Below are positions 1-21,008 of a stretch of DNA of 21,008 nt, piece by piece. How positions within the stretch are numbered: the first letter of the stretch is position 1; the number at the start of each line of letters is the position of its first letter. Where the stretch lies: the IMG/VR virus record IMGVR_UViG_2671180458_000004; one strand, written 5' to 3'. The translations under genes were made by a program, and so were the position numbers. This DNA comes from a virus (taxonomy: Duplodnaviria; Heunggongvirae; Uroviricota; Caudoviricetes). Under the pieces are notes generated by a model that made no database searches, was not told the DNA's origin, and was given only the letters and a program-made list of their open reading frames with translations.

Positions 1-25
1 CGGGTTTGATAAAGATGGTTTTCAT
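1..25 (-). CDS. First 8 codons (MKTIFIKP...) of the next downstream gene, truncated by the window edge
   Basis: ATG at 25..23 immediately after the gp37-like stop, with GGAGG about 8 nt upstream; product unknown. Confidence 0.35.
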
Positions 26-586
26 TTACAGTTCCTCCGGCGGTTCGACCGCCGTTGTCGTGTTCCCCGGCAAATCAATATGTGCCTCAAACGGCGGCGT
101 ACCGGGCGGCTCCACAAAGGTTTCGTAATGACGCAGGAAGTCGTCCAGCGAGCTGATATCGGTCAGCGGTGCGATCATTTCCTCGCAGGAGAAATAAAGC
201 GCATACATCACCGCACCACTGTCCGCCTGGGTTTCGGTGTAACCGTTGACCGCCTTTTCAAAGTAAAGCGGTGAGGTTTTTTCTGTTCTGAAGCCGTTAA
301 GTACGGCGATCAGCCGGGCCACAATCTGATACAGTCCGGGACGGCTGGCCTCACGCCCGTTGAGCATGTCGCCGATGACGTAGAACACCCAGTGACTGAC
401 CAGGCGACCACGGGTACGGCCTTCACCGGCACCCAGCCAGGCAACGTAGATCGCCGGGGCGTTAATCAGCATGGTGCGCAGTACGCTGTCGCTCCAGTCG
501 CCGGGATGCGTGTCAACAGACACCAGTTCATTCCCGAAATACTCACGGATACGGGCGATGTATGCCTGTTCGGTTTCCGTAATCAT
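26..586 (-). CDS. Mu gp37-like protein (DUF1834-type)
   Basis: 186 aa; ATGA-coupled to the upstream gene; follows the gp36-like gene as in Mu. Confidence 0.8.
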   Translation of the reverse strand: MITETEQAYIARIREYFGNELVSVDTHPGDWSDSVLRTMLINAPAIYVAWLGAGEGRTRGRLVSHWVFYVIGDMLNGREASRPGLYQIVARLIAVLNGFRTEKTSPLYFEKAVNGYTETQADSGAVMYALYFSCEEMIAPLTDISSLDDFLRHYETFVEPPGTPPFEAHIDLPGNTTTAVEPPEEL

Positions 587-1002
587 ATGAAGCCCTTCTG
601 GTTGCGCCCGAATACCGCTGCATCAGACTGAACCTGTGGTAAATCCCCGGATTCAGGGGCCGCACCGTTCGTATCCACACCGACCGGCACATTGCCGTTC
701 ATGACATCTTTCAGCCAGGCCAGCGCCTCACGGTAACGGTCACGCGCCTGATCGGAGGCTCGCTGATCGCACAGGTAATAAAAGGCAATCGCACAACAGT
801 GCTGAACAAGAACAGCCGGGATAACCTCCAGCGGCAGCGTGTAACGGGCGGACAGATAGCTGTCGATAAGGGCTGACGCATCTGTCAGCGCCCGGTTCAG
901 CTTGCGCGTGTCCGGCTCATCCGAACGGGGCACAGCCAGTAACGGCCTGAGCAAATCCTCGCGGTAACGCGCCCGCATATCGGTTTCAGTGGCGTAATTC
1001 AT
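583..1002 (-). CDS. Mu gp36-like protein (DUF1320-type)
   Basis: 139 aa; ATGA overlaps at both ends; position after the T-proximal head genes. Confidence 0.8.
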   Translation of the reverse strand: MNYATETDMRARYREDLLRPLLAVPRSDEPDTRKLNRALTDASALIDSYLSARYTLPLEVIPAVLVQHCCAIAFYYLCDQRASDQARDRYREALAWLKDVMNGNVPVGVDTNGAAPESGDLPQVQSDAAVFGRNQKGFI

Positions 1003-1370
1003 GCGCGGGCCTTTTTCGCCTGTTTCGCTTTGTTACCGGTCTTTTTCCGGGGAGCATCCTGTCCGGCTTCGGCTTCGGCTTCGGCTTCGGCTAAATCTGT
1101 ACCGGCCACTGCATGAACCACACCCGCCACGCTCCCCGCATCATCAGCAGGCGTCTGTAGTATTCGCACAGTGAGGCATGGCTCCGCCTCCAGTCGGGCA
1201 AGCTGCTCCGGGGTGACCTCAACCTGCTGACGTCCACGCGTGAACAGGAACCCCGCACGACGAAACGCCGAACGACTGCAACGCACTTCTGCCAGCACCG
1301 TGACAGAATTGTCACCACTGACCTGAAGACCTGAATCATCTGTTGCTGCCACAGTGTGATGTTCATTCAT
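999..1370 (-). CDS. Hypothetical head-region protein (123 aa) with internal (EA)n repeat and lysine-rich C-terminus
   Basis: GGAGGG about 5 nt upstream; encodes AEAEAEAEA from a hexanucleotide repeat; C-terminal KKTGNKAKQAKKARA; occupies the slot after T. Confidence 0.7.
   Translation of the reverse strand: MNEHHTVAATDDSGLQVSGDNSVTVLAEVRCSRSAFRRAGFLFTRGRQQVEVTPEQLARLEAEPCLTVRILQTPADDAGSVAGVVHAVAGTDLAEAEAEAEAGQDAPRKKTGNKAKQAKKARA
1065..1092. repeat. Tandem hexanucleotide repeat (GGCTTC) about 4.7 copies, in-frame within CDS 999..1370
   Basis: Plus strand reads GGCTTCGGCTTCGGCTTCGGCTTCGGCT; the minus-strand codons GCC GAA repeated encode Ala-Glu. Confidence 0.85.
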
Positions 1371-1384
1371 ATTTGCCCTCCGCA

Positions 1385-1408
1385 GGGGCCGGGCCGTAAG
1401 CCCGGCTC
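1385..1408 (-). other. GC-rich stem-loop just 3' of the major capsid gene, without a U-tract
   Basis: GCCGGGC (1388-1394) / GCCCGGC (1400-1406) with 5-nt loop CGTAA, about 6 nt after the T stop; followed on the minus strand by the next gene's GGAGGG RBS. Confidence 0.4.
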
Positions 1409-1413
1409 ACCGT

Positions 1414-2361
1414 TTACAGATAATCCGCGACAACCAGCTCCAGCTTGCCCTTCATCTCGTTAGAGACGGTTGCGTTTCCGTCTGCGAACAGTTCACGCTC
1501 CAGCAACTGCACCGCCTGTTTTTCCAGCGAGGTGGGGACAACAATATGGGTGGGTTTAATGCCGAGTTTGCGGCCACCGTCAGCGGTAAATTCGCGCATG
1601 GCTGACCAGCCGTGCCACAGTGCATCCAGCGTCAGCGGTGACTGCATCATGTAGGCCATCTGCCAGAAGCCGTAGCCCACATTGCGACGGGCGGATGCAC
1701 CAAACACAAATTCGTTATCGGTGAATGCGCGACCTTCATCGACTTTGGTCTGGGCAACCAGTTCAGCCTTACGGCGATCCTGATAAATCAGCGGTTTTAC
1801 CGCGCGTGAACAGTCAAGCAGATACCAGGCCGGACCGCTGTAATCCGCCTGTGCGCCGACAGAGCCGGTTTTTGCCACAAACATATTGCTGACCATCTGC
1901 GCATCCCCGGAGCCATCCACTTTGGGGTAAACCGGATGTTCGGTATCAAAGAAGTTCTGACCGTCATAGCAGGCCGCACTGATCCCGTCACGCAGGGCAG
2001 CAAAGACCAGCTCATCCGGTTGTACCGCCGCAGCGCGCCCCATCTCCTGAAACAACGGGGAATAAATACCGAGGTTGTCGTCTTCGAAGTCATCGCGGCT
2101 AATGGCGACAGTGCCTTCAAAAGTTTTGTTCACGATGGCATAGCCATAGGCTTTCATCTTCTCGATGACGCGGGAGCCGATCCACTCACGGAACTGCGGG
2201 AACTGCCCCAGCCAGCCGTAGGTGTTGGATTTCGAGGTGGAGGGCACGGTCATCGCAATTTTTTTGTACTGCGACGGGGCCATGGACATCCCGGCCTGAA
2301 AATCAGAACGGTAGCCCGTCATCAGGGCGGTGATCATCGCCGGTGTAATCGGGGTAGGCAT
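1414..2361 (-). CDS. T: Major capsid protein (Mu T/gp34-like)
   Basis: 315 aa, close to Mu T (about 305 aa); AGAGGAAA RBS; follows I as in Mu. Confidence 0.9.
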   Translation of the reverse strand: MPTPITPAMITALMTGYRSDFQAGMSMAPSQYKKIAMTVPSTSKSNTYGWLGQFPQFREWIGSRVIEKMKAYGYAIVNKTFEGTVAISRDDFEDDNLGIYSPLFQEMGRAAAVQPDELVFAALRDGISAACYDGQNFFDTEHPVYPKVDGSGDAQMVSNMFVAKTGSVGAQADYSGPAWYLLDCSRAVKPLIYQDRRKAELVAQTKVDEGRAFTDNEFVFGASARRNVGYGFWQMAYMMQSPLTLDALWHGWSAMREFTADGGRKLGIKPTHIVVPTSLEKQAVQLLERELFADGNATVSNEMKGKLELVVADYL

Positions 2362-3494
2362 TATTGCATTTCCTCTTTCATTTTCAGGAACTCGGCTTCG
2401 GTTTTACCCAGCAGATGGGCAGCGGCGATATCTTCAGCCGACAGCGCAGCGGTGGCAGTCTTTTTATCCGGCACGGTCACGGTGTCGGTCTGAAGGCCGG
2501 TCAGGGCCGCAACCGGCTGTCGGGCGTCAAGCTGTGCAGAAAGTGCCGCAACACCAATCTGCCCACCCAGTTGTTCCAGATAGCCGCGTTCGCTTTTGAA
2601 GATGCGCCCTTCGGATTCAGCCTTGTCCAGCACCTGCTCCAGTGTGGTGCTGCCGTGCTGTGCCGACAGCGCAACGTATTCGGTACGCAGGGCGTTATAC
2701 GTTTCAACGGGCACGTATTTCGTCAGATCAATACTGCCTCCAGCCGGTGTGCCTTTTGCGGTTTCCAGCTCTGCCGACAGACTGGCGACCTGTGTTTTCA
2801 GGTTGTCGTGTGCATCCGCACGGGTTTTGATCCCGGTGAGTGCAGACAGCGCCGCCGTGCCCAGCTCCGGCGTAAATTCGTCACCGTCAGCCACGGTCAG
2901 ACCGAGCGCCGTCAGCAACTGGCGTAATTGCTCATTCATGGGGTGTTGCTCCTGAGAAGGGGAAACTACATAGAGATCGTCAGCACTGAGTGCTGCGACA
3001 GGGTTCATACCCGTAATACCTGGATCATTCGTCAGGGAAGCCATGCGCAACAGGTAGGGTTCCCCGGTGTCAGCGAAATAATGCATATACGCAGACAGAT
3101 AGGCATATTCACGGTCATCAATATGTTTTTGGGCCTGCGGCGTCCATTCAGGTTTAATGAAAATCCCCTGACCCTCACGCCATTCGATGTTTTCCGGCTT
3201 AACCCAACCTGCGGCAATGGCCTTAAATCCGTTTTTCTGCGCATTCATGGAGTGATGGTCATAATCAATCAGTAACGGCTGATTCAGGGCGGAAAGCCCG
3301 GCTTTCATCCGGTTGCAGGCGGATTCGTTAATCAGCCAGCCTTCAGCCGGTTTTTCCGGGCGACCGTCACGGGCCTTTACCCTGCCTGCTGGCAGTAACT
3401 GACACCATCCGTCGCCGGATGCAGTCAGCGAAGCTGAAAGCACGGCTAAACCAGAGGGGCGATTTGCGTCTTTTGGGTGATTTTCTGTCTTCAT
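2361..3494 (-). CDS. I: Mu I-like head protease/scaffold protein (gp32-like)
   Basis: 377 aa; stop overlaps the T start (TAATG); no clear SD at the listed start, so the true start may differ. Confidence 0.85.
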   Translation of the reverse strand: MKTENHPKDANRPSGLAVLSASLTASGDGWCQLLPAGRVKARDGRPEKPAEGWLINESACNRMKAGLSALNQPLLIDYDHHSMNAQKNGFKAIAAGWVKPENIEWREGQGIFIKPEWTPQAQKHIDDREYAYLSAYMHYFADTGEPYLLRMASLTNDPGITGMNPVAALSADDLYVVSPSQEQHPMNEQLRQLLTALGLTVADGDEFTPELGTAALSALTGIKTRADAHDNLKTQVASLSAELETAKGTPAGGSIDLTKYVPVETYNALRTEYVALSAQHGSTTLEQVLDKAESEGRIFKSERGYLEQLGGQIGVAALSAQLDARQPVAALTGLQTDTVTVPDKKTATAALSAEDIAAAHLLGKTEAEFLKMKEEMQ

Positions 3495-3669
3495 ACCGGC
3501 AGCATAAGCCGGGAATTTTCAGGGCGGGTTTTGCGGGATTTCAGGAAGTATTTTCAGGGAAAAATGCAAAGGCGCTTCACGCAGATTTTAAAGCCCGTTA
3601 AATACAGGTTAGAAAATCACGACACGCGCCTGAAGGGGGTAAGGTAATGCATTTGCATACCTTAAACAA
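3495..3669 (-). promoter_or_regulatory. Candidate late promoter region upstream of I, with three direct TTTCAGG repeats
   Basis: 175-bp ORF-free gap; TTTCAGG on the plus strand at 3517-3523, 3539-3545 and 3552-3558; short inverted repeat ATGCA-TT-TGCAT at 3647-3658; position corresponds to Mu late promoter P_I. Confidence 0.4.
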
Positions 3670-4143
3670 TTAAGGCGTTTCTGTGGCCTTTTTAAAGCGT
3701 TTTCTGATTTCGTCCATGATCTCCTGCTCTGCCACCTGATCAAAGCCCATATACGGGCGTGCACCAATGGCCGCCGGTCCCGGTGGCATACCGGGCAGGC
3801 CACCCCACTGATGAATGGCCGCATAAGGCTCATTTGATCCAATCAGCGCCCAGGTGTCGCCATAATCCGTGGTCAGGCGTCGGGCCAGATCGCCGTTCAG
3901 CGTCAGGATTTTGCCGGGCATGTATCCCTTACGGGTACGCCACTTGCGGTAAGGATCTGACCAGTCATGCCAGCGTTCGCCGTCCGGCTCTTTTTCCTGT
4001 TCAAACGCCATTTCTGAGGATGACAGAAGGCTGGACGCCACACTGCGGGCCAGGTCTTTTCCGCCACCCACAAACTGAAGCCGGGCAAAGACCCGCTGGA
4101 GACGCGTAACGTCAACAACGACAGCGGCATCAATGGATGACAT
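3670..4143 (-). CDS. G: Mu G-like virion morphogenesis protein (gp31-like)
   Basis: 157 aa, the size of Mu G; GGAGG about 5 nt upstream of the ATG. Confidence 0.85.
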   Translation of the reverse strand: MSSIDAAVVVDVTRLQRVFARLQFVGGGKDLARSVASSLLSSSEMAFEQEKEPDGERWHDWSDPYRKWRTRKGYMPGKILTLNGDLARRLTTDYGDTWALIGSNEPYAAIHQWGGLPGMPPGPAAIGARPYMGFDQVAEQEIMDEIRKRFKKATETP

Positions 4144-4170
4144 ATTGCCTCCGCATAAAGGATGAATATA

Positions 4171-4265
4171 AAATAAACAGGCGGTCAGTGTACGCTTAAC
4201 TGGTAAAGTCGGTGCCTGCCTCCGGGTGGATCATGTATGCGGGTTCGACCCCCGCCACTGACCGT
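4171..4265. other. Structured element in the F-G gap: long closing stem plus an inner hairpin with a tRNA T-arm-like loop; terminator-like on the minus strand
   Basis: Plus strand: GTCAGTG (4184-4190) pairs perfectly with CACTGAC (4256-4262); inner hairpin GCGGG-TTCGACC-CCCGC (4239-4255). Minus strand: the structure is followed by CTGTTTATTTTATATT. Confidence 0.35.
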
Positions 4266-5596
4266 TAATCAATATCTCCTTCCAGTACCTCAAGCATTCC
4301 GCCCCGGATATCCGATTTCAGCTTATCCATATTGATAACCCGGTAAGCATTCACAATCACATCCAGTTTATCCGGCTGACGCTTCAGGCTGTACGGCGCA
4401 TTAACGGCAATCTGCACACTGCCATCCTTACTTTCCACGATATACATCAGATTGTTGTGGCGTTTATCCCACAGTACCGCTTTTGGCGCGGCCAGCATTG
4501 CCGGTAATCGCCCGAAATCCTCCGGCGTCAGGGCGATACCGTCATTCTGATGTTTCATGCTGTCCGCATGGAGCACATTTTTACCGCTCATCGCCAGCAG
4601 GCGGGCCGGTGGCGTTCCCGTCCGGCTTTCCACCGCCTGCGCAATGCTTTCGGTCATAAAGCCCAGCGTGCGGATATCGTTACCGCCTCGCCGGGTTTTC
4701 ATGATGTTTTTTGCCCAGATGCGAAATGCCAGCTGCCGCTCCGGGCTGTTGTTCATCTCCTGAACCACCATTTCCCGTAACGCCGGGCTTTTCACTTCGA
4801 TCAGCTTGCGGATCAGCGCCTGGTCTGTGCCGAACGCCGCCGAACCGGGGTTATATGACCAGCCCACATCCGGTGTCATGGTTCTGGTGCCATCTGAATA
4901 TGTGGTCACCGGCATTTCTCTGACTTCTCCGGTCTGCTTATCCACGCCAGCCTCAACATTGCGGGTGGAGAGATGATCCTGACCGGATGAAACAGACAGC
5001 CCCATCGCATCCAGACGGGCCTGAGACAATGGCCGGACACGGCAGCGACAGTTCCAGCCATTGGGCGGGTAGTGTGTATTCCAGAACGGATCGTCATAGC
5101 GGAATACCAGCCCGTTAAGGGCGGAATGTGCCGGGCGGGTGCGGCTGTCCATCACCGCCACATACTGCCAGAACGGATGCGTGTCCGTGTTGTTCATCAT
5201 CTGCGTGTAACGCCCGGCATTGTAAGCCACACGGGTGTTCACGTTGTAAATCAGCGCCAGACGGCGGGGACTGCCCAGCTGCACTTCTTCCGCGTTACCG
5301 GCACTGTCCACCACAATCTGTTTTCCCCACCATCCCAGCTTTTGCAGGCGGGGTGTCAGCGTGCGAATAAATGCTTTCTGTGAAATCCCCTCATCAACAG
5401 CACGCTGCACTTCCGCCTGTAGTGTGGTCAGTACGTCCAGGCGTGCCACTTTTGCCGCCGTGAATGAACGGGCATGAACATCCGCGTCTGTTTCGAACCA
5501 GTTCCAGCTGATATGCGCCCCTTTGGCGCGGAAGTATGCCACCGCCTCTTTTGAGGCAAGTGTGGCGGCATAACCTAAATCAATCCCCTGTGCCAT
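4265..5596 (-). CDS. F: Mu F-like head morphogenesis protein (gp30-like)
   Basis: 443 aa; start overlaps the portal 3' end by 17 nt; family assignment from recall of Mu F-like proteins. Confidence 0.88.
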   Translation of the reverse strand: MAQGIDLGYAATLASKEAVAYFRAKGAHISWNWFETDADVHARSFTAAKVARLDVLTTLQAEVQRAVDEGISQKAFIRTLTPRLQKLGWWGKQIVVDSAGNAEEVQLGSPRRLALIYNVNTRVAYNAGRYTQMMNNTDTHPFWQYVAVMDSRTRPAHSALNGLVFRYDDPFWNTHYPPNGWNCRCRVRPLSQARLDAMGLSVSSGQDHLSTRNVEAGVDKQTGEVREMPVTTYSDGTRTMTPDVGWSYNPGSAAFGTDQALIRKLIEVKSPALREMVVQEMNNSPERQLAFRIWAKNIMKTRRGGNDIRTLGFMTESIAQAVESRTGTPPARLLAMSGKNVLHADSMKHQNDGIALTPEDFGRLPAMLAAPKAVLWDKRHNNLMYIVESKDGSVQIAVNAPYSLKRQPDKLDVIVNAYRVINMDKLKSDIRGGMLEVLEGDID

Positions 5597-7178
5597 CCAG
5601 CATCCCCTTCATTTCCGCAGCAAACATGGCATCACTGAGCAGCGTCATCAGGCGGGAATCATCCATTTCACGGTAAAGGGCAGGCAGGTCTGCCAGTGCC
5701 TCCGCCAGCCCCCGCGTTCTGATGGCATCAATGACCGGCTCCAGTACCGGGTCGATGGCCTCCTGTAACCGACGGGCAGGCACCGCATCCCCCATGTCGT
5801 CCAGTTCATCTCGGGGGCTGCTCTTCGCTTCCGGCAGTCTGGCAGCCAGCGCTGTCTGCTCTGTCTTCTCCTGTTTTTCCGGTGGCATCTCTTTGTCTGT
5901 CTGAGCAGGTTCATTGCCACTCTGACGGACACGGAAGATGGCTTCGCCGGGCGTGGGCTGCGGAATACCCGTCTGCTCACGTATCCAGGGATCAGAAATA
6001 TCCATCCCCGTACTGAGCTGCATCACCGCACTGGTGATTTTGGTGATATCCCCCGGCTCTTTTGTCTGGAAACAGATACGCGGCAGGCGACGGATATCTA
6101 TGGCGTGGGCGGTGTTCAGGGCATACAGCGGATACACCAGATCGCGGTTCAGCGTGGCGGCCAGCTGACGTAAATCAGAATCCCTGATTTCCCGGCGCAC
6201 CTCGTTATGCACTTCACCCAGCGAGCGCGCGCCCTTGTCTCCGGCTTCCGTGGTCAGCGTGCCGCCGAGGATAGCTTTGGAGATGGAACGCTCCCCCCAC
6301 GAAATCATGGTTTCAAACGGATCGGCCTGACCGTTCGCTGCCGCCTGAAACTCCAGCGACATCCCGGCCGGGATGATCCCGCCTGTACGTCGCCCGATAT
6401 CCATCACCGCCCGCATCAGGGCGCTTTTCTGCTCCGGTGTTGCCCCGGACGGGTATTTACCGACCTTCATCGGCAGGCCGTACACCTCCAGAAATTCAGC
6501 CAGATCGCGCACGGAATAGTTTTTGAAAATGAACGGCCAGATAAGCGTTCTGACAAGCCCCGTCGCACCACCGTATCCAGTGCGTGAACGCGACTGATGC
6601 ACTATCCAGCCAAAGGGCTGAAACGCCACCCCGGCATGGCTGCCGTCACGCAGCCGCAGTTCGCTCAAATCATCCGGGTTAAGGCAGAAATGCCCGCTGT
6701 CACGCCAGCGGATGGCGCGGATGATGTGCATTTTACCGAGCATCCCGTGCTCAATCTCCATACAGGAATAGCCCTTCAGGATGGCATCGGTGGCATCAAA
6801 CAGCATGGCATCAAACCAGTCGGCGGAATGAAGATATTCGTCGAGCATTTCCGCGTCCTTTTTCTCATTCGCGCTGGCGTTCGGTGGCGGCTCAATACTC
6901 CAGGGCACGCCCTGAATGGCAAGACGTCGCTTGCCCAGCTCTGCAAAAAGGTGGGTATCCTTTTCTTCAATGTCAGCGGCCAGATCGGACTGGGCAATCA
7001 GATCGCCACGTTCAGCCCCGCGAAGGCACTGCGCCGCCCGGTTCGGGGTGATACCCGAGGCCGGATGTTCAATATAACGGCTGGCAATCTGCGGAATATC
7101 CAGCACGGCACTCTGCATCTCCGGATCAAAGGAGAAAGGTTTTCCGTCAAGATCAATTATGCGTCCCACTACCAGCAC
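5580..7178 (-). CDS. H: Portal protein (Mu gp29/H-like, DUF935)
   Basis: 532-aa ORF whose listed start is a GTG overlapping the terminase stop; an in-frame ATG at 7118 is an alternative, so the start is uncertain. Confidence 0.88.
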   Translation of the reverse strand: MLVVGRIIDLDGKPFSFDPEMQSAVLDIPQIASRYIEHPASGITPNRAAQCLRGAERGDLIAQSDLAADIEEKDTHLFAELGKRRLAIQGVPWSIEPPPNASANEKKDAEMLDEYLHSADWFDAMLFDATDAILKGYSCMEIEHGMLGKMHIIRAIRWRDSGHFCLNPDDLSELRLRDGSHAGVAFQPFGWIVHQSRSRTGYGGATGLVRTLIWPFIFKNYSVRDLAEFLEVYGLPMKVGKYPSGATPEQKSALMRAVMDIGRRTGGIIPAGMSLEFQAAANGQADPFETMISWGERSISKAILGGTLTTEAGDKGARSLGEVHNEVRREIRDSDLRQLAATLNRDLVYPLYALNTAHAIDIRRLPRICFQTKEPGDITKITSAVMQLSTGMDISDPWIREQTGIPQPTPGEAIFRVRQSGNEPAQTDKEMPPEKQEKTEQTALAARLPEAKSSPRDELDDMGDAVPARRLQEAIDPVLEPVIDAIRTRGLAEALADLPALYREMDDSRLMTLLSDAMFAAEMKGMLDGTGD

Positions 7179-8833
7179 CCCCGATCAAATTCATGATATG
7201 CCTCATCGTCATCACGATAACCGCCCTCCATTGCCCGCGACCGTTCCGGCAGCGCCTGACAGGCTGATTCATCCAGGATGAAGCCCTCCATGTATGACGC
7301 CCGGTTTGCCATACAGAGCGCCACGGCAAAATCGCCATGGCGGCGGGCGTTCACAGCCGTTGCGTTCTGGTCCTTCGTGCGCCCCTTGTCGATTTGCGGG
7401 ATACCGTTCACCACCTTCACATGGCGCAAATCATCAAGCGTGGTCTGATGGCGGGCGATGAGGATATTCTGATCCTCAAACTCGGCCTTCAGTTTTGGCA
7501 TCCACTCGCCGTACCACTTCGGCGATAACATCACGCAGTCGATGATGTCCGGGCCAAAGGCCAGCAGCGCGGCTTCGGCCAGATAGCCGCCGTTACCGGT
7601 GGCGTCGAACGCCGCACCGACCAGCGCCGGAACGCGGGTCAGGATGTACATCATCACCTGCTCCTGCTGGGCATACGGCAGGTTGCGCAGCTCCACGCGA
7701 AACACCTCGCGTTTTGCCAGGGATTCAGTGATTTCCAGCAGCACAAAGCAGGAGAGGTCACCGGTGCGGGCAAAGTCTTCCCCGAAGCTGAAGCGGGAAC
7801 GGGAATTTAACGCCTCTAAAAGCGGTTTTAAATGTTCTTCACACCAGGTTAAAACCTCCGATTCACGCAGCCATGCGGCACGGCTGATGAAGTCGTCCGG
7901 GGCTTCAAACGTCAGAATCGGGATGTCGCGGATCATCGCCATTTCAATAAGTGCGTGAGGAATATAGGCACCGCCGGACTTTTTCGGGATACAGCCGTAT
8001 TCCTCGTCGGCATCCTCACGGGTCGGGGCGTTTTTGTAGAGATCATCACGCCACTTCTGCTCGCTTTCCGGTGACCATTCGCGGCCGGTGACATAACAGA
8101 TACGACGGTACAGCCCGTCCGCAATGGCATCATCCAGGGTAATGCGGTGGACGCTGTAATCCTTGCGCCCCTCGCGGGCTTCCTGAATGTACTGATTAAA
8201 CAGATTATCGACGCCGTTATGCGTGGAGATAATACGCACGCGCGCGCCCCACATGGTAAGCGCCATTGCCGCCTTGAGAAGTTCATCCAGTGACTCGTGG
8301 AACGCGGCTTCATCAATCACCACATCCCCCTGAAGGCCGCGCAGGTTTGACGGACGGGAAGACAGTGCCTGAATTTTGAATCCACTGTTCGGAAAGCGGA
8401 TCATGTAGGTCAGAATTTCTTCTTTTTTATCCCGATCCCAGAAGGTCTGCTCATACACATCAGCATCTGCCAGCTGGTTAAAGGCACGGGAGAACAGGGC
8501 GCAGGCAGAAATATATTCCAGCGCCATCTCCTGCTTTGACCCCACATAAAACACATTGCGGCCACCGCGCCGCTTCGGTTTTGCAGCGGTAATGACGTTA
8601 CGCCCGGCTTCCGCCCAGGTAAGCCCGGTACGGCGGGATTTTTCCGCGATGCAGACCTCGCTTTCATCCTCAAACCAGCGGGCCTGATAATCCAGAAACA
8701 CCGGCATATCACCGGGCAAATCAAGGCTGTCCGGCACATCCACGCCCAGCAGGGCTTTTTCACCGGCCAGATCAATTTTGCGGGTGGAGACGGTATTCGT
8801 CAGTAAGGGTGAGAGTTCTTCGGCGTTATTCAT
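7169..8833 (-). CDS. Terminase large subunit (Mu gp28-like)
   Basis: 554 aa; ATPase N-terminal half and nuclease-like C-terminal half recognised by recall of Mu-type terminases; directly upstream of portal. Confidence 0.9.
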   Translation of the reverse strand: MNNAEELSPLLTNTVSTRKIDLAGEKALLGVDVPDSLDLPGDMPVFLDYQARWFEDESEVCIAEKSRRTGLTWAEAGRNVITAAKPKRRGGRNVFYVGSKQEMALEYISACALFSRAFNQLADADVYEQTFWDRDKKEEILTYMIRFPNSGFKIQALSSRPSNLRGLQGDVVIDEAAFHESLDELLKAAMALTMWGARVRIISTHNGVDNLFNQYIQEAREGRKDYSVHRITLDDAIADGLYRRICYVTGREWSPESEQKWRDDLYKNAPTREDADEEYGCIPKKSGGAYIPHALIEMAMIRDIPILTFEAPDDFISRAAWLRESEVLTWCEEHLKPLLEALNSRSRFSFGEDFARTGDLSCFVLLEITESLAKREVFRVELRNLPYAQQEQVMMYILTRVPALVGAAFDATGNGGYLAEAALLAFGPDIIDCVMLSPKWYGEWMPKLKAEFEDQNILIARHQTTLDDLRHVKVVNGIPQIDKGRTKDQNATAVNARRHGDFAVALCMANRASYMEGFILDESACQALPERSRAMEGGYRDDDEAYHEFDRGCW

Positions 8834-9414
8834 CAGGCTTTACCCAACAGAATCCCCTTAATACGGGACTCAAGCTGTTCACTCATCCCGTCCACGCCGC
8901 GCAGCTCGTCGGTGACCGCGTTTGCCATCTCTTCAGCAAATGCGGCCCGGATTTCTTTTTCACGCTTAATGCTGCGCTCGGCGGCACTTTCCGCACGCTG
9001 TGCTGACAGGAGGATGTCTTTGATGAGGCGCATATCCACGTCGCTGTCGCTGTTCAGAGATTCGGTCGCGGCACGCAGGCGGCGGTACATCAGGGCGCGG
9101 GACATTTCCAGAATCAGCGCTGTGGTTTCACCGGTTGGCTTGTCCCCCAGTTCGGCCATCATGGCTTTTGTCTGCTCGCGTAAATCACGCAGGTTACGGG
9201 CAATCAGCTCATTACGGGAGGCTTCCCGGCTGATGGCCGCCGGTGAAAGCTGCTGCTCTTCCGGCAGGCCCGCCTCACGGATCAGACGGTTGATTTCCTC
9301 GCGGATCTGGACCTGCGTCAGACGTTTTTCACGCAGCATTTCCAGCAGCGGCTTACGGATGCTGTCGGGGAGCAAATCCACCTTGCGTACACGACCACGC
9401 GTCGGCTTGTCCAT
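8833..9414 (-). CDS. Terminase small subunit (Mu gp27-like, DUF3486-type)
   Basis: 193 aa, charged and helical; AAGGGGGT RBS; its stop overlaps the large-terminase start (ATGA). Confidence 0.75.
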   Translation of the reverse strand: MDKPTRGRVRKVDLLPDSIRKPLLEMLREKRLTQVQIREEINRLIREAGLPEEQQLSPAAISREASRNELIARNLRDLREQTKAMMAELGDKPTGETTALILEMSRALMYRRLRAATESLNSDSDVDMRLIKDILLSAQRAESAAERSIKREKEIRAAFAEEMANAVTDELRGVDGMSEQLESRIKGILLGKA

Positions 9415-9416
9415 CG

Positions 9417-9707
9417 TTACCCCCTTGCGCGTGGTTTCTTCACACCCGGAACGCAGGCCCGGCCTTCCGCCACATCCTGCCCCCGGCCGGTCAGCTCTGC
9501 GATGAAATAACCGTTAATCAGAACGCGTTTGCGCACCAGTCCCTGCTCGGCAAGCCAGGCAATGTGGGTGTGAACGGTGTCGCGGGACACGCGGTGGCCG
9601 TAATCATCCAGACAGTCCTGGAGCACGGATTCACCCAGTTCACCGTTGTAATCTGCCAGCGACCGCAGAATGACCAGACGCTGATCTTCAGTAATGAAAT
9701 CACTCAT
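9417..9707 (-). CDS. Mu gp26-like small protein (96 aa), possible winged-helix fold
   Basis: Position between the gp25-like gene and terminase; ATGA coupling at its start; assignment positional. Confidence 0.6.
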   Translation of the reverse strand: MSDFITEDQRLVILRSLADYNGELGESVLQDCLDDYGHRVSRDTVHTHIAWLAEQGLVRKRVLINGYFIAELTGRGQDVAEGRACVPGVKKPRARG

Positions 9708-10012
9708 TGCGTTTTTTTCCTTACAGCCTGCTCCAGCAGCAGTTCGTTCTGATAGGAGACAGAGCGGAGCGTGGCGTTCGTGGTTTTCAGTTCACCCCGC
9801 AGGGTCACGATTTCCACATTCAGACGGTTGACCTCGGCTTCTGTCGGCAGTGACGACAGGCGGGTTTCCACCTTCTCAACGCGGTCGGAGAGTTTTTCAA
9901 AGGCCTCGCGGGGGACAAACGTTTTGCGCATCAGCGCCATGAATATCCCGCCAGCGGTTGCCGTCGCCGAAAGGATCGGCACAACATAATCTTTAACGAT
10001 GCTGACCCACAT
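9704..10012 (-). CDS. Mu gp25-like membrane-tethered protein (DUF2730-like), candidate releasin
   Basis: 102 aa; N-terminal hydrophobic helix then a coiled-coil-like cytoplasmic part; sits where Mu gp25 lies; 20-nt overlap with the upstream gene. Confidence 0.6.
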   Translation of the reverse strand: MWVSIVKDYVVPILSATATAGGIFMALMRKTFVPREAFEKLSDRVEKVETRLSSLPTEAEVNRLNVEIVTLRGELKTTNATLRSVSYQNELLLEQAVRKKTQ

Positions 10013-10220
10013 GACGGGCCTCCATGATGTTCTGGCAGTTCACACAACGGATGGCATCCGGCACCGCAACAAGACGTGCGGCGGGGATCTCTCCGCCACA
10101 GTCTGCGCAGACACGTCTGCCCGGAGCATCCATTGCCCGGCGCTTACGTGTCAGCCGGTTACAAAGGGCGCGTTCTGATCCCCGCTCCATCACAGCCTGA
10201 GCACGATCTGAATCATCCAT
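9993..10220 (-). CDS. TraR/DksA-family C4 zinc-finger protein (Mu gp24 position)
   Basis: Four Cys as CxxC-x17-CxxC (CADCGGEIPAARLVAVPDAIRCVNC); start moved to the ATG at 10220 (AGGAAA RBS), giving about 75 aa. Confidence 0.8.
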   Translation of the reverse strand: MDDSDRAQAVMERGSERALCNRLTRKRRAMDAPGRRVCADCGGEIPAARLVAVPDAIRCVNCQNIMEARHVGQHR

Positions 10221-10230
10221 ACCTTTTTCC

Positions 10231-10602
10231 TTACTTCGTCTTTCCTGCCGGAACAGCAGGCGTTCCGGCCATATCAGTAAATTCATGTTGTCGCCGCGCC
10301 TCCAGACGACGAATACTGGCCTTGTCCACGTTGCAGTTCTTGATCACCGCCAGCAGTTGCAGGTTGTAAGTGACCGATGCCCCAAACGTGAACGGCTCCG
10401 GCGCAGGAGGGACCAGGCAGTCAGCCAGCCATTCAGCGGGGATCGGCACCGGCTTCACAGGCACGTATTTCACAGACGGCCCGGCGCACCCGGTCAGCCA
10501 CATCATCAGGAACAGGGACAGAGGCCGCAGGCACTGCTGCCAGCGACCGGCGGACAACGCTCTGCTGCTCCTCGCTGTGCTGAATGTTCTGTTGTTTTTC
10601 AT
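10231..10602 (-). CDS. o-spanin (Rz1-like outer-membrane lipoprotein), overlapping the i-spanin gene in another frame
   Basis: Lipobox L-T-G-C followed by a Pro-rich mature region with C-terminal cysteines; starts inside the i-spanin gene and runs past its stop. The ATG at 10602 (GAGG upstream) gives an unusually long pre-lipobox region; an in-frame TTG near 10557 is an alternative. Confidence 0.6.
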   Translation of the reverse strand: MKNNRTFSTARSSRALSAGRWQQCLRPLSLFLMMWLTGCAGPSVKYVPVKPVPIPAEWLADCLVPPAPEPFTFGASVTYNLQLLAVIKNCNVDKASIRRLEARRQHEFTDMAGTPAVPAGKTK

Positions 10603-10783
10603 TCGTGGCCGCCTCACTGATTTGTGAAATGAGTTGCAGGGTGTGCTGCTGATTTGCCAGCACCTGACGCGCCTCATCCCGCTCACGCACAAGCACCTGA
10701 TTATTGTCTTCAAGGCGCTGTGTCTTCTGGTGCATTCCCCATATCGCGGCAACCAGTACAGCGATAATCCCCAGCGCCGCCAT
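10433..10783 (-). CDS. i-spanin (Rz-like inner-membrane spanin subunit)
   Basis: N-terminal TM segment then a long coiled-coil-like periplasmic region. The listed ORF start at 10954 would overlap lys by 59 nt, so the ATG at 10783 is taken; a GTG near 10822 is an alternative. Confidence 0.6.
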   Translation of the reverse strand: MAALGIIAVLVAAIWGMHQKTQRLEDNNQVLVRERDEARQVLANQQHTLQLISQISEAATNEKQQNIQHSEEQQSVVRRSLAAVPAASVPVPDDVADRVRRAVCEIRACEAGADPR

Positions 10784-10895
10784 GCACGCCCCGGCAATCA
10801 GGGCCGGTAAGGCATTATTCACCGCAGCCACAGGACACCCCGTAACAGCAGTACCGCACACAGCAGCGCTATCATGAGCGGTCGCCAGAAGCGGT

Positions 10896-11396
10896 TCAGA
10901 CTTTCGGCAAGTCGTAGCGACATAACCATTCATCCGCCGAACGGCGGGCCTCAAGGCCGGGGAGTTTCACCCCCTTTGAATAAATCCAGCGGATATACTG
11001 CTTACAGGACGCGGGCATCTGCCCGGCATTGATCAGGCGCAGAAGCGTGGAGTTGCGGAAGTTCGTTTCACCGGCCCAGAAGATCCACGAAGCCAGCGCC
11101 ACCGTCTGACCACGGGTAAGCGGCACCTGAACACGCCGATCAATGGCCGCAAAGGCCCATTTCATGTCCTTTTCCAGCAGTTCCAGGCATTCTTCATCCG
11201 TCAGGGTCATACCCGGTTTCACATCCGGGCCGGTATGGCCGTAACAGATGGTGGGTGTACCGGTGGGATCGATATACGTGGAGTTTTCTTTCCCTTCCCA
11301 GTAACCGGTGTAATGCGTGGCAATCGTGAACGTCCCGGCACCGGCCAGAACAAGGGCAATCAGCTTTTTACGCAGTGGTGCGGGGAGTTTTGGCAT
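10896..11396 (-). CDS. lys: Endolysin, T4-lysozyme-like (GH24) with N-terminal signal-anchor-release domain
   Basis: 166 aa; basic N-terminus MPKLPAPLRKK followed by a Gly/Ala-rich weakly hydrophobic stretch; catalytic spacing E-x8-D-x5-T in YWEGKENSTYIDPTGTPT. Confidence 0.9.
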   Translation of the reverse strand: MPKLPAPLRKKLIALVLAGAGTFTIATHYTGYWEGKENSTYIDPTGTPTICYGHTGPDVKPGMTLTDEECLELLEKDMKWAFAAIDRRVQVPLTRGQTVALASWIFWAGETNFRNSTLLRLINAGQMPASCKQYIRWIYSKGVKLPGLEARRSADEWLCRYDLPKV

Positions 11397-11467
11397 TGTT
11401 ACGCTGTCTCATGATGTTCTCTGAGTCAGCGTAACGGTGAAGGAAAGGCGGCAGGCTTTGCGGAATA
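11397..11467 (-). promoter_or_regulatory. Candidate activator-dependent late promoter / 5' leader of lys, with a 9-bp inverted repeat
   Basis: 71-bp gap between the mor stop and lys ATG; perfect inverted repeat GTTACGCTG (11398-11406) / CAGCGTAAC (11427-11435), 20-bp spacer, left arm abutting the lys start; position analogous to Mu Plys. Confidence 0.4.
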
Positions 11468-11893
11468 TCAGAAAAGTGGCGGTTGCGTTCTTGCCAGATG
11501 CAGACGGCGCTGTTCGCGTATGACGGTATAAATCTGGGTTTCTGACATCCGGTAATGGCGGCGAAGGGATTCAATTTTCTCGCCCCGGTCCCAGCGCGAA
11601 AATATCTCATTGTTTCGCAGCTCGGCAAAGAGAGATTCCCCGACCGGCAGGTAATAACCCCGTCCGCCCATATAGGCTGCCTGAGCCGCAGCCACCTTGC
11701 GTGCCAGTTTACCGGCCAGTACCGGCTCAATCCCCTGACGCTGAAGTTCTGCGCCAGTGACTTCAACCAGTTCTGACAGGGTCCGCGGCCAGTTCTTTTT
11801 GAGAACATCATCAGGGATGTCATCAAGGCGGTCGATAAGGGCGTGCAGTTGCTCACTGTCACCACCAAACATGCTCATCTGAGTTTCTGCCAT
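11468..11893 (-). CDS. mor: Mor/C-family transcriptional activator (middle/late gene activator)
   Basis: 141 aa, the size of Mu Mor (129 aa) and C (140 aa); GGAGG about 6 nt upstream; located between gemA and lys. Confidence 0.85.
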   Translation of the reverse strand: MAETQMSMFGGDSEQLHALIDRLDDIPDDVLKKNWPRTLSELVEVTGAELQRQGIEPVLAGKLARKVAAAQAAYMGGRGYYLPVGESLFAELRNNEIFSRWDRGEKIESLRRHYRMSETQIYTVIREQRRLHLARTQPPLF

Positions 11894-11925
11894 ATCAGCC
11901 TCCGGTTCTCGCGTTCCCGGTAAGT

Positions 11926-11958
11926 TTAAAATAAAAATCCCGCGTTGTGGCGGGATTT
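11926..11958 (-). terminator. Rho-independent terminator/attenuator between gemA and mor
   Basis: Perfect 9-bp stem AAATCCCGC/GCGGGATTT (11935-11943 with 11950-11958) around a 6-nt loop; on the minus strand it is followed by TTTTATTTT; begins 4 nt after the gemA stop. Confidence 0.7.
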
Positions 11959-11962
11959 GGGG

Positions 11963-12472
11963 TTAACGGGGAAGTGATTTTTCATACTGCCTGCAAACGG
12001 CGTCATACCCCATCAGCGTGCGTTCGGGCATTCCCATCGCGGCCAGCATTTTGCGGCGGTGCCATCGCTTGAGACGCTCCAGCACATCTGAGGCCAGGGC
12101 GGGGTGTTGCTCCAGCCACTGCCAGTTTGCCACACCTTCGCCGCCGTTTTGCGCGGCCGTCTGCGATTTCACCCAGCGGTTAAGGGCGGTTTCCGCACCA
12201 TCAGAGATAAAGCCCTGCCGGTGCATCACCTTCCAGATGGCGCGAATTTTAGCGGTCACCGTACCCGGTTTTAAGGCCCGGTTAACCGGGTTCTGACGCA
12301 CTTTAAAACCGCGTTTTTTGAAAACATCCAGCACGCGGGACAACTCATCCGGTGACATATCCCGGCAGCTGGTTTTGCCGGTGGCTGCCAGCAGCACGAA
12401 TGTATAAGTCTCATCATCCAGGGCAAGCTCGCGCTTTGCCACATGAATGGCGGATATCAGTTTTCCTCTCAT
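11963..12472 (-). CDS. gemA: GemA-family protein (Mu gp16-like, DUF1018)
   Basis: 169 aa; N-terminal MRGKLISAIHVAKRELALDDETY pattern recalled as typical of Mu GemA homologs; sits just upstream of mor as in Mu. Confidence 0.8.
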   Translation of the reverse strand: MRGKLISAIHVAKRELALDDETYTFVLLAATGKTSCRDMSPDELSRVLDVFKKRGFKVRQNPVNRALKPGTVTAKIRAIWKVMHRQGFISDGAETALNRWVKSQTAAQNGGEGVANWQWLEQHPALASDVLERLKRWHRRKMLAAMGMPERTLMGYDAVCRQYEKSLPR

Positions 12473-12765
12473 ACCGTATTTACCTTTTTACGGACATGGA
12501 AAGCCTTTTCTGCCTCATCCCACCGGGCATGGTGTGTTGGCGGAATAATCATTATGTGCCAGCCATCTCTGGTTGTTATCCGGCAGAAAAATTCACCGCT
12601 ATATAACACAATGGCCTGCTGAATGAGCGCATCAGCCGCCCGTTCAACCGGATATCTTTTATCAAAAAAGCAGATGATTTTTCGACATAACCACCGGGTA
12701 ATAACAAATGCACCGAAAAAGGATGTGATATATAAGCACCAGAACAACAGAGAACTATTGTCCAT
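12469..12765 (-). CDS. Hypothetical protein with N-terminal transmembrane helix (98 aa)
   Basis: AAGGAGAAAG RBS; hydrophobic N-terminus LLFWCLYITSFFGAFVITRWL; ATGA coupling into gemA. Confidence 0.6.
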   Translation of the reverse strand: MDNSSLLFWCLYITSFFGAFVITRWLCRKIICFFDKRYPVERAADALIQQAIVLYSGEFFCRITTRDGWHIMIIPPTHHARWDEAEKAFHVRKKVNTV

Positions 12766-12952
12766 TATCTTTCTCCTTATTCACTCTTCTTCGGCATTCG
12801 GCACAGTCATCAGGGCTTTCAAATGTATCCGGCTCGCGATTATGAGCCAGATATAACCACCGTCCACATATACTGATATTTTCGCCTGTTTTAAAAAAAT
12901 GATGCTTCCTGGCCATTAGTGGCCGCGCCCATCCAGCGGGTAGACTATTCAT
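12755..12952 (-). CDS. Hypothetical small protein (65 aa) with Cys/His residues
   Basis: GGAGGATAAAGCAA RBS; overlaps both neighbouring genes by a few nt; C-x(6)-H-x(12)-C-x2-C pattern could bind a metal (speculative). Confidence 0.55.
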   Translation of the reverse strand: MNSLPAGWARPLMARKHHFFKTGENISICGRWLYLAHNREPDTFESPDDCAECRRRVNKEKDNGQ

Positions 12953-13280
12953 TTGCTTTATCCTCCATGCTGGACAGAATCATATGTATTAATGTCGGGC
13001 GTGGAGATATACGCATTTCATTAAGCGTCTGAAGGGCAGCAACAGCTGCCTGTTTATCGGTGCCTTTGGCTATCTCTGCAAGAGAATGCACAATCCATAA
13101 CGGACTTAACGCCACGGCTGAATCCAGAATCATGTCATCCATAATAATTTCTGGCATATCCCGCTTGTCACATTCTTTATCTATAAAAGAAACGATTTTT
13201 TCTGCATCTTCCGGTTTCATGCCTCCGGCGATGAGAATTTTACGATATTCATAAGGCGATCTTAATTCAATACTCATCAT
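12945..13280 (-). CDS. Hypothetical acidic protein (111 aa)
   Basis: GGTGA-type RBS immediately upstream of ATGATG; lies in the low-GC stretch. Confidence 0.6.
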   Translation of the reverse strand: MMSIELRSPYEYRKILIAGGMKPEDAEKIVSFIDKECDKRDMPEIIMDDMILDSAVALSPLWIVHSLAEIAKGTDKQAAVAALQTLNEMRISPRPTLIHMILSSMEDKANE

Positions 13281-13292
13281 TCACCTGCCTGT

Positions 13293-13661
13293 TTAATCAG
13301 TTTCCAGTGCTTTGCTACGGGCAACAGCCTCACACTCAAAAAATACCGACTCCGGCACACGCTCCTTTAATTCACGAACAAGAAAATCATTAACGAGCTC
13401 ATGACGTCTTATATTTCTTTCCTTTTCCTCCTGGCGCAATACAGCAAGGCGGTATTCAACAGTCCGGCGTTGTTTCTGAAAGACAGCCAGTGCTTTTCTG
13501 GCAGAGTTACGCCATGTATCATCGCCACAGGGTTCGTATTCAAGCTGAAATTTAATCTCTTCAATGGTTTCTTTTATTTTTGCCAGCAAGCTAAGACAGT
13601 CGCTGATTGTCTTCAGTTTTTCATTATCAATATAACTTCTCACGCATTCACCTCCCGTCAT
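13293..13661 (-). CDS. Hypothetical protein, probably coiled-coil (about 122 aa)
   Basis: ORF 13293..13685 begins at a GTG; the ATG at 13661 forms an ATGA overlap with the upstream stop and is preferred. Heptad-like charged pattern in the C-terminal half. Confidence 0.55.
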   Translation of the reverse strand: MTGGECVRSYIDNEKLKTISDCLSLLAKIKETIEEIKFQLEYEPCGDDTWRNSARKALAVFQKQRRTVEYRLAVLRQEEKERNIRRHELVNDFLVRELKERVPESVFFECEAVARSKALETD

Positions 13662-13969
13662 TCCGGTAAAGCTGAAATATGACACCAGTGCGTCACCTGT
13701 CCGTCCTCATCTTCAAGGCAGGCTCCGGTTTCTTCATCAACAAAAAAGCCTTCATACCCCATATGGCCGATGCGCAGTTCCTGCCTGTGACCATACTGAA
13801 CAATCAGCACGACAGCCTCCATATCAGGCGGGAAAGCATCATTCAGTGAATGCCAGGGATAACCGCGCAAATCCCCGAAATAAACACCGGTCAGCGTTCC
13901 GCCACAGACCGGCATTCCGGCGGCACACACAAGAGGTTCATCTGATTCAACAAATAAGGTGGTTATCAT
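13658..13969 (-). CDS. Hypothetical strongly acidic protein (103 aa)
   Basis: ATGA-coupled start; many more acidic than basic residues by manual count; C-terminal EDEDGQVTHWCHISALPE. Confidence 0.6.
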   Translation of the reverse strand: MITTLFVESDEPLVCAAGMPVCGGTLTGVYFGDLRGYPWHSLNDAFPPDMEAVVLIVQYGHRQELRIGHMGYEGFFVDEETGACLEDEDGQVTHWCHISALPE

Positions 13970-14193
13970 GATGCCATTTGCTCCTGTATTTTCTGGCGTA
14001 AGTTTTCAATTTCTGCCGCCATATAAAAACCAATTTTGCTCCAGACATCAGCATCATCACCATGTTCTTCCAGCTCCATTACCGCCATTAAACACGCATC
14101 CTGCCAGTCACTGCTGTTATCAGTTACCGCCACTGAAAATGATGTACTGTCATGTCTGTTAATTATGACGACTGGCTTTTCAATTTTTCTCAT
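13966..14193 (-). CDS. Hypothetical small acidic protein (75 aa)
   Basis: GGGAGG about 6 nt upstream; ATGA coupling to the next gene; rich in Asp/Glu. Confidence 0.6.
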   Translation of the reverse strand: MRKIEKPVVIINRHDSTSFSVAVTDNSSDWQDACLMAVMELEEHGDDADVWSKIGFYMAAEIENLRQKIQEQMAS

Positions 14194-14375
14194 TTATGCC
14201 TCCCGGAAATACGAATGTATATACCGATGAGAAAATCCATAATAAACAGGAAGAGCGACATCCTGATAAAGAACCAAATGTCAGGCATCATGGACAGGTT
14301 TCCTGTAATCGCAAATATAAAACCAATCCCCAACACCGGAACGATAATTGCGAAAAATATAAGTCGTTTAATCAT
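14190..14375 (-). CDS. Small predicted membrane protein (61 aa, two hydrophobic helices)
   Basis: Sequence is almost entirely two hydrophobic stretches separated by a short polar loop; ATGA overlap with the upstream stop. Confidence 0.6.
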   Translation of the reverse strand: MIKRLIFFAIIVPVLGIGFIFAITGNLSMMPDIWFFIRMSLFLFIMDFLIGIYIRISGRHK

Positions 14376-14923
14376 GGCATTAACTCCCGTAATACAACAT
14401 CCTCGGCAGTCCGGCGATGGTGATAAATAAAATTCACCGTACTCTCGGATAATTCAAATTTCTCGCCTATTTCCCGGAAGGTAAGACGTCGTGGTGATTC
14501 AGCATCCCGTAATTCACGAATAAGATGAACATCATCGTCAGGTATACGGGTGAAGGGCAGCAATTCTCCGTATTTTTTCATGCTTACGCCAATATATCGC
14601 GCCCGATTGTGGACAGAATCCCGGTCTCGCCCCAGATATTCTCCTATTTGCTTACCGGTCATCGTTCTGGCATTTTTTCGGATAAATTTATCTTCATCAT
14701 GTTTAAATCTTGGACGTTTGCATTTGAGCAACTCCGGGTAAGTACCGCGTAATAAAACAATCCGGTTATGTACACCCCAGAAACTTCTTTTTACCCTGAC
14801 AGCAATATCCTTAACCGGGGTGGATGGATAAAGCGCAATCAGCAGTGCATCTTCTTCAGGTGTCCACGCACGGACATGAGCGGGTGCACGGCCTTTTCGC
14901 CCCATGGGTTGTAAAATCATCAT
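14372..14923 (-). CDS. Putative DNA-binding protein with several HTH-like segments (183 aa)
   Basis: AGGGGGTGA RBS; Myb/SANT-like WTPEEDALLIALY near the N-terminus, a central TGKQIGEYLGRDRDSVHNRARYIGV and a C-terminal LTFREIGEKFELSESTVNFIY segment. Confidence 0.65.
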   Translation of the reverse strand: MMILQPMGRKGRAPAHVRAWTPEEDALLIALYPSTPVKDIAVRVKRSFWGVHNRIVLLRGTYPELLKCKRPRFKHDEDKFIRKNARTMTGKQIGEYLGRDRDSVHNRARYIGVSMKKYGELLPFTRIPDDDVHLIRELRDAESPRRLTFREIGEKFELSESTVNFIYHHRRTAEDVVLRELMP

Positions 14924-14926
14924 ACA

Positions 14927-15442
14927 TCACCCCCTGACTCGCTTTTCAGCAGCATAAAACTCATCAGACAGAATTTCGGTCATTTTCCGTTTTGCGGAAT
15001 CATCTTCGCACTGAAGGTAAATAACATCGTCAACGCAGAACCACTTCACGGGACCATGCAATATTGCTGAAAAGTCAATGCCCAGCCAGAACAACAGGGC
15101 ATCGGTTCTGGCATACGTGACGGGCGAATATTCACGCCACAGACTGTTAAGTTCGTCAGAGGCAACGCGCAGGGCTTTGGGAATACGTGATGTGCGCGGT
15201 GTGCAGCTCCAGCCATTCGACGCAGTCGGTTTTCGCCATAAGTCGCGATGAAAAGGATATTTGTCATCCATAAAGCGCAGCCCTTTAAAACAAAAGCCAC
15301 TGATACCGGATACAAATACCGACCGGCACGCAACATTCAGCACGGCCTCAAGGCGTTTTGCCTCATCCTTAACTTTCTGGCAGTCCTGCTGATATTTTTT
15401 CCACGCGGCCAGCGCGGAAGGGTTTGATGTTTTAAAGAACAT
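14927..15442 (-). CDS. Hypothetical protein (171 aa)
   Basis: Translationally coupled to the upstream gene (TAATG); no recognisable motif. Confidence 0.65.
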   Translation of the reverse strand: MFFKTSNPSALAAWKKYQQDCQKVKDEAKRLEAVLNVACRSVFVSGISGFCFKGLRFMDDKYPFHRDLWRKPTASNGWSCTPRTSRIPKALRVASDELNSLWREYSPVTYARTDALLFWLGIDFSAILHGPVKWFCVDDVIYLQCEDDSAKRKMTEILSDEFYAAEKRVRG

Positions 15443-15975
15443 TACGCCACCTCCGCAGATATCCCGGCAGGCGCGGCCGTCCGGTCAACAATCAGGTAAC
15501 GCAGAACACGCGCGGTGATATTCCAGCCGCTTAAACCGCAGATGATGACACCCAGGCGTATGTCGATATACGCCATCACAAACTGGGGCACGCCTTCTTT
15601 CATGGCCTGCTCATCAACTTCAGCCACCACATAAACGGTTTCGCAGGTCAGTACGCCCTGAGCAAATTCCCACGCCATCGACGGAATATCATGCCCCTCA
15701 ATCCACGGCAGGGACTTTCTGAAGCTGCACCACTGAACATCATCAGCCGCACATTCCTGGCTGCATTTGCGACGAACCGGCTGCACCGGGCGGGGACGCG
15801 GAATATCATAAAAACCGTTACATTCCGTCAGCACCCCGGCATCAACCGCATCACGCAGAAAATAAACCATCGAGGATGGCGGCATATTCATTTTTTCAGC
15901 CAGAACACCGCAGGTCAGACGTCCGTAAATACGCAGCCAGTTTTTAACCCCTTCAAGCACTTTTGCATCAATCAT
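15442..15975 (-). CDS. Hypothetical protein (177 aa), possible N-terminal winged-helix-like segment
   Basis: GGAGG about 8 nt upstream; stop and next start overlap as TAATG; the helix-turn-helix impression is by eye only. Confidence 0.65.
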   Translation of the reverse strand: MIDAKVLEGVKNWLRIYGRLTCGVLAEKMNMPPSSMVYFLRDAVDAGVLTECNGFYDIPRPRPVQPVRRKCSQECAADDVQWCSFRKSLPWIEGHDIPSMAWEFAQGVLTCETVYVVAEVDEQAMKEGVPQFVMAYIDIRLGVIICGLSGWNITARVLRYLIVDRTAAPAGISAEVA

Positions 15976-15978
15976 GAA

Positions 15979-16521
15979 TTATTCCTCCGTCAGCGCCACA
16001 TATTCAGAATGTTTAATTTCCTGGCATTCTTCAGGAATACACCCGTTTATTTCCCTGCCATAAGCGCCTACTTTAAACACCACGCACAGGGCATCACGGG
16101 AGAGTGACGGGGTCCACCAGGAGTCCGTGTTAAACATGGAGGGGATTCTCATTACCCCCAGCTTTTCACAGAGCCAGACAAGGAAATCAGGACGCTTTCT
16201 TAACTCGCGTTCAGCGGCTTCAACCATTGCGGCAATCGCCGGACCTTCAGGGCATGACTCATCAGGTCTGGCAATAAAGCACGGTCCGCCCCCGATAAAA
16301 GCCACATCATCGCGCTTACGCCAGCCCGCAGGCAGAGAACCAGAAAAATAAAACTCACTGATTACGTCCATGGCGAACGGCTTTAAGCGCAATCCGGCAG
16401 CGCCTGTATTTTTCAGTAATGCCCGAAGAATACTGTTGCGTAGCGGTAAAACAGTCTGTTGATATTTGGTGAAATATTTATTTGTCTGTACACGGTCTAA
16501 TTTGAAATAAAAATATGCCAT
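15979..16521 (-). CDS. Hypothetical protein (180 aa), accessory block
   Basis: AAGGAACAGGA RBS; first gene after the 97-bp gap downstream of gam; no family recognised. Confidence 0.65.
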   Translation of the reverse strand: MAYFYFKLDRVQTNKYFTKYQQTVLPLRNSILRALLKNTGAAGLRLKPFAMDVISEFYFSGSLPAGWRKRDDVAFIGGGPCFIARPDESCPEGPAIAAMVEAAERELRKRPDFLVWLCEKLGVMRIPSMFNTDSWWTPSLSRDALCVVFKVGAYGREINGCIPEECQEIKHSEYVALTEE

Positions 16522-16618
16522 ATTTCCTGTTCCTTATTTTCAGTTTACAGGCGCAGGCAGTCCCCTGACGCGAGCGCCATAATTAAAACGAAGTGATATT
16601 TAAAGATTTAATGCGGTG

Positions 16619-17149
16619 TTATTTATTCAGTCCGGCGTCCTGTTCAAAAGGCTCGACATGAAAACTTTCAGCACCTTTATTCACCTTAATACCAGCAACC
16701 CCTTTCACCGCATCCGGCTCCGCCAGGACAGCTTGCTTATTCACTTCCTCTTTCGTGCGGATGAAGCGCTCAAGCCCCATACGACGCAGCATTTCAATCA
16801 CACCTTCCACATCACGACTGACGCTGCATGATGGATTTCCCAGCCGCCATGACACCGTTCCGGTGGTCAGATTGGCAGTTTTGGTTTCGCCGCCGTTCGT
16901 CAGCTCATTGCGGTTGGTTTTACACCAGTCATGAATCCCCTTAAAAAGCACTTTGATTTCTTTTTTAAGGTTTTCAATCTGCGGCGTATAACGGGCGGTG
17001 ATTTCTGCCACTTCATCATTCATTGCCGTTTCCAGGCGCAGCGCCTCTCGCTGAATATCGCCCAGGGTGCGGATATCGCGGCTGACCTCTTCACGGGTCT
17101 GCGGTGCCGCCTCTGCTGCGGCCTTTAATTTTGTAACGCGTTTTGCCAT
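16619..17149 (-). CDS. gam: Host-nuclease inhibitor Gam (Mu Gam family, Ku-like DNA end-binding protein)
   Basis: 176 aa, the size of Mu Gam; sequence recalled as Gam family; AAGGAAAAA RBS upstream of the ATG. Confidence 0.85.
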   Translation of the reverse strand: MAKRVTKLKAAAEAAPQTREEVSRDIRTLGDIQREALRLETAMNDEVAEITARYTPQIENLKKEIKVLFKGIHDWCKTNRNELTNGGETKTANLTTGTVSWRLGNPSCSVSRDVEGVIEMLRRMGLERFIRTKEEVNKQAVLAEPDAVKGVAGIKVNKGAESFHVEPFEQDAGLNK

Positions 17150-17160
17150 TTTGTTTTTCC

Positions 17161-17454
17161 TTATTGCAATGTATCTGGTCCGTTCTGAACAGAACGGCGT
17201 TCAACGGAGCTGCTTACCCCCATGGCCTGCATGGAACCCTGTAGTTCATCTGTCAGAAACTGAATGATTGTGGGGCTGTGATATTTAAGAATTTGTGCAT
17301 AAACATCACAGGGTCCTGCCGGTCTGTTCTCTGTATCACGTTCGATTTTTACCGTGGCAGTAACCCCCTCCGTGATTTCCTTACTATCATTACCGGCTGG
17401 CTTTACTTCATGCATTACGTGGTCAAATTCAAAAATAACGCGTACTTTGCTCAT
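17161..17454 (-). CDS. Hypothetical early protein (about 97 aa), paralog of the adjacent gene
   Basis: Start moved to the second ATG (17454): it aligns with the paralog's N-terminus, has AGGGG about 8 nt upstream and avoids a 23-nt overlap. Confidence 0.6.
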   Translation of the reverse strand: MSKVRVIFEFDHVMHEVKPAGNDSKEITEGVTATVKIERDTENRPAGPCDVYAQILKYHSPTIIQFLTDELQGSMQAMGVSSSVERRSVQNGPDTLQ

Positions 17455-17458
17455 GGAA

Positions 17459-17731
17459 TTACCCCTGTTGATTAAATTCATTACCGTTAATAACCCCGGA
17501 ACTCATGTCCATATCTTTCATGAGCGCACTGGCTTTCATTGCCACAAGTTCAGCAAAGTCTCTGCTTTCCGCGAGCATAACCACCCCAAAAATCATGGCG
17601 GGTCCATCACCTTTCTGCTTTATCCCGGTTGAACGTATGTCCAGACTTACCCCCATGCGCACTGTTCCATCAGCGTTTTTATGGATAACGTGCTCCTTGT
17701 ATTCGAAAATAATGCGTACGACTTTACTCAT
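17459..17731 (-). CDS. Hypothetical early protein (90 aa), paralog of the adjacent gene
   Basis: N-terminus MSKVVRIIFEYKEHVIHK resembles MSKVRVIFEFDHVMHEVK of the 17161..17454 product; C-terminal MKDMDMSSGV versus MQAMGVSSSV. Confidence 0.6.
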   Translation of the reverse strand: MSKVVRIIFEYKEHVIHKNADGTVRMGVSLDIRSTGIKQKGDGPAMIFGVVMLAESRDFAELVAMKASALMKDMDMSSGVINGNEFNQQG

Positions 17732-18009
17732 CCTCTGGTCCTCGTTCTGTTTGGATAACTGACCCGGCGTCTGACCTCACGGCAGAACCGAATCATGGCA
17801 TTAAAGGCTTCTTCCTCCGTCACCGCTTCCGGTATCCCCGGAACCAGTAACTGCTCCTGTTCATCACGTCCATGACGCGCCATAACCTCAATCACATGCC
17901 GTACTGTGGCAGGCTTTCCGGCAACTATCGGCAATGCACCTTCCGGCAGGACGTAACCCAGTTCAATGAGACCGCTCGACCACGCCCACGCAATTAGATT
18001 TCGTTTCAC
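17728..18009 (-). CDS. Hypothetical early protein (93 aa), GTG start
   Basis: GTG at 18009 preceded by GGGAGGAG; stop overlaps the next start (ATGA). Confidence 0.55.
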   Translation of the reverse strand: MKRNLIAWAWSSGLIELGYVLPEGALPIVAGKPATVRHVIEVMARHGRDEQEQLLVPGIPEAVTEEEAFNAMIRFCREVRRRVSYPNRTRTRG

Positions 18010-18010
18010 C

Positions 18011-18265
18011 TCACTCCTCCCAGTAAACCGTGCAGCCGCTGATGCGGGTAGCCTTCACACGGCGGCGCAGGCCGTTGGTCTGTATGGTGATTTCAATTTC
18101 ACCGGTTCCCTTAACTTCGCTTACCGGCGGCGTGGTTTTCAGGGCATAACGTTGTGGGTAGCGTTTGCTGCGTTCCAGTACCGCACCGGCAAGTTCAGTC
18201 AGACGGCGTGCACTGTTCAGGGAGTCGAATAAATTCATTTTTTTACCGCAGGATTGCATATTCAT
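18011..18265 (-). CDS. Hypothetical early protein (about 84 aa)
   Basis: ORF 18011..18277; the internal ATG at 18265 is preferred because GAGGTG lies about 5 nt upstream; the stop is 1 nt before the next gene's start. Confidence 0.5.
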   Translation of the reverse strand: MNMQSCGKKMNLFDSLNSARRLTELAGAVLERSKRYPQRYALKTTPPVSEVKGTGEIEITIQTNGLRRRVKATRISGCTVYWEE

Positions 18266-18277
18266 ATAACACCTCAT

Positions 18278-18505
18278 TTAGCTGACTTGTTTCGCACCAA
18301 CAGAACGGCATATTCCGCTGTAAACTTCTGTCGCACCTTCGCGATCAAGTCCGGCAGATATCACCATTCGTGTGCGGTCATTAAATTCAAAAAGTAAATC
18401 GCCACATTCTTTATTTTCGGCCAGTGAAATCACCTTCACGTTATCGAAATTAACCAGGTAAAAGCGTCCGTAAATATCAGGAATATTAAATACCGCCATA
18501 ATCAC
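18278..18505 (-). CDS. Small early protein at the kil position of Mu (75 aa); function not established
   Basis: GTG at 18505 overlaps the B stop (GTGA); an in-frame ATG at 18499 with AGGTG upstream is an alternative start. Kil-like only by position and size. Confidence 0.5.
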   Translation of the reverse strand: MIMAVFNIPDIYGRFYLVNFDNVKVISLAENKECGDLLFEFNDRTRMVISAGLDREGATEVYSGICRSVGAKQVS

Positions 18506-19434
18506 ACCTGTGAGAGTAATTCAGGGTTGGTATAAACCTCTTTAAAGGCCGCATTAATATGTTTTTCTGTCAGCGCCGCGCCTTCACCGCTGGCGGTGAG
18601 CCACGCCTGGTTAAGCGTATGTGTCAGAACGCGTAACGCTCCCGGCTTTTCAGCGATAGCCTGCATGACGGCCAGCTCGGCCTCACCACTGATCCCCCAC
18701 GCCCTGGCAATGGCCAGCACATCCGCCTTTTTGGCCTTGCGAAGTTGTTTTGTACGGGCAAGACGGCTGAACAGGCGCGATAAATCATCAAAGGCGCGGC
18801 GTCCACCTTTAAACAATCCGCGCGGGTTACCAATAAGCACCATCCCGATCCCCGTGGCGTCCTGAATTGCCCGGAGTTGCTCCAGACCGTCAATACCAAG
18901 ATGATCCGCCTCATCCACAATCACCAGTCCACGCGTTCCCATCAGGCGACGGCGGATGGCGCGGGATAATGCCCCTTTGTTCGCGCGGGTGTAATCAATC
19001 CCCAGCGCATCGGCCAGCTCCAGCAGACACTCCGTGACGCTGGAGTGCGCGGGTGACAGGGTGATCATCCAGGTGTTTGGTTGCTCCTGGCAGTAATTAC
19101 GGGCAGTGGCCGTTTTACCCACACCCGGTACGCCCACAATAACGTTAATACAGCCCATCAGACGAACCGCCTGAAACAGTGTGCGCAGCTCCTGGACTGT
19201 CTGCGTTTCCACAAACTGCGGCGGTTCCGGCAGTGCGCTTTGTTTATTCCAGTTCTCATACCAGGAACGCAGGGAAGCAGCCACAGCAGCGTTATCGCCT
19301 TTATATTTTCCCTTACGGAAAGCCGATAATGTGCCGTCGGAAATTCCCGCCTCTCTGGCGATGGCATACTGCGTCAGTACGCCGCCATCAATAAGTTCAT
19401 CAATGGTCTTGATTACATCGTTAATATCAGTCAT
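18502..19434 (-). CDS. B: Mu B-type transposition target-DNA activator, AAA+ ATPase
   Basis: 310 aa; Walker A GVPGVGKT and Walker B-like LVIVDEADHL visible; N-terminal HTH-like segment; directly downstream of A; GAGG about 9 nt upstream of ATG. Confidence 0.92.
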   Translation of the reverse strand: MTDINDVIKTIDELIDGGVLTQYAIAREAGISDGTLSAFRKGKYKGDNAAVAASLRSWYENWNKQSALPEPPQFVETQTVQELRTLFQAVRLMGCINVIVGVPGVGKTATARNYCQEQPNTWMITLSPAHSSVTECLLELADALGIDYTRANKGALSRAIRRRLMGTRGLVIVDEADHLGIDGLEQLRAIQDATGIGMVLIGNPRGLFKGGRRAFDDLSRLFSRLARTKQLRKAKKADVLAIARAWGISGEAELAVMQAIAEKPGALRVLTHTLNQAWLTASGEGAALTEKHINAAFKEVYTNPELLSQV

Positions 19435-19469
19435 ATTATTAACCTCTCATTTGATACCTTGTTTAATCA

Positions 19470-19505
19470 AATAACCTGAGTCGCCGCTCGGGTTATTTTT
19501 TTATT
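19470..19505 (+). terminator. Terminator-like hairpin in the A-B gap, oriented for the plus strand (antisense to the genes)
   Basis: About 11-bp stem (19470-19480 with 19487-19497, one G-U) around loop TCGCCG, followed on the plus strand by TTTTTTTATTT; on the minus strand no U-tract follows. Confidence 0.4.
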
Positions 19506-21008
19506 TCAGGCCAGCGGGTCATTTTCTTTTAATTTCGCTTCCAGCAACTGCAATCCCCGCTGGAAATTACGCTCGTATTCTTCATCAGGCTCATCATCAA
19601 CGGCAGGTTGCTGAACGGCCACCGTATTACCTACCGGGCGATAGATGTTTTCCAGCCAGGGCTCCTGCGGCTTGTGCTCCAGCACGTTGACAACCTCATC
19701 CTCGGCATCACGGATTTTTTCCTCTGCGCGTTTACGCATGCCTTTAAGGCGTTGCTGCTGTTTGTAGTATTCCGCGCTAACCGGGAAGGCTTCGCGTTTA
19801 TTACCGTCCCATACCGCCTCGCAAATCACGCTGCCATCCAGGCGACGTACGGTAATTCGTTCGGCATCATGAATGTCATAGCTGATAAGCACCTTGCGGC
19901 CATGCTCATCACGCAGCTCGGGCGCGTAGTAAATATTATTCAGCCAGCGTATTTCACAGCGTCTTACAGGGCGTTCCACCATCGGCCGGAACATGTCCCG
20001 CAATTCCACATCGGACAGCCATTCAATTTCCGTGTCCTCTTCCGCCAGGCATTTTTTTCTGAACTCCGCCGGGCTGTAATGTTTACCGTTCGGCTTCATC
20101 GGTAATTCATCGTGCGGTCGGTTGTTGTACCACTCAACACCATCACGAATGGCATCAATCAGTTCAGACCAGGACGGTAAATCACGCATCGCTGACTGTT
20201 GCCGGGCGTTCAGCCGTTTGCCCTGTTGCAGGGCGGTAAATGCCGAGCGTAAATCGCGGTTGGTTTTGCGTAACGTCTCGCGATCTGCACCTTTCCCGAA
20301 ATAGGTGCGGTATTTACGGGCTATGCGCATCGGTAATGTGCGGTTAAGCCGTTCGATAATGCCTCGTCCCTGCGGATTACCGGCAATCCCGGTCGGGTGA
20401 TTAATCCCCAGTCGCGGCAGTATCCCCACAACCTCCTTATCCAGGATGTCGGCGGTTTCCCCGGAGCCGTTATCCGAGTAATACAGAAACGGTTTGCCGT
20501 GATGGCGAATGCCGTGCTGTATGGCACCGGCTACGGCGAAAACATTTTCAGCCAGGTCAAGGCTCCAGCCCACCACAAAGCGCGTGCCACCGTCGATAAC
20601 AAAGGTCACTTCCGGTGCAAATGGCCGACCGTGAACCGGGTGTGCGCATTTCAGCTTCATGCCGTGACCGTCACCAATCCAGACATAATTCACCGGCATT
20701 TTTGACCAGTCGCGGCGCGTGAATCCCTCAAGCTGGCGGTATTCACTGCCGGTCACCCGGCCTTTTTGTTTCACCACTTCCGGCAGTTTCTTCATTGCGC
20801 GGCGAATGGTGTCATAAGACGGCATGATATCGAGCATATAAGGCTCATCAGCGTGCCGGTGCTGCCATTCAGCGACAAAATCCTCGTAAGCCTCGGTCAT
20901 TGGTCGGCCGTTTGACTGGCGATACTGCGCCAGAAATTCGGGCAGCCAGTTAATATCTTCGGCTTTTATTTCCTGGCGCTTACCCGGTGCCAGTAAAAGC
21001 AGGCGTTC
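19506..21008 (-). CDS. A: Mu-type DDE transposase A, C-terminal portion (N-terminus lies beyond the window edge)
   Basis: 464-aa ORF 19506..20900; the same frame stays open with no stop from 20901 to 21008, so the listed Met is internal. Position immediately upstream of B. Family assignment from recalled similarity to MuA. Confidence 0.9.
   Translation of the reverse strand, partial: ERLLLLAPGKRQEIKAEDINWLPEFLAQYRQSNGRPMTEAYEDFVAEWQHRHADEPYMLDIMPSYDTIRRAMKKLPEVVKQKGRVTGSEYRQLEGFTRRDWSKMPVNYVWIGDGHGMKLKCAHPVHGRPFAPEVTFVIDGGTRFVVGWSLDLAENVFAVAGAIQHGIRHHGKPFLYYSDNGSGETADILDKEVVGILPRLGINHPTGIAGNPQGRGIIERLNRTLPMRIARKYRTYFGKGADRETLRKTNRDLRSAFTALQQGKRLNARQQSAMRDLPSWSELIDAIRDGVEWYNNRPHDELPMKPNGKHYSPAEFRKKCLAEEDTEIEWLSDVELRDMFRPMVERPVRRCEIRWLNNIYYAPELRDEHGRKVLISYDIHDAERITVRRLDGSVICEAVWDGNKREAFPVSAEYYKQQQRLKGMRKRAEEKIRDAEDEVVNVLEHKPQEPWLENIYRPVGNTVAVQQPAVDDEPDEEYERNFQRGLQLLEAKLKENDPLA

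Follow-up and report, generated by a model that had tools for sequence, protein, structure and literature searches.

Two tandem, distantly related genes in the gp7 slot of a Mu-like Escherichia coli prophage

Two adjacent genes upstream of gam

The window, by which we mean the whole 21,008-nucleotide stretch of DNA that was analysed (IMG/VR record IMGVR_UViG_2671180458_000004), is a Mu-like E. coli prophage whose early genes are read on the minus strand. On that strand, the gene for the MuB transposition ATPase (18502-19434) is followed by a 75-amino-acid (aa) open reading frame (ORF) assigned to phrog_3375 (18278-18505), a Kil-like ORF of 88 aa (18011-18277; phrog_2679, E=2e-43) and a 93-aa phrog_1518 gene (17728..18009; E=3e-42). 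Directly downstream of the phrog_1518 gene lies gene A (17459..17731), the strongly diverged upstream member of the pair studied here, which encodes a 90-aa protein beginning MSKVVRIIFEYKEH. The downstream member, gene B (17161..17454), encodes a 97-aa protein beginning MSKVRVIFEFDH. The gam gene (16619..17149; Mu Gam family, PF07352, E=2.6e-39; phrog_491) is directly downstream of B and is followed by a phrog_2260 gene and then by a Mu gp11-like gene. The initial annotation had reported two adjacent products at 17161-17731, and both ORFs are present there on the minus strand, with N-termini that match its quotations exactly. It had also placed the pair between the kil position and gam. This holds in outline, but the first ORF after MuB is not the Kil-like gene, which comes second and lies two genes upstream of A. 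Since the Mu kil position (directly after MuB) holds the phrog_3375 ORF in the window, the kil position and the Kil homologue do not coincide here.

The start of A overlaps the stop of the phrog_1518 gene by 4 nt (ATGA), and a 4-nt spacer (17455..17458, minus strand) separates the stop codon of A (TAA) from the start of B. The A-B spacing of 4 nt is kept in about 40 loci. A Shine-Dalgarno-like GGGG run for B was found inside the last codons of A (AACAGGGGTAATTCCATG). Neither strand has a promoter-like site between 16400 and 18700, and the minus strand has no terminator-like site in this interval. In view of the start/stop spacing and the lack of intervening signals, the simplest reading is that the genes belong to the early operon, and we infer that A and B would be cotranscribed with the flanking early genes. 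In a mechanical ORF list, B begins at an upstream ATG at 17481 and is 106 aa long; the 97-aa start (MSKVRV) was preferred on the basis of the RefSeq/PGAP annotation of relatives and the family alignment.

The location of the pair is that of the gp7 slot, which comes after MuB, kil and the phrog_1518/gp6 gene and is followed, directly or at a short distance, by gam or a DUF3164 gene. The same slot order was seen in Mu, Mu_3F6, Salmonella, Yersinia, Serratia and Citrobacter. In reference Mu, the slot is occupied by Mup07, or gp7 (old name E6; NP_050611.1; 87 aa; NC_000929 4784..5047), which belongs to phrog_10252. Mu gp7 has been tested as orf63 and named gnarl2 (Silas et al., Nat Commun 2025, PMC12373910; preprint 10.1101/2023.04.06.535777). 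The stretch from MuB to gam is mosaic as a whole among relatives. Most of them have the phrog_1518 gene, labelled "host nuclease inhibitor" in PHROG; it is missing in STEC2018-553 and OkiPb01677, where a short unannotated gap stands in its place, and some relatives have instead a 139-aa gene near its position.

Neither A nor B matched anything in Pfam, NCBIfam, PADLOC or a PDB sequence search, and a reading of the two sequences revealed no signal peptide and no membrane-spanning segment in either. B matched phrog_2230 over its full length (E=3.6e-35, residues 3-97 against profile positions 1-88/89), and the 89-aa gp7-slot protein of Escherichia virus Mu_3F6 (LR595867 4881-5150) matched the same profile (E=6e-36). 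Other members of phrog_2230 are proteins of 96-99 aa from Salmonella and Citrobacter Mu-like prophages. B resembles these proteins in its slot before gam/DUF3164, its size, its N-terminal strand and its GP...Y/L.A.IL...P.II.F/K motifs; it differs from other carriers of phrog_2230 in its tandem arrangement, which was seen only in the E. coli lineage. A was assigned to phrog_4107 (E=2.2e-60). Neither protein matched the other's PHROG at E<0.1, so membership of phrog_2230 by HMM is limited to B.

A word-indexed search with the family alignment recovered 103 B-family proteins, from Salmonella, E. coli, Yersinia, Cronobacter and Serratia. Many are 96-99-aa variants from Salmonella enterica, and the Serratia form is 87 aa long; in E. 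coli, Yersinia and Cronobacter the proteins are 88-89 aa, the group that includes Mu_3F6, with some of 103-111 aa. A narrower family alignment, applied to species-representative genomes, matched only Citrobacter braakii. For A, a word-index search of 5.8 billion proteins returned 41 homologues, which are 68-100% identical and all from E. coli where the organism is named. A was present in 41 IMG/VR loci and in two of 50,697 phage records, both of them Mu-like inserts in Stx phages, and it was found in none of 185,579 species-representative genomes. Wherever downstream sequence was available, B followed A by 4 nt. Among 5,426 complete E. coli genomes, the A+B region was detected in 232, many of which are O157:H7 or belong to other STEC strains, in up to four copies per genome; the A+B query was covered to at least 80% in 226 of the 232. 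The lineage that carries the pair is presumably an Sp18-type Mu-like prophage.

Relationship of the two products to each other and to Gnarl2

BLASTP aligned A and B at 26% identity over 86 aa (E=3e-6). The Smith-Waterman score of the pair was 65, compared with 24.3+-4.3 for shuffled sequences, and none of 5,000 shuffles reached it (z=9.5). With the first 18 residues removed, z was 3.0 and 65 of 5,000 shuffles reached the observed score. Family profiles were compared with hhalign, using 40 column permutations as the control. A wide B-family profile (84 sequences, Neff 3.8) aligned with the A family at 89-92% probability (E about 1e-6) over 76-77 collinear columns, with a score of 37.9 against 11.7+-2.5 for the permuted profiles. 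When the first 14 columns were removed, the score was 23.7 against 10.6+-2.0, and none of the 40 permutations, whose maximum was 16.1, reached it. Shallow profiles, built from close E. coli homologues only, aligned just 15 N-terminal columns, a result superseded by the deeper B profile. The wide B-family HMM scored A variants mostly at 13-25 bits, and an 11-sequence B HMM scored them at 14-22 bits compared with a maximum of 10.4 among 2,000 shuffles. HMMER, run with the E. coli B profile against 1.84 billion representatives, gave 11 matches; A was absent from these and so is not linkable to B by HMMER at database scale. By profile-profile homology over most of its length, above permutation controls, A is a remote relative of the phrog_2230 family.

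The similarity peaks at the N-terminus yet extends beyond it, as it is still significant once the N-terminus has been removed. The related N-termini pointed out in the initial annotation are the strongest part of the match by both Smith-Waterman and hhalign. The first 11 codons of A (17699..17731; counterpart in B, 17425-17454; both minus strand) are the stretch most like the 5' end of B, at the protein and the DNA level. In the DNA alignment of the 5' ends, A reads ATGAGTAAAGTCGTACGCATTATTTTCGAATAC, and B reads ATGAGCAAA and, after a gap of three positions, GTACGCGTTATTTTTGAATTT. Codon usage was examined for signs that the 5' ends had recently undergone gene conversion, and the argument was dropped; the same codon is used at five of seven identical residues, and these are too few. 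The C-terminal ends, which had also been described as related, proved to be the weakest part of the similarity. The extreme C-terminal tails are not conserved within the A family or within the B family, and the match consists of a single Gly, invariant in the B family, which the A-family consensus shares (RGM) but for which the A protein of the window has Asp.

AlphaFold2 models of the two proteins have the same topology. For B (pLDDT 84.2), beta-strands are predicted at residues 4-20 and 24-39 and helices at residues 48-58 and 60-77; for A (pLDDT 62.7), strands are predicted at residues 3-18 and 24-38 and a helix at residues 57-73. Both proteins are thus predicted to consist of a long N-terminal beta-hairpin and then helices. 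The low pLDDT for A stems from its shallow alignment, and at this value the A model was too weak to be accepted as a structure-search query. The structure searches provided no mechanistic lead. Within the hydrophobic core of the B family, V6, F8, F10 and G79 are invariant and V35, A53, I55, P61, I63 and E70 nearly so; the hairpin surface and the tail are variable.

The similarity between A and B is therefore neither confined to a few residues nor insignificant against shuffled controls, which confirms the paralogy proposed from the sequence at the outset. We conclude with high confidence that A and B are homologues along most of their length, and hence distantly related paralogues.

Gnarl2 is like A and B in its slot, its operon and its similar size (87 aa), and it starts M-A/S-K-V-I-x-E and ends in His, as do many B-family members. 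Neither A nor B matched phrog_10252 at E<0.1, and Gnarl2 matched phrog_2230 at E=0.009 only. A Gnarl2 profile made from 15 IMG/VR variants aligned with the B family in hhalign at 86-88% (E about 4e-6) over 69-70 columns. Without the first 14 columns, the score was marginal (14.9, compared with 10.3+-1.8 and a maximum of 14.4 for the permuted profiles), and HMMER scores between the two families were at most about 12 bits. Gnarl2 thus differs from B in its separate PHROG and in a similarity that is marginal past the N-terminus, and it differs from A in that the profile comparison of the two gave no significant similarity. In view of the separate PHROG and of a signal that comes mostly from the N-terminal 14 residues and from position, we treated Gnarl2 as a probable remote relative and positional equivalent rather than as a member of the family of A and B. 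Judged from these alignments, a remote relationship between Gnarl2 and the B family is probable.

Mu (NC_000929) and Mu_3F6 are 97-100% identical on the flanks of the gp7-slot gene and 20-50% identical inside it. The high identity breaks off about 17 nt past the gp7 ATG and returns at the stop codon, and these are the cassette boundaries (Mu locus 1485-1748 versus 2495-2764 in the locus from LR595867). The slot contents of the two phages, Gnarl2/phrog_10252 and phrog_2230, are unalignable, and the difference amounts to an exact gene-length cassette swap.

Selection, alleles and origin of the pair

In about 40-50 loci, A keeps its length of 90 aa and B its length of 97 aa, and the start/stop spacing is conserved. 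The pN/pS ratio, calculated as the mean over unique alleles, was 0.48 for B and 0.33 for A, compared with 0.14 for the phrog_1518 gene and 0.09 for gam, and pairwise omega was 0.17-0.5 for most pairs. Together with the allele data, these ratios indicate that A and B both function as coding genes, under a constraint that is relaxed or in part diversifying; selection on A and B is purifying but relaxed. The initial annotation had associated the duplication with host-driven selection and had called for dN/dS values across homologous prophages. The whole-gene pN/pS values do place A and B above their neighbours, but all are below 1 and the B alleles are old, and they give no sign of gene-wide positive selection.

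LC727881 is the phage record closest to the window. The two sequences are 93-100% identical to either side of B and 58-73% identical inside it (17161-17454 of the window against 3562-3855 of the LC727881 locus), where there are no gaps and the edges coincide with the gene boundaries. Across about 50 loci, B falls into two allele classes that share about 59% protein identity, and there are recombinants such as P0046. The window carries type 1, the rarer class (12 of 52 loci); the other 40 carry type 2. The two classes are separated by a dS of 0.9-1.2 and a dN of about 0.31 (omega about 0.3), and positive selection as the source of the divergence island in B was rejected on account of the dS and omega values. 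The divergence of B comes from old alleles that recombination has moved as exact gene-length cassettes, not from quick change of the gene in situ. Each A type was seen with each B type, which makes four pairings.

Broken forms of A, with a frameshift, a truncation or loss of the stop codon, were found at four loci (L009, L049, L082 and L006), and a truncated B at one only (L046). In L009, A is frameshifted (1860-2131); in L006, it has no stop codon and extends as a 100-aa ORF that overlaps B (1830-2132). In a further genome (L014, NZ_AP045822), A is replaced or disrupted by the IS66-family element ISEc22 (2234-3772). B is intact in each of these three genomes. As B stays intact in loci with a broken A, A appears to be dispensable for the keeping of B.

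Outside the E. coli prophage lineage that carries A+B, the gp7-slot gene was single-copy in every relative examined. Two architectures were seen in Salmonella, one with Kil, a B-like gene and DUF3164 and the other with Kil, a phrog_1518-like gene, a B-like gene and Gam. Citrobacter braakii has one slot gene, B-like, between a phrog_1518-like gene and DUF3164, and there is one gp7-slot gene each in Yersinia (with a Mu-like order), Serratia and Mu. E. coli STEC299 (NZ_CP022279, from Marmota) has one 98-aa gene (1862-2158) between a phrog_1518-like gene and Gam. In the single-copy relatives STEC299, Salmonella and Citrobacter, the phrog_1518 gene directly precedes the B-type gene. The upstream sequence and the first 18 nt of the STEC299 gene are A-like, and the remainder is B-like. 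This gene is either the ancestral single copy or the product of an A/B crossover deletion in the shared 5' segment; for the latter, the 5' segment of A is a possible crossover point.

No A-type gene was found as a singleton in the 5.8-billion-protein search, the 50,697 phage records, IMG/VR or the 185,579 species genomes. Because B is single-copy elsewhere and A occurs only upstream of B in the E. coli lineage, the best reading is a lineage-specific tandem duplication with asymmetric divergence, and it is probable that this duplication took place in situ in the E. coli prophage lineage. The tandem paralogy with later diversification suggested by the initial annotation is upheld by the nearly full-length homology, the common predicted topology and the single copy in relatives outside the lineage. 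In the E. coli lineage, an ancestral single gene (98 aa, MSK-I/V-VRVIFEF...) would have given rise to two copies by duplication. Of these, the upstream one, A, would have diverged fast, and the downstream one, B, would have stayed recognisable within the family and lost one codon near its start.

It is also conceivable, if unlikely, that separate Mu-like phages once carried A and B as alternative slot alleles, which diverged there and were joined later by unequal or illegitimate recombination between co-resident prophages. The slot is an exact cassette-exchange site, both between Mu and Mu_3F6 and in the A+B lineage; E. coli genomes contain up to four copies of the region; and crossover could take place at the 5' ends of the slot genes, which remain similar. 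The A HMM scored best on Salmonella-type members (18.3 bits, compared with at most 9.3 bits for the adjacent B alleles), which fits such a joining no less than duplication in place, and A is too diverged for a reliable tree. Such a joining is opposed by the failure to find an A-type gene as a singleton or outside the tandem in any database searched and by the coverage of at least 80% of the A+B query in 226 of the 232 matching E. coli genomes.

That A and B share no ancestor at all, their common MSKV-R-IFE start having converged through the demands of translation initiation or of the first beta-strand and the rest being chance, is very improbable. The two proteins do belong to separate PHROG families, profile-to-sequence scores are marginal without the N-terminus, and shallow profiles aligned at the N-terminus only. 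Convergence is nonetheless contradicted by the long collinear alignment obtained with the deeper B profile (89-92%), by the score of 23.7 without the first 14 columns, well over the permutation maximum, and by the agreement of two independent structure predictions on the positions of the hairpin.

We give equally little credence to the idea that the genes form a two-gene module, such as a toxin-antitoxin system, an effector-immunity pair or an obligate heterodimer. The tight 4-nt spacing and the constant co-occurrence of A with B would suit a module, and gnarl2 was among genes lethal in some hosts (preprint 10.1101/2023.04.06.535777). However, A and B are homologous to each other, the slot family occurs as a single gene in all other lineages, B is intact where A is frameshifted, truncated or replaced by an IS66-family element, and neither protein matched a defence or toxin-antitoxin family in PADLOC, Pfam or NCBIfam. 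Finally, despite the occasional broken A and the one truncated B, it is scarcely credible that one or both ORFs are functionless remnants, given the lengths kept in about 40-50 loci, the conserved start/stop spacing and pN/pS ratios of 0.33 and 0.48, below 1 even with pS up to 0.38-0.6.

Proposed function of the slot genes

Taken together, the data favour the view that A and B are tandem paralogues of the gp7-slot accessory family in the Pe operon of Mu-like transposable phages, to which, as a whole explanation, we assign a probability of roughly 0.6. Their function was considered by analogy with Gnarl2. Expression of Gnarl2 shifts the O-antigen bands down in ECOR1 and ECOR22 and raises T5 infection 1e5-1e6-fold in both strains; AP-MS on Gnarl2 yielded no target (PMC12373910). 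gnarl2 had been picked as an accessory gene that is hypervariable while its surroundings are conserved (PMC12373910), which is also the pattern of the A/B locus. A Gnarl2-like function of A and B at the host envelope, affecting O-antigen or lipopolysaccharide (LPS), is on this analogy a tentative proposal.

Other small phage proteins offer parallels. Like A and B, Mu Kil is a small early-operon protein encoded downstream of the transposition genes, and it binds host proteins. Tip of Pseudomonas phage D3112 and Aqs1 of DMS3 are small early host-modifying proteins of transposable phages that likewise bind host proteins and whose genes lie in the early operon past the transposition genes. Kil, Tip and Aqs1 have no sequence relation to A and B, and the comparison is one of analogy.

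In the proposed mechanism, A and B, produced soon after induction or infection, would act not as enzymes but by binding host factors, and this binding would alter the cell envelope (O-antigen/LPS) in the manner of Gnarl2. The conserved core (V6, F8, F10, V35, A53, I55, P61 and I63) would act as a scaffold. The variable hairpin surface and the C-terminal tail may determine target specificity, that is, which host variants are recognised, and two diverged copies could cover a wider range of such variants. A more speculative extension, which we consider doubtful, is that the gp7 slot is a dedicated exchange site for small host-surface effectors in which the conserved first 15-20 nt and the first beta-strand form the fixed swap boundary. 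In E. coli, the slot would have been expanded to two diverged Gnarl-like proteins that act on different O-antigen/LPS variants or that form a heterodimer. If this were true, the prophage would gain broader or new non-enzymatic seroconversion or superinfection exclusion.

A and B are an ordinary pair in a known, fast-changing accessory slot of Mu and not a new system. They represent an expected kind of phage gene duplication, and the finding alone leaves current understanding unchanged. Small hypervariable accessory genes of phages are a main source of host-takeover and counter-defence functions, and Mu gp7 (Gnarl2), which occupies this very slot in Mu, alters the O-antigen by a route that appears to be non-enzymatic. 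A, both B types, their recombinants and the single gene of STEC299 make up a natural panel of variants for work on targets and specificity.

In some Salmonella prophages (L016 and L017) and in a Citrobacter braakii prophage (L083), a 212-aa DUF3164 protein replaces Gam after the slot gene. With DUF3164 in place of Gam, the position that follows the gp7 slot is exchangeable as well.

Follow-up and report, generated by a model that had tools for sequence, protein, structure and literature searches.

A predicted antisense terminator between the transposition genes A and B of Mu-like prophages and a candidate small RNA over the B ribosome-binding site

Transposition of the Mu type is a textbook subject, and accounts of how it is controlled usually center on proteins (the repressor c, Ner, and ClpXP). 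At the junction between the transposase gene A and gene B, which encodes the ATPase that selects the transposition target, a prophage sequence of 21,008 nucleotides (the entire stretch analyzed here, hereafter the window) carries a hairpin and a run of T on the strand opposite both genes. Is an RNA made from this opposite strand, and if so, what would it do to the two genes between which it ends?

The window represents a Mu-like Escherichia coli prophage in which all genes are on the minus strand. The gap between A and B covers positions 19435-19505, that is, the 71 nt from the B start codon to the A stop codon. In E. coli records, A is annotated as "Mu transposase C-terminal domain-containing protein" and B, whose product is 47% identical to Mu B, as "AAA family ATPase." The same junction, an annotated Mu transposase followed by an AAA family ATPase, is present at 87-100% identity in 233 of 5,426 complete E. 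coli genomes (about 4%). In E. coli O157:H7 Sakai it belongs to prophage Sp18, with A as ECs_4945 and B as ECs_4946, and the Sakai annotation lists no feature in the gap between these two genes. A search of the literature found no antisense RNA or terminator described at any Mu-type A-B junction, and ECs4945 and ECs4946 are mentioned in no paper that it returned. The features considered here are collected in Table 1.

Table 1. Features at the A-B junction of the window, and stem sequences found at the same place in relatives
Feature	Positions	Strand	Basis or remark
Transposase gene A, 3' part (Mu A homologue; runs off the window)	19506-21008	-	ORF list and translation; stop TGA 19506-19508
Gene B (310-aa AAA+ ATPase, MuB homologue)	18502-19434	-	ORF list; start ATG 19432-19434
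Shine-Dalgarno of B (GAGAGG on the gene strand)	19443-19448	-	Read from the sequence
Predicted -35, TTGATT, within B codons 7-9	19409-19414	+	PWM scans
Predicted -10, CATATT 19432-19437 (17-nt spacer) or TATTAT 19434-19439 (19-nt spacer)	19432-19439	+	Consensus and PWM scans
Predicted cis-antisense RNA, ~60 nt (ends inferred)	19444-19504	+	From promoter and terminator positions
Hypervariable spacer, B Shine-Dalgarno to hairpin	19449-19468		5' single-stranded part of the predicted RNA
Predicted terminator hairpin (5' arm 19469-19481, loop 19482-19485, 3' arm 19486-19498)	19469-19498	+	Fold, consensus scan, conservation
T-run TTTTTTTATT, partly overlapping the 3' arm, up to the A stop codon	19496-19505	+	Predicted 3' end of the antisense transcript
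Stem AATAACCTGAG..			Window, Citrobacter, Edwardsiella, L069, L140
Stem ACAGTCCG..			L064-L067
Stem GCCATTCGG..			Sodalis, Symbiopectobacterium, L223
Stem GCGGCC..			L178, L228
Stem GCGGC..			L179
Stem GGTCAGG..			L182
Stem GCCTG..			L175

On the plus strand, AAATAACCTGAGT (19469-19481) and GCTCGGGTTATTT (19486-19498) pair across the loop CGCC to form a stem of 13 pairs, two of them G.U, where a preliminary description of this locus had estimated roughly 11 bp. Immediately 3' of the stem, the same strand reads TTTTATT(T) and reaches the A stop codon. Taken as a whole, the T-run consists of seven T, one A, and two more T, after which the A stop codon follows; the string TTTTTTTATTT, as this run was written initially, corresponds to 19496-19506. 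Both features by which an intrinsic terminator is recognized, a stable stem-loop containing G+C and a U-run directly 3' of the stem (UUUUUUUAUU), are found on the plus strand. Folded as plus-strand RNA, the gap has a free energy of -19.4 kcal/mol (z = -5.2), and none of 200 shuffled sequences was equally stable. The corresponding values for gene-strand RNA are -14.1 kcal/mol and z = -2.3; here a C.A mismatch interrupts the stem, and the sequence after it, GAUUAAAC, is not a U-run. Hairpin and T-run are best described as a predicted intrinsic (Rho-independent) terminator on the strand opposite the transposition genes.

A consensus scan for terminators lists the hairpin as a plus-strand terminator-like site. 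Such sites are no commoner in positions 15000-21008 than in shuffled sequence (7 versus 7.7), so the scan is no proof by itself, and the argument depends on related sequences. Another terminator-like site of the plus strand is located at 20748-20771, antisense within the A coding region, where GCCGGTCACCCGGC is followed by CTTTTTGTTT. The length of the T-run at the junction varies from 6 to 8 T among otherwise identical E. coli prophages (6 in Sakai, 7 in the window), probably as a result of homopolymer slippage.

Other elements that might place a stem at this position were considered and rejected. A plus-strand open reading frame at 19181-19474 (97 aa) has its stop in the hairpin arm and could have been a gene terminated there, but the frame ranges from 16 to 104 codons and is broken in relatives. 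The A-run and stem on the gene strand do not form a -1 programmed frameshift signal, since the A-run lies beyond the A stop codon and none of the three reading frames stays open through it; the A stop codon itself differs between lineages (TGA, TAA, or TAG). A dispersed repeat of the REP/MITE type is excluded by the distribution of the sequence: a 53-nt query containing only the hairpin and a 251-nt query spanning the junction each matched 277 places in 233 E. coli genomes, and all of the matches listed are at the end of a transposase gene.

Within E. coli, the hairpin is embedded in sequence that changes rapidly. Across six variants that are 87-96% identical over the junction, both stem arms and the T-run are unchanged, while the loop differs and the spacer between the hairpin and the Shine-Dalgarno sequence of B has been replaced, with insertions and deletions. 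At least five discrete spacer types occur among 44 E. coli-type loci. From the hairpin to the B start, identity between types is 56-92%, compared with 85-99% in the 250-300 nt of coding sequence on either side. Spacer length is about 20-35 nt across loci L002-L007 and L020-L056, whose A and B flanks are 85-99% identical, and one spacer type (L025, L002) contains a small inverted repeat of its own.

To extend this comparison beyond E. coli, we gathered relatives of B from genomes, viral contigs, and metagenomes and examined, in each of them, the sequence lying between the A stop codon and the B start. At least seven unrelated stem sequences were found directly after the A stop codon, with the A-run preceding the stem on the gene strand (Table 1). 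In the 8 nt 3' of the stem, the antisense strand has 4-8 U in 16 of 19 lineage representatives; the gene strand has 0-3 U in all 19. The T-tract on the plus strand and the lack of a U-tract on the gene strand, both already pointed out for the window, are borne out there, with the same polarity across lineages. A terminator working on the gene strand as well, in a bidirectional arrangement, was rejected on these counts and on the mismatch in its stem.

The hairpin is not universal. It is absent, and the gaps are short, in phage Mu and its close clade, in Rheinheimera and Brenneria prophages, and in several others. Hairpin-less Mu-like lineages share a motif, (C/A)nTTTAAA(C/T), located 5-10 nt after the A stop codon; its carriers are L001 (3320-3357), L013-L015, L144-L168, L174, L176, L186, which has a motif of this type in three copies, L226, and L227. 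In Mu, for example, it reads CGTTTAAAC. Two loci, L010 and L012, come from metagenome-assembled genomes of Sodalis. As many as 11 in-frame stops in the B homologue of L010 mark this prophage copy as decaying, yet its hairpin and T-run are perfect. In L011, the T-run is interrupted (CTTTTCTA).

The preliminary description had missed a conserved promoter-like site, TTGATT-17-CATATT, which the plus strand carries about 30 nt upstream of the hairpin. The CAT of its -10 element is the complement of the B start codon, which the -10 overlaps. By position weight matrix, the site scores 8.8 bits with CATATT and the 17-nt spacer and 9.3 bits with TATTAT and the 19-nt spacer. This score of about 9 bits is moderate, the -10 begins with C, and the start codon in any case dictates the first three bases of this element. 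The site ranks 7 to 9 among sites on both strands of the 21-kb window; counting it, four plus-strand scores, from three distinct sites, are at least 8.8. In a consensus scan of 15000-21008, the only promoter-like site is the one at 19412-19439 (+), against 6.1 expected in shuffled sequence. The predicted transcription start is a pyrimidine inside the anti-Shine-Dalgarno sequence. The highest-scoring sigma-70-like site of the entire window is TTGCCT-18-TAAAAT at 4145-4174 (+) in the F-G gap, with 11.0 bits.

Comparison across lineages lends weight to the promoter-like site. In 13 of 14 clade representatives, it scores highest or close to highest among the sites in the 340 nt preceding the hairpin. 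The TTG of the -35 is kept in all lineages of the Sp18 clade, as TTGATT, TTGAAA, TTGCTA, or TTGATA. The G of this TTG is complementary to the third base of B codon 8, a C in all 13 clade sequences even though the encoded residue varies (I, F, or S); among codons 2-25, this is the only third position that is invariant in the 13 sequences. A like layout recurs in distant lineages with unrelated B N-termini (TTGAAT-16-CATAAT in L182, TTGAAA-16-CATAAT in L175, and TTGCAA-16-CATAAT in L173). At the promoter position, 12 of 15 terminator-bearing lineages score 8.2-10.8, versus -0.4 to 6.5 in all 16 hairpin-less lineages, including phage Mu; these lineages are related, so the counts of co-occurrence are not independent. 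The several results on the promoter-like site are, however, mutually consistent.

With a promoter-like site upstream, what had looked like an isolated terminator becomes a probable antisense RNA gene of about 60 nt. We propose that the two elements together form a gene for a cis-antisense RNA, similar to sar and RNA-OUT and undescribed so far, that would cover the ribosome-binding site of B, and we put the probability of this reading at about one half. Computation on the sequences at hand shows a conserved structure with strand polarity and a promoter-like site that co-occurs with it. From these we infer that the promoter would fire, where the transcript would start and end, and how it would affect B.

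In the proposed mechanism, the terminator would be the 3' end of a small antisense transcription unit. Transcription would start near 19444, within the complement of the B Shine-Dalgarno (19443-19448), and the overlap with the ribosome-binding site hinges on this predicted 5' end. Release at the terminator would then yield an RNA of about 60 nt whose 3' end falls just short of the A stop codon. The predicted RNA folds at -16.4 kcal/mol (z = -5.0), with its first ~20 nt unstructured and followed by the terminator hairpin and U-tail. Being fully complementary to the A-B intercistronic mRNA, it could pair with the ribosome-binding region of B and block B translation, and the pairing might also create a site for RNase III. 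Such a block would act at low levels of early transcription, for example in a lysogen. Once the prophage is induced, the RNA would be outnumbered, and its promoter would be occluded by strong early transcription.

A serious rival, and the more conservative reading, is that the terminator acts only as an insulator. It would keep stray antisense transcription, from weak or accidental promoters in B or beyond, out of A and out of the ner/operator/repressor region. Early transcription would in this way escape collisions, and A would stay free of double-stranded RNA; the promoter-like site would then be incidental and the short RNA functionless. In favor of insulation, conservation of the terminator extends further than that of the promoter: three of the 15 terminator-bearing lineages scored (L070, L178, and L179) and also L228 have a terminator but no convincing promoter at the B start. 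The T-run always abuts the A stop codon, and an antisense RNA ending there would never overlap A.

Published data sets from strain Sakai bear on the same choice. The list of Hfq-crosslinked RNAs (PMC4104026 supplement) contains no RNA in the A-B gap. The sole Hfq-bound small RNA that it gives for Sp18, EcOnc37, maps to NC_002695 5,077,340-5,077,410 (-), near the right end of the prophage and outside the window (PMC4104026). In the supplement of the RNase E CLASH study, a single hybrid read is antisense about 300 nt inside B. This read maps upstream of the candidate promoter and cannot derive from it; like the gap's absence from the Hfq list, it sits well with a terminator that serves as insulator. 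The supplement of a RIBO-seq study of intergenic small genes reports nothing in the A-B gap, and the papers searched yielded no Term-seq table covering the site. An Rfam scan of 18000-21008 with E <= 5 gave chance-level matches only (E of about 1-4, far below gathering scores).

Against insulation as the whole explanation stands the -35 element. A single synonymous change would abolish an accidental promoter, yet its G corresponds to the one invariant third position in 24 codons. The promoter-like site also tracks the presence of the terminator, there is no other good plus-strand promoter within the 340 nt upstream, and plus-strand terminator-like sites are not enriched elsewhere. On balance, we consider it possible but somewhat unlikely that the terminator is an insulator and nothing else. 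If it is, the locus would still offer an ordinary but cleanly documented antisense terminator.

Both the proposed antisense RNA and simple insulation assume that the hairpin works on the plus strand. It might instead act in the A-B mRNA, as the preliminary description had allowed. The A-rich run would then be an entry site for RNase E, and the hairpin either a 5' stem protecting the processed B mRNA or a 3' stabilizer of the A mRNA, so that the element would set the A:B ratio. The papBA operon provides a model for setting a ratio by processing in this way, and an AU-rich run beside a stem is typical of RNase E sites. A and B are required in different amounts, and the gene-strand RNA does still fold, if at z = -2.3. 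The variation in the stem speaks for the other strand. In nine sequences from the stem family to which the window belongs, we scored an identical set of 12 pairs on each strand in turn. On the antisense strand, 108 of 108 stem positions are in standard pairs, and variation at five pairs is limited to exchanges between Watson-Crick and G.U. The gene strand has 95 of 108 positions paired, and there all five variable pairs become mismatches. Since every G.U pair corresponds to a C.A mismatch on the opposite strand, and all five changes favor the strand with the U-run, an RNA made from the plus strand is indicated. No double compensatory changes were found in these nine sequences; covariation in a wider sense is seen only as whole-stem replacement between families.

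The same preference extends over longer distances. From E. coli to Edwardsiella, the gene strand keeps its C.A mismatch, and in 15 of 19 lineage representatives the antisense RNA folds more stably than the gene-strand RNA. The run beside the stem, moreover, matches a terminator U-run on the other strand exactly in length and position. We therefore hold a role in the A-B mRNA to be improbable. Of the two functions originally suggested for the hairpin, the structure in the A-B mRNA is disfavored by a mismatch kept over long divergence and by variable pairs that all break on the gene strand, while a terminator that stops antisense transcription before A fits all of the comparative evidence, with the U-run and the G.U pairs confined to the antisense strand. 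The basic observation of a plus-strand terminator-like hairpin in the A-B gap, antisense to the transposition genes, is upheld by its fold, its conserved arms, and its polarity. A DNA-level palindrome (a protein-binding site or cruciform) or a neutral remnant without present function, to which the fact that phage Mu works without the hairpin might point, is very improbable, given stems that differ wholly between lineages while the one-sided T-run is kept, arms that are invariant beside a hypervariable spacer, and a strand-specific tolerance of G.U that would not be expected of a symmetric DNA site.

Returning to the candidate antisense RNA, the hypervariable spacer coincides with its predicted 5' single-stranded part. 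One might speculate that this 5' segment sets type specificity, with the resident prophage silencing B translation from its own leaky transcripts and from incoming phages of the same type, but not from those of other types. The specificity of the c4 RNAs of phages P1 and P7 offers a comparison. We regard this extension as doubtful. If true, a type-specific antisense RNA would provide an RNA layer of both transposition control and superinfection immunity in a large Mu-like clade of Enterobacterales.

The simpler proposal would itself be of consequence. If it is correct, a conserved antisense promoter-terminator unit over the ribosome-binding site adds an RNA layer of control to the B ATPase. 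It would do so in Sp18-type prophages, and hence in about 4% of complete E. coli genomes, as well as in relatives in Citrobacter, Edwardsiella, and insect symbionts, and it would parallel RNA-OUT of IS10 and sar of P22.

Phage Mu (AF083977) has the same gene order and proteins as the window, but its A-B gap is only 38 nt, is AT-rich, and has neither the hairpin nor the promoter-like site (score, -0.4). The element belongs to the Sp18-type clade and to some other Mu-like clades, not to Mu itself.

Among known small RNAs, the anti-sRNAs AsxR and AgvB of O157 prophages, which are 51-60 nt long, combine a conserved 3' part with a variable 5' part (Tree et al. 2014, PMC4104026), much as the predicted RNA would combine a conserved hairpin with a hypervariable 5' region. 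They differ in being Hfq bound, trans acting, and encoded by lambdoid prophages, and their Hfq list does not include an RNA from the A-B gap. OOP of phage lambda is a 77-nt antisense RNA that ends at an intrinsic terminator and promotes RNase III-dependent cleavage of the sense mRNA (PMC5415839). Its overlap, however, is with the 3' end of cII; the predicted RNA would instead cover a ribosome-binding site.

P22 sar (immI, arc-ant) resembles the predicted RNA in being a small antisense RNA in a phage intercistronic region that is complementary to the ribosome-binding site of the downstream gene. Its promoter is reportedly at the start of that downstream gene, and Liao et al. are said to have found in 1987 a size of 68-69 nt. 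sar blocks translation of the downstream gene via its ribosome-binding site (PMC7968456). The two have no sequence relation (Rfam gave no match), and the target of the predicted RNA would be a transposition ATPase, whereas that of sar is an antirepressor.

As summarized in PMC7968456 from Ma & Simons (1990), RNA-OUT of IS10/Tn10 is a cis-antisense RNA of ~70 nt whose promoter is inside the 5' end of the transposition gene and which blocks ribosome binding. The Rfam scan of 18000-21008 revealed no homology to RNA-OUT. The transposase mRNA that RNA-OUT overlaps at its 5' end is monocistronic, whereas the predicted RNA would cover an internal intercistronic junction and target the accessory ATPase B instead of the transposase A. 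The two would be alike in holding transposition functions down at basal expression.
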